This document shows positions 1-64,000 of a DNA stretch of 64,000 nt, one piece after another. The translations under genes were made by a program, and so were the position numbers. The stretch covers positions 10,558 through 74,557 of the forward strand of contig LCDG01000001.1 of the NCBI GenBank assembly GCA_000998425.1, read 5' to 3'. The notes beneath the pieces are model-generated. The model had not been told where the DNA came from and searched no databases. It saw nothing but the letters and a program-made list of their open reading frames with translations. The number at the start of each line of letters is the position of its first letter. Within the stretch, counting starts at the first letter, position 1. Source of the stretch: Candidatus Nomurabacteria bacterium GW2011_GWC2_42_20. GTDB lineage: Bacteria > Patescibacteriota > Minisyncoccia > Phycocordibacterales > UBA1550.

Positions 1-2
1 CT

Positions 3-245
3 ATATATTGGGATACACATCAGGCTGCGGTTACGTCTGCTCCGTGTTTTGGATATACTGTTTCTGGATGGAATCCATCATTGAATATAACGACGACATT
101 TTCAATGAGCACACCTGTTTGTGTTACTGTTGAAATTACAAAAAATGTAGCATATCCATTTACAACAATTCGTTCACGCGGGTACAACACTTGCTCTACT
201 ACCGACCCGCGCCGTGTTGAAAGAGGACTTCGTATCGACTACTAG
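3..245 (+). CDS. 3' end (C-terminal ~80 aa) of an upstream gene running off the window start; product unknown
   Basis: Frame 3 is open from position 3 to TAG at 243-245 with no internal stop. There is no start codon inside the window, so it is absent from the ORF track. Confidence 0.3.
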   Translation: MYWDTHQAAVTSAPCFGYTVSGWNPSLNITTTFSMSTPVCVTVEITKNVAYPFTTIRSRGYNTCSTTDPRRVERGLRIDY

Positions 246-2276
<2,031 letters not shown>

Positions 2277-2284
2277 TTCAAAAT

Positions 2285-2761
2285 ATGAACAAAAGAAATA
2301 TTGTACTAGTAATCTTTAGTGTCATCTTTCTGATCGCAATCACTTTTGTTATGTATAAACAAAGTGTGAAAGATGTAGAACAACCTATAGCAGAACAGAC
2401 ACCAATAGCACAAGAAGAAGTACAAAAGACAGATTTTGGTTCAGAACTACCAAGCGATTTCCCAACCGACATCCCCACTGAAGAAGGTGTAGAAGTAGAG
2501 CAGAGTTACAGCTTAAATTATGAAGGACAAAAACAGCTTACTATCGTTTTTCCTTCCACAAAAACAGTCAAAGAAAACTACACTCTCTATGCTGATTTTC
2601 TTGAAAAACAAAATTGGATCGTTTCCAACAAATACGAGAGCGAAAAACTTTCCTCTATCTATGGCACAAAAGAAAGCAATGATATTAATGTGACTATTAG
2701 CCACGACTCCGATGGGGTTTCTGTGAAGTCGCAGGTGAGTATTAGTGTATTAAAGAAATGA
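2285..2761 (+). CDS. hypothetical membrane-anchored protein (N-terminal TM helix, acidic linker)
   Basis: 158-aa ORF with an N-terminal hydrophobic helix IVLVIFSVIFLIAITFVMY. It follows ligA tightly (gap 8 nt) and overlaps the next gene by 4 nt. Confidence 0.5.
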   Translation: MNKRNIVLVIFSVIFLIAITFVMYKQSVKDVEQPIAEQTPIAQEEVQKTDFGSELPSDFPTDIPTEEGVEVEQSYSLNYEGQKQLTIVFPSTKTVKENYTLYADFLEKQNWIVSNKYESEKLSSIYGTKESNDINVTISHDSDGVSVKSQVSISVLKK

Positions 2762-5298
2762 TTAAGAAAATAATTCTCACCACGATATTTGCATTTGCGG
2801 CATTACCTTCCATAGTATTGGCAGCAGTAGGAGATATGGTTACATATAATGTAACAAGCGTTGTCTATCCGTCCGACATTGTCTTTGATGGAACCAATAT
2901 GTGGGTGTCATCAAATGTTAATGGGTTTAGGGCTGCAAAAATCTCACCATCAGGTGTTGCAACATCATATCTATCAATGTCAAATGGCGGGCTTCCTGTT
3001 GGCATTGCTTTTGATGGGACCAATATGTGGGTAGTAGGTTACGTTGGTGATACTGTTACAAAGGTTTCTCCGTCAGGAGTTATGACCGATTATTTTGGTA
3101 CAGGAGCTGGTCCATGGGATATTGCGTTTGATGGTGTAAATATGTGGACAGTAAACGATGGATATACTGCAGGTGGCTACGATCCTTATACAGGTGAAGT
3201 TTATCCAGATACGTATGGTCCAACGAGTGTCACAAAAGTTTCTCCATCAGGCGCAATGACAACATATTATGGCACAGGCTCTTTAGCGGAAGGGATTGCA
3301 TTTGATGGTACAAACATGTGGGTAGCAAACTTTAGCAATAATAGTGTCACAAAAATTTCTCCCACAGGTGCCATGACAACATATACAGGAACTGGTGCTA
3401 ATCCATACCAACTTGCCTTCGATGGAACAAATATGTGGACGGCAAATTATGGCAATAATAGTGTCACAAAAATTTCTCCCACAGGTGCCATGACAACATA
3501 TACAGGAACAGGTGCTGGCCCTTGCGGTATTGCTTTCGACGGAACAAATATGTGGACAGGGAATTATAGCAATAATAGTGTCACAAAAATTTCTCCCACA
3601 GGTGCCATGACAACATATACAGGAACTGGTGCTAATCCATGTAATATTGCCTTTGATGGAACAAACATGTGGACCGCTAATCCGAGCGATAACACCGTTA
3701 CGAAGGTTGTCGCAGTATTACCAACTGGCACTGTCTCTGTCTACTCAAACATCTCATCCTCCTGGAGTATCACTGGCCCAGCAGCAATAACTGGCTCTGG
3801 CACCTCTCAAACATCAGTTTCACAGCCGACTGGGACGTATACTATTACCTGGGGCGCGATAGCTGGGTACACAACGCCAGCATCTCAGTCGTTCACCCTT
3901 ACCTCCGGCGGTACGATAAGTTTTAGTGGTACGTACTCGTTAAATTCCTACACCGTCTCCGCCACAGCAGGAGCAGGAGGTACCATCTCCCCAGCATCAC
4001 GTGTGGTCACATACGGCAACACCACCACCTTCACCGTAACTCCAAACGCTGGCTATACAGCCTCAGCTTCAGGTTGCGGTGGTTCACTCTCCGGCACCAC
4101 CTACACCACTGGAGCCATCACTGGAGCATGTACGGTTAGCGCTACTTACACGGCATCTATAGCTACGCCAACAGCATATATTTCTGCACCATCAACAGAC
4201 ACCTCTGTTTCTCAAAATACAGCAGTTGCTTTTTCTGGTAGTGGAACACCAATTCCTTCTACTTCAATACCAGCAACGCTAACATCTGTAAATGTTGGGT
4301 CAGTACAAAATTATGCCAACATGGCTGGACCATCTGTGATCCCGTCTCTCTGTCAATCTGGGGGATATTCAAGTGGGTATTTAGTAGCAATTCAATATAC
4401 TCCAGGTCAAATAGATTCACTTTTCCACTTTACTTATCAATGCACGAATGATACATACTCCTGCCCAGCCGATTACACGCTATCTGGAACAAATTGTATT
4501 TTTCAACCACTGATAATAAGCTACGAATGGCGTGAAGGTAACTGTACTACAGGAACCCTTCTATCATCTGCGTCAAGCTTTAATCTCTCAACTCCAACAC
4601 AAGGCACTCGTACTATATATCTTCGTGTAAAAGATTCTCAAGGCACCTGGTCAACAAATTGTCCGTCACGTGTTATTACTATTACATCATCCACCCCAAC
4701 CTCTCCCACAATCTCTGGACCCTCCACTTTAGTCACAGGACAGAGCGGAACATACTCTTTCGTATCAACAGACCCACAAGTGGAGCAAATCAGCTATGCG
4801 GTAGACTGGAATTCAGACGGAACAGATCTGTGGATGCCATACGGTTCAGTCCCACCACCTGGGAGTATGACATATGTAAACTCCGGAGTATCACAATCAG
4901 CATCTAAGTCTTGGGCAACACCCGGTACCTACACAGTCAGAGTCCTAGCTCAAGACACTTGGGGTAACAACTCAGCATGGACAACATACACTATCACTGT
5001 GTCAGACCCTCAACCATGTACAGCAGGAGTAGTAGACTCTTCTGGTTCATGGGCTCCAACATGCGCAACCTCTGCAACATGCCTCACTCCACCTGACCCA
5101 TCACAACTCACAAACCAGCCCGGTATTCAAATTGGCCTCTGTCCAACGCCAGAATACACCGGCACTGCCTACCGCGCCTGCTCCACAGCAACCATCACAT
5201 GTACTCCTGCCACCTCCTGTGGAGACAATACCTGCAACGGCTCAGAAACTATCCTTACTTGTCCAGCAGATTGCAAGGGGAGGTATCAGCAGTTCTAG
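2758..5298 (+). CDS. secreted multi-blade beta-propeller repeat protein (Vgb/streptogramin-lyase-like repeats), Thr/Ser-rich linker, Cys-rich C-terminal domain
   Basis: 846 aa; signal peptide MIKKIILTTIFAFAALPSIVLA. There are seven repeats of the pattern ...VTK(I/V)SP(S/T)G.MT.Y.GTGA.P..IAFDGTNMW..N... After them come a Thr/Ser/Gly-rich segment and a C-terminus with many Cys. Confidence 0.7.
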   Translation: MIKKIILTTIFAFAALPSIVLAAVGDMVTYNVTSVVYPSDIVFDGTNMWVSSNVNGFRAAKISPSGVATSYLSMSNGGLPVGIAFDGTNMWVVGYVGDTVTKVSPSGVMTDYFGTGAGPWDIAFDGVNMWTVNDGYTAGGYDPYTGEVYPDTYGPTSVTKVSPSGAMTTYYGTGSLAEGIAFDGTNMWVANFSNNSVTKISPTGAMTTYTGTGANPYQLAFDGTNMWTANYGNNSVTKISPTGAMTTYTGTGAGPCGIAFDGTNMWTGNYSNNSVTKISPTGAMTTYTGTGANPCNIAFDGTNMWTANPSDNTVTKVVAVLPTGTVSVYSNISSSWSITGPAAITGSGTSQTSVSQPTGTYTITWGAIAGYTTPASQSFTLTSGGTISFSGTYSLNSYTVSATAGAGGTISPASRVVTYGNTTTFTVTPNAGYTASASGCGGSLSGTTYTTGAITGACTVSATYTASIATPTAYISAPSTDTSVSQNTAVAFSGSGTPIPSTSIPATLTSVNVGSVQNYANMAGPSVIPSLCQSGGYSSGYLVAIQYTPGQIDSLFHFTYQCTNDTYSCPADYTLSGTNCIFQPLIISYEWREGNCTTGTLLSSASSFNLSTPTQGTRTIYLRVKDSQGTWSTNCPSRVITITSSTPTSPTISGPSTLVTGQSGTYSFVSTDPQVEQISYAVDWNSDGTDLWMPYGSVPPPGSMTYVNSGVSQSASKSWATPGTYTVRVLAQDTWGNNSAWTTYTITVSDPQPCTAGVVDSSGSWAPTCATSATCLTPPDPSQLTNQPGIQIGLCPTPEYTGTAYRACSTATITCTPATSCGDNTCNGSETILTCPADCKGRYQQF
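3290..3700 (+). repeat. three near-identical ~120-bp tandem DNA repeats inside the propeller gene (blade duplications)
   Basis: The unit agcaataatagtgtcacaaaaatttctcccacaggtgccatgacaacatatacaggaac... recurs at about 3334, 3454 and 3571, with a period of 117-120 bp. Confidence 0.6.
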
Positions 5299-5320
5299 GG
5301 GTGGGGACGAAAGTGACATA

Positions 5321-5358
5321 ACACGAGAACGCCTCTCGCACGAGAGGCGTTCTCGTGT
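5321..5358 (+). terminator. perfect 18-bp-stem palindromic hairpin downstream of the propeller gene (intrinsic terminator-like)
   Basis: acacgagaacgcctctcg-ca-cgagaggcgttctcgtgt; it lies 23 nt after the stop at 5298. Confidence 0.55.
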
Positions 5359-5371
5359 TAGAATATCAGGC

Positions 5372-5656
5372 ATGGCTATTGAACTAAAGGATATTGAGCA
5401 CCTTGCTGGGCTCGCTCGAATCGCAGTTTCAGATAATGAGAAAAAAACACTTCAGCATGATTTGGAGGATATTTTGGCCTATGTGTCGCAAATATCAAAC
5501 GAAGGGTACGATATTGGCATGCCAGAAGTTGGAGAACCTCGCAATGTAATGCGCGCAGATGATGAACCACATGAGTCAGGAATGTTTACTGAGGACATTC
5601 TTGCGCAAGCACCTGTTCGAGATGGTAATCGAGTATTCGTAAAGAAAATATTGTAA
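5372..5656 (+). CDS. gatC: Asp-tRNA(Asn)/Glu-tRNA(Gln) amidotransferase subunit C
   Basis: 94 aa MAIELKDIEHLAGLARIAVSDNEKKTLQHDLEDILAYVSQI..., matching the GatC family. It sits immediately upstream of gatA. The longer track ORF starting at 5132 crosses the terminator palindrome and is not coding. Confidence 0.85.
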   Translation: MAIELKDIEHLAGLARIAVSDNEKKTLQHDLEDILAYVSQISNEGYDIGMPEVGEPRNVMRADDEPHESGMFTEDILAQAPVRDGNRVFVKKIL

Positions 5657-5659
5657 GTT

Positions 5660-7147
5660 ATGGATGCTAAAAATCTTACTATCAAGCAAGCACACGAGCT
5701 ACTCATTAGTAAAAAAATGAGCGTGCTTGAACTTGTGGAAGCAGTACTCAAAGTAGCAGATGGAGCGCGCGACCTTAATGCGTATCTTGAAATTTTTGAT
5801 GATGTGCGAGAGCAGGTTGAAGTTGCACAGAAAATGATAGATGATGGACGCTCAACAATGATGACAGGCATTCCTATCGCCATGAAGGATAATATTTTGA
5901 TCAAGGGCAAAATAGCGAGTGCGTCTTCAAAAATGCTTGAGAATTACACAGCAACATATGATGCGTTCGTGACAAAAAAACTTCGTGATGCTGGAGCTGT
6001 ATTCATTGGCCGTACAAACATGGACGAGTTTGCAATGGGGGGCTCGACAGAGAATTCTGCTTTTGGTGTAACAAAAAACCCACATGACAAAACACGTGTG
6101 CCAGGTGGCTCATCAGGCGGTTCTGCAGCAGCGCTGGCTTCTGGTTCTGCGCTTGGGGCGCTTGGTACAGACACTGGAGGTTCTATTCGCCAACCAGCAG
6201 CTTTTTGTGGAGTGGTTGGACTCAAGCCAACATACGGCAGTGTGTCACGCTCTGGAATTATTGCAATGGCGAGCTCGCTGGACCAAGCCGGCCCATTTGC
6301 GAAAACAGTCGAAGATGCAGAAATTATTTTTGATTGCATAAAAGGGTATGATCCAATGGATAGCACATCTGAACCAGCAGGCGAATCACCAGATTTCGTG
6401 TCGTCGGACGAACGTCTTGGACGCAACCCTGACAATCTTGCTAAAAAAGAACCTAAGAAACCGAAGGTAATTGGTGTACCAACAGAGTTTGTGAATGCAA
6501 AAGGAGTTGATCCGCGTGTTTTGAAAAATTTTGAGGAGTCAATCGAGAAGATGAAAAAGTTAGGGTATGAAGTAAAGGAAATTAACCTAGCTTCCCTCAA
6601 GCAAGGTCTGTCTATTTACTATATTTTGATGCCTGCTGAAGTTTCTTCAAATCTCGCGCGCTTTGATGGTGTGCGTTATGGATACCATGCAAACGGCGCA
6701 AACTTACTTGATGATTATATGCGCTCTCGTGGCGAGGGGTTTGGTGGCGAAGTACGCCGTCGCATTCTCCTCGGCACCTACGTGCTTTCTTCTGGCTACT
6801 ACGACGCGTATTACAGCAAAGCTGTTGCTGCTCGAGAGGTCATCAAGAAAACACTGGAAGTGGCATTTCGAGATGTTGATATTATTGCAACACCTACCAC
6901 CCCCACACCAGCATTCAGAATCGGTGAAAAGTCGAGTGACCCATTACAGATGTACCTTGCAGATATTTTTACTGTACCAGTGAATATTGCTGGAGTCCCA
7001 GCTATTTCAATACCGTCTGGTTTTGTTGAAGAAGGGGATGCTCTACTCCCGCTAGGGATTCAATTCATTGCGCCACATTTTGGCGAGGATGCACTTTTTG
7101 CAACAGGGAAGGACTTTGAAAAAATGCTTGGAGATAATAATATTTAA
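5660..7147 (+). CDS. gatA: Glu-tRNA(Gln) amidotransferase subunit A (amidase family)
   Basis: 495 aa; amidase signature GGSSGGSAAALASG; 3 nt after gatC. Confidence 0.95.
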   Translation: MDAKNLTIKQAHELLISKKMSVLELVEAVLKVADGARDLNAYLEIFDDVREQVEVAQKMIDDGRSTMMTGIPIAMKDNILIKGKIASASSKMLENYTATYDAFVTKKLRDAGAVFIGRTNMDEFAMGGSTENSAFGVTKNPHDKTRVPGGSSGGSAAALASGSALGALGTDTGGSIRQPAAFCGVVGLKPTYGSVSRSGIIAMASSLDQAGPFAKTVEDAEIIFDCIKGYDPMDSTSEPAGESPDFVSSDERLGRNPDNLAKKEPKKPKVIGVPTEFVNAKGVDPRVLKNFEESIEKMKKLGYEVKEINLASLKQGLSIYYILMPAEVSSNLARFDGVRYGYHANGANLLDDYMRSRGEGFGGEVRRRILLGTYVLSSGYYDAYYSKAVAAREVIKKTLEVAFRDVDIIATPTTPTPAFRIGEKSSDPLQMYLADIFTVPVNIAGVPAISIPSGFVEEGDALLPLGIQFIAPHFGEDALFATGKDFEKMLGDNNI

Positions 7148-7150
7148 CGT

Positions 7151-7810
7151 ATGGCAGAACACGCACCAGCTCCAAAGGATACAATGTTTCGCGATGCAGC
7201 GATTGTTGTCACAGCGCTTGTTTTGATGTATGTGAGTACCAACATTACACCAGTCAGTCTCGAGACTGTAGTTTCAGGGGAAATGATGTCCAACGTGCTT
7301 TCATTTTTTGGTATTGATGCTAGGTTAACTACTGCTCAAAATATCGTGCTTTCTTTGCAAAATACATTTGCAGTGCTCGGTATAGTATTTCTAGCGGGTG
7401 CTTTTTGGGCGACATTAAAAATTCGTGAAGTCCACCATGCAGAGCATGAAAAATACGAACCTGTTCATCACGAAAAGACTGTCGAAAAACAGGCAATCGC
7501 CCAGTGGCAGGTGATATTGGACCACGTAAACTCAGAAAACCCTGCCGAATGGAAGCTGGCAATTCTAGAGGCAGATAACATTCTTAATGAGGTTCTTGAT
7601 GATCAAGGATATCTTGGAACGACAGTTGCCGACAAATTGAAAACAATGAGCTCTACCAGGATATCGTCATATAATGAGGTGTGGGATGCGCACAGACTTC
7701 GCAATCAGATCGCACACGGTGGCGCTATTGATATGGAGCTTACTCAAAAAATGGCACGAAACGCTGTGTCGCAGTTCGGAAACGCCTTTAAGGAGCTTGG
7801 ATATCTGTAG
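7151..7810 (+). CDS. hypothetical membrane protein
   Basis: 219-aa ORF with two predicted TM helices, starting 3 nt after gatA. Confidence 0.5.
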   Translation: MAEHAPAPKDTMFRDAAIVVTALVLMYVSTNITPVSLETVVSGEMMSNVLSFFGIDARLTTAQNIVLSLQNTFAVLGIVFLAGAFWATLKIREVHHAEHEKYEPVHHEKTVEKQAIAQWQVILDHVNSENPAEWKLAILEADNILNEVLDDQGYLGTTVADKLKTMSSTRISSYNEVWDAHRLRNQIAHGGAIDMELTQKMARNAVSQFGNAFKELGYL

Positions 7811-7914
7811 GGTAGAATATTGAAATGAGAATACAGAATGCAGAATGTTTAAACAGAAGTGGATACGGCGGCTATTGCAAAATTTAACATAAATGTTATT
7901 ATACAAATTCATAT

Positions 7915-7985
7915 AGCGGGGTAGAGAAGCGGTATCTCATCAGGCTCATAACCTGAAGACGCCCGTTCGATTCGGGCCCCCGCAA
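7915..7985 (+). tRNA. tRNA-Met (anticodon CAU; a 1:72 mismatch suggests the initiator type)
   Basis: Cloverleaf: D-stem gaga/tctc, anticodon stem tcagg/cctga with loop cTCATaa, T-arm gcccg-ttcgatt-cgggc. No CCA is encoded. Confidence 0.7.
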
Positions 7986-8026
7986 CACGAAAATTACAAA
8001 AATGCCGGCAGCTAGAATAAGATAAT

Positions 8027-8103
8027 GTCGGCGTAGCTCAGTTGGTTAGAGCATGGCACTCATAAAGCCAAGGTCGGTGGTTCGATCCCACCCGTCGACA
8101 CCA
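8027..8103 (+). tRNA. tRNA with CAU anticodon (elongator Met or lysidine-modified Ile2); CCA encoded
   Basis: Acceptor gtcggcg/cgtcgac, D-arm tagctcagttggttagagc, anticodon loop cTCATaa, T-arm ggtgg-ttcgatc-ccacc, followed by the 3' terminal sequence a-cca. Confidence 0.8.
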
Positions 8104-8136
8104 GAAAAACTCATTGATGAGTTTTTCTGGTGTCGA
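8095..8136 (+). terminator. perfect hairpin overlapping the 3' end of the tRNA (tRNA-processing/terminator structure)
   Basis: tcgacaccagaaaaactcat-tg-atgagtttttctggtgtcga. Confidence 0.45.
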
Positions 8137-8274
8137 AATTCAAATCAAATACATGATTTGTTCTGGTGGGATAAGTCCCTGTGTCCAAGACACGATTCAG
8201 CTGAATCGCCGTCGACACCCGCAGGTTTGTTTTGCGGACAGTTTCCTGTTAGAATGCGCATGTGAGAAAAATTT

Positions 8275-8348
8275 GCGGTCGTAGCTCAGCTGGTTAGAGC
8301 GCCCGCCTGTCACGCGGGAGGTCGTGGGTTCAAGTCCCATCGACCGCG
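8275..8348 (+). tRNA. tRNA-Asp (GUC)
   Basis: Perfect acceptor gcggtcg/cgaccgc, anticodon arm cccgc-ctGTCac-gcggg, T-arm gtggg-ttcaagt-cccat. Confidence 0.85.
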
Positions 8349-8349
8349 C

Positions 8350-8397
8350 AAATACAAAAATTACCTAACGCTGCTGCGCTGGGTAATTTTTGTATTT
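8350..8397 (+). terminator. 16-bp AT-rich perfect hairpin after tRNA-Asp
   Basis: aaatacaaaaattacc ... ggtaatttttgtattt. Confidence 0.4.
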
Positions 8398-8514
8398 AGG
8401 ATTGAAAAAATGGGCTAAATAGTGTATCGTGTCGAAGTGTCAGTGAGCCGATGTAGGTGTTTTGGTAGGTCTGCAAGAAGACAATAACTGTCTGTGATGT
8501 GCGAATAAAAATAA

Positions 8515-8590
8515 GCCGATGTAGCTCAGTTGGTAGAGTGCGTCCTTGGTAAGGACGAGGTCTCCGGTTCAATCCCGGACATCGGCTCCA
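8515..8590 (+). tRNA. tRNA-Thr (GGU); CCA encoded
   Basis: Acceptor gccgatg/catcggc, anticodon arm cgtcc-ttGGTaa-ggacg, T-arm ccggttcaatcccgg, 3' t-cca. Confidence 0.85.
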
Positions 8591-8663
8591 AATAAGATTT
8601 AGTTTAATTAACGACCACATTCTAGATTTGCTATTGGTCTGCGTGCTGTGTATAATTTAGCGT

Positions 8664-9116
8664 ATGTCTAATCTAAAAATGCCAAGGGGTGAGTGCCAGA
8701 ATTGTGGTGGGGAGCCCGCACGTGCAGGGTATAAATATTGTAGTAATGTTTGTCAGCTTGCGTACCAGCATAAATCGTATATTATAGACTGGAAGGCTGG
8801 AACGGTTAGCGGGTTATCTAGTCTTGGGACAGTGTCCACTCATATCAAACGCTACTTGCGAGAAAAGTATGGGAATAGATGTGTCATTTGTAGTTGGGCG
8901 CAGGTTAATGTTAAGACAGGTCAGGTTCCTCTTGTTGCAGATCATATTGATGGGAAATGGCGCAATAATACTGAAAGTAACCTGCGTCTAATATGTCCAA
9001 ATTGTGATGCAATTTCCCCAACGTATGCCGCATTAAATAAAGGTAATGGACGGATTAATCGCGTGCAGAGCCGAAGATCGCAGGAAGCTCGTTTGTTAGT
9101 AAAAAAGAAGGTGTAA
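8664..9116 (+). CDS. HNH-family endonuclease (Cys-rich Zn-finger plus HNH motif) embedded in the tRNA cluster
   Basis: 150 aa; two CxxC pairs at the N-terminus, then ...VADHIDGKWRNNTESNLRLICPNCDA... (H-N-H with a CxxC clamp). The stop lies 2 nt before the next tRNA. Confidence 0.7.
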   Translation: MSNLKMPRGECQNCGGEPARAGYKYCSNVCQLAYQHKSYIIDWKAGTVSGLSSLGTVSTHIKRYLREKYGNRCVICSWAQVNVKTGQVPLVADHIDGKWRNNTESNLRLICPNCDAISPTYAALNKGNGRINRVQSRRSQEARLLVKKKV

Positions 9117-9117
9117 G

Positions 9118-9191
9118 CCGACCTAGCTCAATTGGTAGAGCAACGGTATCGTAAACCGTAGGTTCCGGGTTCAATTCCCGGGGTTGGCTCA
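9118..9191 (+). tRNA. tRNA-Thr (CGU)
   Basis: Acceptor gccgacc/ggttggc (one G-U pair), anticodon arm acggt-atCGTaa-accgt, T-arm ccgggttcaattcccgg. Confidence 0.85.
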
Positions 9192-9195
9192 AAGA

Positions 9196-9234
9196 AAAAG
9201 AACGAGGCAAAGTTTGCCTCGTTCTTGTTTTGAT
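9196..9234. terminator. bidirectional intrinsic terminator between the tRNA cluster (+) and the NUDIX gene (-)
   Basis: agaacgaggca-aagtt-tgcctcgttct followed by tgttttg, with an A-run on the other side. Confidence 0.7.
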
Positions 9235-9707
9235 CACAATGAATGAATTTTTTTTAGTCCCTCTCTCAACATTATGAAATGAGGGTGAAGCATTATCTTC
9301 GGTGTTACTTCATCTATTGTGAATTCATGCGCAATTAAAACAGCATCACTGTCCTCCTCTTTGGTTGGTCCAGTATTCAAATTCGAAAAGTCGTCTACAA
9401 ACCCTCCAAAAACATGATAGTAGTGGGGGTTTTTGTTTCTCGATAATATCCTCATTAAGAAGACCACAGAATTTTGATCAAGCTGTATGCCAGTTTCCTC
9501 GCCAACTTCGCGCACGAATGCATTCATCGGCAGTTCGTTATTTTCGGTTTTTATAGTCCCCCCAGGAATCCTCCATTTCGGATCCTTATGCTGAATGTTT
9601 TTAACAAGAATGATTTTTCCTGTTTGTACACTCAACACAATTCCTAACGCTACACCATCGTTTTGATTGATTCCTTGGTTTTTATGGTTCAAAATAAACC
9701 TCCACAT
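9234..9707 (-). CDS. NUDIX hydrolase
   Basis: 157 aa; Nudix box PGGTIKTENNELPMNAFVREVGEETGIQL (GX5EX7REVXEEXGI). Confidence 0.8.
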   Translation of the reverse strand: MWRFILNHKNQGINQNDGVALGIVLSVQTGKIILVKNIQHKDPKWRIPGGTIKTENNELPMNAFVREVGEETGIQLDQNSVVFLMRILSRNKNPHYYHVFGGFVDDFSNLNTGPTKEEDSDAVLIAHEFTIDEVTPKIMLHPHFIMLREGLKKIHSL

Positions 9708-9834
9708 TCATTTTAAAAAACATTAATCAAATATTGCTGACTTAAAAGTAACTAATTCTAATTCTTAACTTTTTTAATTATAGCAATAATAATACTGTTT
9801 GTCAACAGTATTGCAGAATGATATACTCAGCTTA

Positions 9835-10725
9835 ATGATTTTAACAAAAGAAGAAATGCGTGCAAAAATAAATGATCTCGAGGCTAGTATGTCCGATGTT
9901 GATTTTTGGACGGACAAGACTAAGGCACAGGCTGTTATAAAGGAAATTGCAGAGCTTAAAGAAAAAATTGCCGGTGTCGGCAAATATGATCGCGGTAATG
10001 CAGTAATGACTATTTTCTCCGGCGCAGGCGGGGATGACTCGGAAGATTTTTCTGGAATGCTCCTTCGTATGTACTTGAAGTTTTTTGAAAAGCAAAATTT
10101 TGAAGCAAAGCTTCTTCACGAAAATAAGAACGACCATGGTGGATATCGCAATATCACACTCGAAATCCATGGGAAAAATGCATACGGAATGCTAAAAAAT
10201 GAATCAGGTGTCCACCGTCTTGTTCGTATTTCGCCATTCAACGCAAAGAAGCTTCGGCATACATCGTTTTCAATGGTTGAAGTTATTCCAGATTTCAGGG
10301 ATAGCGGAAGTGATGAGATGGTTATTCCTGCTGATGATATAAAGATTGAGTTTAGTCGTTCGTCTGGTCCTGGTGGGCAAAATGTAAACAAGCGCGAGAC
10401 TGCAGTGCGTGTGGTACACGTTCCCACAGGAATAGCCGTGCATGTCGAAACCGAGCGCTCTCAGGAGCAAAATCGTGAAAAGGCAATTCAGATACTAAAA
10501 GGAAAACTCTTTAAAAAACAGGACGATGAAAGAAAGGCAACTGAGAGTGGCATGTATATCAGTAAGACTACAGAAATAGAATGGGGGAATCAAATTCGCT
10601 CATATGTACTTCACCCGTACAAGATGGTGAAGGATCATCGTACTAATGTAGAGACATCAAACGTTGACGCAGTGTTAGAAGATGGCGAGATAATGCAATT
10701 CATTGAAGCAGAACGTGATTTATAA
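9835..10725 (+). CDS. prfB: peptide chain release factor 2 (single frame, no programmed frameshift; short domain 1)
   Basis: SPF tripeptide in RISPFNAKKLRHTSF, GGQ in SSGPGGQNVNKRETAVRV. The ATG at 9835 is in frame; an alternative TTG lies at 9799. No CUU-UGA slippery site was found upstream. Confidence 0.85.
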   Translation: MILTKEEMRAKINDLEASMSDVDFWTDKTKAQAVIKEIAELKEKIAGVGKYDRGNAVMTIFSGAGGDDSEDFSGMLLRMYLKFFEKQNFEAKLLHENKNDHGGYRNITLEIHGKNAYGMLKNESGVHRLVRISPFNAKKLRHTSFSMVEVIPDFRDSGSDEMVIPADDIKIEFSRSSGPGGQNVNKRETAVRVVHVPTGIAVHVETERSQEQNREKAIQILKGKLFKKQDDERKATESGMYISKTTEIEWGNQIRSYVLHPYKMVKDHRTNVETSNVDAVLEDGEIMQFIEAERDL

Positions 10726-10737
10726 TATACTTAACCG

Positions 10738-11418
10738 ATGATTTACTTCGACAATGTTTCAAAATCCTACCAAGATGGCACTGTAGCGCTAAATGGTGTA
10801 ACACTTTCAATAAAACAAGGAGAGTTTGTTTCAATTGTTGGGCATTCAGGTGCCGGCAAGACGACTCTCGTGAAGCTACTTTTGGGCGAAGACAATCCAA
10901 CGACTGGAAGTGTGTCCTTCGACTCTGTTAATATTAAAAAAATTAAGGCAAAAGATATGCCAGAGCTTCGTCGTCGTATAGGTGTTATTTTCCAAGATTT
11001 TCGCCTCCTTCCCAACAAGACCGCGTATGAAAACGTGGCATTTGCAATGGAGGTCGCAGGTAAAGCAGACGAGGAAATTGCATCAGATGTCCCTCATGTA
11101 CTAGAACTTGTTGATCTCACAAAAAAAATGTGGAACTTTCCTCGACAGCTTTCTGGAGGCGAGTTGCAACGTGTCGCTATTGCGCGCGCTATTGTGAATC
11201 AGCCAGACTTGATTATTGCCGATGAACCAACAGGGAACCTTGATCCAATCAACACTTACGAAATCGTACAAATTTTAAAGAAAATTAATGATATGGGGAC
11301 AACGGTTATCTTAACGACTCACAATAAGGGCGTAGTAGAGGCTCTTGGGAAACGCGTTATTACAATGGACCACGGTAGAATCATTCGTGACGATTCGACT
11401 GGCAAATATGCACTTTAG
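10738..11418 (+). CDS. ftsE: cell-division ABC transporter ATP-binding protein FtsE
   Basis: Walker A GHSGAGKTT, signature LSGGELQRVAIARA, Walker B LIIADEPTGNLD; followed directly by ftsX. Confidence 0.9.
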   Translation: MIYFDNVSKSYQDGTVALNGVTLSIKQGEFVSIVGHSGAGKTTLVKLLLGEDNPTTGSVSFDSVNIKKIKAKDMPELRRRIGVIFQDFRLLPNKTAYENVAFAMEVAGKADEEIASDVPHVLELVDLTKKMWNFPRQLSGGELQRVAIARAIVNQPDLIIADEPTGNLDPINTYEIVQILKKINDMGTTVILTTHNKGVVEALGKRVITMDHGRIIRDDSTGKYAL

Positions 11419-11443
11419 GAATTAGTGTGACACGTGATACAAT

Positions 11444-12388
11444 ATGTATAACATTATGTTTTGGACAACTATCAAACGAATTATAAAAGCAGGATTCATA
11501 AGTTTTTGGAGAAACGGCAGTGTCTCGCTTTCTGCTGTATTTGTAATGATAGTCGCGCTTTTTATGATTGCTTCTACGCTTTTAATCACGGCATTCCTCG
11601 GTACCGCACTCAAAGATCTTCAGGACAAGATCGATATTAATATTTATGTGGACGAAAAAGCCACAGAACCCGCAATTTTGAGTCTAAAGGAAAAAATTGA
11701 AATTCTTCCAGAGGTTAAATCAGTTTCATATATTTCACGAGAGCAAGCTCTAGAGAATTTTCGAATTCGTCACGAAAACGACCATCGCATCATCCAGGCA
11801 CTTGATGAAATAGGAGACAATCCATTGCCAGCAACACTTACGATAAAGGCAAAGGAGCCATCGCAATATGAAGGTATTTCAAATTTTCTTTCAAATAAAT
11901 CCGAGCTTTCAGCAGGGAGTACGCTTTCGATAGTAAGCAAAGTAAACTACAATGACAACAAAGTAGCTATTGACCGTCTTTCAAAAATTATTATCGGGGT
12001 GAAAAAGCTTGGCGGCATTATCACGGCTATGATGATTGGTATTTCTATACTAATTACATTTAACACTATTCGCCTTGCTATCTTTATTGCTCGTGATGAA
12101 ATAGGGGTGATGCGCCTTGTGGGTGGTAGTAATGAATACGTGCGCGGACCGTTTGTTGTTGAGGGAATCTTGTATGGACTCGTTGCTGCATTTTTGACAC
12201 TCATTTTATTTTATCCTGTCACTTACTGGCTCAAAAATACGACACAGGTATTTTATGGTGGTGTCGACCTGCTGCACTATTTTGTTGCAAACTTCGTGCA
12301 AATATTCGTTATTATAATTCTTTCTGGGATAGCGCTTGGCGCAGTTTCCAGCTATCTCGCGGTTCGAAAATATTTAACATCAAAATAA
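11444..12388 (+). CDS. ftsX: cell-division permease FtsX
   Basis: 314 aa; N-terminal TM, a large periplasmic loop, and three C-terminal TM helices. Both its position after ftsE and its topology match FtsX. Confidence 0.85.
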   Translation: MYNIMFWTTIKRIIKAGFISFWRNGSVSLSAVFVMIVALFMIASTLLITAFLGTALKDLQDKIDINIYVDEKATEPAILSLKEKIEILPEVKSVSYISREQALENFRIRHENDHRIIQALDEIGDNPLPATLTIKAKEPSQYEGISNFLSNKSELSAGSTLSIVSKVNYNDNKVAIDRLSKIIIGVKKLGGIITAMMIGISILITFNTIRLAIFIARDEIGVMRLVGGSNEYVRGPFVVEGILYGLVAAFLTLILFYPVTYWLKNTTQVFYGGVDLLHYFVANFVQIFVIIILSGIALGAVSSYLAVRKYLTSK

Positions 12389-12397
12389 CGTTCACTT

Positions 12398-14056
12398 ATG
12401 AAAAAGAAAACACGCAAGTATATTTTTGTGGTAGGTGGCGTGATTTCTGGAGTCGGCAAAGGGATAACAACTTCCTCTATTGGCAAGATATTGCAGTCTC
12501 ATGGGTATAGGGTAACGGCAATGAAGATTGACCCATATGTGAACGTGGACGCTGGCACGATGAACCCGACTGAGCACGGCGAAGTGTTTGTGCTCAAAGA
12601 CGGCGACGAGACGGATCAGGACATGGGTAATTATGAGCGCTTTCTTGAGACCTCTCTCTCGCGTGATAATTACATGACGACTGGGCGTGTGTACCTCTCG
12701 GTCATTGAAAAAGAGCGGGCACTCGCATACAAGGGTAAGTGCGTGCAGGTTGTGCCACATATTCCATACGAGGTGATTAACCGTATAAATAACGCGGTAG
12801 ACAAGGCAAATGCCGAGATTGTCGTTATTGAGGTCGGAGGTACTGTAGGCGAGTACGAGAATATTCTTTTTCTCGAAACGGCTCGAATGCTTAAAATCAA
12901 AAACCCAGATGATGTACTTTTCGCCATTGTGAGTTATTTGCCTACTCCTTCAAAGGTAGGGGAGATGAAAACAAAGCCTACACAGCATGCAGTACGTGCT
13001 CTCAATAGTGCCGGGATTCAACCAGATTTTATTATTGCGCGTAGCGATATTGCGCTAGATAATAAGCGCAAAGAAAAACTCGCGCTTTTTTGCAATGTAC
13101 TTCCTGAAAGCGTAATATCTGCTCCCGATGTAGATAGTATCTATGACGTTCCAGTGAACTTTGAAAAAGATAAGCTTGGTGAAAAAATTTTGAAGCGTCT
13201 AAATCTAAAATCACGCGGCACGACAGCTGTATGGAAAGAATGGGAAGCATTTGCGCGTAAGGCAAATAAAGTGAAAGATGAGGTGCGTATTGCTGTAGTT
13301 GGAAAATATTTTGATACTGGTGATTATGTTCTCTCAGACTCATATTTGTCGGTTATCGAAGCACTCAAATATTCAGCCATTCACCAAGGTAAAAAAGCAA
13401 AACTCGTATGGCTCAGTGCAGATACTTTTGAAGGAAAGAACCCACCACTTGCAGAGCTTATTGGGTTTGATGGCATACTTATTCCAGGAGGCTTTGGTTC
13501 GCGAGGTGTAGAAGGGAAGATTAATGTTATTCGTTTTGCACGAGAGCACAAGATTCCATACTTTGGTATTTGTTATGGTATGCAGCTAGCCGTCATTGAG
13601 TATGCGAGAAACGTACTTGGTTTCAATGACGCAACTTCACGCGAGATTGACCCAAAATCAAAACATATAGTCATTGATATTATGGAAGGACAAAAAGAAA
13701 ATATTAAAAGTGGTAATCTTGGTGGGAGCATGCGTCTAGGAGCATACGAAGCAGTGCTCAAAAAAGGAACAATAGCGCGCAACGTATATGGCGAAGACAG
13801 GATCGTTGAGCGACACAGGCATCGCTTTGAAGTGAACCCAGAATACATTGAAGCCCTTGAGTCAAAGGGGCTCGTATTCTCAGGCAGATCACCGGATGGT
13901 AGACTCATGGAAATTGCCGAGCTACCAGCAAGCGTACATCCCTTCTTCCTTGGCGCGCAGTTTCATCCAGAGTTTGAGGCGCGTCCTCTAGCAACACATA
14001 AACTTTTTTCCGCGTTTATAAAAGCGGCCATTGTTCGTAATAAAAAGGTTAAATAG
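12398..14056 (+). CDS. pyrG: CTP synthase
   Basis: 552 aa; N-terminal synthetase P-loop VVGGVISGVGKGI; C-terminal glutamine amidotransferase with FGICYGMQLAVIEYARNVLG and the HPEF motif. Confidence 0.95.
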   Translation: MKKKTRKYIFVVGGVISGVGKGITTSSIGKILQSHGYRVTAMKIDPYVNVDAGTMNPTEHGEVFVLKDGDETDQDMGNYERFLETSLSRDNYMTTGRVYLSVIEKERALAYKGKCVQVVPHIPYEVINRINNAVDKANAEIVVIEVGGTVGEYENILFLETARMLKIKNPDDVLFAIVSYLPTPSKVGEMKTKPTQHAVRALNSAGIQPDFIIARSDIALDNKRKEKLALFCNVLPESVISAPDVDSIYDVPVNFEKDKLGEKILKRLNLKSRGTTAVWKEWEAFARKANKVKDEVRIAVVGKYFDTGDYVLSDSYLSVIEALKYSAIHQGKKAKLVWLSADTFEGKNPPLAELIGFDGILIPGGFGSRGVEGKINVIRFAREHKIPYFGICYGMQLAVIEYARNVLGFNDATSREIDPKSKHIVIDIMEGQKENIKSGNLGGSMRLGAYEAVLKKGTIARNVYGEDRIVERHRHRFEVNPEYIEALESKGLVFSGRSPDGRLMEIAELPASVHPFFLGAQFHPEFEARPLATHKLFSAFIKAAIVRNKKVK

Positions 14057-14090
14057 TTTTCGTAGGGATGTTTAAGAAAAAATAGCGATC

Positions 14091-14633
14091 ATGAAAAAGA
14101 TACTTATTATAGTTGCCACAATAATTATAACCATCAATTTTATTGTATCATGGAGACTCGCTGGGAAGGAAAAATTGGTAGTAGTAACAAATTTTGCAGA
14201 GTGTTACGCAACAGGAAGCCTTATTATGGAAAGCTACCCGCGTCAGTGTCGGTATGACGGAAAAACATTTACCGAAAACATTGGCAACGAGTTGGAAAAA
14301 GCGAACATTATTCGTCTGGATAGCCCACGCCCAAACCAAATTATACAAAGTCCGTTACTTATTAAGGGGCAGGCGCGTGGAAACTGGTTCTTCGAAGCGA
14401 GTTTCCCAGTATTTCTTGTAAATTGGGACGGGCTCATTATTGCGCAAGGAATAGCACAGGCAAAAAGTGATTGGATGACTACAGATTTTGTGCCATTTGA
14501 AGCAACCATCGCATTCGTTGTAGATAAAGATGTGTATAGCACCAGAGGCTCGCTCATTCTTAAGAAGGACAATCCATCAGGACTTCCAGAGCATGATGAC
14601 GCAATGGAGATTCCTATAGTATTTCAAAAATAG
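14091..14633 (+). CDS. hypothetical membrane-anchored/secreted protein
   Basis: 180-aa ORF with an N-terminal TM helix; no recognisable motif. Confidence 0.45.
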   Translation: MKKILIIVATIIITINFIVSWRLAGKEKLVVVTNFAECYATGSLIMESYPRQCRYDGKTFTENIGNELEKANIIRLDSPRPNQIIQSPLLIKGQARGNWFFEASFPVFLVNWDGLIIAQGIAQAKSDWMTTDFVPFEATIAFVVDKDVYSTRGSLILKKDNPSGLPEHDDAMEIPIVFQK

Positions 14634-14638
14634 TAATT

Positions 14639-15529
14639 ATGCCTGATAAATATACAGCTGTGTGGGTGTCGCATTCGTCAATGGGGGACTTTATCAAGTG
14701 CCCTCGTTCATACTACCTGCACAATATGTACAAGGATCCGCGTACTGGGCATAAAGTTTCTATTGTGAGTCCGCATATGTCGCTCGGTATTGCAGTGCAT
14801 GAGGTTCTAGAAGGGCTAGCGGATTTTCCGGCAGACACGCGGATGGATAGAGACCTCCTCGCGCTTTATGAGGCAGAATGGAAAAAAGTTTCTGGAAAGA
14901 AAGGCGGCTTTTCTGGTGATGAGGAAGAAGCAGAATTTAAAATTCGCGGAAAAGTTATGCTTGAAAAAGTGACTTGCGATCCGCGTTTTCTCGTGAATAA
15001 ATGCATCAAGCTTCCACAGGACAAAATGCCATGCAACTTTTATTTGAGCGAAGAACACAATATTATTTTGAATGGGCTTGTTGACTGGATTGAGTATTTG
15101 CCACAGACTGATTCGCTCCATATTATAGATTTTAAAACAGGGAAGAATGAGGAGAAGGACGGCTCGCTCCAACTTCCAATCTATCTACTACTTTGCGACG
15201 CGCTTCACAAAAAACGCAAAGTGACAAAGGCGAGCTACTGGTATTTGGAAAGCGACAAACTTATTGAGAAGAAATTACCAGATATAGACATTGCTCGACA
15301 GGAAGTGCTTGACGTTGCCTTGAAGGTGAAGGATGCGCGCGATACCGCAAAGAGGGATGGTGTAGAAAAAGCTTTTGTTTGCCCACATGGAGCGTATGAT
15401 ATTACCACGAAGACTGGCGGGTGTAGTAGCTGTCGCCCATATGAATTTATTCTTGCTGGTGATTCAGCTGTAGAATTTGTCGGCGTCGGTGGCTTTAGTC
15501 AGGATATGTATGTGCTAAAAAGAGTGTAA
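14639..15529 (+). CDS. PD-(D/E)XK nuclease, Cas4/RecB-family-like with a 4-Cys (Fe-S) arrangement
   Basis: 296 aa. It carries the motif HIIDFKTGKNEE (the hhDxKTG type of RecB/Cas4/AddB) and a Q...Y motif (LQLPIYLLL). There is one N-terminal Cys (CPRSYYLH) plus a C-terminal CPHG...GGCSSC triad. Confidence 0.6.
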   Translation: MPDKYTAVWVSHSSMGDFIKCPRSYYLHNMYKDPRTGHKVSIVSPHMSLGIAVHEVLEGLADFPADTRMDRDLLALYEAEWKKVSGKKGGFSGDEEEAEFKIRGKVMLEKVTCDPRFLVNKCIKLPQDKMPCNFYLSEEHNIILNGLVDWIEYLPQTDSLHIIDFKTGKNEEKDGSLQLPIYLLLCDALHKKRKVTKASYWYLESDKLIEKKLPDIDIARQEVLDVALKVKDARDTAKRDGVEKAFVCPHGAYDITTKTGGCSSCRPYEFILAGDSAVEFVGVGGFSQDMYVLKRV

Positions 15530-15537
15530 GAAATTTT

Positions 15538-15858
15538 ATGGAAAAAATGCATATCAATGAAAGGGGATCTCACACGACGGTTATCGAAGGGTCCAAAGAT
15601 ATTTTAAAACTTCTAAAAAAAGCTGGAGTAGAGGTCTCCCCAGGTGTTATCGAGGGGAATGTTAAGGCAAAGGGGAAAAGCGTAAAATTGAAAAAGTTCA
15701 ATAACGAAACTTTTGAAATGGTCGTGGTAGTAAACAGCAGCAAGCAGACTTTCAAGGTGTACGGCAACAACCAAGATGGTATTAGTAGTGCTATACGAGG
15801 ACTGAAAGCTGACGGATGGAATGTTCTTGATACGATGGATTTATCTAGCGGAGCTTAA
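15538..15858 (+). CDS. hypothetical protein
   Basis: 106-aa ORF 8 nt after the nuclease gene; Lys-rich, no motif recognised. Confidence 0.4.
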   Translation: MEKMHINERGSHTTVIEGSKDILKLLKKAGVEVSPGVIEGNVKAKGKSVKLKKFNNETFEMVVVVNSSKQTFKVYGNNQDGISSAIRGLKADGWNVLDTMDLSSGA

Positions 15859-15977
15859 TTTAAGTATAAAAATAAATATGGAACGCCTATATATACGTAT
15901 GTAGAAGAGACCACTCATTTTTTACTGCTTGAAAAAACATGGATTTTGCGGTATGGTAGCAATATTCTGATGAATAT

Positions 15978-16048
15978 TGCGAGATCGTCTAATGGTAGGA
16001 CATCGCCCTCTGGAGGCGGTTATCTTGGTTCGAATCCAGGTCTCGCAG
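15978..16048 (+). tRNA. tRNA-Gln (CUG)
   Basis: U1:A72 acceptor tgcgaga/tctcgca with discriminator G, anticodon arm tcgcc-ctCTGga-ggcgg, T-arm cttgg-ttcgaat-ccagg. Confidence 0.8.
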
Positions 16049-16360
16049 CCGATTTTAAGTTTTTTGCGCGACCAGTAGGTCATTATGGTGAATGAGAAGC
16101 GTTCCTTTACAAAAAAGCTAAAAATCGCGTCGCAGTGTCGCGCATAGCGACACAAGACGTGAACTAATTAGCCCGCCATAGCAATGGAGACAATAAAAAA
16201 GTTGAGACAGGCTCAGTGACTAAAAATCCACAGTGAGTTATTTTTTTCTGAGGTCTTCGTCCAAGAGTCTGCGGTCAAGCGACTGCGTCCAGGACGTGAA
16301 CCTGCTGGTTCAAAATCTACTTATTCAAAAGCAAATAATTCGTCTACGTCGCTAATAACC

Positions 16361-16401
16361 GTGAAAAATTGTGTTTTTAGGCAGATTTTCACGGTTATGG
16401 T
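16361..16401 (+). repeat. hairpin repeat copy A (9-bp perfect inverted repeat ccgtgaaaa/ttttcacgg, followed by ttatg)
   Basis: ccgtgaaaaattgtgtttttaggcagattttcacggttatg; a homologous copy lies at 17104-17143. Confidence 0.5.
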
Positions 16402-16478
16402 TGCAAAAGAGTGAAAATTCCCGTAGGACGAATAAAGAATTGCAAGTTGATACTTATGTTATACTACCTCAAATAAAC

Positions 16479-16880
16479 ATGAAAAAAGATTATAAAGAGT
16501 GGCACTCGAAGAAATCAGAAATTAGTGAAATCAAAAAGAGCCCCTTCTTTCACGAGCGCGAAATTTGGTTTTGTTACCTTGGTTCGAATATAGGTTTTGA
16601 GCAAGACGGAGGGGAGGAATTTTTGAGACCTGTTGTTGTTTTTCGTAAGTTCAACAACGAAATCTTTTGGGCGATTCCACTTACAAAGTCAAAAAAGAAG
16701 CTAAACAAAAAGACGGAGTGTTATTATTACTCATTTTCATTCATACCTGAGGTTACGAGCCTCGCGATATTGTCACAAATTCGTTTAGTTGACGCAAAGA
16801 GACTAAGTCGTCACATTGGTACAATGCCCGAAGAAAGCTTTGATGAACTAAAGAAAAAACTCAAAGCATTAATACCTTGA
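16479..16880 (+). CDS. PemK/MazF-family endoribonuclease toxin-like protein with a ~25-aa N-terminal extension; no cognate antitoxin ORF detected
   Basis: The segment ...EIWFCYLGSNIGFEQDGGEEFLRPVVVFRKFNNEIFWAIPLTKSKKK... and the C-terminal ...LSQIRLVDAKRLSRHIGTMPEESFDELKKKL follow the Kid/PemK pattern (GEIW...G.EQ.G.RPvvV...P.T...R..D...R.....VPE...E.L..L). The track ORF from 16371 uses a GTG start; the first ATG is at 16479. Confidence 0.6.
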   Translation: MKKDYKEWHSKKSEISEIKKSPFFHEREIWFCYLGSNIGFEQDGGEEFLRPVVVFRKFNNEIFWAIPLTKSKKKLNKKTECYYYSFSFIPEVTSLAILSQIRLVDAKRLSRHIGTMPEESFDELKKKLKALIP

Positions 16881-17103
16881 GTTTCTCTTTTTCCTCTACC
16901 TTGCGGCAGAGTCGGGCCGAAGCCGTTTGTAAGTAAAATATACACTACTTACGAAAGAATTGCAAATTTTTCAAGCTGAGTTATCCACAGGCAAGGAAAT
17001 GAATGAGTATTTTTAGGCAACAAAAACCGCATTCTAAAATGCTACTTTTGTTAGAGGTGGTGGTCTCACGCAATAACTTATGAAGGCACTTTTGCATAAT
17101 AAC

Positions 17104-17143
17104 TATGAAAATTATGTTTCTAGGCACATTTTCATAGTTATGC
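17104..17143 (+). repeat. hairpin repeat copy B (10-bp perfect inverted repeat, followed by ttatg)
   Basis: ctatgaaaattatgtttctaggcacattttcatagttatg. Partial extra copies (ataacttatgaagg, catgaaaatttctaagca) lie nearby. Confidence 0.5.
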
Positions 17144-17319
17144 TAACGAAAACATGAAAATTTCTAAGCACCCCTTTTTTGAAGTTTTAAATACAAAAGG
17201 TGGTGGAAGAAATTCTTTTGCCAACAGCCTCACTTAATTTTCTTAGATTGATAGTGGACTTTTTGTAATAAAAATTTATTAGGGGTATACTTTGAGTTAC
17301 CAACACGGCTTATAATTTT

Positions 17320-17667
17320 ATGCAAAAAATCGAAGATTTAACCACCAGAATAACGGCTTTCAGGGATGCGAGAGACTGGAAGCAATTCCATAACCCAAAA
17401 GACTGTGCAATTTCGCTTGCGCTTGAAGCGGCAGAAGTACTAGAGCATTTTCAGTGGAAAAACAAGGAGGAAATGGAAGTTTATGCAAAAACAAACAAAG
17501 AAGAAATAAGCGAAGAGTTAGCTGATGTTTTGTATTGGGTTCTTTTGATGAGTAAGGATCTTGACATCGATGTATTAGAGGCTCTACATAAAAAAATGAA
17601 GAAGAATGAAGATAAGTATCCAGTTGAAAAAGCAAAGGGCAAACATACTAAGTATACTGAACTATAA
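17320..17667 (+). CDS. MazG-like nucleoside triphosphate pyrophosphohydrolase (all-alpha NTP-PPase)
   Basis: 115 aa ...DWKQFHNPKDCAISLALEAAEVLEHFQWK...ISEELADVLYWVLLMSKDLDIDVLEALHKKMKKNEDKYP, the MazG/YpjD pattern (E.EL.DVL..L.......I.L). A TATAAT box sits 12 nt upstream of the ATG. Confidence 0.8.
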   Translation: MQKIEDLTTRITAFRDARDWKQFHNPKDCAISLALEAAEVLEHFQWKNKEEMEVYAKTNKEEISEELADVLYWVLLMSKDLDIDVLEALHKKMKKNEDKYPVEKAKGKHTKYTEL

Positions 17668-17670
17668 AAT

Positions 17671-19692
17671 ATGTCAGAAATTAAAACTTTTCAATTTGAT
17701 AAAGATAAATTTGAACAAATAAGAAGTTACAAGTTTGGTAGAAACTGGCCTGTCGTGTATGTTATCGAAGACGGGAAGGAGCTCTATATTGGGGAGACCA
17801 CAAGTGTGTATTCGAGAAGTAAACAACACCATGAAAATCCAGATAGGGCAAAACTTAATAGAATTCATATCATTACAGATGATGAATATAATAAATCTGC
17901 AACATTAGATATTGAATCTCTGCTAATTCAATATATCTCTGCCGAAGGCACATTTAAAATTCAAAACGGTAATGATGGGCTAAGAAATCATAATTATTTT
18001 GATAAGGAAAAATATAGAGCAAAATTTGAATCTACGTGGGAGAAGCTGAAAGAGATGGCGCTTGTGAAGCAGGATTTGGTCCAGATAAAAAATAGCGACT
18101 TATTTAAGTATTCTCCATACAAGGCCCTGACCGAAGACCAACTGATGGTTGTAAAATGTATTTCTAAAAATTTGGAGGCAAACAAGGAAAAGACTTATAT
18201 AATCAATGGCAAGCCAGGGACTGGAAAAACAATCCTCGCTGTTTACCTAATTAAGTATTTGAAAGAAAATAAAAAAACGAAACACCTAAATGTTGCATTA
18301 GTTGTTCCAATGACGTCGCTAAGGAAAACCATTAGAAAAGTATTTTCCAAAGTTGCTGGATTGAAGTCTAGTATGGTTGTCGGACCTAATGAAGTAGTAA
18401 ATAAGAATTACGATATTCTGATAGTTGATGAGGCTCACAGGTTAAAACAGAGAAAGAATATCGCCAACTATAGGTCATTCGACATCACAAATAAAAAACT
18501 CGGTTTTGATAATTCAGGCACGGAACTAGACTGGATAATGAAATCCTCGAAACAACAGATTTTTTTCTATGATAAGAATCAAACAATAAGACCAACGGAC
18601 GTAAGGCCTGATAAATTTAACAAACTTGGTGCTATTCATTACGACTTAGTCAGTCAGCAAAGAATAAGCGCAGGGGAGGAATACATTAATTTTATTGATG
18701 ACCTATTTGATCTTAAGGACCTCAGAAAATATACTTTCCCAGATTATGATTTTCAAATTTATGATGATATTCATAAAATGGTTGAGGATATAAAGAACAA
18801 GGATGCAGAAATGAAACTTTGTAGAATGGTTGCTGGTTACGCTTGGCCGTGGAATTCAAAGAAAAATATAAATAATCACGATATAGAAATTGATGGATTG
18901 AAGATGTTTTGGAATAGTACGAACCAAGATTGGGTAAATTCAAAAAATGCTATAAATGAAGTTGGTTGCATCCATACTGTGCAGGGCTATGATCTAAATT
19001 ACATTGGTGTAATAATTGGGCCTGAAATCTCATATGATGAAGGGAATAGAAAATTGATAGTTAATCCTGATAACTATTTAGATGCAAATGGATGGAAAGG
19101 CATCAATGATCCTGATGAACTCGAAAGATACATTATAAATATTTACAAAACGCTCCTAACCCGAGGCATAAAAGGTGCTTATGTTTATATTGTGGATAAA
19201 AAGCTAGCCAAGTATTTCAGAGATAATATTAAATTAAATAGACAAATAAGTAACACCGCAGCAAAAGAAAAAATTGTTTCTCCATATGCCATAGAAATGA
19301 TCAGCGTGCCACTTCTCGGTATGGCTCCATGTGGCGCTCCGTTTAATGCAGAAGAAAACACTGATGAAATGATCCTTGTTCCAAAAAGTAAAATTCAGCG
19401 TGGCATAGAGTATTTCATTCTGCGTGCTACAGGAGACTCTATGAATAAAGTTGGAATAAATGATGGTGACCTAGTACTCTGTAAGCAAAAATTAACTGCA
19501 CATGAAAATGACAAAGTTGTTGCCTTAATTGGAGACAGAGTGACGATTAAGGAATTTCATCGAGATGGAGCACAGATTGTGCTTAGACCCAGATCTACAA
19601 ATCCGGAGCATCGAGATATTTATCCTGATGAAGATGTTCAAGTTCAAGGTATAGTATTGGAAGTAATAAACAGATTTGAGTATGAAGAATAA
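17671..19692 (+). CDS. tri-domain fusion: GIY-YIG nuclease + DUF2075 (Schlafen-like P-loop NTPase) + C-terminal LexA/UmuD-type S24 self-cleaving peptidase
   Basis: The GIY-YIG motif is WPVVYVIEDGKELYIGETTSVYSRSKQH. The ATPase has Walker A INGKPGTGKT, Walker B ILIVDEAHRL and a later IHTVQGYDLNYIGVIIG segment. The C-terminal ~130 aa read VPLLGMAPCGAPF...ILRATGDSM..GINDGDLVL...KVVALIGDRVTIKEFHRDG..IVLRPRS.NPEH, aligning with LexA/UmuD (Ser in GDSM, Lys in TIKEF, UmuD-like Cys-Gly cleavage site). Confidence 0.7.
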   Translation: MSEIKTFQFDKDKFEQIRSYKFGRNWPVVYVIEDGKELYIGETTSVYSRSKQHHENPDRAKLNRIHIITDDEYNKSATLDIESLLIQYISAEGTFKIQNGNDGLRNHNYFDKEKYRAKFESTWEKLKEMALVKQDLVQIKNSDLFKYSPYKALTEDQLMVVKCISKNLEANKEKTYIINGKPGTGKTILAVYLIKYLKENKKTKHLNVALVVPMTSLRKTIRKVFSKVAGLKSSMVVGPNEVVNKNYDILIVDEAHRLKQRKNIANYRSFDITNKKLGFDNSGTELDWIMKSSKQQIFFYDKNQTIRPTDVRPDKFNKLGAIHYDLVSQQRISAGEEYINFIDDLFDLKDLRKYTFPDYDFQIYDDIHKMVEDIKNKDAEMKLCRMVAGYAWPWNSKKNINNHDIEIDGLKMFWNSTNQDWVNSKNAINEVGCIHTVQGYDLNYIGVIIGPEISYDEGNRKLIVNPDNYLDANGWKGINDPDELERYIINIYKTLLTRGIKGAYVYIVDKKLAKYFRDNIKLNRQISNTAAKEKIVSPYAIEMISVPLLGMAPCGAPFNAEENTDEMILVPKSKIQRGIEYFILRATGDSMNKVGINDGDLVLCKQKLTAHENDKVVALIGDRVTIKEFHRDGAQIVLRPRSTNPEHRDIYPDEDVQVQGIVLEVINRFEYEE

Positions 19693-19717
19693 ATAATATT
19701 GAATCTAAAAAATAATT

Positions 19718-20497
19718 ATGGAAAAACTTTCTTATTCAAAAAAACTTTATTACAAGGCCGGCGTAAAACTCTTGATTTTTCCGATCCTAGCAATGATTTT
19801 AGGAATTAGTTTTTTTGTTTATGGTATTGATAACGCGATCGCACTTGGTGTTCCGTTGGCTGGACTTGTTGGTTTTGGTCTCGGGTTTATCCTCTTCCCA
19901 CTAAGTGAGCGAGTCCAAACAATATTTGATAAAAAAATTGACCACATCTATTCAAAATATGCAGACCCGATTATAGATGATAGAGATGCAGCAAAACGAG
20001 GAATAGACGGAGAAAGCATTGTCTTTGGCTGGCTTAATGAAATTCTTACTGATAAATCGTGGTCAATATATAAAAATGTAGAATTTACAGCAGGCGACAA
20101 AAATAAATTTGACATAGATGCCATAGTGGTCGGCCCGAAAGGAATTTTTGTATTTGAGATAAAGAATTTGTCATATGACTTTTTCTTTACTTCACATGAC
20201 TGTGATGTGGTGGTGGGTGAACAAATTCGACCATGCTCTCAAAAAGACCCGCGAATACAGATTGCTCAAAATGCAGAGATATTAGAAAAGAAACTGAAGG
20301 CAAGTGGCTTTAATGGAGTAAAAACGAAGCGCGCAGTTGTGTTTGCTCGACCAGAATCCATTCGGTTTCTCGGGAGCACTACAGTCTTTTTGATAGATAA
20401 TAAGGAAACTTTAAAGAGGTATATGCTCGAACAGTATGATGACCTGAGGTTTACGCCTGAGTTTTGTGAAAAAGTAAAAGAGGCAATTTTGTCATAA
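19718..20497 (+). CDS. membrane-anchored NERD (nuclease-related domain) protein
   Basis: 259 aa; two N-terminal TM helices, then GIDGESIVFGWLNEIL...KFDIDAIVVGPKGIFVFEIKNLSY...QIAQNAEILEKKLK, matching the NERD pattern (G..GE...L..L...DiD.vvv...GifviEvKn). Confidence 0.65.
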   Translation: MEKLSYSKKLYYKAGVKLLIFPILAMILGISFFVYGIDNAIALGVPLAGLVGFGLGFILFPLSERVQTIFDKKIDHIYSKYADPIIDDRDAAKRGIDGESIVFGWLNEILTDKSWSIYKNVEFTAGDKNKFDIDAIVVGPKGIFVFEIKNLSYDFFFTSHDCDVVVGEQIRPCSQKDPRIQIAQNAEILEKKLKASGFNGVKTKRAVVFARPESIRFLGSTTVFLIDNKETLKRYMLEQYDDLRFTPEFCEKVKEAILS

Positions 20498-20574
20498 TTT
20501 GACAATTAAAAGACTGACGCGTGGGAATCCTACAATGACAGCTAAATTTGCTGAGTTAGAAATTAATGAGGATT

Positions 20575-20610
20575 AAACAAAAGCATGATTTATCATGCTT
20601 TTGAAGTTTG
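20575..20610 (+). terminator. intrinsic terminator after the NERD gene
   Basis: aaagcatgat-ttatc-atgcttt followed by a T-rich run. Confidence 0.6.
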
Positions 20611-20798
20611 TAATTTTATCTAAAAAGGTTCCAGCTTTGTCCCAAACTCCCAGCCAAGAAATAGTATCGCATAGTGTTTATCGAGGCATGATACTGAGAC
20701 GCAAGACATTACCTAAACATAGGATTTGTATTCGTGGTCTTTGCTGCTCACTAATATCTAGAGTATAATTTGGTTGTTATCAGTTAATTACTAATTAT

Positions 20799-21266
20799 AT
20801 GGATACCAAAGTAAAAATTTCCGCAGTAGCACTTCGCTTGCTTTTGGGTTGGTTCATGTTTTTTGATGGACTTGGTATTCTTCTTAATCCAAATTTTACA
20901 GCTACTGGTTTTCTTACAAACGCAAAAACTTTTCAAGGTTTTTATTCATGGTTTGCGCTTCCGATGAATATTTGGTGGGTTGATTTTATTACTCCATTGG
21001 CAATTATTCTTATAGGTGTTTCTCTTTTGGTAGGGGTTGGCGTGCGACTAGCGTCGTGGGCAGGTGCCTTTCTTATGATTATCTATTATTTCCCACATTA
21101 TTATTTTCCAATTGTTACATACGGATACATTGTTGAAGAACATATCATTTACGCAGCAGTCTTTGTTCTAATAGCGCTTTGGACTCCTGCTCAGGAATTT
21201 GGTTTTAGCGGAGTTCTAAAGCGTTCTTTCTTGGGCCGCGTTTCATTTTTACGCTCGATTCTGTAG
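20799..21266 (+). CDS. DoxX-family membrane protein
   Basis: 155 aa with four TM helices; N-terminal ...ALRLLLGWFMFFDGLGIL..., typical of DoxX; TATAAT box at ~20762. Confidence 0.65.
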   Translation: MDTKVKISAVALRLLLGWFMFFDGLGILLNPNFTATGFLTNAKTFQGFYSWFALPMNIWWVDFITPLAIILIGVSLLVGVGVRLASWAGAFLMIIYYFPHYYFPIVTYGYIVEEHIIYAAVFVLIALWTPAQEFGFSGVLKRSFLGRVSFLRSIL

Positions 21267-21358
21267 CTATTAGTCGGTTTTGCAATTAAAAACACAAGCA
21301 CCAATCCGGCAATACCAGTTTGGTGCTTGTGTTTTTGTGGTACCATATTAATAATACG

Positions 21359-22207
21359 ATGAAAAAGATTATGCGCGTTATTTTGGTTGTCGCAGTTGTG
21401 GGGGTAGTTTTCCTTATGCTTTCCTACACAAGCAGTCACAATATGGGCGTGTTCAACCCGAAGGGAACAATTGCCCATGCGGAAATGAACCTTATTGTCA
21501 CGACAACGCTACTCATGCTTATTGTGGTTATCCCTGTATTCGTTATGCTCGCAATTTTTTCATGGAGATACAGGGCTGGTAATACGAAGGCAAAGTATTC
21601 TCCAGACTGGCATAAAAGTATCGCGTTGGAAGTGATTTGGTGGATAATACCAATAATAATTATTGCTATTATTGCAAGGATGACGTGGATTAGTAGTCAT
21701 GATCTTGATCCATATAAACCGATTGCTTCAAGTGTTGTTCCAATTACAATAGAGGTTGTTGCTCTTGAGTGGAAATGGCTGTTCATTTATCCGGATCAAA
21801 ACATCGCTACTTTGAATTTTGTACAATTGCCAATTGATACACCTATTAATTTTAGGATAACTGGCGACGCACCGATGAATTCATTTTGGATTCCCCAGCT
21901 TGCGGGACAAATATATGCAATGGAGAAAGGGGACTATGCAGGTGTTTCCGCAAACTACAGTGGATTTGGGTTTTCGGGAATGAAGTTTACAGCGAGGGCG
22001 AGCTCGCAAGACGAGTTTGAACAGTGGGTGCGAACAGTTCGTATGTCACCAAGCACACTTAGTATTGATGAATACACCAAGCTTGCAGAAAAAAGTAGGA
22101 ATAATGATGTCTCGTACTACTCATCTGTTCACAAAGGTTTGTATGATAAAATAATAATGAAATTCATGGTGCCAGCGAATGTAATAATGACGAAAATGAA
22201 TATGTAA
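21359..22207 (+). CDS. cyoA: cytochrome o/bo3-type ubiquinol oxidase subunit II (no CuA site)
   Basis: Two N-terminal TM helices plus a cupredoxin-like domain ...[25 protein letters not shown]... lacking the CuA Cys/His ligands, resembling quinol-oxidase subunit II. ATG at 21359; the track uses TTG at 21320. Confidence 0.8.
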
Positions 22208-22211
22208 TATT

Positions 22212-24164
22212 ATGTTTGGAAACCTCACACTCTCTGCGCTCCCACATGAACCAATCACCGTTGGAGCTGGTATTTTTATGGCTATCGCTGGCTCAAGCAT
22301 TATAGGACTTTTGTTTTATTTCAAGCGCTGGAGGTGGCTTTGGGCAGAATGGCTCACATCAGTAGATCATAAAAAGATCGGTGTGATGTACATCATTTTG
22401 GCTTTCGTGATGCTTCTCCGCGGCTTTTCTGATGCCGTAATGATGCGATTACAGCAAATATTGTCAGTCGGTGATTCTGTGGGGTATTTGCCACCAGAGC
22501 ATTACGACCAAATATTTACGGCACACGGAGTGATCATGATCTTTTTTGTTGCGATGCCGCTCATGTTTGGGTTAATCAACCTGGCGGTGCCACTTCAGAT
22601 CGGAGCGAGAGATGTTGCTTTTCCTTTTCTCAACTCGATGAGCCTTTGGCTCACTGTTTTTGGCGCGATGTTGGTAAACTTGTCGCTTGTAGTGGGGGAG
22701 TTTGCGGCGACTGGGTGGCTCGCATACCCGCCACTTTCGGGCATTGTGTATAGTCCTGGTGTAGGGGTGGACTATTATATTTGGGCGCTACAGATTGCAG
22801 GTGTCGGAAGCTTGATCTCTGGAATAAATTTCTTTGTAACTATACTTATGATGCGTTGCAAGGGGATGACACTCATGAGGATGCCAGTTTTTGTGTGGAC
22901 CGTCCTTGCTTCTATGACGCTCGTTATTATTTCTTTTCCAATTCTTACAGCCACGCTCGGAATGCTCTCATTGGATAGGCTTCTCGGAATGCATTTTTTT
23001 ACGTCGGACTTTGGCGGGAATGCAATGATGTATGTGAACCTTATTTGGGCGTGGGGGCATCCTGAGGTATATATTCTCGTATTACCAGCATTCGGTATTT
23101 TTTCTGAAGTTGTTTCAGTATTTTCACGCAAGAAACTTTTTGGATATACATCGATGATCTACGCGACAGTTGCTATTACGTTTTTGTCATTTGTGGTTTG
23201 GGTACACCACTTCTTTACGATGGGCGCTGGCGCAAATGTAAATGCTTTCTTTGGCATCATGACAATGATCATTGCCATACCAACTGGTGTGAAGGTTTTT
23301 AATTGGCTATTCACAATGTTTCGCGGACGCATCGTGTTTGCATCGCCAATGCTCTGGATGATTGGGTTTATTTTTACATTCACAATAGGTGGGATGACAG
23401 GAGTTTTGCTTTCCGTGCCAGCTGCTGATTTTCAGCTACACAACAGTTTATTTTTAGTCGCGCATTTTCACAATACGATTATCGGTGGTGTAGTATTCGG
23501 ATACTTTGCTGGGATCACATATTGGTTTTCAAAGATTTTTGGCTTCAAATTGAATGAACGACTCGGCAAGGCTGCCTTTTGGCACTGGATTGTAGGCTTT
23601 TTTGTAGCGTTTGTACCTCTTTATATTCTTGGTCTAATGGGAATGACGAGACGCATAAGCCATATAGATGAATCTACTGGATGGCAGACACTTTTGATCG
23701 TTGCTGGTATCGGTGTAGTAATTATCGGCATCGGTGTCCTGCTACAAATTTTGCAAATGATTGTAAGTATCCGCGACCGCAAGCACAACATGGATACGAC
23801 CGGAGATCCATGGGACGGTAGGACTTTGGAGTGGTCTACATCTTCACCTCCGCCTTTCTATAACTTTGCTATTATCCCAACAGTGCACGGTCGCCACCCT
23901 TTTTGGGATACGAAGTATGGCGAATCCGAACAGGTTGCTCCACACTATGAGGATATTGAAATGCCGAGTAATACGCCGATGGGTTTGTACATTGCATTTG
24001 CGAGCGTGGTATTTGGCTTTGCAATCGTGTGGCATATCGTATGGTTAGTGGTGTTAGCGTTTGCAGCTATTTTGGCGCTTCTTATTGCGCGTTCACTTGA
24101 TTACAATACTGAGTATGTTGTGAAGGCAGAGACGATCGCAAAAATTGAAGCTAAAAGAAAATAA
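22212..24164 (+). CDS. cyoB: heme-copper quinol oxidase subunit I
   Basis: 650 aa, ~14 TM helices; conserved [22 protein letters not shown] and HFHNTIIGG motifs (heme and CuB His ligands). Confidence 0.95.
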
Positions 24165-24165
24165 T

Positions 24166-24780
24166 ATGAAAGAAGAAACACTAAATCATAACAGTTTCCG
24201 ACCAGGGCGTGAGTCTGCTGACGGAGAAGCGAAGGCAATCTTCGGTTTCTGGGTATATATTATGAGTGACACACTTTTGTTTGCTGCTATCTTTGCTACA
24301 CATGCAGTGCTTCACAATAATACCTTCGATGGTCCGTCGGCAAAGGAGCTTGTTAATATGACATTTGTTTTGACTGAGACACTCGTTCTTCTCGCAAGTA
24401 GTTTTGCGTTTGGTATTGCTTCTACATATGCGCATCATCATAATAAGAAAAATATTGTACTTGTATGGATCAGTGTCACATTTCTTCTAGGCGCAGCATT
24501 TATTGGGATGGAGATGACGGAGTTTGCAAAGCTTTTTCAAGAAGGGAATAGTTGGCAGAGGAGCGGATTTTTATCAGGTTTCTTTACCCTTATTGGTACG
24601 CACGGGCTGCATGTGACTGCAGGTCTCATTTGGATGGTGAGTGTATTTGCTCAGGTATTGAAGTATGGGCTCACAGACAGAACAATAGGGAGAATATCAA
24701 CACTAGGACTATTTTGGCATTTCCTCTACATCGTGTGGATATTTATATTCACCCTTGTTTATCTTATGGGGGTAATATAA
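24166..24780 (+). CDS. cyoC: quinol oxidase subunit III
   Basis: ~200-aa 5-TM protein at the subunit-III position in the operon; ...LGLFWHFLYIVWIFIF... fits the subunit III C-terminus. Confidence 0.85.
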   Translation: MKEETLNHNSFRPGRESADGEAKAIFGFWVYIMSDTLLFAAIFATHAVLHNNTFDGPSAKELVNMTFVLTETLVLLASSFAFGIASTYAHHHNKKNIVLVWISVTFLLGAAFIGMEMTEFAKLFQEGNSWQRSGFLSGFFTLIGTHGLHVTAGLIWMVSVFAQVLKYGLTDRTIGRISTLGLFWHFLYIVWIFIFTLVYLMGVI

Positions 24781-24787
24781 AAATACT

Positions 24788-25171
24788 ATGACAAACAATT
24801 TTGAAGTCATTGATGAACGATATGAAGCAAGTCACCATGCATTTAAATCATATGCCATTGGGTTTGTGTTGTCTCTTTTGTTCACAATTGTTCCGTATTT
24901 TCTAGTTATCAAACGCCTGTTTGGTGACCAGAGCCTAATATTGGCGGTGGTTTTTTTCGCCGTCGCACAGTTTTTTGTACAGGTAGTATTCTTCCTTCAT
25001 CTTCATAAAAAATCGCGACCGCGTTGGAATATGATTGTTTTCATTTTTACGATTTTGATTGTCGCAATTTTGGTCGTAGGGTCTCTGTGGGTCATGCGTA
25101 ACCTAGATTACAACATGACGAAAGTGTTCGATCTGAACACAAATGAAGGGTATATGCTAGAAAAAAAATGA
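24788..25171 (+). CDS. cyoD: quinol oxidase subunit IV
   Basis: 127-aa 3-TM protein at the subunit-IV position. Confidence 0.7.
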   Translation: MTNNFEVIDERYEASHHAFKSYAIGFVLSLLFTIVPYFLVIKRLFGDQSLILAVVFFAVAQFFVQVVFFLHLHKKSRPRWNMIVFIFTILIVAILVVGSLWVMRNLDYNMTKVFDLNTNEGYMLEKK

Positions 25172-26031
25172 TCAAAGATTATTATTTCATAACAAAACCA
25201 GGAATTATAGGAGGCAACGCAATTACTGCTATTGCTGGTTTTTTACTTGCATCTAGAGGGGATATCAATTGGCTCATTCTCTTCGCGACACTTGCTGGGC
25301 TTTCTCTTGTTGTTGCATCAGGATGCGTTTTTAACAATTACATCGACCGCGACATTGATGCAATCATGGAGCGTACAAAAAACCGCACAATGGCACAAGG
25401 GCGGTCATCTCTTAGAAGCGCACTCGTGTATGCGTCGGTGCTTGGACTAACCGGTCTTGGTATTTTATATTTTTATACAAATTTTTTAGCGATGGCAGCC
25501 GCACTTATAGGGCTCTTTGTTTATGTAGTTGGATATAGTTTGTGGCTCAAGCGCACTTCTACCATTAGCGCCATTATTGGAAGTGTCTCTGGAGCTATGC
25601 CTCCAGTTGTGGGGTATCTTGCGGTGACTGGAAACATTGACCTAGGTGCTGTCATTATATTTTTTATTCTCGCGTTTTGGCAGATGCCCCATTCGTATGC
25701 AATTGCCATATATCGGCTCAGGGATTATACAAATGCGAGTATCCCCGTTTTACCAGCAGAAAAAGGAATTTATATGACAAAGGTGCATATGCTTATTTAT
25801 GTTGCCCTTTTTGTAATGGCAAGTTTGGCGCTGTCTGTATTTGGTTATGCAGGGCAGCTTTATTTTTGTGCAATGATATTGTTTGGATTCGCGTGGTTCC
25901 TCCTGTGTGTTAAGGGTTTCTTCATTAAAACAACTAATAATAAAAAATGGGCGCACAGCATGTATATTTTTTCAATCATTATTATTGCAATGTTTTTCCT
26001 AGTTGTTTTGGTTGAGGCGCTACAGATATAG
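25168..26031 (+). CDS. cyoE: protoheme IX farnesyltransferase (heme O synthase)
   Basis: 287 aa, UbiA-family; ...YIDRDIDAIMERTKNRTMAQG... (D-rich prenyl-diphosphate-binding motif). It overlaps cyoD by 4 nt. Confidence 0.9.
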   Translation: MIKDYYFITKPGIIGGNAITAIAGFLLASRGDINWLILFATLAGLSLVVASGCVFNNYIDRDIDAIMERTKNRTMAQGRSSLRSALVYASVLGLTGLGILYFYTNFLAMAAALIGLFVYVVGYSLWLKRTSTISAIIGSVSGAMPPVVGYLAVTGNIDLGAVIIFFILAFWQMPHSYAIAIYRLRDYTNASIPVLPAEKGIYMTKVHMLIYVALFVMASLALSVFGYAGQLYFCAMILFGFAWFLLCVKGFFIKTTNNKKWAHSMYIFSIIIIAMFFLVVLVEALQI

Positions 26032-26059
26032 TGTGAGAGTTGCGCTATTATGGTAAAAT

Positions 26060-26683
26060 GTGTATATGCCGCCTCTTGCTTTTGCAGACATCAGGATACT
26101 TTCTTGTTTAAATACTCCCAAAAAAATACAAGATTTTTTAGATTCACTTCCAATAAATCTTGAGAAAAGAGGAGAGACGTGTATGTCGCCAAGCCGTGTT
26201 CTAAGAGAAAAAAGAGCGCACTGCATAGAAGGCGCAATGCTTGCTGCGACCGCACTATGGTTACAAGGGGAGAAACCACTTATTATGAGTTTAAAAGTTT
26301 CGCGTGGCGACTATGACCATGTTGTTGCTCTATATAAAAAAAACGGTCACTGGGGGGCGATAAGTAAAACTAATCATTCGGTGCTTCGTTTTCGTGACCC
26401 AGTTTATCGTACATTGCGTGAGTTAGCCCTTTCATATTTTCATGAATATTTTCTTATTTCGAACGGTAAAAAAACCATGCGAGGATATTCGAGGCCAATC
26501 AATATGAAGCGATTTGGAAGGAATTGGGTAATGGCAGAAGATGATTTGTGGGATATAGGCAATGCGATTTTTAATTCACCGCATATTAAAGTTGTTCCTA
26601 AGAAAAACGAAAAGCATATTCGTACAGCACACCCGTTGGAACGAAGGGCCGCAAGCCTAAAGGAGTGGAGAGGAAACAAGTAG
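26060..26683 (+). CDS. hypothetical protein with a possible transglutaminase/papain-like Cys-His arrangement
   Basis: 207 aa; ...AHCIEGAMLAATALWL...DHVVALYKKNGHWGAIS... gives C, H, D spacing like transglutaminase-like cysteine proteases; weak. Confidence 0.35.
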   Translation: MYMPPLAFADIRILSCLNTPKKIQDFLDSLPINLEKRGETCMSPSRVLREKRAHCIEGAMLAATALWLQGEKPLIMSLKVSRGDYDHVVALYKKNGHWGAISKTNHSVLRFRDPVYRTLRELALSYFHEYFLISNGKKTMRGYSRPINMKRFGRNWVMAEDDLWDIGNAIFNSPHIKVVPKKNEKHIRTAHPLERRAASLKEWRGNK

Positions 26684-26695
26684 CACATAACACAG

Positions 26696-26992
26696 ATGAT
26701 AAAAAAATATATAGAATATTATAGAGATAATCCGGAGGAGCTTTGGTTCAAAAGAAAGCTTTTTGGTTGGGGGTGGGTGCCAGTTAGATGGCAGGGCTGG
26801 TTTACTCTCGCTGTTTACCTTGTTGTCATGACTCCATCTCTAATAAAAATAGATACATATTCCAATACAAACGACGAAGGAATAATTATGCCTGCTACTA
26901 TATTTATTATCGCAACGACAGCATTGATTTATGCTTGCTATAAAAAAGGAGAGAAACCAAAATGGCAATGGGGCCTCCCAAAGAAAAAATGA
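26696..26992 (+). CDS. small membrane protein
   Basis: 98-aa ORF with two TM helices. Confidence 0.4.
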   Translation: MIKKYIEYYRDNPEELWFKRKLFGWGWVPVRWQGWFTLAVYLVVMTPSLIKIDTYSNTNDEGIIMPATIFIIATTALIYACYKKGEKPKWQWGLPKKK

Positions 26993-27606
26993 AATATAAA
27001 ACATTGATTTTGGGTATTTTTTTGATAATGCTGTTTGTGTTTGGTGCTTATTATTTCTCTCGTACTGAGAATATTACCAACTACCCATCAAAAGGTACTG
27101 ATATTATTGCGTTCGGAGATAGTTTGGTCGTAGGTGTTGGTTCGACAAACGAAAATGATTTTGTGTCGCTACTCTCGCAAAAGATTGGTCTTCCGATTAT
27201 CAACTTGGGACACTCTGGTGACACCACAATTGACGGGATAGAGCGTATAAATGAGTTGGATGATTATAATCCCAAAGTAGTCATCCTGCTCCTTGGCGGT
27301 AATGATCATTTAAAAAAGATATCTGTCACCGACACACATAAAAATCTTGCAGTTCTTATTGAAAATATTCAATCACGCGGAGCAGTTGTGCTTTTGCTCG
27401 GAGTTAGGGGTGGACTTTTTAATGATCGATTTGATACTGAGTTTGAAAAATTGCGTAACACCTACAATACTGCGTTTGTCCCAGACGTACTAGACGGGCT
27501 TTTTGGTAATGCAAAATATATGTCAGACCCAATACATCCAAATGATATCGGATATAAAATAATAGCTGGACGCGTTTACCCTGTACTCACTGGAATTATT
27601 AAGTAG
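26989..27606 (+). CDS. SGNH/GDSL-family hydrolase (arylesterase/lysophospholipase-like)
   Basis: Signal/TM then block I FGDSLVVGVG, block III GGNDH, block V DPIHPN. Confidence 0.8.
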   Translation: MKYKTLILGIFLIMLFVFGAYYFSRTENITNYPSKGTDIIAFGDSLVVGVGSTNENDFVSLLSQKIGLPIINLGHSGDTTIDGIERINELDDYNPKVVILLLGGNDHLKKISVTDTHKNLAVLIENIQSRGAVVLLLGVRGGLFNDRFDTEFEKLRNTYNTAFVPDVLDGLFGNAKYMSDPIHPNDIGYKIIAGRVYPVLTGIIK

Positions 27607-27674
27607 CATGTAAGATTTTTTGCAACACGTCGTCTTCATTTGTGAGGGAATAACCCTTTAACACAACATTACAT

Positions 27675-28298
27675 ATGAAAAAACTTCTAGCAATAATTTT
27701 GTGCGCGTCTATTATTACACCATCTTTTGTTTTTGCAAGTGAGAAATCTGAGCAAAAAAGAGACAACGATTATCGGAAATCAGCTCAAATGGTTGATAAA
27801 AACGAAAAAAGAGAGAGTAGTAAGGAAAAAAGTGGAGAGGAAAAAGTAGAATTAAAGGATAAAAAATATGAAAAGAAAGCACAGAAGCAAGTAGAACTTG
27901 TTGTCAAGCGTATAGAATCTGCAATCGAGCGCGTACAGAAACTTTCTAATCGAGTATCTGAAAGATTGAACAAACTCGAAGCAGAGGGTTTTGATGTAAC
28001 TACATCACGCGCATATCTTACAGAGGCAACGAAGAAACTTGATGATGCGAGGGTAAAAGAGTCTACGTTAAAAATAGATACGGCAACATTTTTTGCGACT
28101 ACAACTCAAATATATAATTTGAAAAATATCCAAAGTTCTGTGAAGGACATTATAAAAGTTATTCAAGGAGCCCACAAGAATGTAGCGCAGGCTATATCGT
28201 CAGCAAAACCAGGACAGAGTAAATCTGTTAACGTTGCAACTTCAACTGCGGTAACACAAGAAGCTTTTACAGCGACAATTACTGATGCTGTAATCTAA
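27675..28298 (+). CDS. secreted Lys/Glu-rich coiled-coil protein
   Basis: 207 aa; signal peptide MKKLLAIILCASIITPSFVFA followed by a charged low-complexity region with heptad-like content. Confidence 0.45.
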   Translation: MKKLLAIILCASIITPSFVFASEKSEQKRDNDYRKSAQMVDKNEKRESSKEKSGEEKVELKDKKYEKKAQKQVELVVKRIESAIERVQKLSNRVSERLNKLEAEGFDVTTSRAYLTEATKKLDDARVKESTLKIDTATFFATTTQIYNLKNIQSSVKDIIKVIQGAHKNVAQAISSAKPGQSKSVNVATSTAVTQEAFTATITDAVI

Positions 28299-28562
28299 AT
28301 ATAATAAAATAATATTATTTTGTGTTGGGTAAGGCTCGTAATTCAAATCAGCGGGTTGGAATTGGTAGACAATGCTGATATACTTGATTAAAATTATAAT
28401 ACTGAATTGCTCATATAATTTTTATAATGGCGCGCGACACGTAAGCCAGCTCCACTGGCGAAACGGGTGATTCGTCTACTGAATTAGAAGCTAAATTTAT
28501 CAATTCTGCATTGTCTACGCGGTGGCATCCTGTATTATCAGCATCTAATTTGCACATACTTC

Positions 28563-29705
28563 ATGAAGGTTGCATTTATACACAACGAAAAAAAGATAGG
28601 GACTGGCGCGCATTATATTAATGACCTGATGTCTTCGAAGCTCAAGGGTATGGGTGTAGAGATAAAGAATTTTTATCCACGAACTTCTTTTGATGCGCCA
28701 ATGCACTTGAGTGGGCTAAAAAACATACTCTTTTTTCATTCTCTGATTGAGAAGAGAAACGAAATTCTTAAATTTGATCTGATACAAGGTACTACATATA
28801 CACCGCTCCCTTTTCTGGCATACCCAATCCCAGTTATTTCTCACTTTGGATCTACAACTAATGGCTTTTTGAATACTACCCCTTTGGCTAGCCAGCTCGA
28901 GGATGGTCCACGCGATGTATGGTATGGGCTTAAAAAAGCAAAAGTAATAAAGGAGTTGAACATAAGAACACGACGACCCCTTAGGGATATCGCGGAAATT
29001 GAAGAACTTGTAGCCATAAAAGCTGACGCAATCATTGCAACTTCAGTTAATGTTAAAAACGAACTTATCGCAATCGGTGTAGATGAAGAAAAAATACACA
29101 TGATTCATAATGCAATTGAGGATTATTGGTTTGATAACAGTAATACTAAAATTGTCGATGAGCCACAAATCGTTTTTCTTGGAAGGATTGGAAATGACGC
29201 ATTTAATTTAAAATTAAAAGGACTCGATAGACTTATTCATCTATATAACCAGTTCAAGGATGTTAAAAAAACCACGATATGTATGACTACAAACAAGGGT
29301 GTTGTTTCGTGGTTGATGGATAATATCCCTAATCATTCCCTGTTTGTAAATATGAAGAAGGACAGAATCCCGGAGACAGTAAAAAATCTTAGGGGTAGTA
29401 TTTTATTTCTTTCTTCTCGGTATGAAGGATTTTCACTAAGCCTTATCGAAGGCATGTCGCAAGGGTTGGTTCCTGTAGCGTACCCTGTCGGTGTTGCGCC
29501 AGAGATTATTCGCAATGGAGAAAATGGTTTTCTTGTCTCATCTCAATCTGAAGCAGTTGAAAAAATAAAAATACTTTTAGCTAATCCGGAGCTTAGAAAA
29601 AAGTGTGTAATAGAAGCAGAGAAGACAGCCAGAAATTTTTCAGGTTCTGAGATAACAAAAAAATTGATAAAACTTTATGAAAAGATTGGAAGGAAGAGAC
29701 AGTAG
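28563..29705 (+). CDS. GT-B glycosyltransferase (family 1 / GT4-like)
   Basis: 380 aa; C-terminal ...SRYEGFSLSLIEGMSQGLVPVAYPVGVAPEIIRNGENGFLV... is the EX7E-type motif of GT4 enzymes. Confidence 0.8.
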   Translation: MKVAFIHNEKKIGTGAHYINDLMSSKLKGMGVEIKNFYPRTSFDAPMHLSGLKNILFFHSLIEKRNEILKFDLIQGTTYTPLPFLAYPIPVISHFGSTTNGFLNTTPLASQLEDGPRDVWYGLKKAKVIKELNIRTRRPLRDIAEIEELVAIKADAIIATSVNVKNELIAIGVDEEKIHMIHNAIEDYWFDNSNTKIVDEPQIVFLGRIGNDAFNLKLKGLDRLIHLYNQFKDVKKTTICMTTNKGVVSWLMDNIPNHSLFVNMKKDRIPETVKNLRGSILFLSSRYEGFSLSLIEGMSQGLVPVAYPVGVAPEIIRNGENGFLVSSQSEAVEKIKILLANPELRKKCVIEAEKTARNFSGSEITKKLIKLYEKIGRKRQ

Positions 29706-29768
29706 GTTGCAACAAATTGGTAACCTATAGCAAAAGACGGTTGTTTATTTAAAAATACGGCGTACAAT

Positions 29769-30413
29769 ATGTTTATTATGACAAACATAAAGATTGCGAA
29801 GATTATGGCAATAATTGTCGCACTGGTTGGCTTATTGGTGGTATTTGGATGGGTCGTGGATATTCAGGTGATCAAGAGTATTTCGCCACAATGGATCCCA
29901 ATGAGATTTATTACAGCTGTAACCTTTATCTTTGGCGGAATATCTCTTTACTACATTGCAGAAACTATTAATAGGGATGAGGGTATCGCATCAGCCGCTG
30001 TTCCTTTAATGAGCATTATTATATTGGCAATTATGGGTGTTTTTCTTGTCGCTATCTTTAGTGGCTCTAAAACAGGTCTCGATGAATTTTTTATTAAAGA
30101 AACTCAAAGTGAAACAAATGCCTTTCCACCAGGATTCCCATCTACGGGTGTGATAGCCAGCTTTATTATCCTGGGCATCGCTGGTTTTGCTACAGCTTTT
30201 GGTATAAAAAACATAAAAAAATATTTGAGGATATCTGGTCAAATTATGACTGCTATCGGTGGGGTTGGACTAATTGGTTATGTTGTTGGTTCCGACGTGC
30301 TGACATACAATATACCTGGTTTTAGCGCTACAATCGCATTTCATGCTGCGGTTTTAATAATTCTTCTTGGTTACGGTCTTATACTTGTCGGTAAAGAGGC
30401 AAAGGAGATTTAG
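29769..30413 (+). CDS. hypothetical polytopic membrane protein
   Basis: 214 aa, ~6 TM helices. Confidence 0.45.
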   Translation: MFIMTNIKIAKIMAIIVALVGLLVVFGWVVDIQVIKSISPQWIPMRFITAVTFIFGGISLYYIAETINRDEGIASAAVPLMSIIILAIMGVFLVAIFSGSKTGLDEFFIKETQSETNAFPPGFPSTGVIASFIILGIAGFATAFGIKNIKKYLRISGQIMTAIGGVGLIGYVVGSDVLTYNIPGFSATIAFHAAVLIILLGYGLILVGKEAKEI

Positions 30414-30460
30414 TTCATAAAAAGATATCTTACTGTTTTTGTTGTATACTAGGACCTTAT

Positions 30461-32122
30461 ATGAACCAGGACGAAGCATTTGAAATACTAAAAACTGGGC
30501 GAAATGTCTTTGTGACTGGCCCAGCCGGAAGCGGGAAGACACATCTTGTCAACCGCTATATCGCTTACTTGCGTGAACACGACATCGATATAGGCATCAC
30601 TGCATCCACGGGGATTGCAGCCACGCATATGGGTGGAGTGACGATACACTCGTGGGCAGGTATCGGTGTCGCAGCACATTTATCACCGTACGACCTTGAG
30701 GCGATGCTTGAGAAAGGGTACTTGTACAAGAGGTTCGAAAAAGTGAAAGTATTGATTATTGATGAAGTTTCTATGCTTCACCATTTTCGTTTGGACTTAG
30801 TCAATCGCGTGCTTAAAACAATGAAGTGCGGGGATAAGCCATTTGGGGGAGTCCAAGTGATTTTGTGCGGAGATTTTTTTCAGTTGCCACCAGTTACGCG
30901 TATTGGCGAGCCGGAATCGCATTTTGTATATAAGAGTGACGCGTGGCAAGATGCAAATTTTACAATCTGTTATTTGTCGGAACAGTTTCGTCAACAAGAT
31001 GACGCGACAATCTCGATACTAAATGAAATTCGTTCCGGAGAAGTTTCTGAGAAGGCGAGAGAGCACCTGCGAGCACGCCATAATGTTCGCTCTGCAAAAT
31101 TTACGACATCAACAAAACTTTTTACACATAATGCTGACGTAGATACGTTAAATGATACCGAACTCGAAAATGTTGAAGGTGATGATATAACCACATATGT
31201 AATGGGAAGTCGTGGCAAGGAAGCTATCACTGCAACGCTTAAAAAATCCTGCCTTGCCCCAGAGACACTTCGCTTAAAACCAGGTGCTCGTGTGATGTGT
31301 GTAAAGAACAATTTTGAGGCTGGTTATGTGAATGGAACACTTGGTGTCGTCGTGTCGTGCAGTGAAAATGAAGACCCTGTAATTTGTACTGTTGATGGGA
31401 AAAAAATGACTATTCCACGCGCGTCATGGAAGATTGAGGAAGATGGAAAAGTAAAGGCAGAAATTTTGCAGTATCCACTTCGCCTTGCGTGGGCCATCAC
31501 TGTGCACAAGAGCCAGGGGATGAGCCTGGACGCAGTTGAAGTGGACCTTTCAAAATCGTTTGAACCTGGAATGGGATATGTAGCGCTTTCGCGAGTTCGT
31601 TCCCTCGAAGGGCTTACTATTTTAGGAATGAATGAGAATGCGCTTCGTGTACACGATGAAGTTCGCGAGCTTGATCATGAGTTTCAGGAAATATCAGCAC
31701 AAGCTCGTGATGAAATGAAAAGAATCGACTCAAAGGAGCTTGCGCGTCTACAAGAAGAATTTCTCGCGCGTTCACGTCCACCTCAAAAAGAAAAAAAGCT
31801 TGCGACCCACAAGGCAACAGAAGCATTGATTGCCGAGAAAAAAAGTTTGGCAGAAATCTCGGAGGCGCGCGAAATGACAGCTGAAACAATTGTCGCGCAT
31901 ATAGAGAAGCTAATGGAGGAAGAGTCTCGCGTGGATATGCGACACCTAAGGAATGAGATTTCTCATGCGCATTTTTTAAAAATAGAAAAAGCTATAACAG
32001 AACTTTTAAAGGACGGAAAGATAGCGCTACTTACACCAATTAAAAATAAGGTTGGACCTAATGTTTCTTTCTTGCACATACGTCTTGCACGAGCCCTGTT
32101 GGGGCATGCTCCGAAAAACTAG
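30461..32122 (+). CDS. PIF1/RecD-family 5'-3' DNA helicase
   Basis: Walker A VFVTGPAGSGKTHLV, motif II VLIIDEVSML, PIF1 signature VQVILCGDFFQLPPV. C-terminally it has an SH3-like region and an ~150-aa helical tail. Confidence 0.85.
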   Translation: MNQDEAFEILKTGRNVFVTGPAGSGKTHLVNRYIAYLREHDIDIGITASTGIAATHMGGVTIHSWAGIGVAAHLSPYDLEAMLEKGYLYKRFEKVKVLIIDEVSMLHHFRLDLVNRVLKTMKCGDKPFGGVQVILCGDFFQLPPVTRIGEPESHFVYKSDAWQDANFTICYLSEQFRQQDDATISILNEIRSGEVSEKAREHLRARHNVRSAKFTTSTKLFTHNADVDTLNDTELENVEGDDITTYVMGSRGKEAITATLKKSCLAPETLRLKPGARVMCVKNNFEAGYVNGTLGVVVSCSENEDPVICTVDGKKMTIPRASWKIEEDGKVKAEILQYPLRLAWAITVHKSQGMSLDAVEVDLSKSFEPGMGYVALSRVRSLEGLTILGMNENALRVHDEVRELDHEFQEISAQARDEMKRIDSKELARLQEEFLARSRPPQKEKKLATHKATEALIAEKKSLAEISEAREMTAETIVAHIEKLMEEESRVDMRHLRNEISHAHFLKIEKAITELLKDGKIALLTPIKNKVGPNVSFLHIRLARALLGHAPKN

Positions 32123-32215
32123 GAGAAGTAGTTTTTGTAATACTTTCTTGCATGTGGTAGTTTTGATTAGGCGAACCTTCTGGTTCTTTTTGAAATCATG
32201 GTTTAAGGAGAAATC

Positions 32216-32440
32216 ATGGCAGACAAACAGTACGACACTGAACATCATCGTTGCCCAAGATCACTAGGCGGAAAATCTGTGCAGAGAAATATCTCTGTTG
32301 TTCCAGGTAACAAGCATAGAGCGTGGCACCTACTCTTTAGGAACCATCCACCTGAAATAGTTGCAAGGATAATTAACAAGGTTTGGATTGACCCAGACTA
32401 CGAAATGATTGTAGTTCGAAAACGAAAATTTCAGAAATAA
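32216..32440 (+). CDS. small HNH-motif protein
   Basis: 74 aa ...EHHRCPRSLGGKSVQRNISVVPGNKHRAWHLLF... (HH..P.S.GG...N...H..H); it lies between the helicase and two terminators. Confidence 0.5.
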   Translation: MADKQYDTEHHRCPRSLGGKSVQRNISVVPGNKHRAWHLLFRNHPPEIVARIINKVWIDPDYEMIVVRKRKFQK

Positions 32441-32441
32441 T

Positions 32442-32470
32442 GATATACATAGGTTAAACCTATGTATATC
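32442..32470 (+). terminator. perfect hairpin immediately after the small HNH gene
   Basis: gatatacataggtt-aa-acctatgtatatc. Confidence 0.5.
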
Positions 32471-32483
32471 ACCTGATTAAATC

Positions 32484-32517
32484 AAACGCCCAGAGTGTAA
32501 GGTCTGGGCGTTTTTTA
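32484..32517 (+). terminator. canonical rho-independent terminator
   Basis: aacgcccaga-gtgtaagg-tctgggcgtt followed by ttttt. Confidence 0.8.
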
Positions 32518-32562
32518 ATTGTATTTGCTGTGCTGACGTTAGTTGCGGTACAATAGTCGTAT

Positions 32563-33417
32563 ATGAAATTCGAAAATCCTGAATTTGCAGCACAAAGATC
32601 CCTTAATAATCCAGAATACCTTCACCCCCTCATTGCAGAGGCTGCGATAAAGGCGCGCGAGATTAAAAAAGAAGAGGCTATAGACCCAGTTTTATTTGAG
32701 GGTGTGTATGGTTCCGATGCTGTAGCTCGAGACATTGAATATGTGCGTTCAATGAAGGCAAAGTTTGGCTCCGAAGATGAGGTGCACAAAAAATATGCCG
32801 ATGTTTTTGAAGCGATATTTTACGAGAATGCCGAAATGAGCAACTGGCTTGGTGAAAACACGCACACGGTTTTAACGTCAGAATTTGATGATATTAAAAA
32901 TGGTATGGACGTATTGGTGCGTTTGAACGATGCTTTACGGTCGTTTCCATATGTTGGTATGGGGATAGACGTTACTTTTGGACGCAATAGTGTTGAAAAG
33001 AAAATAGCTCGCGTTTTTGGTGAAATTGAAAAAGGTCAGCTTGGCACAGTACGTTATTTTATGGATCCAGATTATGCGCAATTTAAAGGAGAGCTTTCTA
33101 GTATGCCACACATAATTGTGGGGGTGGAGCGCAGGCATGTAATCGAGCTTGCTGGGCAATGGCTCCGTGGAGAGAAACGCAAGCTTGGAGAAAACCCAAT
33201 TCAACTCGTTGTTCTCCAGCAGATTATGACACAATTAAAGTCATTTCGTGATCACGCAGAGGGGATTGGGCGACAGGACCTTGTTGATATTTATAACGCG
33301 GATATTTCAGTATTTGCTCCAGTCCTCCGCGATAAACGCAATATGGACATCAGTGATTATGAAGATGACCCTGTAATAAAAGAGCTTTATCGCGCATTAG
33401 AAGCTAGGAAGAAATAA
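32563..33417 (+). CDS. hypothetical cytoplasmic protein
   Basis: 284-aa ORF, no recognisable motif. Confidence 0.45.
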   Translation: MKFENPEFAAQRSLNNPEYLHPLIAEAAIKAREIKKEEAIDPVLFEGVYGSDAVARDIEYVRSMKAKFGSEDEVHKKYADVFEAIFYENAEMSNWLGENTHTVLTSEFDDIKNGMDVLVRLNDALRSFPYVGMGIDVTFGRNSVEKKIARVFGEIEKGQLGTVRYFMDPDYAQFKGELSSMPHIIVGVERRHVIELAGQWLRGEKRKLGENPIQLVVLQQIMTQLKSFRDHAEGIGRQDLVDIYNADISVFAPVLRDKRNMDISDYEDDPVIKELYRALEARKK

Positions 33418-33488
33418 CTGTAGACAACAGAATGCTTTAGGGTAAAATTATAACAGGTCGAAGAATATATAATTAATTATTAAATATT

Positions 33489-33764
33489 ATGGAACTCAAA
33501 AAACATCAGTTTTCGTTGGCCGTTTCTGTTACGTTTGGGGTCGTGTATGTTATTTGCGCTGGTTTTACGGCTTTGTGGCCAGATTTTGCTATGAGGCTTT
33601 TAGGTTGGATGGCGCACATTGTAAATGTAGATAAGTTTGTCGGTGGTGTTGAGGTTACTCTTGCAGGAGTGACTATTGGTCTCCTTGAGATTGTAGTATA
33701 TGGATATGGCACGGCGTATCTGTTTGCATATTTCTATAATCGTTTTACTGCTCCGAGTGTTTAG
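33489..33764 (+). CDS. small membrane protein (2-3 TM)
   Basis: 91-aa hydrophobic ORF. Confidence 0.4.
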   Translation: MELKKHQFSLAVSVTFGVVYVICAGFTALWPDFAMRLLGWMAHIVNVDKFVGGVEVTLAGVTIGLLEIVVYGYGTAYLFAYFYNRFTAPSV

Positions 33765-33780
33765 GATTAAATTGATTACA

Positions 33781-33821
33781 GCTGAACCAAAAACTGCCGT
33801 GACGGCAGTTTTTGGTTCAGC
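33781..33821 (+). terminator. 19-bp perfect hairpin (terminator-like)
   Basis: gctgaaccaaaaactgccg-tga-cggcagtttttggttcagc. Confidence 0.6.
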
Positions 33822-33830
33822 GACAATTAT

Positions 33831-36026
33831 TTGTGTTATTATATTTGCATGAAAGAAACACTCTACACGTGTCCGATGCATTCGAACATTGTGCGCACAG
33901 AGCCTGGTATGTGTCCAGAGTGTGGGATGAGCCTCGTGCCAGCGCGAGCGTGGAAGGACGCGGATGATACGCGGACAGTCGCTGAAGGCAATCCGCATAG
34001 TCCTGATTCTATTCCGCATAAGCATGCGTCAAGTCCGCATAGTTCCGCATTTACTAAGCATGAGGGGCATCATACTGCAGAATTTTTGAAAAAGTTTTGG
34101 ATAGTGCTTGCGCTAACGATCCCAATTCTCGTTTACTCTGAAATTTTTGCGCGCGCATTCACGTGGACCCCACCTCAGTTTATTGGTGTGCAATACGCAA
34201 TACTCGCACTCGGTTCGACAGTGTTTTTTTACGGCGGTTTGGTTTTTTTGCTTGGTGCGTACCGTGAACTTCGCGCGGGTCTTCCAGGAATGATGACGCT
34301 CATCGCGCTTGCGATTACGGCGGCATATTCGTTCAGTATTTTTTCTGTTTTGACTGGTAGCGAACATACGCTTTTCTGGGAACTCTCTACGCTTATCGCC
34401 GTGATGCTTCTGGGTCACTGGATAGAGATGAAGGCGGTACAGGGAGCGCAGGGAGCGCTCAAGGAACTCGCAAAACTTTTACCAGATACAGCCGAGGTGT
34501 TGCGTGACGGCTCTACAGAAACTGTTTCCATTTCAGAACTCCGCGTAGGCGACCGAGTGCTCGTGCGCCCTGGCGCAAAAGTGCCAGCTGACGGTGTCGT
34601 TGTGGAGGGTCGCTCTGAGCTTGATGAATCCATTATCACTGGTGAATCAAAGCTTATCTCAAAAGAAATCGATTCCGAGGTAATCGCTGGATCCATCAAT
34701 GGTGACGGCAGCCTCACAATAGAAGTGAAGAAAATCGGCGAGGGAACATTTCTTGCTGGTGTGATGCGCTTGGTGGCGGATGCGCAAGCGAGCAAGTCAC
34801 GTCTGCAGATTCTTTCCGACCGTGCAGCGCTTTATTTGACTGTCATAGCTGTTGTGGCTGGCACGGCCACATTTATCGCATGGATTTTTGCGAATGCCGG
34901 AGTTGTATTTGCAACTGAACGCCTTGTCGCGGTCCTCGTGATTACTTGCCCGCATGCGTTAGGTCTCGCTGTACCGTTGGTCGCGTCAATATCCACCACT
35001 ATGGCCGCACGCAATGGGTTCCTTGTGCGACAGCGTATTGCTCTTGAGTCAGCGCGAGCTATAGATATTGTGCTTTTTGATAAAACGGGGACGCTTACGC
35101 AAGGAGCTTTTGGCGTACATGCAATTATTCCTACTGGTTCGTTTAATGATATTGATGTGCTTAAAAAAGGCGCTGAGCTTGACCAGGGGTCCGAACATCC
35201 TCTAGCAAAGGCAATAGTTGTGGAGGCGCGCAGGCGAGGAGTTGTGCTAGAATCGATGAATAATTTTGAGCGTGTTGCGGGCAAAGGTGCGCGTGGAGAT
35301 GTGGGCGGAGAGACAGTGCTCATAGGAAATGAGTCGTTTATGAACGAGGTGGCAATTGTTGTCGCAGAAGAGTTCCTGCTAAAGACTCGCGCGCTTGAAA
35401 GCGAAGGTAAAACTGTTATTTTTGTAGCATCGCAGGGGCACCTTGTTGGTGCCATCGCTCTCGCAGATATTATCCGACAGGAATCTCGTGAGGCAATACA
35501 ATCGCTCCGTAAGCTTGGCATTCGCACCGCTATGATCACCGGAGACTCGCCTGATACAGCAAAATGGGTTGCGCGCGAGCTCGGTATAGACGAATATTTT
35601 GCACGCGTGCTTCCAGGGGAAAAGTCCGAGAAGGTAAAAATACTACAAGCACAGGGGCATAAAGTTGCGATGGTGGGGGACGGGGTCAATGACGCGCCAG
35701 CGCTCACTCAGGCCGATCTCGGTATTGCCATTGGCGCTGGCACTAACGTCGCTATTGAGTCAGCTGGCATTATTTTAGTACGTAATGACCCTCGCGATAT
35801 TCCAAAAATCATTCGCCTCTCACAGCTCACTTACACAAAGATGATTCAGAATCTTTTCTGGGCGACAGGGTACAATCTCATCGCGCTCCCTCTGGCGGCA
35901 GGTGTACTCGCGTACAAGGGTGTTATTTTGCAACCTGCAGTCGCAGCAGTTTTTATGAGCGCGTCTACCGTCATTGTGGCGATAAACGCACTATTGCTCA
36001 GAAGGAATAATTTGAGTACCATATAA
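33831..36026 (+). CDS. copB: copper-transporting P1B-type ATPase, CopB-like (His-rich N-terminus, CPH motif)
   Basis: N-terminal Cys-rich metal-binding segment YTCPMHSNIVRTEPGMCPECGM and a His-rich stretch HSPDSIPHKHASSPHSSAFTKHEGHH. TM region carries CPH (ITCPHALGLAVP). DKTGTLT, GDGVNDAPAL and TGD motifs are present. Confidence 0.9.
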   Translation: MCYYICMKETLYTCPMHSNIVRTEPGMCPECGMSLVPARAWKDADDTRTVAEGNPHSPDSIPHKHASSPHSSAFTKHEGHHTAEFLKKFWIVLALTIPILVYSEIFARAFTWTPPQFIGVQYAILALGSTVFFYGGLVFLLGAYRELRAGLPGMMTLIALAITAAYSFSIFSVLTGSEHTLFWELSTLIAVMLLGHWIEMKAVQGAQGALKELAKLLPDTAEVLRDGSTETVSISELRVGDRVLVRPGAKVPADGVVVEGRSELDESIITGESKLISKEIDSEVIAGSINGDGSLTIEVKKIGEGTFLAGVMRLVADAQASKSRLQILSDRAALYLTVIAVVAGTATFIAWIFANAGVVFATERLVAVLVITCPHALGLAVPLVASISTTMAARNGFLVRQRIALESARAIDIVLFDKTGTLTQGAFGVHAIIPTGSFNDIDVLKKGAELDQGSEHPLAKAIVVEARRRGVVLESMNNFERVAGKGARGDVGGETVLIGNESFMNEVAIVVAEEFLLKTRALESEGKTVIFVASQGHLVGAIALADIIRQESREAIQSLRKLGIRTAMITGDSPDTAKWVARELGIDEYFARVLPGEKSEKVKILQAQGHKVAMVGDGVNDAPALTQADLGIAIGAGTNVAIESAGIILVRNDPRDIPKIIRLSQLTYTKMIQNLFWATGYNLIALPLAAGVLAYKGVILQPAVAAVFMSASTVIVAINALLLRRNNLSTI

Positions 36027-36031
36027 GGACT

Positions 36032-36415
36032 ATGGAATTTGATTACACAAAAATCACAACGAAAAGTTTTAACGATGCCGTTCAAGCTGTGCAGGATGAG
36101 ATTGCAAAAGCAGGTATGCGGGTTTTGTATGTTCATGATGTGCAACAATCACTCATTGAAAAGGGGTTCACGCGAGACTCATTCAAAATTGTTGAATTCT
36201 GCAACGCTAAATACGCGAATGATTTTTTGAATGCGGATATTAAAATAGGACTTTGTATGCCGTGCAAAATAAATGTGTACGTCAAAGATGGTCAAACGCA
36301 TATCTCTGGCATGCGACCAATCATTCTCTCACAATTTTTCACGAATGCGGACTTGGGTGACAAGCCAAAAGAAGTTGATCAAATTATTCAAAATATAATC
36401 AATAACACAAAGTGA
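36032..36415 (+). CDS. DUF302-family protein
   Basis: 127 aa; ...GFTRDSFKIVEFCNAKYANDFLNADIKIGLCMPCKINVYVKDGQTHISGMRP matches the DUF302 pattern (E.CNP..A........LPCR..VY..DG). Confidence 0.65.
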   Translation: MEFDYTKITTKSFNDAVQAVQDEIAKAGMRVLYVHDVQQSLIEKGFTRDSFKIVEFCNAKYANDFLNADIKIGLCMPCKINVYVKDGQTHISGMRPIILSQFFTNADLGDKPKEVDQIIQNIINNTK

Positions 36416-36477
36416 GGCTATTAAGGAATCCTGTTATTTGCCACTGGAACCAGTAGGGATATCGGGATACAAATAAC

Positions 36478-37185
36478 ATGAACTCAATACACGAACCGCA
36501 ACTCGCTTGGCTAATATGGAGCTTGATACTCGTTGCAGTTTGGTTTTTTGTTTACGTACTCTTAAAAAACAAAGATAGCAAGAGAAAGATGATCATTGTG
36601 AGTCTCTGGACATCGCTTTTTGGAATTACAGAACCGATTTTTGTTCCCGAATATTGGAACCCTCCATCACTTTTTGACTTGGCGCATCAGACTGGTTTTG
36701 ATATAGAGAGCTTTATATTCTCATTTGCTATCGGTGGCATCGTTGTTGTAATATACGAGCGCATTTTTCACAGACAGCACAAGCAAATGACGCCACATGA
36801 GCAACATCTTGCACGCCACCAATATCATCTAATATCGCTTCTGTCTGCGCCCGCGACATTCCTAATACTTCTTGTTGCTTCTCCGCTTAATCCAATCTAT
36901 TCTGCTATCATTGCAATGACTGTTGGTGGGTTTGCGACTTGGTATTGTCGACCTGACTTAAAAAAGAAGATGCTTATGAGCGCTACCTTGTTTTTAGGTA
37001 TATATTTTGTGTATTTTATTACGCTCATCGCTTTGTATCCTGGCTATGTAGAGCAAGTCTGGAATCTTTCAGCAATTTCTGGGATTCTAATATTAGGTGT
37101 TCCTGCGGAAGAGCTCCTTTTTGCGTTCAGCTTTGGTTTCATTTGGTCGAGCATATACGAGCATATCACATGGACTAAGGTATAA
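36478..37185 (+). CDS. hypothetical polytopic membrane protein
   Basis: 235 aa, ~6 TM helices. Confidence 0.45.
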   Translation: MNSIHEPQLAWLIWSLILVAVWFFVYVLLKNKDSKRKMIIVSLWTSLFGITEPIFVPEYWNPPSLFDLAHQTGFDIESFIFSFAIGGIVVVIYERIFHRQHKQMTPHEQHLARHQYHLISLLSAPATFLILLVASPLNPIYSAIIAMTVGGFATWYCRPDLKKKMLMSATLFLGIYFVYFITLIALYPGYVEQVWNLSAISGILILGVPAEELLFAFSFGFIWSSIYEHITWTKV

Positions 37186-37193
37186 TATAAGTT

Positions 37194-37835
37194 ATGTGTT
37201 TTTCAGTAACAGCAAGCTTTGTGGCAGGGACAGCATTATCAGCTGTAGGAGTTGTAACAATTAAGAAAGCGAAAGCTAAGAAGGAACTTTCGTTTGCTTC
37301 AATTCCGCTTTTGTTTGGAGTACAGCAGTTTGTTGAAGGAGCTGTGTGGCTTTCATTTCAATACAGCGCGCAAATTTTTAATCAGATTGCAACCTATGCG
37401 TACCTTGGTTTTGCGTACGTGCTGTGGCCAATATTTGTGCCACTATCCGTTGGTCTTTTGGAAACCGATTCTCGCCGCAAAAAAATATTGTACTCATTTC
37501 AATTTGTCGGACTCGCAGTGGGTTCGTATCTCTTCTACTTTATAGTTAGCAATCCAGTCGCTTCTCAAATAGTGAACAAGAGTATCGTTTACTCAATGCC
37601 AGGGAAATACGGTGTTCTTTTGGTTGGGATGTACTTGCTCGCAACTTGCGTCAGCTGCCTTTTTTCAAGCCACAGGATGATCAATATCCTTGGAGTTTTA
37701 ATTGCTGTATCTTTTGCAATTACATACCGTTTTTACACGGTTTCATACGTGTCTGTGTGGTGTTTTTTTGCGGCTGTTTTAAGTATTGCGGTGTACTTGT
37801 ATTTCAGGGAACGTGATGGTACCATTGCTGTATGA
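37194..37835 (+). CDS. hypothetical polytopic membrane protein
   Basis: 213 aa, ~6 TM helices; overlaps the next ORF by 4 nt. Confidence 0.45.
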   Translation: MCFSVTASFVAGTALSAVGVVTIKKAKAKKELSFASIPLLFGVQQFVEGAVWLSFQYSAQIFNQIATYAYLGFAYVLWPIFVPLSVGLLETDSRRKKILYSFQFVGLAVGSYLFYFIVSNPVASQIVNKSIVYSMPGKYGVLLVGMYLLATCVSCLFSSHRMINILGVLIAVSFAITYRFYTVSYVSVWCFFAAVLSIAVYLYFRERDGTIAV

Positions 37836-38239
37836 AAAGGTTTCTAGCATCAATAGTTATAACAGCCTTCGTTATTGGGGCTTTTTTCAGTATTTTTGCG
37901 ATGTACCATAATCAGGGCTTATTGATGAACAGCGATTGCCCAACGTCACCGCTACATGCCGAGGTTTGCCCAACAGGCGATTTGTCTGTTGCGTCTCACT
38001 ATATTTCGATGTATCAGGCTCTTACAAACAGTCTTGTTTCTTCTATGGTAACGCAAGTGTTAATAATCGCTCTACTTTTTGTCGCGGTGCCATACGTGTT
38101 CCGCAAATATATTGCATTGATACGTCGTCTGCTTGTCTCGCTATTTATTTTATCTCGTGATTTTATCGCGAAATTATACAGGCCACAGGCGCTTACTCGC
38201 TGGCTTTCGCTATTAGTAAACAGCCCATCAATAATCTAG
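37832..38239 (+). CDS. hypothetical membrane protein
   Basis: 135-aa ORF with 3 TM helices. Confidence 0.4.
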   Translation: MKRFLASIVITAFVIGAFFSIFAMYHNQGLLMNSDCPTSPLHAEVCPTGDLSVASHYISMYQALTNSLVSSMVTQVLIIALLFVAVPYVFRKYIALIRRLLVSLFILSRDFIAKLYRPQALTRWLSLLVNSPSII

Positions 38240-38267
38240 TTTTTTATCAGACTAAATTATTGAAAAA

Positions 38268-39827
38268 ATGAAAAATATAAAAATAGTTATCGCATTGGTT
38301 GCGATTGCAGGAATTGTAGCACTTATTTATTTTGGCAATCAAGGGAATGACAATATCGTTTCTGGAGACAGTAACAAGATTTATGTTGCCATTGAGGGTG
38401 CTGGGGAGATATCAGTGATAGACGCAAAAACGAACCAAGTTTTGAAAAGAATTGATTTGTCGGAAGACAAGAACGGGATGACTGTGGGCTATATGCCTCA
38501 CAATGTGCAAGTCGCTCCCGATAACAAAAGCGTATGGGTAACTGCCAATGCTGTTGAAAAAAAGGATATGAAAATGTCTTTTAGAATTATTCCAATTGCG
38601 TATGCGGACACGGGGCATGGAGATGAGGTTGCGATACCCAGCGAAATTATGGATGAAGTAATCGTTATTGACCCATTCTCAGATGTAATTGTAAAAAGAA
38701 TTGAGCTCGGGCAAGGTTTACACCTTTCGCATGTTTCTCTAACGCCGGATAGTGCGTATGCGGTCGTTGCTTCTCAGGAAAAGGGGATTGTGTACAAAAT
38801 AAATACTTCTTCATTTGAGGTAGAAAAGGAAGTAACCACAAAAAAAGGTGGAGAACCTCACGGGCTTCGTATTTCTCCTGATGGTAAAACAGCATACATT
38901 GCGATGCTTGGTGGGAAAAGTATGGGGGTCCTTGATATTGCAAGCTTCATAATGAAGTATATACCTCTTCGTGGTAGAGCCGTGCAGACTGGCGTAACAC
39001 CAGATGGTAAATACGCGCTTGCTTCCGTGTATGACGCAAAAACTTTGGCAGTCTATGATACAGCTTCCTCAGAATTGAGCTACATTGATTTGCCAAAAGA
39101 GGCGAAGGGTCCGGTGCAGATCTATCCAACACCCGATTCTCGTTTTGTGTATGTTGCCGACCAAGGTCTTTACTTTGATCAGCCAGTCAGTAACAATGTG
39201 TATAAAATTGACCTAATAGAAATGAAAGTAACAGAGACAATTCTTGCCGGTTCGGCTCCACATGGGGTTGTCGTTTCTAAGGACGGAAAGTTTGTGTATG
39301 TTGCTAACCTAAAGAGCGATGACGTATCGGTAATAGACACCACTGTAGAAAAGGAAATCGCAAAGATAAATGTAGGTAAGTCACCAAACGGAATTAGTAT
39401 ATGGTATGGCGATCCATCAATTGCTGGCAAGGGAAATTATAGCGAACTAGTGGCTACCGAAAAATTCTTTGATTTTGGTGTAATCTCGATGGCGAAAGGA
39501 AAGGTCAGCCACTCGTTTGTGGTGAAAAATACTGGAAGCACACCATTAAAAATTGGGAAAGTATACACTTCATGCATGTGTACAGAAGCGACTATTGTGA
39601 GTGGGTTGTCACGTAATGGGCCGTTTGGAATGCCAGGACATGGAGGAAAGTCTCTCGCTGTCGAGACTGTAAAAGCTGGTCAAGAAATAACCATTGAAGT
39701 ATCAGTAGACCCAGCAGCTCATGGTCCTCAGGGCACGGGTCCGGCAAAAAAGGTTGTCTATATAGAGACCAATTCTGCAATCAACCCAACATTAAAATTA
39801 GAGCTTGATATAAACGTAATCCCGTAA
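38268..39827 (+). CDS. YVTN-type beta-propeller repeat protein with a C-terminal DUF1573 domain
   Basis: N-terminal TM; repeats (YVAIEGAGEISVIDAKTNQVLKRIDL; YVANLKSDDVSVIDTTVEKEIAKINVGKSPNGI); C-terminal FDFGVISMAKGKVSHSFVVKNTGSTPLKIGKVYTSCMCT (DUF1573-like). Confidence 0.7.
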   Translation: MKNIKIVIALVAIAGIVALIYFGNQGNDNIVSGDSNKIYVAIEGAGEISVIDAKTNQVLKRIDLSEDKNGMTVGYMPHNVQVAPDNKSVWVTANAVEKKDMKMSFRIIPIAYADTGHGDEVAIPSEIMDEVIVIDPFSDVIVKRIELGQGLHLSHVSLTPDSAYAVVASQEKGIVYKINTSSFEVEKEVTTKKGGEPHGLRISPDGKTAYIAMLGGKSMGVLDIASFIMKYIPLRGRAVQTGVTPDGKYALASVYDAKTLAVYDTASSELSYIDLPKEAKGPVQIYPTPDSRFVYVADQGLYFDQPVSNNVYKIDLIEMKVTETILAGSAPHGVVVSKDGKFVYVANLKSDDVSVIDTTVEKEIAKINVGKSPNGISIWYGDPSIAGKGNYSELVATEKFFDFGVISMAKGKVSHSFVVKNTGSTPLKIGKVYTSCMCTEATIVSGLSRNGPFGMPGHGGKSLAVETVKAGQEITIEVSVDPAAHGPQGTGPAKKVVYIETNSAINPTLKLELDINVIP

Positions 39828-39834
39828 ATAAATT

Positions 39835-40779
39835 ATGGAAAATGAAACACAAAATAAAATAGCAGAAAATTCTTCTCAAACTAGACTTGGGAAAAAGTAT
39901 ACATCAATTGCTGCTTTTGCGATTGCTTCAGTAATTTTTGTGGGGGGGATGTATGCTGGTGGAATTGGAGATATAGCTAGCATTAATGAGGAGTCTGCCC
40001 CCATTGTAGCGGAATCACAAACGCAGGTTTCAGAAGAAACAGTGCTTCCGCATGGGGGAGTTGAGTTGCAAGTAGTGTGGGGCAATTTGGGTTCAAAACT
40101 TGTTGATGCCGGAGCGATAGACACTGACAAATTCAAAGCGATATACGAGCAGAGAGGGGTATTCACAGATGAATATGAAACTCTGCTTTTTGGGCAAAGC
40201 AATGGTAATCTTAAAATAACGAAAGACAACGCTGGATATCTCCTTAATCTATTTTGGGCGCTTGGTCTTGCAAGCAAGAATCCCATTTTAGATTCTGGTG
40301 AAATGGCGGATATTGCGTATGGTGGAGCTGGAAATTTTGCCTCAACGGGCGGATGGACGCTCTCAAAAGGGAACGCGATGGGGCACTACAGCAAGCATTC
40401 GTTCTTCGAGTTAACAACAGAGCAACAAGCGCTTGTAGACAAAGTGTCTAGAGGGATATACAGACCATGTTGTGGTAACTCTACGCACTTTCCTGATTGC
40501 AATCATGGCATGGCAATGCTCGGGCTACTGGAACTAATGGCTTCACAAGGGGCGAGCGAACAGGAGATGTGGAATACCGCATTGATAATCAATTCTTACT
40601 GGTTTCCCGATACGTACATCACCATCGCAACGTACATGAAAAGTAAAGGGATTGAATGGAAGCACGTGTCGCCACAGGAAGTGCTTGGTATCAACTATTC
40701 AAGCGCGTCTGGGTACGCGCAAGTTGCTTCAAAGGTCACAATGCCTAAACAGCAAAGCGGAGGGAGTTGCGGAGCTTGA
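39835..40779 (+). CDS. hypothetical secreted protein with a Cys-rich C-terminal region
   Basis: 314 aa, TM/signal anchor; ...CCGNSTHFPDCNHGMAML... Confidence 0.45.
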   Translation: MENETQNKIAENSSQTRLGKKYTSIAAFAIASVIFVGGMYAGGIGDIASINEESAPIVAESQTQVSEETVLPHGGVELQVVWGNLGSKLVDAGAIDTDKFKAIYEQRGVFTDEYETLLFGQSNGNLKITKDNAGYLLNLFWALGLASKNPILDSGEMADIAYGGAGNFASTGGWTLSKGNAMGHYSKHSFFELTTEQQALVDKVSRGIYRPCCGNSTHFPDCNHGMAMLGLLELMASQGASEQEMWNTALIINSYWFPDTYITIATYMKSKGIEWKHVSPQEVLGINYSSASGYAQVASKVTMPKQQSGGSCGA

Positions 40780-40794
40780 TGCAGTTTTATGAGC

Positions 40795-40830
40795 TAAAAA
40801 ATACCGCCATCCGTGCGGTATTTTTTTTTG
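40795..40830. terminator. bidirectional intrinsic terminator between convergent genes
   Basis: aaaaa-ataccgc-catccgt-gcggtat-ttttttttt. Confidence 0.7.
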
Positions 40831-40903
40831 CTGGGACGATTTTGACTAGGCAGTAATAAGCGACTGTGTGAACTATGCCAAATGACGTGTCGTCGTACGT
40901 ATC

Positions 40904-41332
40904 TTACAATGAGCCAAGAATATAGTATGCAAGCTCTGCCTGGACTCCTGCATTACTGTGTTTACGCTCTCTGTTGAAAGGTATCGTTGCGTCACCACCG
41001 CACCTATTAATTATTTCGCTTTGCCCACCTGGATGCATAGGGATGTACGAGGTAAGGTCATATACTTTTTCGTTAATGATTACCCAGCAATCACTTTCTG
41101 AGGAATGCTTCGCTACTTCTGTTGTTGTGAATTTTTTTTCAGAAACTGGTTTTGAAGGTTCTGTAACAATTTGTTGGCTTGGTTTCTCTGTAATCACAAC
41201 TGGTTCTGTGGCTATTGATTTTGTCGTGTAAATAACAGTTTTTTCATCTGTCGAGTCAAATATGTTTGTTGTGAAGGCGATTATGGTTGTCGTTATAACT
41301 GCAAACAAAGCAATCAAGGTAATTTTTTTCAT
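40904..41332 (-). CDS. membrane-anchored cytochrome b5-like heme-binding domain protein
   Basis: 142 aa; N-terminal TM; ...HSSESDCWVIINEKVYDLTSYIPMHPGGQSEII... (cyt b5 HPGG motif). Confidence 0.7.
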   Translation of the reverse strand: MKKITLIALFAVITTTIIAFTTNIFDSTDEKTVIYTTKSIATEPVVITEKPSQQIVTEPSKPVSEKKFTTTEVAKHSSESDCWVIINEKVYDLTSYIPMHPGGQSEIINRCGGDATIPFNRERKHSNAGVQAELAYYILGSL

Positions 41333-41444
41333 TTTTTGATTGTATCAATAATTTATGTTGGATTGCAAATTTTTCAATATTTTACATTTTTAAAATGGTG
41401 TATAATACAACTATTAGCAAATGGTTCTAAATTAATACAAAATT

Positions 41445-42206
41445 ATGTTCAATTTACAAGGAAAAGTAGCTCTTGTAACCGGTGCGAGACGAGGGATGGG
41501 ACGCACGCATGCGCTTTCGCTTGCGGGGCAGGGAGCAAAAGTTGTTATTACTGATATTGATTTAGCTCAATGCGAACTTGTCGCTGATGAGGTGCGCGCA
41601 AATGGTGGCGATGTGATTTGCTTCAAAATGGATGTTTCTAATAAGGCAGATGTGGAGAGCGTATTTGACCAAGTGATTGCGAAATACGGGAAACTAGATA
41701 TTTTTGTAAATAATGCCGGCATTTATCAGTCGAAGCCTTTTTTGGAAATGACAGAGGAAGACTGGGACAGAACTATTGATATAAATTTGAAAGGGTATTT
41801 CCATTGCGCTCAGCGTGCAGCAAAAGAAATGGCGAAAAATAATTGGGGAAGAATTGTAAATATTGCATCTATTGCCTCAGGAGGAGTAGGCGTAGGTATC
41901 GCGGGTGGAGCTCACTACACGGCTTCAAAGGGAGGCATTATTGGTTTGACTGAAACACTTGCTATTGAGCTAGCGCCTCTTGGCATAAATGTAAATGCAA
42001 TCGGGCCGGGAGCTATTGATACACCAATGGTGCAGGCGGCAAGTCTACCAAAGGAAATTATGGATGCAATGCTCGCTGGAGTGCCTCTCAAACGAATGGG
42101 TCGCCCAGAAGAAGTTTCTGCTGCAGTCGTATTCCTAGCATCTGAGGAAGCAAGCTATGTTACTGGCGCGACGCTCTATGTAGATGGTGGCTGGCTCGCA
42201 GCATAA
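41445..42206 (+). CDS. SDR-family oxidoreductase (FabG-like)
   Basis: Cofactor-binding motif GKVALVTGARRGMG, NNAG motif, catalytic YTASKGG. Confidence 0.9.
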   Translation: MFNLQGKVALVTGARRGMGRTHALSLAGQGAKVVITDIDLAQCELVADEVRANGGDVICFKMDVSNKADVESVFDQVIAKYGKLDIFVNNAGIYQSKPFLEMTEEDWDRTIDINLKGYFHCAQRAAKEMAKNNWGRIVNIASIASGGVGVGIAGGAHYTASKGGIIGLTETLAIELAPLGINVNAIGPGAIDTPMVQAASLPKEIMDAMLAGVPLKRMGRPEEVSAAVVFLASEEASYVTGATLYVDGGWLAA

Positions 42207-42320
42207 GCTACATAAATCTAATCTGTGTTGGGTTATAATAAGAAGACTCTTTTACTCTGGGCAAATGAATGTTTTTCTCTACTTTTTCATTTTGAAGTGC
42301 CGATGTGATATATTAATCTT

Positions 42321-43448
42321 ATGAATTCAGGAAACATTTTCTCAAGACTTTTTTGGAACTATATCTACTCTGGGAGAGAGTGGACTCCCGTGCAGAGTAG
42401 GCAAGTTTCGTTCATCAATGGGTTTTCTATTATAGGTATTTCAAGCGCTGTTGGGTTTGGGCTATATCGTATTTACGTTGGCGAATATGTTCCTGGAGCT
42501 ATTGAAACATCTTTAGGTGTTATTGGTATAGTCAACACATGGTACTTACGCAAAAGCTTTAATGCAAACAGGGCGAGTGCGGTGCTCCTCTCAATAATGG
42601 CCGTGATGATTTCATTCCTATTTTTCAATGGTGGGATTGGAGGGACTGGTTTATATTGGGCGTTTACGTTTCCTGTTCTTACTTTTTTTCTTTTTGATGA
42701 TGAGCTAGGTCTTCGGTGGAATGCTGGACTCCTAATAATTTTAGGCTTAATTTCAATTGCGAAGGCCTTCGGGCTTATAGTGACTCCGTATGACTGGGTC
42801 ACTATACGGCAGGCTTTTTTTAGCTTCTCTGCGGTTGTTGGCTTGCTCTATTTCTATACAAAATTTACTGGTATTAATGCTCGTATTCTTGATGAAAGGA
42901 CAAAGAAAATAGAAGAAGAGTTTAAAAACCAAAAAGAGCAAATTGAATTAGTGGCACAGAACGTACAGAGAGCGCTTAAGGAAAAGATTGATGTATTTTT
43001 TGAGATCTCAGAAGATTTAATGTGTCTTGCAAGTATTGAGGGATATTTCCTTGAAATTAACCCAGCTTTTACAAGGACGCTAGGCTACACCCAAGAGGAG
43101 CTTTTGCACTCTCCTTACATTGACCTCGTCCATACCGAGGATAAAGAAAAAACACTACGAGCGATGGCGAGTCTTGGTGAAGGTAAACCTGTTGAAAATT
43201 TTACAAATCGCTATAAGCGAAAAGATGGTTCGTATACACACCTTTTGTGGAACGCCACGCCTCATAATAGTGTTGTTTATGCAACAGCTCGTCCAATTGA
43301 TAGTATAATAGAAAGCCAAGAGAAACTTCAAATAAGACTTGCAGAATTTGAAAAGCTTAATCGCCTTATGGTGGACCGCGAGCTTGCTATGGTTGAAATG
43401 AAGAAGGAACTACTTGCGGTGAAGGCAGAAAATCAAACGAAATTGTAG
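42321..43448 (+). CDS. membrane-integrated PAS-domain sensor protein (no kinase/output domain in this ORF)
   Basis: ~6 N-terminal TM helices, PAS-like ...FEISEDLMCLASIEGYFLEINPAFTRTLGYTQEELLHSPYIDLVHTED..., C-terminal coiled coil. Confidence 0.65.
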   Translation: MNSGNIFSRLFWNYIYSGREWTPVQSRQVSFINGFSIIGISSAVGFGLYRIYVGEYVPGAIETSLGVIGIVNTWYLRKSFNANRASAVLLSIMAVMISFLFFNGGIGGTGLYWAFTFPVLTFFLFDDELGLRWNAGLLIILGLISIAKAFGLIVTPYDWVTIRQAFFSFSAVVGLLYFYTKFTGINARILDERTKKIEEEFKNQKEQIELVAQNVQRALKEKIDVFFEISEDLMCLASIEGYFLEINPAFTRTLGYTQEELLHSPYIDLVHTEDKEKTLRAMASLGEGKPVENFTNRYKRKDGSYTHLLWNATPHNSVVYATARPIDSIIESQEKLQIRLAEFEKLNRLMVDRELAMVEMKKELLAVKAENQTKL

Positions 43449-43499
43449 AAATACTTGGCGTTTCTGGCGAAATAGGGTATGGTGTGAGGGCTTAATACT

Positions 43500-44972
43500 A
43501 TGGCACAAGGAGAAGTTATCGTACGATTCGAAAATGTATCGTTTGAATACGGGCACAATAAACCCATCTTAGATGATGTGTCTTTTGCTGTGCGTCGCGG
43601 GGCAAAACTTACACTGATGGGACAAAACGGCGCCGGCAAGTCCTCGCTCTTCGCGCTTATCACCGGAGCAAATAAGCCTGAAGACGGAGATATCCATATA
43701 GGGAAAGGTGTATCAATTGCTATATCAAAGCAGGTTGTTCCTCGCGATCAGCTTGAGCTCACTGTGAGGGAGTTTTTTGAAAAATGTTTTCCTAAAAAAA
43801 TATACGACCTCGACCCTAAAATAGACGATGTGCTTGAAGTAGTGAACTTGAAAGGACACGAAAAAATGCATGACCGAATCATCAAATCTTTTTCTGGTGG
43901 TCAGCAGGCGCGACTACTTCTTGCTTCGGCTCTCATTCAGGACCCCGATGTACTTCTTCTTGATGAACCGACCAACAATCTCGATAAGGCAGGGATTGCG
44001 CACCTCACTGATTTTCTTAAAGAGTATAAAAAAACAGTTATTGTTATTTCTCACGATGCCGAGTTTTTGAACTCGTTCACCGAAGGTGTGCTCTATTTAA
44101 ATATTTATACACGCAAAATTGAAAATTATGTTGGTGACTATTTTGCAGTTGTAAAACAAATCACCGCGCAGATTGAAAAAGAAAACATGAAGAACGCGCA
44201 ACTTGCAAAAGAGATTCAAGCAAACAAGGACAAAGCAAACTTTTTCGCGATGAAGGGAGGTCAAATGCGCATGGTGGCAAAGCGCATGCGCGAGAAGGTG
44301 GAGGAAATGGAAGAGGCAAAAGTGGATATTCGCAAGGAAGACAAAACGATTCGCGCATTTACTATTCCATCACAGCCCGAACTTACTGGGGAGCTTTTGA
44401 ACATCTCATCATTTTCTGTATTAAAAAATCACAAGCCAGTTGAAAAGAAAATAAAACTCTCACTCAAGAAAAAGTTTCATCTATTGCTTGCAGGACCAAA
44501 CGGAATCGGTAAATCTACACTTCTGGAATCAATTGCGACAGGGAATGCAAAAGGCGCAAAGATTGCCGAGGGTGTGCGGGTGGGCTACTATCGTCAGGAT
44601 TTTTCTACACTGGACTTTAGCGACACAGTGTACCAGTCGCTTGCTCGCGCGGCGCAGGCTGTGGATGGCAAGCTAGATGAAGAACGTATGCGCGCCGTTG
44701 CCGCAAGTTTCCTGATTACGTCTGATGTGATTTATACAAAGATTGGTAGTCTTTCAGAGGGGCAGAAGGGGCTTGTGGCCTTTGCTCAGCTTGTGCTTGA
44801 GAAACCAGGTTTACTAATTTTAGACGAACCAACAAACCATATCAACTTTCGCCATTTGCCAGTTATTGCAAAGGCTTTAGATCAATACGAAGGTGCGATG
44901 ATCCTCGTTTCTCATGTTCCTGAATTTGTGCATCAGATTCGAATTGATGAGGTGCTGGATTTGGATAAGTAG
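43500..44972 (+). CDS. ABC-F family ATPase (tandem ABC domains, no TMD)
   Basis: Two Walker A motifs (GQNGAGKSS; GPNGIGKST), two signature/Walker B sets (FSGGQQARLLLA...LLLDEPTNNLD; LSEGQKGLVAF...LILDEPTNHIN), and an inter-domain linker. Confidence 0.9.
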   Translation: MAQGEVIVRFENVSFEYGHNKPILDDVSFAVRRGAKLTLMGQNGAGKSSLFALITGANKPEDGDIHIGKGVSIAISKQVVPRDQLELTVREFFEKCFPKKIYDLDPKIDDVLEVVNLKGHEKMHDRIIKSFSGGQQARLLLASALIQDPDVLLLDEPTNNLDKAGIAHLTDFLKEYKKTVIVISHDAEFLNSFTEGVLYLNIYTRKIENYVGDYFAVVKQITAQIEKENMKNAQLAKEIQANKDKANFFAMKGGQMRMVAKRMREKVEEMEEAKVDIRKEDKTIRAFTIPSQPELTGELLNISSFSVLKNHKPVEKKIKLSLKKKFHLLLAGPNGIGKSTLLESIATGNAKGAKIAEGVRVGYYRQDFSTLDFSDTVYQSLARAAQAVDGKLDEERMRAVAASFLITSDVIYTKIGSLSEGQKGLVAFAQLVLEKPGLLILDEPTNHINFRHLPVIAKALDQYEGAMILVSHVPEFVHQIRIDEVLDLDK

Positions 44973-45055
44973 AAAAGTCTTGAACTTTTTGAGCTTGCAA
45001 TTCTCTGTACATTTACATAGTATCAACGTAGATCATTCTTTAAAAGGAGAAAGTC

Positions 45056-45874
45056 ATGGAATTCTTTCCATTAGTAGGTGGTAAAAAGTTGCCAGAAGTC
45101 TATCATCTAGGCTTTAGTGGCACACATTTTCAGGTTTTTGTGACTCTTGAGTATTGGCTTAAATTTGTGAGTCTCACTGGAGCTGAAACGCACTATGCCT
45201 CACGTCATGGGCAGGAATACATATCACCGTCCATCTTTGGTGGCTCGTTTGGCTGGTATGGTTGCGCCAGAGTATCAAAGAGTCTCGATGATTTTGTATG
45301 TATCGAGGTTCCAGCGTTTGTTAATGAAAGCAATACTGTGGAGCCTGTTGCTCAAATGCGAGACCTTGGATCCACTCTTGCAAATATCTTCTTCATTTTG
45401 CAACATTTGATCTATGAGTATGATGAGCAAAACGTGGAAATGCAACAAGGATGCCATACGCAACTTTTTGTTGTAGAAACTTTTTTATCACGAGAACCAA
45501 CGCAGTTTCATGGTGCAGGGCTCGAGCTAGCTGTTTCTACACAGGCACGTAAGTATCTTGAAGGACTTGGTAGGCAGATTGAGCTTGAAAGAGCAATAGA
45601 AGCAATGAAGTCGCATTTTTTTATGCCTCATGTTGATGGGCAGCTTCAAGTCAGGTCTTGGCGTGGTGATTTTGTGGTACGGTTGCGTGATAATGGCGTA
45701 TTGCATATGAATACACGCGGTAATTGCGCATGTTTAGGGACTATGCCAAGAGATTTTGGCGACCGGGGCTGTCAACTTTCGAGTCATAATGTAGATACTG
45801 TCAAACAGCAATTCAACCTTCTTGTCGGGATTGCCTCAGTTTGGCAGATGGTTCGTGAGGGGTTGCATACATAA
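45056..45874 (+). CDS. hypothetical protein
   Basis: 272-aa ORF, no motif recognised; preceded by an AAGGAG SD. Confidence 0.4.
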   Translation: MEFFPLVGGKKLPEVYHLGFSGTHFQVFVTLEYWLKFVSLTGAETHYASRHGQEYISPSIFGGSFGWYGCARVSKSLDDFVCIEVPAFVNESNTVEPVAQMRDLGSTLANIFFILQHLIYEYDEQNVEMQQGCHTQLFVVETFLSREPTQFHGAGLELAVSTQARKYLEGLGRQIELERAIEAMKSHFFMPHVDGQLQVRSWRGDFVVRLRDNGVLHMNTRGNCACLGTMPRDFGDRGCQLSSHNVDTVKQQFNLLVGIASVWQMVREGLHT

Positions 45875-45896
45875 TCACCTTGTTTTTAGTAAATTT

Positions 45897-45935
45897 AACC
45901 ACAGGCAACTAGTTGTCTGTGGTTTTTGTTTTTTG
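45897..45935 (+). terminator. intrinsic terminator
   Basis: aaccacaggcaac-tag-ttgtctgtggtt followed by tttgttttttg. Confidence 0.65.
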
Positions 45936-45939
45936 ATGT

Positions 45940-46311
45940 ATGAGTTATACTGTTGAAATGGAAAAATTTCGTTTTGGGCATGCTAATAATAGTGACAGTC
46001 CCCAACACAATCTCCCCCTCGAAGAAACAAAGGTCCGATTAAGTGTGGATGAAATTAGGGGGCAACTTTCTATAACAAAACCAATCTTTGATACAGTTCT
46101 TAAAATGCTCAATGACGGTGACACAACTGACATAGAATATATTGCGACATATCAAAAGAACCTCATTAATTGGATGAATGCAATAAAAATAACAGAAGGC
46201 ACCATGAAAAGGGGGAATGAGGAAGTCTTTAATGAAGTAGAGAGGAGACTTTTTCTTATATCAGAAATAATCGAGAGGAATATACCAAATTTGACAAATA
46301 GTTCTAAATAG
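45940..46311 (+). CDS. hypothetical protein
   Basis: 123-aa ORF. Confidence 0.35.
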   Translation: MSYTVEMEKFRFGHANNSDSPQHNLPLEETKVRLSVDEIRGQLSITKPIFDTVLKMLNDGDTTDIEYIATYQKNLINWMNAIKITEGTMKRGNEEVFNEVERRLFLISEIIERNIPNLTNSSK

Positions 46312-46443
46312 TATATACTTGTTATAACTTCATCTCATAGAGTTTTTGTCTCGGGTTTTTCCCGAAAGGGGTTGTCCTAAAAGCACATTCTTCGCATCAC
46401 ACAGAGGCTTCAGAGAAATTAATGAAGAATTAATTATAGGTCT

Positions 46444-47850
46444 GTGAAAGCAGGTCTTTTAGAACAATACAATATGGAACAAAGAAAATCATTTAGTAGA
46501 AGCACAAGCTCTAGTGGTCTCCGTCCAAGACGCGAATCTTCTAATTCGTCACGTTCGAGTTCGTCATCAAGACCTCGCACTGGCGGTGCTTCAAGTGGAA
46601 CGTCGCGTTCGTACTCAAGCTCACGCCAAAAAACAGACGCAACATCAGCGCCTCGCGCATTTTCCTCACGCCCACCACTCGGTCGTACTTTTAATGCATC
46701 ACGCGGAGGCTCTAGTAGGGGCAGTGGTAAGCGTGGACCGCGAAAGGGTCAGCACATCGACATTTCAAGATTCATCAATAAAACTGTTATAACAGAAGAG
46801 GCAGTGGTTTTTACCCCTGAGCACTTGTTCAAGGATTTTATAATCGATGAGCGTTTGAAGGCAAACATTTTAACAAAGGGATACAATGAGCCGACACCGA
46901 TTCAGGACCGCGTTATTCCGCACATTTTGCATGGACACGACCTTGTTGGTATTGCAAATACTGGAACTGGTAAAACAGCCGCGTTTCTTATTCCGCTTAT
47001 CAACAAAGTCCTCGCAAATCCAAAGGAGAAAGTGATTGTGATGGCTCCAACACGCGAGCTTGCTCAGCAAATCGAAATGGAACTCAAGGGTTTTGTAAAA
47101 GGTTTCAAGATTTTCTCGGTGTGCTGTGTTGGCGGCGCAGCTATTGGTCGTCAGATTTCTGATCTCCGCTATCAGCATAATTTTATTATTGGCACACCAG
47201 GACGTATCAAGGATCTGATAGAACGCAAGTGTATCAACCTTGCTGATTTTAAATCAGTCGTCCTCGACGAGGCAGACAGAATGTTGGACATGGGTTTCAT
47301 TCATGACATGCGTTATATGCTTGCGCTCATGCCAAAGGAGCGCCACACACTATTTTTCTCTGCGACGCTTTCGCCTGAGATTGGGGCGCTTATCAAGGAC
47401 TTTTTAAAGGAGCCAGTGATGGTTTCTGTAAAGACTCAAGACACATCAAAGAATGTTGAGCAGGATGTCGTGAAGATAAAGTCAGGGGAGGATAAATTGG
47501 AAGTGCTCCACGACCTTTTGATTCAGCCAGAATTCAAAAAAGTTCTCATCTTCGGAAGAACGAAGCACGGCGTAGAAAAACTTGCAGTAGCACTAGGTAA
47601 AAAGGGTTTCAAGGCGCAGTCTATTCACGGTGATAAGAACCAGGGTCAGCGTCAGCGCGCGCTTGATACTTTCAAAAAAGGTATGGCACAGATTCTCGTG
47701 GCAACAGACGTTGCCGCACGCGGTCTCGACATTGCCGGTGTGTCGCATGTTATAAATTTCGACATTCCTGAAACCTATGATGATTACGTACACCGCATTG
47801 GTCGTACTGGTCGCGCAGGACAGAAGGGTAAAGCACTTACATTTATCTAA
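46444..47850 (+). CDS. DEAD-box ATP-dependent RNA helicase with a ~100-aa Arg/Ser-rich N-terminal extension
   Basis: Q-motif region, motif I NTGTGKTAAF, motif II VLDEADRMLDMGF, SAT, motif VI HRIGRTGRAG. The N-terminus has RS/SR-rich low complexity (...SRSTSSSGLRPRRESSNSSRSSSSSRPRTGG...). Confidence 0.9.
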   Translation: MKAGLLEQYNMEQRKSFSRSTSSSGLRPRRESSNSSRSSSSSRPRTGGASSGTSRSYSSSRQKTDATSAPRAFSSRPPLGRTFNASRGGSSRGSGKRGPRKGQHIDISRFINKTVITEEAVVFTPEHLFKDFIIDERLKANILTKGYNEPTPIQDRVIPHILHGHDLVGIANTGTGKTAAFLIPLINKVLANPKEKVIVMAPTRELAQQIEMELKGFVKGFKIFSVCCVGGAAIGRQISDLRYQHNFIIGTPGRIKDLIERKCINLADFKSVVLDEADRMLDMGFIHDMRYMLALMPKERHTLFFSATLSPEIGALIKDFLKEPVMVSVKTQDTSKNVEQDVVKIKSGEDKLEVLHDLLIQPEFKKVLIFGRTKHGVEKLAVALGKKGFKAQSIHGDKNQGQRQRALDTFKKGMAQILVATDVAARGLDIAGVSHVINFDIPETYDDYVHRIGRTGRAGQKGKALTFI

Positions 47851-47852
47851 AA

Positions 47853-47900
47853 ATAAAAACCAAAAACGCCCAGCAAATGCTGGGCGTTTTTGGTTTTTAT
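47853..47900. terminator. 22-bp-stem perfect palindrome, bidirectional terminator between the DEAD-box gene (+) and the antiporter (-)
   Basis: ataaaaaccaaaaacgcccagc-aaat-gctgggcgtttttggtttttat. Confidence 0.8.
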
Positions 47901-49114
47901 TGTCTTGGGGAATATACTGAGCCCTCTTGGTATTCCTCGAGCGGTTTTTTAGAGGTGAGAAGTCCGAGAATCATCAGGAGACTAGATGCAATAATAACAA
48001 AATATACGATGCCTTCGCTAAAAGCATCGAGTCTAAGCTGAATCGGGATACTGTAGAAAAGAATAATAGTTACAAGACCTCGCGGAGCAATAAAAAGTTC
48101 TGAAATAACATTTGTCTTGAGGATAAATCGTAGAAAGACATAACGTATGATGAGGATTGATACAACAATAAGCGAGCCTATTGTTGCTACGCCTTCATCC
48201 ACGATAAGCGCGAGATTTAGTGTGTAACCAAAAATAAGAAAAAAGAACGTTCGGACAAGGAATGCAGTTTCTGCGGTAATGAGTTTTAGGTCAGCAGAAA
48301 ATAGGCCGGCTTTCTGCCATGCTACCTGCCCAAAAGGAATACTCCTTAGGAGTTGCGTGTTGTTTATGATAAGACCAAAAACCATAATGAGAATAAGCGA
48401 TGGCAGGTGGAGGAGTTTCCCCACAGAGAAGAGAATGATTAGTAAGGAGAAAACTAAGAAGAACTTAACCTGTGCGTTTATGGACTGAATAAAGTATGTC
48501 AATATCAATGAAACGACGATAGAAACAATGATGCTCAATATAATGTCTGAAAAGAATCCGCCTACTGCAGCCCAGTCGACAACCGCTGTAGCAACAATAA
48601 AGTTAAAAAGGAGAATACCAAGGATGTCAGAAAAAGTAGATTCGTAAATAATAAATTCTTTTTTTTCTTCGGTAAAATCTATTACGCTTGGAATAGCGAT
48701 AGCACTACTGATGATCCCAAGTGGGATAGCGTAGACGATTGCGTTGCGAATAGGGATGTCGAGGAGTAGTATAAATATGAGAGAGATGACTCCAGCGGTC
48801 GTGAAAAAGATAACGATAGCAGAAATAAATGACTGACCAATGAGAGAGGCCTTGTCTTTGGTTATCTTGAGGTCAAGCACCCCCTCGAGAACGATTAAGA
48901 TAAGTCCTACTATGCCAAAAAACTGCAGCAGAGTCGTTGCTTGAATAAACGAATAGCCGACAGAGTCCCCAAAGTACCTCAGTCCAACTCCTGTACCAAG
49001 GAGGAGTAGAACAGAAGGAAACTTCAGTTTATTAGAGATGATATTGAATACATACGAAACAACCACCAGAAGTGCCAACACAATCAAGATTGAATATGGG
49101 TCGATTTCTAGCAT
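47897..49114 (-). CDS. cation:proton antiporter (CPA1/CPA2-like Na+/H+ exchanger)
   Basis: 405 aa, ~12 TM helices, typical antiporter hydrophobic organisation. Confidence 0.75.
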   Translation of the reverse strand: MLEIDPYSILIVLALLVVVSYVFNIISNKLKFPSVLLLLGTGVGLRYFGDSVGYSFIQATTLLQFFGIVGLILIVLEGVLDLKITKDKASLIGQSFISAIVIFFTTAGVISLIFILLLDIPIRNAIVYAIPLGIISSAIAIPSVIDFTEEKKEFIIYESTFSDILGILLFNFIVATAVVDWAAVGGFFSDIILSIIVSIVVSLILTYFIQSINAQVKFFLVFSLLIILFSVGKLLHLPSLILIMVFGLIINNTQLLRSIPFGQVAWQKAGLFSADLKLITAETAFLVRTFFFLIFGYTLNLALIVDEGVATIGSLIVVSILIIRYVFLRFILKTNVISELFIAPRGLVTIILFYSIPIQLRLDAFSEGIVYFVIIASSLLMILGLLTSKKPLEEYQEGSVYSPRQ

Positions 49115-49247
49115 TATGCAGATAATTATAGCATTGATTATCTAATTTTAGGCATATTTAGAATCCTAACAGTACTAGATTTTAGCTCCAAAAATGCTAA
49201 AGTGTCTGTAAGAATGGCACATTAAGGCCGTCTTCACTGTTGTAGGC

Positions 49248-49766
49248 ATGAATCCAAATGCGCTTGAACAAGAATTCAATAAAATATATGAACAGTTTGC
49301 CGATGCGATATTTCGGCACTGCGTTTTTCGTGTGTCAGACCGTGAGAAGGCAAAAGATCTGACACAATTAGCGTTTGTACGCCTCTGGGATTACATGTCA
49401 CAAGATAAGGAAATAGACAATACTAGAGCATTTCTTTACCGTATTGCAAACAACCTTATTATTGATGAATATCGAAAAAAGAAGGAAATATCCCTTGATC
49501 AGATGCGTGACGAAGAAGGGTTTGACATTGGGTTTGACACAATGCACAGCATAGAGTCTCGTGACGAGTATGAGCATGCGCAAGCTCTTTTGGAGCAACT
49601 TCCAGACAAATATCGTGAAGCTCTCGTAATGCGGCACATTGATGGGCTCTCTGTAAAAGATATGGCAAGCATTCTTCATGAATCAGAAAATGTAATATCT
49701 GTACGTATTCATAGGGCAATAGAGAAACTCAAGACACTCTCACAAAATAATGGAAAACATAATTAA
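49248..49766 (+). CDS. ECF-type RNA polymerase sigma factor (sigma-70 regions 2 and 4)
   Basis: Region 2 ...KDLTQLAFVRLWDYM...; region 4 ...REALVMRHIDGLSVKDMASILHESENVISVRIHRAIEKLK. Confidence 0.85.
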   Translation: MNPNALEQEFNKIYEQFADAIFRHCVFRVSDREKAKDLTQLAFVRLWDYMSQDKEIDNTRAFLYRIANNLIIDEYRKKKEISLDQMRDEEGFDIGFDTMHSIESRDEYEHAQALLEQLPDKYREALVMRHIDGLSVKDMASILHESENVISVRIHRAIEKLKTLSQNNGKHN

Positions 49767-50865
49767 ACAACTAAAGAATGGATCGAAACACGCACGACTT
49801 TCTGCTTCAGAAAAAGCAGAGATAAAAAGCGCGCTTTTTCGCCATGTGAAAGCAAACCCAGTAAGTATTCCTCGCGCTATTCCATCACCTTTTAATATTA
49901 AATCACATTTCATCTTCGCTCGGACGTCGCGTGAAAGTGGTCTCTCCCGCACGCTCCTCGCTAGCCGAAATAAAAAGAGTATCTCAGTTTTGGTCCTTGG
50001 AGGACTTTTGATGGGGAGCTCGGTCTCTTTTGCGGCAGAGAACACTGTCCCAGGAGATACCCTGTTCCCAATAAAGATACATGTAAACGAGACGGTACGC
50101 GGAGCGGTAGCAGTAACTCAAAAAGAAAAGGCAGAATGGGAAATTCGACTTGTAGAGCGACGCCTCGAGGAATTTGAAAAGCTTGCTGTTACACAAAATG
50201 TGCCAGTAGAAGTACGGCAGATCGCAGAGCAGAATCTTGAGCACTATGCAGAGCGTGTGAAAAATCGTATAGCAAAATTTGAGAATGATGAAGACAGTGA
50301 GGATGCGCTAGGAACAGCCTCGTCATTTTCAGATGTACTCAATGATCACGAAAGATCTATTTCTGAATTGGAGGATAAAGATGGGGACGACGATTCAATT
50401 GGCGTAATATCAACAAGTACTCATCGCATAACAACTTTAGCTGACGACACTTCTCGTGTTGATAATAAGTCAATCAGGGACGCTGTTGAAAAAATTCGCG
50501 AGGTGCGTGGCGATGCAGAGAGAAAGCACAAAGATCTAAAAAAGAAGTATCATAGAGAAGATGTTAAGGAAAATGGCGCTGCTAGTGGTGATGAAGATTT
50601 TAATGATACTGTGCCAAGGTATATTCCACAAGATAAATCCATCAATCACTCGTCAACAATAACTAAAACAAGTGATGATGAAGTGGGAATAGAAGTAAGA
50701 GAAAAAACACGGAATGATGAAAATCGTATTGAGGAGGTCAGAAGTGTTCCTGTGCCTCCGTATAGTCCTACACATGATATTCCTACAGAAATCGAGTCAA
50801 TAAAATCTGCCATTAATTCTGGGAACGACGACGATGAAAGCCCAAATGAAGAAGAGCTCGATTAG
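49750..50865 (+). CDS. putative anti-sigma factor (single-pass membrane protein with an acidic extracytoplasmic domain), translationally coupled to the ECF sigma gene
   Basis: Overlaps the sigma gene by 17 nt; cytoplasmic N-terminus, one TM helix (ISVLVLGGLLMGSSVSFA), long Asp/Glu-rich C-terminus. Confidence 0.5.
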   Translation: MENIIKQLKNGSKHARLSASEKAEIKSALFRHVKANPVSIPRAIPSPFNIKSHFIFARTSRESGLSRTLLASRNKKSISVLVLGGLLMGSSVSFAAENTVPGDTLFPIKIHVNETVRGAVAVTQKEKAEWEIRLVERRLEEFEKLAVTQNVPVEVRQIAEQNLEHYAERVKNRIAKFENDEDSEDALGTASSFSDVLNDHERSISELEDKDGDDDSIGVISTSTHRITTLADDTSRVDNKSIRDAVEKIREVRGDAERKHKDLKKKYHREDVKENGAASGDEDFNDTVPRYIPQDKSINHSSTITKTSDDEVGIEVREKTRNDENRIEEVRSVPVPPYSPTHDIPTEIESIKSAINSGNDDDESPNEEELD

Positions 50866-50968
50866 GTCTATTGTTCTGAAAAAGTTATGCACACCTTTGC
50901 TTTTATTGGCGAAACATAGGTGTATACTATATTGTAAAGGTCGAGTAAAATATAAAACATTTTTCACC

Positions 50969-51190
50969 ATGAAAGCATTACATGTAATTTCGTTTATGCT
51001 CGTTATAGTAGGTGGTATAAACTGGGGGCTTGTTGGTATTAATCCAAGTTATAATCTTGTAACCATGTTACTTGGTAATTGGCCAGTAGTTGAACAGATT
51101 GTATATATTCTTGTTGGACTTTCGGCAATTTACATCGCCGTAACACATAAGGGGGATTGCAAGACATGTGAGGTTGGGGCAACAGCGTAG
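50969..51190 (+). CDS. DUF378-family small membrane protein
   Basis: MKALHVISFMLVIVGGINWGLVGI...VVEQIVYILVGLSAIYIA matches the DUF378 pattern. ATG at 50969; the track ORF from 50834 overlaps the upstream gene. Confidence 0.6.
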   Translation: MKALHVISFMLVIVGGINWGLVGINPSYNLVTMLLGNWPVVEQIVYILVGLSAIYIAVTHKGDCKTCEVGATA

Positions 51191-51204
51191 TTGCCAGTAA
51201 TGAG

Positions 51205-51242
51205 AAATGCACGTTGAGTGATCTCGTGCATTTTTCTTTTTT
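51205..51242 (+). terminator. intrinsic terminator
   Basis: aaatgcacg-ttgagtgatct-cgtgcattt followed by ttcttttttt. Confidence 0.7.
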
Positions 51243-51361
51243 ACCCACCTAACTTTTCTGTTTACGGTTGGATAGCTCCCATTGGATTTTTTTAAGTATG
51301 GCAAATTGAAGCAATGAAACATTGTTATGAAAAGTTGGGCGGGTGAAAAATATCCTATATA

Positions 51362-52378
51362 ATGAATTGTATGAGAGCGCTCTTGTTAATCATTTTTATA
51401 TTTTTTTCGTTTCCTGTATATGCAGCTTCGCAGCCACTAAAAAATGTTGGGTTTGTTCCTGCAAATATTTGGTTTTCAAAAGACCCATTTTTTGACGGAG
51501 AAAAAATCAGAATATACACGATTGTCTTCAATGGTAGTTCCTATGCCCTGGAAGGCACGGTTGAATTTTTGGACAATGGTGTGTTTATTGGAAAAACAAA
51601 TTTTTCTTTGTCATCTGGTGGTCGTGTGCGTGATATGTGGATCGATTGGGAGGCAACAAAGGGGAAGCATGCAATAACTGCGCGTATAGTTGGGGCAACA
51701 GCATCATCGTCTGGTGGTGCAAAAAGCTCAGTCATGCTCGATAATACAGAGACAGGGAAGAGTGTGCGCGATGTCGATATGGACAGCGATGGTGACGATA
51801 TCGGGGATAGAGACGATCTGGATGACGATGGTGACGGAATATCTGACGTTGATGAACTCAGAAATGGAACAGACCCTCTTAAAAAAGATACTGACGGTGA
51901 CGGAATATCTGATGATAAGGAGCTTGAGATTTTGCTAAAAGATAAGGCAGAAGCAGAGTTGATTTTAGATAGTGCGTCAACGTCAGTTGGCACTATTTTA
52001 CATACATTAAGGAAAATAGATGAAACTATTCCTGAACCAATAAAAACAGCTGCAATAACCAGTACAAATATTGTGGAGCGTTTTCGAGTCGAAGAAGGGT
52101 ACAAATTCGCTCTTGCAAAGGATAAAAAACTTCAAGAAATAAAGTTAACCAGCGAGAATAAGCAAAAAATACTTGCGCAGGAGAATAGCAAGAATAATGA
52201 AAATGATGTTATTGGCAACGTGTCAAATGCTACAAAAAAACCATTTGCATATGCAATGCTCGCGAGTCTTGCCGTACTTGAGTATACTTTTAAATGGAAG
52301 GTTGTATTTTATGGAATCCTACTTTATACAGCGTATCGTATGATTATGTGGCTTGTGCGTCGTGTGCGTGACAGGTAG
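51362..52378 (+). CDS. secreted protein with thrombospondin type-3-like Ca-binding Asp-rich repeats and a C-terminal TM anchor
   Basis: Signal peptide; ...DVDMDSDGDDIGDRDDLDDDGDGISDVDELRNGTDPLKKDTDGDGISDDKE... (DxDxDG repeats); C-terminal hydrophobic helices. Confidence 0.6.
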   Translation: MNCMRALLLIIFIFFSFPVYAASQPLKNVGFVPANIWFSKDPFFDGEKIRIYTIVFNGSSYALEGTVEFLDNGVFIGKTNFSLSSGGRVRDMWIDWEATKGKHAITARIVGATASSSGGAKSSVMLDNTETGKSVRDVDMDSDGDDIGDRDDLDDDGDGISDVDELRNGTDPLKKDTDGDGISDDKELEILLKDKAEAELILDSASTSVGTILHTLRKIDETIPEPIKTAAITSTNIVERFRVEEGYKFALAKDKKLQEIKLTSENKQKILAQENSKNNENDVIGNVSNATKKPFAYAMLASLAVLEYTFKWKVVFYGILLYTAYRMIMWLVRRVRDR

Positions 52379-52443
52379 AGAAGCAGAAAATAAAAAGGTT
52401 CGCCAACGAGCTCGTTGGCGAACCTTTTTATTTTCTGCTTCTC
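52378..52443. terminator. 66-bp perfect palindrome (33-bp arms), bidirectional terminator between convergent genes
   Basis: gagaagcagaaaataaaaaggttcgccaacgag|ctcgttggcgaacctttttattttctgcttctc; I verified the arm sequences are exact reverse complements. Confidence 0.8.
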
Positions 52444-52450
52444 TTGTAAA

Positions 52451-53545
52451 CTACTTTTTCTCTGTGTATGAAAGAGTCATTTTCTGATCCTTTGCATCAA
52501 AGAGAGTAATGGTGAATGGGTATGTTCGGCCCAACTCGAGCTTCTTCTTAAGCTCCTCTTCTGTGCCAAACTCAGACACATGCACGAGTCCAGCAATCCC
52601 TTCTTCGAGAGATACAAGTGCGCCATAATTATTGAACTTGATAACAATACCGGTGACAGTATCTCCTTTCTTGTAGCGCTTCTCGGCGTCTTTCCAAGGG
52701 TTCTCCTTGAGGGCCTTGATAGAAAGAGAGATTTTGCCATCCTTGATCTCGATGACCTTTACACGGACCTTCTCGCCGATTTTGAACATTTTGCGTGGAT
52801 CATCAACGAGACCCCAGCCGATCTCTGAGATATGGACAAGACCCTCTACTCCATCTTCGAGTTTTACGAATACACCAAAGTCTACAATTCCGGAGATCGA
52901 ACCATCTAGTTCATCACCGTTTGAATATTTTCCTGAAATCTCTCGCTTCTCCTTCACTCCCTGCTCTTTTTCCGAGAAGATGAGCTTTCCTTCTTTTGGT
53001 GATGCGCCAATGATGGTCACAGCAATACGCTTGCCAATAAGCTTCTTGAGTTCAACAAGAATCTTATCCTTGTCGCCATCGTCTACACGAGGGTAGTTCT
53101 CGCTCTTTAGCTGTGAAGCAGGAAGGAAACCTTGAATCCCTTGCCACTCAATAATAAGCCCACCTTTATTTGCCTCCTTTACAGGTAGTTCGAGAGCCTT
53201 TTTTGATTTGATAGCTTCCTCGGCTTCGCTCCAAATAATAGCTTGTCGAGCTTCTTTTAGGGAAAGCTCAATATAACCGTCTTCGTTGTTTGTGTCGACT
53301 ACCTTTGCAGTAATTGTGTCGCCTATGTTCAACTTCTTGATAACATCGCGCGCGTTGATAAACTCACGTCCATAAATGATACCTGTGCCGATAGCACCAA
53401 GGTTCACATACACACATGATTTTGCAACACTAATGACTGGACCCTCCACGAGAGAATCATTCTCAGGGAGTGCCTTTACGTCAGCCATAAGTGTTGCCAT
53501 AAATGACAACGGAGTCTCTACTGTTTCCTCAATATCTTTTTTCAT
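52451..53545 (-). CDS. rpsA: 30S ribosomal protein S1 (four S1 domains)
   Basis: 364 aa; repeated S1 OB-fold motifs (GDTITAKVVD; GKRIAVTIIG; GEKVRVKVIEIKDGKISLS; GDTVTGIVIKFNNYGALVSL...HVSE). Confidence 0.9.
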   Translation of the reverse strand: MKKDIEETVETPLSFMATLMADVKALPENDSLVEGPVISVAKSCVYVNLGAIGTGIIYGREFINARDVIKKLNIGDTITAKVVDTNNEDGYIELSLKEARQAIIWSEAEEAIKSKKALELPVKEANKGGLIIEWQGIQGFLPASQLKSENYPRVDDGDKDKILVELKKLIGKRIAVTIIGASPKEGKLIFSEKEQGVKEKREISGKYSNGDELDGSISGIVDFGVFVKLEDGVEGLVHISEIGWGLVDDPRKMFKIGEKVRVKVIEIKDGKISLSIKALKENPWKDAEKRYKKGDTVTGIVIKFNNYGALVSLEEGIAGLVHVSEFGTEEELKKKLELGRTYPFTITLFDAKDQKMTLSYTEKK

Positions 53546-53742
53546 GAATTAAAAAATCCCATCAAACTTACGATATGTAAGACAAGCGGGATGTGTGAAC
53601 CTTGGTTTTCCCCCGAACGGGTATATCGGGATGGGGGAGGGTTAGCCTTGGAACTGCTTGTTATTAACTTGTTTAATATACAAGAAACTCTACATAAAAG
53701 CAAATTTATATTGGTTAAACCTATGGGGGGAATATTAATAAA

Positions 53743-53766
53743 AAAGGGGGCTTTTGGACCCCCTTT
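53743..53766 (-). terminator. GC-clamp hairpin with a T-run on the minus strand
   Basis: aaaggggg-cttttgga-cccccttt; on the - strand it is followed by ttttttattaatatt. Confidence 0.45.
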
Positions 53767-54079
53767 GTGTCATGTGATATTGGGATTATCCATCCCAGCC
53801 TTCCTCTTTCCAGCCGTCGTTGTTGATTTCTTCCCAACCTTCGCCAAATGTGATAGAGGCGTCCCCGTCCATGATGCTCTCCTTAAAAAAGTACCGCGTA
53901 TTGAAAAAGTATTTTGAATAGCTGAGTCACTTTCCTTTCTCGTTGTTGAAACTGCTTTAAGTGTAGCACTATCTGAAAAAAAGAAAACCCCGAAGCGCGA
54001 TGCTTCGGGGGACTGCACTGTTTATTTAGCGCTGTGCGTCAGTTGCGCTTCAAGGCAGGCGTGCGACCGCATGGACTGT

Positions 54080-54184
54080 TTAGTCGCTGCTGCCACCGCC
54101 GACCAGGCCGGCGCCGGTTGAGATCTCCAAAAAGTTTGCTTCCGATGCGGGACCGGCATGTGCTTGGGCGGTCATTTTTTTCAT
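54080..54184 (-). CDS. candidate small ORF (34 aa, Gly-rich C-terminus) in a GC-rich island; an alternative reading is that the island is a structured ncRNA
   Basis: atgaaaaaaatgaccgcccaagca... encodes MKKMTAQAHAGPASEANFLEISTGAGLVGGGSSD*. An SD gtgAGGAAatcgccATG sits upstream. Further upstream on the - strand are TTGACA-16nt-TATGCT, and a downstream hairpin ccccgaagc/gcttcgggg followed by ttttctttttt. Confidence 0.25.
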   Translation of the reverse strand: MKKMTAQAHAGPASEANFLEISTGAGLVGGGSSD

Positions 54185-54289
54185 GGCGATTTCCTCACTG
54201 TACGTTGATAACAACCACATGGTCGTCACCACCCCAAATCTTCAAGGGTGCAACAAGCATAGCAGATACATAGGATTTGTCAAGTACCA

Positions 54290-54943
54290 TTGCTGTCTGC
54301 TACAATGTTCTTCATGATTGTCACATATTATGGAAAGCAGTTTTTCAAGGTTCAGCTCGGGGAGCGAACTATTGCCTATAACCCAATTGGTAAAGACTCA
54401 AAAGAAAAGGGTTCACGTTTTGGAGCGGATATTGTGCTCTCGTCTCTCCGCCACCCAGATTTCAATGGCGCCGACCAGTGTGCGTACGGTGATCGTCAGC
54501 CTTTTGTTATTTCGGGACCAGGAGAATATGAAGTTGGCGGGATTTTTATAAAAGGTTTTGGTACAGAAACAAAGTATAGTAATGAAAAAAAGATCAACAC
54601 TGTTTTTTCTGTAATGTTCGAAGGAATCAACCTGTGCTTCCTTGGCTCGCTTGCGTCTCCTGACTCGCTTTCACGCGAAGTCAAAGAGGGTCTCGGAGAG
54701 ATTGATGTACTCTTTGCTCCTATTGGGAGCGGTGAGGAACTCTCAGCAGCAGATGCATACAAACTCACGCTTGCGCTAGAGGCAAAAGTTGTCATTCCAA
54801 TGGACTATGAACAGACAAAGGGAAGTCTTGAGGCATTTATAAAAGAGAGCGGTGAGAATGCCGAGACAATGGAAAAATTTACCTTTAAAAGAAAAGATCT
54901 TGAAGGGAAGGAGGGTGGCGTTGTTGTGCTAAAATCAGCCTAA
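54290..54943 (+). CDS. MBL-fold-like protein with a degenerate metal-binding motif
   Basis: 217 aa. ...TYYGKQFFKVQLGERTIAYNPIGKD...GADIVLSSLRHPDFNGAD... is positionally equivalent to the HxHxDH block of UPF0173/UlaG-like MBL hydrolases, but only one His is retained. Confidence 0.45.
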   Translation: MLSATMFFMIVTYYGKQFFKVQLGERTIAYNPIGKDSKEKGSRFGADIVLSSLRHPDFNGADQCAYGDRQPFVISGPGEYEVGGIFIKGFGTETKYSNEKKINTVFSVMFEGINLCFLGSLASPDSLSREVKEGLGEIDVLFAPIGSGEELSAADAYKLTLALEAKVVIPMDYEQTKGSLEAFIKESGENAETMEKFTFKRKDLEGKEGGVVVLKSA

Positions 54944-55047
54944 TTCACATGCCCAAACATTTAGAAACAACTTATTCTAGAAAGACACTGATGTAAGTAT
55001 AAGAAAAGTTACAGATTAATTTAATCACCTATCAGATTAAAAGTTAG

Positions 55048-55422
55048 GTGGGTAAAAGTCCTATGTTAGAAAAATTACGAGCTAAACCAAATCATATTAA
55101 ACGGAGTATCTCTCTCGCTGTTACAATTGTAATTTTTTCTTGTATTTTGTTTGTATGGTTTTCGTCGCGTGATGCTAGGTCGCGAGAGCTTGAAGTTCGC
55201 GGAATGACTGTTTCACCAGTCGATGGAGTTGGCGCTATGTTTGATGGATTTGTGTCTGGGTTTAAGGAGCGGTTGTCTTCTCAGACATCATCTGTGGATA
55301 TAGAAAAACAGGACGAGGAAATAATTATACCAACAGATGATTTCGATATTTCTGGTGTTGTTGTTCTTGATTTGTCAGCAACCACAACAAGTAGCGCAGC
55401 ATCCACATCCTCAGGTCTTTAA
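55048..55422 (+). CDS. hypothetical small membrane protein
   Basis: 124-aa ORF with one TM helix. Confidence 0.35.
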   Translation: MGKSPMLEKLRAKPNHIKRSISLAVTIVIFSCILFVWFSSRDARSRELEVRGMTVSPVDGVGAMFDGFVSGFKERLSSQTSSVDIEKQDEEIIIPTDDFDISGVVVLDLSATTTSSAASTSSGL

Positions 55423-55454
55423 TAGTCTGTAAATTTATGCTAAACTAGCCCGAT

Positions 55455-57923
55455 ATGGCGCGTAAAAAAGAAGAAAAAGACGAATCAGCAGTCGTTCCAC
55501 CAGAGCGAGTAAACGTTGTTCCTCAGGACATTTCTAGCGAAATGCGCGCGAGTTTTATCGATTATGCTATGTCAGTTATTACTGACCGCGCTCTTCCTGA
55601 TGTTCGTGATGGCTTAAAGCCGGTACATCGTCGAATACTTTTTTCAATGTATGAAAAAGGCTTGACTGCGTCTGCAAAGTTTAGGAAGTCTGCAACGGTA
55701 GTCGGAGATGTGCTCGGTAGTTACCACCCTCATGGCGATTCGTCTGTGTACGAGGCTATGGTAAAGATGGCGCAGGAATTTTCATTCCGCTATCCGCTTG
55801 TAATAGGACAGGGTAACTTCGGTTCTATTGACGGTGATGCAGCAGCAGCATATCGCTACACAGAGGCAAAAATGTCACGCATTTCTGGTGAACTTTTGAA
55901 CGATATTGATCGCGAGACGGTGGATTTCAAGCCAAACTATGACGGCACAAAAAAAGAACCAACTGTTCTACCTTCGTCTCTCCCAAACCTCCTCTTAAAC
56001 GGTACGCTCGGTATCGCGGTTGGTATGGCTACCAACTTTCCTCCTCACAACTTGGGCGAGCTTGTGGATGCTACAAACCATCTTATTGACGAACCTGACG
56101 CAACATCTGACGACCTTGTTAAGTTTGTAAAAGGACCAGACTTCCCTATAGGTGGTATCGTGTTCGGTGAAAAAGATATCAAGCATGCGTATTCATCGGG
56201 GCGTGGCGGAGTGGTTTGTCGTGGTGAAGCAGAGATTATTGAGGACAAAAACCTTAACCAGATTATTATCACATCTCTTCCTTTTCGTGTTAACAAAGCA
56301 AATCTTATTGTGAAGATTGCTGACCTTGTGCGCGAGAAAAAGCTTGAGGGGATTCGCGGACTCCGCGATGAATCAACAAAGGATATTCGCGTTGTTATCG
56401 ATCTCAAAAACGGCGCATATCCGCAGGTTGTTTTGAATTATTTATACAAACATACCGAGCTTGAGTCTACATTCCACTACAATATGGTTGCGCTTGTCGA
56501 TGGAGTTCCACAAACACTCTCATTAAAAGGTGTGCTATCAAATTTTATCGGACATCGTCAGGTTGTAGTAAAGCGTCGCACAGAATATGATCTTAGAAAA
56601 GCTGAGGAACGCGAGCATATTTTGCTAGGTCTCAAAAAAGCGCTTGATCATATTGACCGTGTAATCACCATCATTCGCGCATCAAAAGATACTGCAACTG
56701 CGCATGCAAACCTCATAAAGGAATTCAAGTTCTCTGATTTGCAAGCAACGGCAATTTTGGAAATGAAACTTCAGAAGCTCGCAGGTTTGGAGCGCAAGAA
56801 TGTGGAACTTGAACTCAAAGAAAAGCAGGATTTTATAAAAGAGTGTAAAGATCTTCTCGCAAGTCCAAAGAAAATTTTGGCTGTAGTAAAAAAGGAGCTT
56901 GGTGAAATGAAAGAAAAGTACGGTGATGCGCGTAGAACTAAGGTTGTGAAGCACGCCGCTGGGTCTATTTCTCTTGAAGATATGATTCCCGATGAAGAGT
57001 CTATGCTCGTGTATACAAAGGGTGGCTATATAAAGCGCACAAACCCAGGCGAGTATCGTCAGCAAAACCGTGGTGGTGTTGGTGTTGTTGATTTGGATAC
57101 AAAAGAAGAGGATTTTATCACGCTATTTATGTCGGCTACGACACACAGCGACATGCTCTTTTTCTCAGACAAAGGCAAGGCGTACCAGATAAAAATGTAC
57201 GATATCCCTGAAGGCAAGCGCGCGACACGTGGTAAGTCGATTATGAACTTCATCGCGCTTTCGGGAGAGGAAAAAGTAACATCGATTCTCTCGATGCCAA
57301 AGTCACTCAAGGATTCAAATCTTTCGCTCTTTATGGTGACCAAGCATGGCACTATTAAAAAATGTGGAGCCGAGAGTTTTAAGGATGTCCGCAGAAATGG
57401 AATTATTTCTATAAAGCTTGATGCGGGGGACGAGCTTATTGCAGCTCTCTTTACAGAAAAGGGCGATGATATTATTTTGACTACAGCAAAAGGTCAGGCT
57501 ATTCGATTCAAGGAGTCTGACGCACGAGAGATGGGTCGCGCAGCGGCTGGCGTGCGTGGTATGAAGCTCGGTAAGGGCGACTTCATTATCGGCGCAGACG
57601 TTATACAAAAGGGTGCAGAGAAGCCAGAGCTCCTGGTGATGAGTGAAAATGGTTATGGCAAGAAAACTGCGATCAAGGAGTACAAGGTGCAGAAGCGCGG
57701 AGGTTCTGGAATAAAGACTGCAAAGGTGACAGCTAAGATAGGGCAACTCATGGTGGCAAAGGTTGTAACACCAGCGTTTAGCGAGCTTGTCGCTATTTCA
57801 AAAAATAGCCAAGTTATTCGTATTACAATGAAAGACGTTCCAACGCTTGGTCGCGACACGCAGGGCGTTCGTATCATGAAGCTCCGAGAAGGGGACAGTA
57901 TCGCGTCACTTAGTTGCTTGTAG
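55455..57923 (+). CDS. gyrA: DNA gyrase subunit A
   Basis: 822 aa; active-site region ...[13 protein letters not shown]...; N-terminal breakage-reunion domain followed by a C-terminal beta-pinwheel repeat domain. Confidence 0.95.
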
Positions 57924-57933
57924 TTATAATATC

Positions 57934-60900
57934 ATGAATAAAATTTCACAAAATAAACTGAGTCCCATTATGGCAGTATTACTCAGTCTCTTTGTCGTGC
58001 TATTTTGGGGTACGCAGACCGTTTACGCGTTAAATATTCTTGACTCTGATTTGAACAGCAACGGAATAATAGACAGCACTGAAACAGAAGTTGTTGTCAC
58101 CTCCAATAAATCTCTCCAATCTGGTGAATATAATTTTGGTAATCTAACAATAACGAATAATGCAGTACTTACGTTGGTTGGAGATCCGCTTTCACCAGAT
58201 CAATTTAAAGGAGTAAAGATAAATGCAACAAATATTTCTGTTTCTTTCGGCTCTCGTATCTCTGCTGATGGACAGGGGTATATTTCTGGTCCTGGAACGT
58301 CCTTAGTGCCTGGCATTAGTGTTGGCGCAAGTTACGGTGGATCAGGTGGTGGTAATTCTGCAACATCAACATATGGCTCAGCAATGACACCAATGGATTT
58401 AGGAAGTGGAACAAGTGGCTCAAAAGGTGGGGGTTCTATTAGACTTGTCGTGTCTAACACACTTTTAAATAATGGGGATATTTCCGCAAATGGACAATCG
58501 TATCGCACGAGTGGCGGAAGCATACATGTGACCACTAATATATTAGTTGGTACAGGTGTGTTTAATGCAAATGGCGCTCGTACTTATTGGCCGAATCAGT
58601 TTGCCGGCGGTGGCGGAAGGATAGCGGTACACTATCAGCAATCGTCATTCACTGGAAGCGCTAAAGCAAATGCGGGTGTCTTTTGTCTTTATGGCTGCAA
58701 CCCGGCAGGTGGCGCTGGAACAGTAGTCTTTTTTGATACTGTGAATAATGATTTGTACACAGGTACTTCTTGGCGCTTTCAAAAAAATGATGAACCTATT
58801 CGCTTAAACCGTATCGTTGTCTCGAATGGCTCTTCGGTAACGATGGACGAGGGGGTTGCTATCACAGCAAACGAGCTTATTATCAGTGGCGCAACCTCAC
58901 TCCCTCTGTCAAAAGGAAGTTTGCTCACAATACACAAAATTACTGTCGATGGAGCAACTATTGTCTCATCTGGAGAAGAGACAATAGTTGCCGATATTCT
59001 CAAGCTCATAAATTCAGCAGTAGTCACTGTTGTTCCGATGCAGACACTTACGCTTTCAGTTCCCAATGTGACTATCGATACAAGCTCACGTATCTCGGCC
59101 GACGCAAAAGGGGATACTGCTGGCTCTGGTTTCCCAAGCAGTATATACGCTGGCGGAAGTCATGGAGGTGTCGGGCTCAACAACACGGCGACATCAACAT
59201 ACGGCTCTGCGAAACAGCCGACAACTCTAGGTAGTGCTGGAGGTGCGCCACATGCTATTGGCGGAGGAGCTATCCGCCTTGTTGTTTCGGGGTCACTTGT
59301 GAACAACGGCGTAATATCAGCCGATGGCAACACATCATCATCGGGTGGAAGTATCTATGCGACTGTAGCCGACATGTCTGGGTCTGGAACGTTTCATGCA
59401 AATGGCGGAGCTCTTGGCAGTGGAGGATATTTCTCTGGGCCTGGTGGTGGCGGACGTGTCGCTGTTTATTATCAAACATCATCATTTAGTGGCGCAATAG
59501 AAGCATTGGGTGGATGCGGGAGCTACGACGGATGGAGCCGTGTCTGTGCTGGGTACGGCACTGTTGTGATACAACAGTCGGATGTTCCATGTACCATCAA
59601 CTGCTATTCAAACATTATGTTCCTACCTGGGGTTATGGGGTCGAGATTGTATGATGAGAATGGTCAAGAATTGTGGGTTTCGAGTGACGATTCTTTGCAA
59701 TCAACTCTTGCAATGAACGCAAGTGGAAAAAGTATAAATTCAATATATACTAATGATGACACCCATAGGAATCATGGAGAAATCGATGAAAGTGGTCTCG
59801 TGGATGATGTGTACGGTTCAAATATTTATGAGTCATTTGTTAACGACCTACGTGTATGGAAGGGAGATAATGACAATGGAATAATTCATGATTACGCATT
59901 CATACCATATGACTGGCGATTGTCGCTTGAGGATATTGTAAATAATGGCGCAACATCAACGCCAGATAAATTGTCATATGCTGATTCTCCTGCTTCAGGT
60001 CAATATATTCTGAAACAACTCGAAGCACTCCAAAAGTCTTCTCGCACAGGCAAGGTGACTATTGTTGCGCACTCAAACGGCGGGCTTGTCACAAAAGCTC
60101 TTATTGAAAAACTCAAGCTAGACAATAATCCATTATATAATCAAATAGATAAAGTGATTTTCGTTGCGGTGCCTCAAGTTGGGACACCAGATGCGGTTGC
60201 CACGCTACTCCATGGGAATAGTCTTGGGCATGGTGCTGTTATGACCACCGCTCGCTCTCGTGAATTGGCAAAAAATATACCGACGATATATAACCTCCTT
60301 CCTTCAGCTCAATACTTCAATACAGTTGAACCTGGTTTTGCGGTTGATAAAGTTGTTTCGTTTGAAAATAAACCTTCCTTTAGTTCGCAATTATCGCAAT
60401 ATGGAGTTTATGTTTCAAATGAAAATGAACTCAAAGGGTATGTTTTGAATGATGATAGTCGCTCTGCCCCTGTCTATGCAGACACAAACAGTCCTGCAGT
60501 TGGCAATCGGACTCTTTATGACGATGCACAAAGAGTGCATACTGTCTTGGATAATTGGCAACCAGCATCAACCACAAAAGTGATTCAAGTGGCAGGATGG
60601 GGAGCGGAAACACTTGCGGGTATAGACAATGTTGAAGCAGTGTCTGTTCCTGCTTTGGGTATTTTCACACACACAATCAATCTTCGCCACGTTGTGGATG
60701 GCGATGGAACCGTTGTTGTCCCAAGTGCGCTGTGGATGGCGACATCGACACCTGGGGTTGAGAGGTGGTGGGTAAACCTGATTAGAAATAATGCAGGTCC
60801 TACTATCGATCGTGACCACCGTGATATCTTGGAAGTTGATAATTTGAGAAATTTTATTAAATCAGAAATAAAAGGTTCTTTATTTAGTGATTCTAGTAAT

Positions 60901-62745
60901 ATTGTGGTTAATGCAACCTCAACGCTAATTTCAGAAGGTGAGCGTCTCCACTTCACACTCCATTCGCCCCTCACTCTCGGCATCACTGACACTCAGGGTC
61001 GCTATACAGGTCTTGACCCTGTAACAGGGGAAATCAAGGAAGAAATCCCTAGCACCACCTACAAGCAGTACGGAGAAGTACAGTTCCTCTCTGTTCCTGT
61101 GGGGCTTCAATACACCTTGAAACTCAAAGGGTACGAGACAGGCACTTTTGCTCTTGATGTGGAAAAGCAAATCGGCAATACGGTTACAGAATCAACATCA
61201 TTCCAAGCAATTCCAACTGCGACAAGCACTGCGGTAATGATGGACATTTCCTCAGTCTTTGAGGTTGCAAGTTCCACTCTGGTTATTGACCAGAATGCTG
61301 ACGGAGTCATTGATGCATCCCTTGAGGCAGCTCCAAGCGGTGTAACAATTTACGACCTTACGGCACCAGTAACTACGGCAACCCCTACAGGTACTCTTGG
61401 CTTAAATCAATACTACACTTCCTCTGTTACGATAACACTGATTAGTGAAGACACCGCTCCTCTCGGAGAAGTGTCTTCTGGTGTAGTAATTACTAAGTAC
61501 TCACTCGATAGCGGAACTACGTGGAATACTTACAGTACCTCAACTCCACTCACTATTGTCACCGAAGGCACCACCGCGCTTCAGTACTACTCAGTAGACA
61601 ATAATGGCAATACTGAGACACCAAAGACGCTTACGCTCAATATTGATACGGTTGCCCCAACCATTTTCGCCTCAGACACTTCCGCAGAGCAACTTACTAT
61701 TGAAGGAACCACTCTTACTGTTCCCGCCACAACAGAAGACACGATAGACCCAAGTCCAACCCTCACCACAAATGTTCCACTCACACAGACGTTTGTTCTG
61801 GGAGTAACGAGTATATTGCTAACCGCACAGGATCTGGCAGGAAACATCGCAACTTCGAGTATCGCAGTCACTATCTACTCAAGCCCTACCGCAGACCCTG
61901 ACGGTGATGGTGTACCAAATCAAGACGATGTGAAGCCGTTTGACGCTACCGTCTTTGCAAACCTCACCATTCCAGCAGAATATGCATTCTGGGAAAAAGA
62001 GTCATTTGATCTACCTTTCTCAGTGGCAGGGAAAGGGAATGTTACACTCTCACTCTCTAATACTTACTACAAAGTCGAAACATCTCCAATTAAGGACAGT
62101 GTTGTGGCTATTGTCCCCGCAACAGTTTTGACAGTTGATGGTGTTGTCACTGTTTCTTTCTCTCAAGATACTAAGGAACTCAAGACGTATACACTCACTC
62201 TTACAACCACCAAAGGAAATACAAAGGAACGTAAGTCTCTTAAAGAAAAGCGAGACCATGAATCAGATGAAGGGCGAAGGCATGATCTCGAAAAGGAACT
62301 CGATTTTGCAGATGCTCCTATCACGCTTAGTATTACAAATACAACGGCAAACAAAACAACGTCACAGATAAGCGTGATAAATATCTATGATAAACAGCAG
62401 ACTGCCCAACTTCAGTACAAATACAAAGATACTGACTACAGCACCACGCTTCTTCTTAAATCTGATGACGTGCTGAAAACAAAGAAGGGACAGCCACTTG
62501 AGCTTACGGTAAAGGTGACTGGAATCAAGAAAGATGTTCCTTTCACTACAAATATATCTGGTAACTTCACAATCCTCAGTGTAGTACAGGAGGAAGAGCA
62601 CAAAGACGATGATGATCGTAAGCAGACGAAATTCTCCCTCTTCTATCCGCTCTCAACACAGTCAACTCAAGAAAATATCACCATTACCACAACTGTCAAC
62701 GGCATAACATCGACTGATGTGGTGGGGGTGAAGTTTGAGGAGTAG
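57934..62745 (+). CDS. giant secreted multidomain protein (1603 aa): signal peptide, two homologous Gly-rich beta-helix-like modules, lipase-like alpha/beta-hydrolase domain, Ig-like/Thr-rich segments, DPDGDG Ca-binding motif, C-terminal ~180-aa module
   Basis: Internal duplication (GGSGGGNSATSTYGSAMTPMDLGSGTSGSKGGGSIRLVVS... vs GGSHGGVGLNNTATSTYGSAKQPTTLGSAGGAPHAIGGGAIRLVVS...). The hydrolase domain reads FLPGVMGSRL...GKVTIVAHSNGGLVTKALIEKL (GHSxGG nucleophile elbow). The C-terminal module is homologous to ORF 63196..63777. Confidence 0.8.
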   Translation: MNKISQNKLSPIMAVLLSLFVVLFWGTQTVYALNILDSDLNSNGIIDSTETEVVVTSNKSLQSGEYNFGNLTITNNAVLTLVGDPLSPDQFKGVKINATNISVSFGSRISADGQGYISGPGTSLVPGISVGASYGGSGGGNSATSTYGSAMTPMDLGSGTSGSKGGGSIRLVVSNTLLNNGDISANGQSYRTSGGSIHVTTNILVGTGVFNANGARTYWPNQFAGGGGRIAVHYQQSSFTGSAKANAGVFCLYGCNPAGGAGTVVFFDTVNNDLYTGTSWRFQKNDEPIRLNRIVVSNGSSVTMDEGVAITANELIISGATSLPLSKGSLLTIHKITVDGATIVSSGEETIVADILKLINSAVVTVVPMQTLTLSVPNVTIDTSSRISADAKGDTAGSGFPSSIYAGGSHGGVGLNNTATSTYGSAKQPTTLGSAGGAPHAIGGGAIRLVVSGSLVNNGVISADGNTSSSGGSIYATVADMSGSGTFHANGGALGSGGYFSGPGGGGRVAVYYQTSSFSGAIEALGGCGSYDGWSRVCAGYGTVVIQQSDVPCTINCYSNIMFLPGVMGSRLYDENGQELWVSSDDSLQSTLAMNASGKSINSIYTNDDTHRNHGEIDESGLVDDVYGSNIYESFVNDLRVWKGDNDNGIIHDYAFIPYDWRLSLEDIVNNGATSTPDKLSYADSPASGQYILKQLEALQKSSRTGKVTIVAHSNGGLVTKALIEKLKLDNNPLYNQIDKVIFVAVPQVGTPDAVATLLHGNSLGHGAVMTTARSRELAKNIPTIYNLLPSAQYFNTVEPGFAVDKVVSFENKPSFSSQLSQYGVYVSNENELKGYVLNDDSRSAPVYADTNSPAVGNRTLYDDAQRVHTVLDNWQPASTTKVIQVAGWGAETLAGIDNVEAVSVPALGIFTHTINLRHVVDGDGTVVVPSALWMATSTPGVERWWVNLIRNNAGPTIDRDHRDILEVDNLRNFIKSEIKGSLFSDSSNIVVNATSTLISEGERLHFTLHSPLTLGITDTQGRYTGLDPVTGEIKEEIPSTTYKQYGEVQFLSVPVGLQYTLKLKGYETGTFALDVEKQIGNTVTESTSFQAIPTATSTAVMMDISSVFEVASSTLVIDQNADGVIDASLEAAPSGVTIYDLTAPVTTATPTGTLGLNQYYTSSVTITLISEDTAPLGEVSSGVVITKYSLDSGTTWNTYSTSTPLTIVTEGTTALQYYSVDNNGNTETPKTLTLNIDTVAPTIFASDTSAEQLTIEGTTLTVPATTEDTIDPSPTLTTNVPLTQTFVLGVTSILLTAQDLAGNIATSSIAVTIYSSPTADPDGDGVPNQDDVKPFDATVFANLTIPAEYAFWEKESFDLPFSVAGKGNVTLSLSNTYYKVETSPIKDSVVAIVPATVLTVDGVVTVSFSQDTKELKTYTLTLTTTKGNTKERKSLKEKRDHESDEGRRHDLEKELDFADAPITLSITNTTANKTTSQISVINIYDKQQTAQLQYKYKDTDYSTTLLLKSDDVLKTKKGQPLELTVKVTGIKKDVPFTTNISGNFTILSVVQEEEHKDDDDRKQTKFSLFYPLSTQSTQENITITTTVNGITSTDVVGVKFEE

Positions 62746-62781
62746 AGTTATTTGATGTGCTTATTGAAAATTAATTAAATT

Positions 62782-63192
62782 ATGAAAAAGATACTCAATT
62801 GGTTTACCAGGGGGAAAACAATGATCTTCGGGTTTGTCGGCAGCCTTATTTTTATTGGTGCTGTTTACTATATTGATGCCTATTGCAAAAAAGGAATGTA
62901 TGTTTGCAATAATTCCCATGAGATTATCTGGATGCTGTCAATGGTTTTTGTGTCTGTATTTATTTGGAGTATTTTAACTTATAAAATGAAGGAAGAAATT
63001 TTTATAAGTTGGAGAAACTTCAGTGTTGTGTTTGTTTTATTCTCATTTTTAACAATATTGATTTTACCATTTAAGTGCGATCCATATTTGCGGATTTGCA
63101 AAGAGTCTTTTTCCTGGCTTTTTGTGTTCGCCCATCTCTCTCTCTCTCTCCTTATAATTATATATAAATCTTTCAAAAAAGAACCACGCTAA
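62782..63192 (+). CDS. 4-TM small membrane protein immediately downstream of the giant gene (immunity-like or accessory); contains a (TC)9 tract
   Basis: 136 aa MKKILNWFTRGKTMIFGFVGSLIFIGAVYY...; the dinucleotide run tctctctctctctctctc lies at 63135-63152 inside the ORF. Confidence 0.5.
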   Translation: MKKILNWFTRGKTMIFGFVGSLIFIGAVYYIDAYCKKGMYVCNNSHEIIWMLSMVFVSVFIWSILTYKMKEEIFISWRNFSVVFVLFSFLTILILPFKCDPYLRICKESFSWLFVFAHLSLSLLIIIYKSFKKEPR

Positions 63193-63195
63193 ATT

Positions 63196-63777
63196 GTGAT
63201 CACCCTTGCGTTAACAATTAGATCCGCTTTTCTTGTCACCATCAAGAAAGGAAATACAAAGGAAAAGGAATCCATAAAAAAGAAGAAGGAACATGAATCA
63301 GAAGAAGGGCGAAGGCACGATCTTGAAAAAGAGTTAGACTTTGCTTCTGCACCCATTATGCTCTCGCTCCAAAGTCTAAGTTGCCCAAACACCACTTCTC
63401 AAACAGCTACCGTAAACATTTACGACAAGGAGCAAAATATGCAAGTCCACTTCAAGTACAAAGATACAGGAACTCTCGATTTTGTTATGAAGTCGGATGA
63501 TGTCATAAAAATAAAAAAAGGTCAGCCACTCGTGCTAACTATTAAAGTCAGCGGACCAAAGAGGGAAGTATTCTTTGATGCATCTTTGGTGGGGAGCTTC
63601 ACTTCCCTTGCCGTGTCTCAGGAAGAACAACACCACGATGGTGACGACAGAAAACAAAAGACATTCACATTATTCTATCCACTCTCAACGCAAACGACAC
63701 AAGAAAATATTGTGGTTAATTTGAGGGTGGGCGGGGGAACAAAGAGTGAAATATTAAGTGTGCGATTTGAAGACTGA
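63196..63777 (+). CDS. start-less orphan copy (~60% aa identity) of the giant protein's C-terminal module
   Basis: ...KKGNTKEKESIKKKKEHESEEGRRHDLEKELDFASAPIMLS...IYDKEQNMQVHFKYKDTG...LFYPLSTQTTQENI... aligns with 62190-62745 (...TKGNTKERKSLKEKRDHESDEGRRHDLEKELDFADAPITLS...). There is no ATG at the frame start; only GTG at 63196. Confidence 0.5.
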   Translation: MITLALTIRSAFLVTIKKGNTKEKESIKKKKEHESEEGRRHDLEKELDFASAPIMLSLQSLSCPNTTSQTATVNIYDKEQNMQVHFKYKDTGTLDFVMKSDDVIKIKKGQPLVLTIKVSGPKREVFFDASLVGSFTSLAVSQEEQHHDGDDRKQKTFTLFYPLSTQTTQENIVVNLRVGGGTKSEILSVRFED

Positions 63778-63835
63778 AACCAGTAGTTGCCAATAGGGGA
63801 GTTGGGGGTGTTATTAATATTAATATATTTAAATT

Positions 63836-64000
63836 ATGGAAAAAATATTGAATTTGGTGACAAAAAAACCATTTTTATTGGAAGCTTGATTGGTATTGGA
63901 GTGGCGTTTGGAATTGAGTCGTTACATAGGCAAGCCTTGATTTCAAGGAATATATACAAAATTACTGCAGAACCGTTATTTCATGTTTCCATTGCGTTAA
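63836..64000 (+). pseudogene. paralog of membrane protein 62782..63192, frameshifted at an A7 homopolymer (continues beyond the window)
   Basis: ATG at 63836 gives MEKILNLVTKK then shifts out of frame at aaaaaaa (63862-63868). The -1 frame continues TIFIGSLIGIGVAFGIESL..., homologous to MKKILNWFTRGKTMIFGFVGSLIFIGAVYY. Confidence 0.4.

Follow-up and report, generated by a model that had tools for sequence, protein, structure and literature searches.

LCAT-type enzymes and the lipid supply of Patescibacteria

[quoted passage not shown] In general, LCAT-family enzymes, among them LCAT, LPLA2 and PDAT, are acyltransferases as well as phospholipases. Members of the family are also exported by obligate parasites, as exemplified by PbPL and PfLCAT of Plasmodium and the LCAT of Toxoplasma, and the secreted Plasmodium LCAT-like enzymes disrupt host-derived membranes (PMC10325081). 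A bacterial counterpart is Tle4/TplE of Pseudomonas aeruginosa (PA1510, PDB 4R1D), a PGAP1-like effector that is delivered by the T6SS and neutralized by the periplasmic immunity protein Tli4. Tle effectors attack the membranes of other cells.

Patescibacteria (CPR) constitute a large share of bacterial diversity. They are devoid of lipid synthesis, and a mechanism of lipid uptake or breakdown has not been identified (PMC11665869). CPR cells are enriched in lysolipids, for which an origin from other bacteria via phospholipase A has been proposed (PMC7242380), and a secreted phospholipase of Vampirococcus has been proposed to serve the same lipid-scavenging purpose (PMC8080830). Our literature searches on LCAT-like proteins in Patescibacteria yielded nothing specific.

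The locus summarized below bears on this long-standing question of lipid supply and constitutes a concrete, testable candidate for how small groundwater Parcubacteria attack the membranes of other cells or harvest them. On balance, its main product is probably a Sec-exported, surface-located or secreted enzyme of Parcubacteria (Paceibacteria), which acts as phospholipase A or acyltransferase on the membrane of a neighboring cell. The kind of enzyme, LCAT/LPLA2, is known; new are a constant core with interchangeable heads, the pairing with a gene for a protein with four transmembrane segments (4-TM) and the truncated 3' copies. If the protein were an ordinary esterase, the finding would shrink to a better annotation of more than 1000 "hypothetical" proteins.

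Gene and predicted export of the 1603-residue protein

In the window, i.e., the whole stretch of 64,000 nucleotides that was analyzed, an ORF with an ATG start encodes a multi-domain protein of 1603 aa (57934..62745; this and all features below lie on the + strand). The ORF was reproduced exactly as delimited in a first-pass annotation made from the sequence, whose epithet "giant" is generous for a family that spans about 800 to 1600 aa. Full-length homologues at E = 0 exclude a chance ORF, and the identical protein is encoded on 17 contigs of independent assemblies (NCBI and several JGI samples). Its deposited entry, the hypothetical protein UU88_C0003G0046 of Parcubacteria group bacterium GW2011_GWC1_42_11, begins 12 codons downstream of the ATG. 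Upstream, gyrA (55455..57923) ends 10 nt before the ORF; since promoters and terminators predicted in 57.5-64 kb did not exceed shuffled expectation, operon structure around the lipase gene is deduced from the short gaps only.

The N-terminus (residues 1-32, 57934..58029) reads MNKISQNK-LSPIMAVLLSLFVVLFWG-TQTVYA-LN and, judged by sequence and hydropathy, resembles a signal peptide, as had been claimed before: a charged n-region precedes the single hydrophobic N-terminal segment, which spans residues 9-27 at a Kyte-Doolittle value of 2.12, and a cleavage-type V-x-A site comes next, with cleavage predicted after VYA. Neither a lipobox Cys nor an LPXTG motif nor a C-terminal TM segment was found in the 1603-aa protein, so that it may be either surface-bound or released. 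Shortly behind the predicted cleavage site, an EF-hand/dockerin-like loop, DLNSNGIIDSTE (residues 38-49, 58045..58080), would putatively bind Ca; relatives carry the majority consensus DLNxNGIxDxxE at this position.

An LCAT/LPLA2-type hydrolase with a conserved predicted triad

The hydrolase embedded in the protein (residues 546-1000, 59569..60933; motifs PGVMGSRL, PYDWR, AHSNGG and DGDGTV) belongs to the LCAT/LPLA2 family. Residues 654-817 match the Pfam LCAT profile PF02450 at 43.2 bits (gathering score 21, E 4e-11), the corresponding matches of relatives extend to profile positions 56-362 of 392, and DUF7379 is matched as well (34.6 vs. a cut-off of 33). The DUF676, PGAP1 and DUF900 profiles stayed below their cut-offs on the 1603-aa protein. 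Hence, of the earlier designation "PGAP1/LCAT/DUF676-like" the LCAT part stands, being borne out by PF02450 and Foldseek, while PGAP1 and DUF676 drop out. The lipase motifs quoted in that annotation, FLPGVMGSRL (residues 563-572, with PGVMGSRL at 565-572) and VAHSNGG (residues 711-717), are present as given and are joined by IPYDWRLS at residues 657-664.

A phmmer search of PDB sequences with the whole protein returned chance-level matches only; the profile search was informative instead, with Tle4 (4r1d) as top PDB match (E 6.5e-6). An AF2 model of residues 546-1140 (pLDDT 89.5, pTM 0.91) gave the LPLA2 structures 4x92 and 4x90 as top Foldseek matches (E 9e-13 to 2.5e-12, TM on target 0.67-0.69, in alignments of 474-478 columns against a 376-aa chain), followed by Tle4 as top bacterial structural match (E 6.5e-10) and by LCAT (E 7e-10, TM 0.60-0.64). 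According to this model, the domain would thus share with LPLA2 and LCAT the alpha/beta-hydrolase fold together with the LCAT-type accessory subdomains (TM 0.60-0.69 on target).

Since identity to LPLA2 and LCAT in the Foldseek alignments amounts to 13-16% only and the weaker matches include the PHB depolymerase PhaZ7 (E about 1e-3), true lipases and other-class lipases and esterases, a non-phospholipid ester substrate is conceivable. These weaker matches could reflect an esterase for polyhydroxyalkanoate, cutin-like polyesters or acetylated polysaccharides that is mounted on a carbohydrate-binding beta-helix. However, LPLA2 and LCAT match better by nine orders of magnitude and, in the model, over the whole enzyme including the accessory subdomains, the LCAT-specific PYDWR is invariant, and among the weak structural matches of the beta-helix adhesins come ahead of lyases, all of which makes such a non-lipid esterase decidedly improbable.

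Like LPLA2 and LCAT, the hydrolase displays the motif order given above and a predicted Ser-Asp-His triad. Profile alignment places AHS714NGG onto AHSMG, PYDWR onto PYDWR and DGD924GTV onto GDGDGTV of LPLA2. Ser714 (codon 60073..60075), which is invariant and aligned to the serine of LPLA2 AHSMG, is the predicted nucleophile, and Asp924 (codon 60703..60705) is the predicted catalytic Asp by conservation and alignment to LPLA2; the predicted catalytic His962 (codon 60817..60819) is 98-99% conserved and lies outside the HMM alignment to LPLA2. Among 51 homologues, S714 and D924 are conserved to 100% and H962 to 98%, with P565 and G566 being invariant. In a larger set of 146 sequences, counted at non-gap positions, the values are 146/146 for S714, 139/139 for D924 and 141/142 for H962, while YDWR (146/146) and G566 (145/146) are equally retained. 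The predicted triad is intact and, like PYDWR, essentially invariant in about 190 relatives, and the loss that the first-pass annotation had proposed to check for was not seen.

Apart from its unusual architecture, nothing speaks for an assembly chimera or for a pseudo-enzyme that serves as adhesin only. A chimera, likewise raised in the first-pass annotation, is refuted by the identical protein on the 17 independently assembled contigs and by the beta-helix plus LCAT architecture, which is common to about 50 relatives from independent assemblies; a pseudo-enzyme is refuted by the invariance of the predicted triad. Both readings are thus vanishingly improbable.

In contrast to LPLA2 and LCAT, the hydrolase is located between a beta-helix and Ig-like domains of a 1603-aa bacterial protein, is followed by a beta-sandwich and has a 4-TM gene as partner. 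The apicomplexan LCATs share the family and differ in being eukaryotic, lacking a beta-helix and serving egress instead of attachment or feeding by an epibiont. Tle4 shares the PGIxG and HSxGGLV motifs; unlike this T6SS-delivered effector with its periplasmic immunity protein, the protein described here has a predicted Sec signal and an integral 4-TM partner, and the genes called in nine loci included neither T6SS genes (VgrG/Hcp) nor a Tli immunity gene.

Interchangeable heads and a constant core

The head of the protein is a right-handed beta-helix of about 500 aa (residues 50-545, 58081..59568), which we infer to act as adhesin or spacer. It contains two Gly-rich modules, A (residues 91-245, 58204..58668) and B (residues 369-524, 59038..59505), with 46% identity over 159 aa (E 2e-29). 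The duplication had been placed before at 58.26-58.70 and 59.09-59.52 kb, close to these borders, and the motifs STYGSA, GGG[SA]IRLVVS and NNGxISAxG named for it were all located. Pfam detected no family at E<=0.1 in residues 1-560, including Beta_helix (PF13229), NosD, Chlam_PMP and autotransporter/TPS domains, and Foldseek returned nothing at E<=0.001 for the head. Among its structural neighbors adhesins rank above lyases, although the matches are weak (best Foldseek E 0.08). The closest beta-helix adhesins comprise the Candida Awp1 A-domain, the TPS adhesins EtpA, HMW1 and FHA, the autotransporter passengers UpaB, Ag43 and pertactin, and the tapirins of Caldicellulosiruptor. Compared with these, the two Gly-rich modules with their long structured loops are without solved counterpart, and, in contrast to TPS and autotransporter adhesins, the protein lacks an outer-membrane translocator and a TPS partner. 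The segments GGGAIRL and FHAN bear a motif-level resemblance to the GGA(I/L/V) and FxxN repeats of chlamydial Pmp proteins, without support from Pfam.

Downstream of the hydrolase follows a conserved beta-sandwich (residues 1001-1140, 60934..61353), modeled by AF2 as all-beta with a pLDDT above 90 and found behind the hydrolase in 133 of 145 family representatives. The Ig-like tail of the first-pass annotation was recovered as an OmpL47-type beta-barrel/Ig-like domain (residues 1161-1237, 61414..61644; 45.4 bits vs. a cut-off of 40) and a HYR domain (residues 1238-1314, 61645..61875; 25.3 vs. 21.7 with the tail scanned alone), both above cut-off. Downstream of the HYR domain, a TSP3-like putative Ca-binding repeat (residues 1320-1333, 61891..61932) includes DPDGDGVPNQDD at residues 1321-1332 and is succeeded by a beta-rich linker domain (residues 1334-1425, 61933..62208) and a rare C-terminal domain (residues 1426-1603, 62209..62742). 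The latter has only 7 homologues among 5.8 billion proteins, and Pfam, NCBIfam, PADLOC and PDB searches found no relative of it.

Counted as clusters at 50% identity, the hydrolase family encompasses 2734 representatives at E<=1e-3, of which 1364 reach E<=1e-30, and the best 150 of the 2734 are all multi-domain with the hydrolase in an internal position. In the architectures sampled, the accompanying domains are adhesin-like or otherwise of extracellular type. The N-terminal heads differ, being Beta_helix/NosD, LTD or Ig-like, with PF13229 or PF05048 in some; hydrolase and beta-sandwich form the constant core of the family, and the N-terminal heads are interchangeable. All named relatives are Patescibacteria, a restriction that refers to the named matches (a scan of genome contigs with the single protein gave 4 loci). 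The first-pass annotation had not registered that the Gly-rich head is variable while lipase and beta-sandwich are constant.

The four-TM partner and the proposed function

Directly behind the lipase gene lies a gene for a small 4-TM protein of 136 aa (62782..63192), whose database entry uses a later start and comprises 123 aa. Each of the nine loci has a member of this 4-TM family immediately behind its LCAT-family gene (L001-L005, L011, L012 and L015 at E 1e-11 to 1e-61; weak in L016); two controls, i.e., proteins with a beta-helix module and without an LCAT domain, have none beside them. The family is novel and previously undescribed; Pfam, NCBIfam, PADLOC and PDB searches gave no match. 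Since the neighborhoods surrounding the pair differ between loci, lipase and 4-TM protein appear to form a functional unit, in which the latter is an obligate partner and may serve as membrane anchor, self-protection factor or recipient of lipid products. A lipid-gene neighborhood occurs in one of the nine loci: in L015, two DedA/VTT genes precede the pair and a PlsC-type acyltransferase gene follows.

In the activity considered probable above, the catalytic domain would be kept in place by the beta-helix and the Ig-like domains where the bacterium meets another cell. At this contact the hydrolase would deacylate glycerophospholipids, acting like LPLA2, LCAT and Tle4 as a phospholipase A and/or by transacylation. 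Acyl removal would weaken the membrane of the target cell and free lysolipids and fatty acids, which may feed the presumably lipid-auxotrophic episymbiont.

Taken by itself, a phospholipase at the surface might just as well remodel the membrane of its producer. A housekeeping envelope enzyme of this kind, which would remodel the cell's own membrane or lipoproteins, for instance by generating lysolipids or shifting acyl chains among the cell's own lipids, with the 4-TM protein as membrane partner, would agree with the lysolipid-rich membranes of CPR (PMC7242380), the tight gene pairing with an integral membrane protein, the adjoining PlsC-type gene in L015 and the acyltransferase capacity of the LCAT family. 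On the other hand, a 500-aa adhesin-type beta-helix with Ig-like and Ca-binding domains is unexpected on an enzyme for its own membrane, and free swapping of heads together with replacement of C-terminal ends typically marks proteins exposed to other cells. We therefore deem a housekeeping role unlikely.

Truncated 3' cassettes

Behind the 4-TM gene, the window harbors a truncated copy of the C-terminal domain, or orphan cassette (63196..63777), which is 57% identical to residues 1423-1603 and lacks a signal peptide. Such arrays, with a small membrane ORF after each copy, occur in four LCAT loci and in L014: the window and L005 have copies of 193 and 311 aa plus a partial one, L002 has copies of 302, 302 and 155 aa, L004 has one of 281 aa and L001 one of 845 aa at 90% identity. 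The copies begin in the conserved pre-terminal region of the full-length protein, just upstream of the TSP3-like repeat, and include the beta-rich linker domain. At 57-77% identity, their C-terminal domains represent variations on a single fold. With pS of 0.78-0.86 (saturated) and pN of 0.15-0.31, the copies diverged under purifying selection, as displaced alleles would.

By analogy with CDI (cdiA-CT/cdiI) and Rhs loci, the truncated copies are most plausibly former 3' ends that were displaced: here as there, an exported full-length protein is followed by 3' copies that start in a conserved pre-terminal region and lack export signals, a small ORF stands after each copy, and the divergence is that of displaced alleles. 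Displaced 3' ends would in turn imply repeated replacement of the C-terminal domain together with its partner. Independently of the domain architecture, the arrays are a second indication that the protein is exposed to other cells and subject to diversifying replacement. Unlike in CDI and Rhs systems, the C-terminal domains are of one fold without known toxin relative, the small ORFs are members of a single 4-TM family found beside relatives without this C-terminal domain as well, and a different genome has the same tail on a metalloprotease-like head.

The parallel suggests an antibacterial membrane toxin of the polymorphic type, in which the lipase, the C-terminal domain or both would kill a neighbor or host, the 4-TM protein would confer immunity and the copies would be orphan modules. 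The antibacterial T6SS phospholipase Tle4 as top bacterial structural and top PDB sequence-profile match, the arrays of copies with small membrane ORFs, and saturated synonymous sites at low pN, as expected of displaced alleles, agree with it. Yet the same 4-TM family accompanies any C-terminal domain, and also LCAT proteins without a domain of the residues-1426-1603 type, which is unlike toxin-specific immunity; the 4-TM protein is almost wholly membrane-embedded and offers no soluble domain for blocking an active site; the C-terminal domains vary within a single fold instead of being distinct toxins; the 4-TM copies of the orphan modules carry frameshifts; and searches for signatures of known toxins, T6SS/T7SS, LXG, Rhs and PADLOC systems gave no match. 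A toxin is accordingly possible but doubtful. It overlaps with the phospholipase that we prefer and differs in purpose, i.e., killing or competition vs. nutrient harvest.

With regard to this phospholipase, a more far-reaching version can be put forward as speculation: the LCAT enzyme and its 4-TM partner might represent the missing lipid-acquisition machinery, in which the beta-helix docks to the host, acyl chains or lysolipids are stripped off by phospholipase A activity or direct transacylation, the 4-TM protein receives or imports them, a PlsC-type enzyme re-acylates them as L015 would suggest, and exchangeable cassettes of C-terminal domain and partner tune host specificity.

Neither the conserved 4-TM partner nor the 3' cassette array had figured in the first-pass annotation. 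Silent cassettes for frequent gene conversion, as in antigenic variation, are disfavored by the saturated pS and the lack of long identical tracts. A read-through of the stop codon that would join the 4-TM ORF to the next cassette was also rejected: the two share a reading frame in the window, whereas the frames differ in L005 and L002. At the edge of the window, a second copy of the 4-TM gene (63836..64000) has a frameshift at an A7 run, just behind MEKILNLVTKK, and continues beyond the last nucleotide.

An LCAT-like hydrolase in a putatively exported protein

The 1603-residue protein is encoded on the forward strand at 57934..62745, exactly where the first-pass annotation had placed it. Its ATG lies 10 nt after the end of gyrA, and a 100% identical database copy exists (hypothetical protein UU88_C0003G0046 of 'Parcubacteria group bacterium GW2011_GWC1_42_11'), whose annotated start is 12 codons further inside. 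The signal peptide assigned earlier stands as an export-type N-terminus judged from sequence: export is likely because two lysines are followed by a strongly hydrophobic stretch at residues 9-27 and a VYA|L cleavage-type site. A lipobox cysteine, a sortase motif and a C-terminal membrane segment were all absent from the protein.

The central domain (residues 546-1000) had been described as a PGAP1/LCAT/DUF676-like lipase, of which the LCAT part holds: the Pfam family LCAT (PF02450) reaches 43.2 bits (cut-off 21) and DUF7379 barely exceeds its own, whereas PGAP1, DUF676 and DUF900 remain under theirs. A structure model of residues 546-1140 (pLDDT 89.5, pTM 0.91) was matched by Foldseek to lysosomal phospholipase A2 (LPLA2; E 9e-13, TM on target 0.67-0.69), human LCAT (E 7e-10, TM 0.60-0.64) and the Pseudomonas T6SS effector Tle4 (E 6.5e-10, TM 0.47), and with much weaker E-values to family I.5 lipases, PlaB and PhaZ7. 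The family profile aligns with LPLA2 at three motifs, AHS(714)NGG falling on AHSMG, PYDWR on PYDWR and DGD(924)GTV on GDGDGTV. By all sequence and fold criteria tested, the domain is a member of the LCAT-like family. Tle4 agrees with it in fold, but T6SS context and a Tli are absent from the loci examined, and hence at system level the protein is no Tle4-type effector.

The predicted Ser714-Asp924-His962 triad, whose loss had been named as grounds against a functional lipase, is retained in the alignments. Of 51 homologues, all keep S714 and D924 and 98% keep H962; at non-gap positions of the query and 145 cluster representatives, the counts for S714, D924 and H962 are 146/146, 139/139 and 141/142, respectively, with YDWR kept in 146/146. 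A pseudo-enzyme is thereby refuted, and so is an assembly chimera, against which the earlier annotation had advised a check: the identical protein, flanked by identical neighbours, is called on 17 contigs from one NCBI assembly and several JGI metagenomes, and the order of beta-helix and LCAT domain is common to about 50 relatives from unrelated assemblies.

A constant core with interchangeable heads

The hydrolase is preceded by two homologous Gly-rich modules (residues 91-245 and 369-524), as proposed previously, with every quoted motif found; their 46% identity over 159 residues (E 2e-29) marks them as evident paralogues. The parallel beta-helix assigned to this region is borne out at fold level by an AlphaFold2 model of residues 30-560 (52 homologues; pLDDT 94.7, pTM 0.90), which is all-beta. 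Foldseek retrieved no significant PDB neighbour for this model (best, tapirin, E 0.08) and no Pfam family matches the region, which by sequence belongs to no described family; nor is any counterpart described for the Gly-rich modules themselves. Between the adhesin and the polysaccharide lyase suggested earlier, a role as adhesin or spacer is favoured. Among the 120 best full-length matches the module is joined to the hydrolase in 53, and in the remainder it lies in the C-terminal half of DUF5011/DUF5018/LTD-domain proteins, which marks it as a shuffled unit.

When representatives of 50%-identity clusters were searched exhaustively by phmmer with only the hydrolase as query, 2734 matched at E<=1e-3, of which 1364 reached E<=1e-30. 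The best 150 of the 2734 are all about 370-1630 residues long, with the domain internal. Of 145 representatives, 133 have the beta-sandwich (residues 1001-1140) after the hydrolase and only 3 carry the Gly-rich beta-helix. Hydrolase and sandwich thus form the constant unit, and the beta-helix of the first-pass annotation is one of several interchangeable heads, others being Beta_helix/NosD, lamin-tail or Ig-like domains. Every named relative belongs to the Patescibacteria (Paceibacterota, Minisyncoccia, Kaiserbacteria and one labelled Saccharibacteria). As an enzyme class the hydrolase is already known, since public databases annotate relatives as LCAT or alpha/beta hydrolase. In the searchable literature, no description was found of how large and constant this family is, of the core with swappable heads, or of the partner gene and cassette arrays treated below.

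A four-helix membrane protein as partner

Directly 3' of the LCAT gene lies a gene on the forward strand (62782..63192) for a 136-residue protein with four predicted membrane helices (4-TM), and the pairing of the two constitutes the firmest new result of this analysis. A profile HMM built from four such proteins and applied to loci outside the training set found a match directly after the LCAT-family gene in L001 (E 4e-22), L003 (E 1e-16) and L004 (E 8e-11), and a nine-sequence model did so after the gene of L015, a distant member with another head (E 3e-35). The genes flanking the pair vary between genomes, and two control proteins with the Gly-rich beta-helix and no LCAT domain have no 4-TM neighbour. 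As judged from gene order, the 4-TM gene is shown to be an obligate neighbour of the LCAT-family gene. The partner family comprises 71 detectable members, all of about 130-145 residues and all unnamed, none of which is matched by Pfam or PADLOC.

At L016 (5001-10107 of a 775-kb contig), the family member has in-frame UGA codons and is not translatable with code 11. A weak 4-TM match emerges there only when UGA is read as sense (Trp), one UGA falling on the family's conserved Trp; because of both features, the LCAT family reaches into a lineage in which a stop codon has been reassigned. At L015 (3219-9007 of JAKFZD010000183.1), a PlsC-type acyltransferase gene (PF01553) directly follows the pair and two DedA/VTT-domain genes lie upstream, a lipid-handling neighbourhood seen at this one locus only. 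In both controls an unannotated ORF of 166-202 residues (L017 3390-3998, L018 3491-3991) directly precedes the beta-helix-module protein, which has ribosomal L10/L12 genes on its downstream side; this ORF and its neighbour may be a conserved pair of their own.

Putative displaced 3' ends

The last 181 residues of the LCAT protein recur with 57% identity in the next ORF (63196..63777, 193 residues), and the array extends past the window (L005 15227-17952) with a 311-residue ORF 77% identical to residues 1296-1603, followed by a partial copy. Each of these cassettes has a 4-TM gene copy after it. This arrangement recurs with further cassettes in L002 (302, 302 and 155 residues), L001 (845 residues, 90% identity) and L004/L013 (281 residues). 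Since synonymous sites between copies are saturated (pS 0.78-0.86) while pN is low (0.15-0.31), the copies have diverged under purifying selection, with no recent homogenisation.

The 4-TM genes of orphan cassettes are damaged, the second copy (63836..64000) being frameshifted and the third split. In the second, MEKILNLVTKKPFLLEA* (63836..63890) matches the family N-terminus, and after an A7 run (~63866) the remainder is found in the frame of 63808; an identical 148-residue ORF is called here in each of the three assemblies examined. This copy is a pseudogene or else a switch prone to slippage. In CDI and Rhs loci, a new 3' end with its partner recombines into the expressed gene and displaces the old one downstream. 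By analogy, the simplest reading of the arrays is that they are former 3' ends, each pushed downstream by a new end and its partner.

L014 (2186-8438 of JALNYL010000003.1) encodes a 1658-residue protein with a NosD-type beta-helix and a HELAH (zincin-/metalloprotease-like) region, which over its C-terminal 580 residues shares 64% identity with residues 1022-1603 of the LCAT protein; 4-TM genes and a cassette fragment come after it. Because tail and 4-TM genes here follow another, metalloprotease-like head, they serve as a platform for different enzymes. A further Paceibacterota genome (L013 1984-11874) has its LCAT gene, 4-TM genes and cassette placed between two type IV pilus genes, T2SSE (PilB-like) and T2SSF (PilC-like).

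A proposed extracellular phospholipase

We infer by analogy that the hydrolase would act extracellularly, as a phospholipase A and/or transacylase whose substrates are the glycerophospholipids of a different cell, by which the target membrane would be weakened and lysolipids and fatty acids released. What the analysis shows is the export-type N-terminus, the adhesin-type beta-helix, the LCAT/LPLA2-family catalytic domain with its conserved triad, the Ig-like and Ca-binding domains of extracellular type, the 4-TM neighbour and the turnover of 3' ends. The proposal fits because the activities of related enzymes and the lipid biology of CPR bacteria agree with it. One neighbourhood, that of L015, supports it as well. 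LPLA2, LCAT and PDAT work on the acyl chains of phospholipids, and the membranes of bacteria are what Tle4 attacks. In Plasmodium, LCAT serves to disrupt membranes derived from the host (PMC10325081). CPR/Patescibacteria are devoid of lipid synthesis, and their mechanisms of lipid uptake and breakdown are still not identified (PMC11665869); lysolipids are enriched in CPR cells and were proposed to originate from other bacteria via phospholipase A (PMC7242380), and a secreted phospholipase was proposed for the same purpose in Vampirococcus (PMC8080830).

A competitive or killing toxin with an immunity protein is a rival that overlaps with this proposal, but two observations weigh against a simple version of it: one and the same 4-TM family occurs with any C-terminal domain, and it is also found beside relatives in which the C-terminal domain of the present protein is missing. 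Remodelling of the cell's own membrane and an esterase for a non-lipid substrate are further rivals to the extracellular phospholipase. The enzyme type itself is unsurprising; the locus offers a handle for experiments on how CPR bacteria get or attack lipids.

Putative calcium-binding loops and neighbouring genes

An EF-hand/dockerin-like loop, DLNSNGIIDSTE (58045..58080, forward strand), follows the signal peptide, its majority consensus DLNxNGIxDxxE being shared by relatives. The beta-sandwich ends in a second Asp-rich loop, DQNADGVIDASLE (61288..61326, forward strand), with D1119 92% and D1123 and D1127 78-80% conserved. Both loops and the TSP3 repeat of the LCAT protein suggest Ca-dependent folding outside the cell. 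A few kb upstream, a 338-residue ORF (51362..52378) with bacterial TSP3 repeats and, weakly, a Big_3_5 match probably encodes another exported Ca-binding protein. About 4-7 kb past the window end (L005 18763-22005), four small genes that match T4SS_pilin (PF18895) come after a gene for a solute-binding protein.

Follow-up and report, generated by a model that had tools for sequence, protein, structure and literature searches.

Our analysis largely establishes that the repeat at the end of the DNA studied here (a stretch of 64,000 nt, hereafter the window), which belongs to a groundwater Parcubacteria/Paceibacterota genome, is the first of a longer, ancient tandem array lying 3' of the gene for a giant secreted LCAT-type lipase. 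The array resembles a surface system with stochastic switching; it does not look like a toxin/immunity locus or an antigen-swapping cassette. The best reading, which we regard as fairly probable, is one of ancient tandem paralogs whose small membrane genes undergo repeat-mediated switching or slippage.

Extent and anatomy of the array

The window ends within the array, inside the second membrane gene (m2), and the region past 64000, where the initial annotation thought more cassettes might lie, was read from the parent contig (GCA_003489565.1, DNLU01000003.1; L001 coordinate + 52781 = window coordinate). It holds the rest of m2, two further orphan copies of the giant's conserved C-terminal region (CTD) and a third membrane gene, so that the complete order is giant, m1, orphan2 (short, type B), m2, orphan3 (311 aa, type A), m3, orphan4 (truncated) and a relic of the gyrA 3' end.

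57884-57916, + strand: 3' end of gyrA, last ~11 codons (self-BLAST of L001)
57934-62745, + strand: giant secreted protein, 1603 aa (ORF)
59893-60384, + strand: LCAT-like lipase/acyltransferase domain with AHSNGG serine motif (PF02450, 43.2 bits against a cutoff of 21)
61824-62742, + strand: CTD, ~307 aa, with further copies in the long orphans
62212-62742, + strand: linker and terminal beta-domain, the part duplicated within the window and the module of the initial annotation
62746-62781, + strand: 36-nt AT-rich spacer with TTAATTAAAT box (comparison of upstream sequences)
62782-63192, + strand: m1, intact 136-aa 4-TM protein (ORF, hydropathy, family alignment)
63135-63150, + strand: (TC)8 tract inside m1, in TM4 (...HLSLSLL...), in frame
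63196-63777, + strand: orphan2, 193-aa ORF with linker and type-B terminal beta-domain, GTG 3 nt past the m1 stop
63778-63835, + strand: 58-nt spacer with conserved AT-rich box, 5' of m2
63836-64000, + strand: 5' part of m2, ATG at 63836 (three-frame translation)
63862-63868, + strand: A7 run, in-phase A_AAA_AAA heptamer at m2 codons 9-11, frame-change site
64254 (window-equivalent): end of m2 (parent contig)
64283-65218 (window-equivalent): orphan3, 311 aa (parent contig)
from 65282 (window-equivalent): m3, third membrane gene, frame broken in a (TTTA)4 tract
65710-65961 (window-equivalent): orphan4, 83-aa truncated fourth copy (parent contig)

The gyrA 3' end forms a 33-nt direct repeat, 91% identical, with a second copy past the array at window-equivalent 65947-65979 (L001 5103-5135 against 13166-13198, E 4.6e-6, self-BLAST). 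On translation, this distal relic keeps a readable frame, and a strong hairpin lies 3' of it. It is largely shown that unequal or illegitimate recombination generated the array by duplicating units composed of the giant's 3' end and the downstream membrane gene, and that deletion is still trimming its distal end, where a sister species carries a differently truncated copy.

The tandem layout of gene fragment plus partner gene, noted earlier for the window, is borne out by three orphans at this locus and by its recurrence in other Paceibacterota. In a second MAG, a different chromosomal site (L006/L012) carries PAP2, a 1422-aa LCAT giant, a membrane gene, orphan B, a membrane gene, orphan A, a membrane gene, a short orphan B, a membrane gene and SecD. 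The same architecture is also present in L009 and L013.

The conserved C-terminal region and its orphan copies

From N to C terminus, the giant comprises a signal/anchor, Gly-rich beta-helix-like repeats, an LCAT-type alpha/beta-hydrolase, OmpL47-type and HYR-like Ig domains, and the CTD. Residues 654-817 match LCAT in Pfam (E 4e-11; DUF7379 was also matched, and HYR weakly), and residues 1161-1237 match an OmpL47-type domain in NCBIfam. The CTD comprises a Ca-loop motif, DPDGDGVPNQDD, an Ig-like sandwich, a charged helical hairpin and a cohesin-like sandwich; the fold of sandwich, hairpin and sandwich is predicted confidently (pLDDT 87.6), with no toxin or enzyme among the structural neighbours of the model. 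Within a single genome, four giants with different heads share the CTD at 72-82% amino acid identity; heads borne by CTD giants include the lipase, a beta-helix plus HExxH-motif head and an SH3-containing head. The module repeated in the array is a stalk or base that forms the conserved C terminus of the family; it is not a toxin, nor is it a hypervariable tip. The initial annotation had considered a toxin or an adhesin tip and had itself named a constant structural domain as counting against both its toxin and its pilE/pilS-like readings; the structure model is of such a domain, and the two readings are refuted on that ground.

The giant's last ~180 aa do recur at 63196-63777, at 57% identity (previously put at ~60%; 103 of 181 residues, E 2e-66, BLASTP). 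The copy had been described as a GTG-only ORF starting exactly at the module boundary. The GTG holds, but clear similarity begins only at ~codon 14 (63235), four residues ahead of the KGNTKE motif that opens the linker and terminal beta-domain and marks the longest exact DNA match to orphan2 (18 nt); over the first 13 codons, similarity to the giant is weak. Orphan3 matches the giant's last 310 aa at 77% amino acid and 71.6% nucleotide identity. Orphan2, of type B, groups with orphans from other genomes (67-75%), and a type-B module was found on none of the five full-length giants seen.

Comparison of orphan2 with its ortholog gave a dN/dS of 0.125, and two short orphans with a common truncation junction gave 0.075; across the orphans, dN/dS is 0.05-0.13 with dS saturated or above 1.4. 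The orphans are thus largely shown to be ancient and retained as coding sequence by long purifying selection. Third-position identity between copies is 0.37-0.64. No 90-nt segment exceeds 92% identity, and in this genome none exceeds 88% between the main gene and the orphans, whose longest exact DNA matches are 18-23 nt. No recent conversion between orphans and the expressed giant gene is visible, which argues against active cassette switching. The orphans carry no signal peptide and, if translated alone, would therefore be cytoplasmic, which is awkward for an extracellular stalk domain.

Membrane genes and their simple repeats

As previously described, each copy within the window is followed by a paralogous 4-TM gene (62782-63192 and from the ATG at 63836). 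By hydropathy, m1 and m2 each contain four hydrophobic stretches, their termini are rich in K/R, and m1 and the reconstructed m2 are strongly diverged paralogs at 23% identity. The m1 protein, predicted to be N-in/C-in with two Cys-pair outer loops, is 100% identical across 11 contigs. Paralogs in general are 23-29% identical, with divergence greatest in the predicted outer loops. They belong to a family of 32 members, CPR-only and all unannotated, which trail giant secreted enzymes, including LCAT giants lacking the CTD, in up to five tandem copies; the L014 giant has no membrane gene. Comparison with immunity and defence families gave no match.

Spacers between CTD and membrane gene measure 36-63 nt (median 53.5), and almost every membrane gene in the family is preceded by the conserved TTAATTAAAT box. 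We infer this AT-rich box to be a candidate promoter of their own; since a promoter scan showed no enrichment (18 found against 19.4 expected), the term here denotes a conserved AT-rich box. Orphan ORFs start 0-28 nt past the preceding membrane-gene stop. Together with the upstream box, this spacing suggests that the functional unit is probably a membrane gene and the CTD-only ORF behind it.

In m2, the conserved ATG and MEKILNLVTKK lie in frame 0 and the 4-TM body in frame -1. The break falls at the A7 run (63862-63868), where, as the initial annotation stated, one extra A restores the frame; a -1 shift likewise gives MEKILNLVTKK/TIFIGSLIG..., with a predicted trans-frame peptide such as ...LVTKKTIFIGSLIGIGVAFGIESLHR. 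The m2 ortholog in L011, at 67% amino acid identity, has the same frame architecture. Over 62100-64000, no difference separates five independent assemblies (100% identity), and the A7 run is real, not an assembly error. The tract in m1 had been counted as (TC)9 and is (TC)8.

Runs of A7 or T7 occur about once per kb in this genome, so the m2 tract is unremarkable by itself. Di- and tetranucleotide tracts are rare: the 64 kb hold only (CA)5, (CAAA)3 and the (TC)8 of m1. Across the family, A7-A9 runs sit at equivalent codons in nine other members, in or out of frame, and the run is kept in members just 25-30% identical (A9 in frame; A8 and A7 in or out). In m1 paralogs, the second half of the gene bears (CT)5-6 or (TTTA)4-7 tracts.

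Among 14 membrane genes examined, eight contain a total of nine frame disruptions, all nine within simple repeats at two conserved positions: the 5' poly-A run (n = 5; W_m2, S11_m1, S12_m4, S13_m1 and L027_108) and the mid-gene tract (n = 4; W_m3, S12_m2, S12_m3 and S12_m4). These 14 genes contain no other stops or indels. Coding constraint persists in the frameshifted genes, with dN/dS of 0.22 (dS 0.92) for W_m2 against S11_m1, both frameshifted, and 0.30 for S12_m4 against S13_m2, compared with 0.34 for an intact pair. Also, their frames run uninterrupted for 137-155 codons in DNA of 32-38% GC, while none of 5000 shuffles was stop-free. Broken and intact states are not cleanly sorted by position, two giant-linked copies being shifted and two orphan-linked copies intact.

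At consensus level, ten overlapping assemblies (six from the population of the window, plus four contigs that overlap the second MAG's loci) are identical through every covered tract, with no tract-length difference or rearrangement, and the recombinants and A7 or TC length variants envisaged earlier were not found among them. Because no tract variation was observed, switching is read from the comparison of paralogs and orthologs. For the membrane genes, comparison lends substantial support to the earlier suggestion of phase variation through simple tracts; no polymorphism in tract length was directly seen. By the standard of classical contingency loci the tracts are short, at A7-A9 and, in two broken copies, (TTTA)4.

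Competing explanations and a proposed mechanism

At the poly-A sites, constitutive recoding, by -1 ribosomal frameshifting or transcriptional slippage, could set a low expression of the apparently broken genes. Slippage on A runs rescues poly(A)-interrupted genes in reduced endosymbiont genomes. Here W_m2, S11_m1, S12_m4 and S13_m1 carry A_AAA_AAA in the zero frame, a -1 shift yields the conserved protein, the heptamer architecture is kept between orthologs under purifying selection, and the DNA shows no tract variation. We nevertheless consider this doubtful, since no stable or conserved stimulatory structure lies downstream (z-scores -0.6 to +1.4), the (TTTA)n and (CT)n frameshifts are left unexplained, L027_108 needs +1/-2 instead of -1, and other members have the run in frame as A7, A8 or A9, where length drift fits better than a fixed signal. 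The orphans and frameshifted membrane genes might instead be pseudogenes, decaying tandem duplicates in which repeats break first as mutation hotspots. Every frameshift is indeed at such a hotspot, assemblies show no tract variation, and distal copies are degenerate: homology in orphan4 ends after ~64 codons, and in a sister species the matching site holds another truncated copy, cut mid-domain. Synonymous saturation with low dN/dS in the orphans, values in frameshifted membrane genes (0.22-0.30) equal to those of intact pairs, the long open frames and a frameshift architecture common to orthologs since diverged by 33% in protein make decay improbable.

Readings of the array as an antagonistic system or an antigenic store meet other difficulties. 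The giant lipase or protease might be an antagonistic or lytic effector, the membrane proteins its immunity, and the CTD fragments recombination scars, likened to CDI/Rhs orphans, which are carried in with each new immunity gene. Fast-evolving membrane genes directly behind giant hydrolases, even those without a CTD, in arrays of 2-5 copies would suit this, as would the arrival of extra membrane genes with 5'-truncated pieces of the upstream gene and the varying truncation points of short orphans. It is unlikely, however: one membrane family follows unrelated heads (LCAT lipase and beta-helix + HExxH) and is missing behind the L014 giant, in L011 and L013 the copies right behind full-length giants are themselves out of frame, a hazardous state for a cognate immunity gene, no immunity or defence family was matched, and scars should decay, yet the orphans remain constrained even after truncation. 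Silent cassettes of the pilE/pilS, vlsE or MgPar type, in which unexpressed orphans donate to the giant's 3' end and change its terminus, would account for one full-length gene with 5'-truncated copies that have a conserved 5' block in common, for long orphans in three genomes that begin within ~8 codons of one domain boundary, for N_o1B, an A/B mosaic whose breakpoint lies at the linker and which records an old exchange between cassettes, and for S_o2A, nearest to the giant of another locus (89% over the N-half). Such variation is largely refuted in the sampled populations and very improbable overall: there is no hypervariable region, dN/dS is low throughout with saturated dS, exact main/orphan tracts reach at most 23 nt, the five full-length giants seen lack type-B modules, all assemblies are identical, and most long orphans own an ATG (some short ones have only GTG or TTG, or no convincing start). 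Least credible of all is the classical polymorphic toxin, with the ~180-aa module as toxin, the 4-TM protein as immunity and downstream units as orphan CT/immunity pairs. Gene order and orphan layout do resemble CDI, Rhs and MafB loci, but the Ig-like/cohesin-like fold has no toxin neighbour, distant CTD homologs lack a downstream partner gene, and membrane-protein type does not consistently track module type A or B. We rejected the CTD as such a toxin: polymorphic toxins have a variable C-terminus, whereas here a conserved end is borne by differing enzymatic heads, the reverse arrangement.

Under repeat-mediated switching of ancient paralogs, hypermutable repeats at the two conserved positions (A7-A9 at codons ~9-11; (TTTA)n, (TC)n or (CT)n in the second half) would undergo slipped-strand changes, toggling single membrane-gene copies on and off together with the downstream orphan, which might be translated by coupling or re-initiation from the preceding membrane gene. 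Low constitutive expression, through slippage of the polymerase or ribosome on the in-phase A_AAA_AAA, is the alternative; slippage on A runs is the subject of a review (PMC5009743). If correct, this scheme would mean a stochastic choice of small membrane partners and free stalk-domain proteins accompanying giant surface enzymes, with self-protection, docking or release as possible partner roles.

Finally, an exhaustive profile search of 1.84 billion representatives recovered only 16 proteins, among them BNR-propeller proteins of ~650 aa whose C-terminal arrangement is the same and which have no array. In other bacteria, such propeller proteins end in a distant version of the CTD.

Organisation of the array

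The gene for the 1603-aa secreted LCAT-type lipase (the giant) heads a tandem array in which genes for four-transmembrane (4-TM) proteins (m1 to m3) alternate with stand-alone copies, or orphans, of the conserved ~307-aa C-terminal region of the giant (CTD). The tail of the array was read on contig DNLU01000003.1 of GCA_003489565.1 (L001, the parent contig with the full array; window coordinate = L001 coordinate + 52781), where the end of m2, orphan3, m3 and orphan4 are all present; the initial annotation had proposed to look for further cassettes beyond 64000.

Features of the locus (window coordinates)
55455–57923: gyrA, upstream neighbour of the giant
57934–62745 (+): giant, 1603-aa ORF
62782–63192 (+): m1, 136-aa ORF
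63135–63150: (TC)8 tract in m1
63196–63777 (+): orphan2, 193-aa ORF with GTG start
63836: m2 start (ATG), with the end at window-equivalent 64254
63862–63868: A7 run in m2, frame lost downstream
Beyond the window, after m2: orphan3, 311-aa ATG ORF matching the last ~310 aa of the giant (77% aa / 71.6% nt identity)
After orphan3: m3, divided over two frames within a (TTTA)4 tract at window-equivalent 65539–65554
After m3: orphan4, 83-aa fragment, start again at '...AGNIATS..YSSPTADPDGDG'

The reported recurrence of the C-terminal module (last ~181 aa of the giant) in the 193-aa ORF was borne out by BLASTP (57% identity over 181 residues, E 2e-66), but clear homology begins near 63235 rather than at the ORF start, and the dinucleotide tract described as (TC)9 is (TC)8. 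Similarity between the DNA of the giant and of orphan2 runs on into the next spacer and gene start. Recurrent copy boundaries are marked by a conserved block (...NIATSS..YSSPTADPDGDG...) and a KGNTKE motif, and 5'-truncated orphans sharing a homology block with the giant number three in the window genome, with more on contigs L006, L009 and L013. The m1 and orphan2 genes lie in one frame, with TAA and one codon (ATT) between m1 and the GTG; a readthrough fusion was rejected because it is not general, the equivalent pair in L006 being out of frame, and because it would leave the fused domain in the cytoplasm.

The last ~11 codons of gyrA form a 33-nt direct repeat, 91% identical, between window positions 57884–57916 and L001 13166–13198 (window-equivalent 65947–65979). 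The distal copy, a gyrA relic, directly follows orphan4 and is itself followed by a hairpin with a perfect 13-bp stem (L001 ~13242–13270) that looks like the original gyrA terminator. The giant and the array, 8 kb in all, thus lie between direct repeats of the gyrA terminus, an arrangement like that left by an insertion into the 3' end of gyrA. The bracketed segment contains no integrase. A sister species (L015) carries the array at the same site, with 89% nt identity in the downstream methyltransferase and solute-binding protein (SBP) genes. Its distal copy is truncated differently from that of the window genome and the gyrA relic is absent, indicating that the distal end of the array is being remodelled by deletion.

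Two further features were seen on L001. About 4.5 kb past the array, after the methyltransferase and solute-binding protein genes, lie five small paralogous genes with TrbC / T4SS_pilin (PF18895) matches (15271–17193), and an 81-nt direct repeat, 88% identical (19892–19972 versus 20140–20220), with a nearby 19-nt exact repeat, is located upstream of an MFS / spermine-synthase-like gene.

A Shine-Dalgarno sequence precedes few genes of the window genome (7 of 42 long genes), and a TATAAT-like box stands 6–10 nt before the ATG of many genes, for example upstream of 57934, 8664, 10738, 32563 and 37194, which suggests that the mRNAs of this organism have a very short leader or none. Each membrane gene is preceded by a spacer of 36–63 nt (median 53.5) with a conserved TTAATTAAAT-type box, and each orphan starts 0–28 nt (median 7) past the stop of the preceding membrane gene. 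From this spacing we infer that the unit of transcription and translation is a membrane gene with the orphan that follows it, not a module with the membrane gene that follows; promoter and terminator scans gave nothing above shuffled expectation.

The C-terminal region and its orphan copies

Very few proteins belong to the CTD family: 7 relatives of orphan3 turned up among 5.8 billion proteins in a word-indexed search, and 16 proteins among 1.84 billion representatives when these were searched exhaustively with an HMM. The same architecture occurs in a second Paceibacterota MAG (SO_2017_GW1_44) at a different place in the chromosome; PAP2 and SecD flank it, and the order is a 1422-aa LCAT giant, membrane gene, type B orphan, membrane gene, type A orphan, membrane gene, short type B orphan and membrane gene. 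This MAG encodes three further giants, of 1565, 1601 and 1268 aa, whose N-terminal regions differ and whose last ~600 aa are common to all. Two of their heads carry beta-helix repeats with an HExxH motif identified by inspection of the sequence, and one gives a weak SH3 match; the heads of the giant family are diverse candidate lytic enzymes. The sister giants at L011 6227–10924 and L013 6119–10924, both from the second MAG, carry right-handed beta-helix repeats together with an HExxH motif; roughly two-thirds of the way in come two internal hydrophobic segments, and the common ~600-aa C-terminal region follows. In the window giant, a beta-helix-like unit is duplicated within the N-terminal third (aa ~90–520, window 57934–59500), as two similar segments rich in Gly ('...TSTYGSA...GGG.IRLVVS..L.NNG.ISA.G...GGSI...').

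Between giants, the last ~307 aa are 72–82% identical, while the N-terminal 900–1300 aa differ (LCAT lipase, beta-helix with HExxH, SH3-containing). Over all copies of this region, full-length giants and type A orphans together, identity is 70–82%; the type B terminal domain, found in orphans only, is 52–63% identical to type A. Distant relatives (22–27% identity) are ~650-aa secreted BNR-propeller proteins with the same ending of Ig-like domain, helical linker and beta-domain, and no small membrane gene or orphan lies downstream of them.

AlphaFold modelling of the CTD with a deeper alignment gave a pLDDT of 87.6 and a pTM of 0.75, the quality depending on alignment depth (pLDDT 55 with 8 close sequences). 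The model comprises a beta-sandwich, a two-helix hairpin from a charged 'KGNTKERKSLKEKRDHESDEGRRHDLEKELDF' linker and a larger beta-sandwich, a predicted fold typical of cohesin and Ig-like adhesin stalk domains. The CTD has no match in Pfam or NCBIfam, including Cohesin and Cna_B, and a viral fold search returned just generic Ig-like matches (TM 0.2–0.3). In a PDB profile search with alignment A5, the BNR-propeller columns of distant homologs drove the result, which has no bearing on the CTD. LPXTG is absent from the C-terminus of the giant, which ends in ...VVGVKFEE. Because the fold is confidently modelled and conserved across differing heads, we read the module as a predicted structural or protein-binding C-terminal stalk on variable enzymatic heads, the inverse of a polymorphic toxin; the toxin or adhesin tip considered at first does not agree with this model. 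Compared with Gram-positive pilin and adhesin stalk Ig domains and cohesins (CppA 5xcb, PrgB 8beg, SpaP 3opu, cohesin 2vo8), identity of the CTD is just 6–13%; unlike them, it has no LPXTG or sortase signal and no dockerin partner, and neither its helical hairpin between the sandwiches nor its stand-alone orphans have a counterpart there.

Pairs of copies differ at dN 0.1–0.4 with dN/dS of 0.05–0.13, and dS is saturated in nearly every pair (>1.4 or undefined). Two short orphans from different loci that have one truncation junction in common give a dN/dS of 0.075. Saturated dS together with low dN/dS indicates that the orphans were kept protein-coding long after truncation. Differences between copies are spread along the module, with no hypervariable segment. 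Among 14 copies from all genomes, no 90-nt window exceeds 92% identity (best in the window genome, 88%), and the longest exact match between giant and orphan in the window genome is 18–23 nt, which argues against recent gene conversion. An old mosaic is seen in the first orphan of L009, whose N-terminal half is A-like (84–85%) and whose terminal domain is type B (81%), with the switch at the linker.

Membrane genes and their repeat tracts

Once reconstructed, m1, m2 and m3 are 23–26% identical and have in common four hydrophobic segments, K/R-rich termini (predicted N-in/C-in), an N-terminal 'M.K.LNW.TKK' and a loop motif, '..Y.MKEEIF.SW..F'. A profile search found 32 family members, none annotated, and all neighbourhoods checked are in CPR-type genomes. 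Neither the membrane protein nor the CTD gave a significant match in Pfam, NCBIfam, PHROGs or PADLOC. The family also occurs with giants that lack the CTD, namely after a 910-aa LCAT giant in L024 and, as five tandem paralogs with no CTD orphans, after a 1541-aa LCAT giant in L027, and it is absent beside a CTD-bearing giant in L014; the membrane gene therefore goes with giant secreted enzymes, not with the CTD as such. The idea that the membrane protein docks the CTD specifically is weakened by these CTD-less LCAT giants and by the distant CTD-bearing proteins without such a neighbour, and the predicted outer loops are the least conserved part of the protein. Membrane-protein type does not consistently track module type A or B. 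An IS110-family transposase (L024 3024–4070) lies directly upstream of the 910-aa LCAT and membrane-gene pair, which belongs to a more distant relative, hinting that such pairs move.

Non-mononucleotide repeats are rare in the window genome (three in 64 kb). The membrane genes carry (TC)8, (TTTA)4–7, (TATT)6, (CT)5–6 and A7–A9 tracts, with the A run at codons ~9–11 and the others in the second half of the gene; those of L006, part of the LCAT-giant array of the second MAG, have (TTTA)7, (TATT)6 and (CT)6. Eight of the 14 membrane genes examined are disrupted in frame, and all nine disruptions fall inside simple-repeat tracts at two conserved positions, five at the 5' poly-A run and four in the mid-gene tract. 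No further stops or indels were found in the 14 genes, and none of 5000 shuffles was stop-free for any of them. The proposal that m2 is out of frame at A7 and restored by A8 was confirmed by translation: past A7, a -1 shift or A8 gives a protein collinear with m1, with a predicted trans-frame tryptic peptide TIFIGSLIGIGVAFGIESLHR after ...LVTKK. In m2 and in three membrane genes of the second MAG (S11_m1, S12_m4 and S13_m1), an in-phase A_AAA_AAA heptamer needs a -1 shift, while the poly-A disruption in one L027 copy (L027_108) needs +1/-2. No downstream stimulatory RNA structure is common to the heptamers (fold z-scores -0.6 to +1.4), and stimulated -1 frameshifting was rejected on this ground.

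An ortholog of m2 in L011, directly after a full-length giant, has the same frameshift architecture, with a dN/dS of 0.22 at dS 0.92; other pairs of frameshifted and intact genes give 0.29–0.30, and one intact pair 0.34. Given this purifying selection and frames that are otherwise open, the frameshifted membrane genes are not dead; they are subject either to reversible tract-length switching or to slippage decoding in transcription or translation. We also considered whether only the giant-linked membrane gene is kept intact, which held at two loci and failed on frameshifted giant-linked copies in L011 and L013 and on intact orphan-linked copies in L013 and L009.

Positions 62100–64000 are 100% identical in five independent assemblies (NCBI, JGI, ENA, Logan), so that the A7 in m2 is not an assembly error. 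When a sixth assembly (L020) is included, the assemblies remain identical over whatever parts of the array each covers, and at consensus level these six, from different samples, contain no rearranged or variant 3' end of the giant in the parts covered. Tract lengths likewise do not differ, at consensus level, among 6 + 4 same-population assemblies, including one strain with 2 SNPs. The phase variation suggested from the tracts is supported by the confinement of every disruption to a tract in ORFs that are otherwise intact and selected, but not by length variation between assemblies; among paralogs and orthologs, tract length and frame do differ.

Interpretation and known systems

The locus is a tandem array of ancient paralogous units, in which the CTD is a conserved Ig/cohesin-like stalk and purifying selection acts on orphans and frameshifted membrane genes alike. 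As an overall reading, we consider it probable that the membrane genes of this ancient paralog array are switched by their repeats or expressed through slippage, with the orphans coupled to them. The repeat tracts would switch the membrane genes on and off, or slippage would permit their expression; expression of each orphan would be coupled to the preceding membrane gene, and the membrane genes and orphans may modulate how the giant surface enzymes are displayed or tolerated. A more far-reaching version, in which a CPR-specific contingency system of two-gene modules (a repeat-switched 4-TM protein and a coupled, signal-less 'free stalk') stochastically reprograms how lytic or scavenging giants at the surface (lipase, protease) are held, released or tolerated, seems to us rather unlikely.

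The polymorphic toxin/immunity parallel drawn initially holds for the layout, since in the orphan arrays of CdiA-CT/CdiI, Rhs-CT/RhsI and MafB-CT/MafI a large secreted-protein gene and a small gene are also followed by 5'-truncated 3'-end copies with their own partners. In these systems, however, the repeated C-termini are unrelated toxins, whereas the C-terminus repeated in this array is one conserved Ig/cohesin-like structural domain, 55–82% identical among copies, and the variable enzymatic parts are N-terminal; the type of the 4-TM partner does not consistently follow that of the module, strong purifying selection acts on the orphans and many partners are out of frame. A classical toxin/immunity system was rejected accordingly: the CTD is not a toxin, and C-termini are conserved while N-termini vary. 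An array of N-terminal effectors with membrane immunity proteins, the CTD pieces being recombination scars, leaves unexplained both the selection on orphans and the frameshifted copies beside full-length giants, and we regard it as distinctly unlikely. Simple decay of duplicates could account for truncated and frameshifted copies as such but is hard to square with the dN/dS values and with frames that have stayed open, and appears improbable.

With Neisseria pilE/pilS, Borrelia vlsE and Mycoplasma genitalium MgPar, the array has in common one expression site with nearby truncated copies, and at least one past exchange. Unlike those systems, it has no hypervariable segments, diversifying selection, identical expressed and silent tracts or heterogeneity detectable in assemblies, and its cassettes have start codons and a second-gene partner. 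The pilE/pilS-like variation first envisaged is at odds with the short shared matches and low dN/dS of the copies, and active gene-conversion cassettes were rejected for want of identical tracts or high-identity windows in the 14 copies and of variants among the assemblies.

Contingency loci are known from the tetranucleotide and homopolymer tracts of Haemophilus and Neisseria and from Mycoplasma surface proteins that are switched at poly(A) tracts. As in those loci, the repeats are intragenic, near the 5' end and within a membrane or surface multigene family, tract length and frame vary among its members, the reading frames are intact apart from the tracts and are maintained by selection, and the genome is the small AT-rich genome of a host-dependent organism. 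The differences are that the tracts here are short (A7–A9; 4–7 tetranucleotide units), that the genes encode 4-TM proteins in an array with conserved gene fragments, and that no within-population length variation is seen in assemblies. In Buchnera and Blochmannia, poly(A) slippage rescues housekeeping genes, usually at tracts of A9 or longer. An AT-rich reduced genome, frameshifts in A runs and purifying selection on the affected genes are shared with these endosymbionts, but here one conserved codon position of one family is involved, together with tetra- and dinucleotide tracts beyond such slippage rescue.

Parcubacteria and other CPR are thought to be host-attached and dependent on hosts for lipids and building blocks; to our knowledge, almost nothing is known of CPR surface machinery and its variation. 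In the literature we found neither this kind of locus nor phase variation through repeats described for CPR/Patescibacteria, and the Lipocone paper does not deal with the family. The ingredients are known, namely tandem paralog arrays, orphan-like fragments and simple-sequence contingency genes; their combination, the two lineage-restricted families and the CPR setting appear undescribed. The locus joins a giant LCAT-type lipase, one of a family of giants with a shared stalk, a lineage-restricted membrane family often found behind such enzymes, selected stand-alone stalks and frame-setting repeats. It also serves as a caution, since what resembles a toxin/immunity orphan array can consist of copies of a conserved structural domain. 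If the repeats switch expression, the contingency-locus biology of pathogens and mycoplasmas would extend to uncultured ultra-small bacteria, and tract lengths in metagenomic reads would offer a handle on CPR population heterogeneity. Should the contingency reading be true, no repeat-driven phase-variable surface system would have been described in CPR before this one, and it could have a link with host attachment or with the scavenging of lipids that these organisms cannot make for themselves. The overall reading is more ordinary than a toxin or antigenic-variation story, yet it gives a specific hypothesis testable in public reads.
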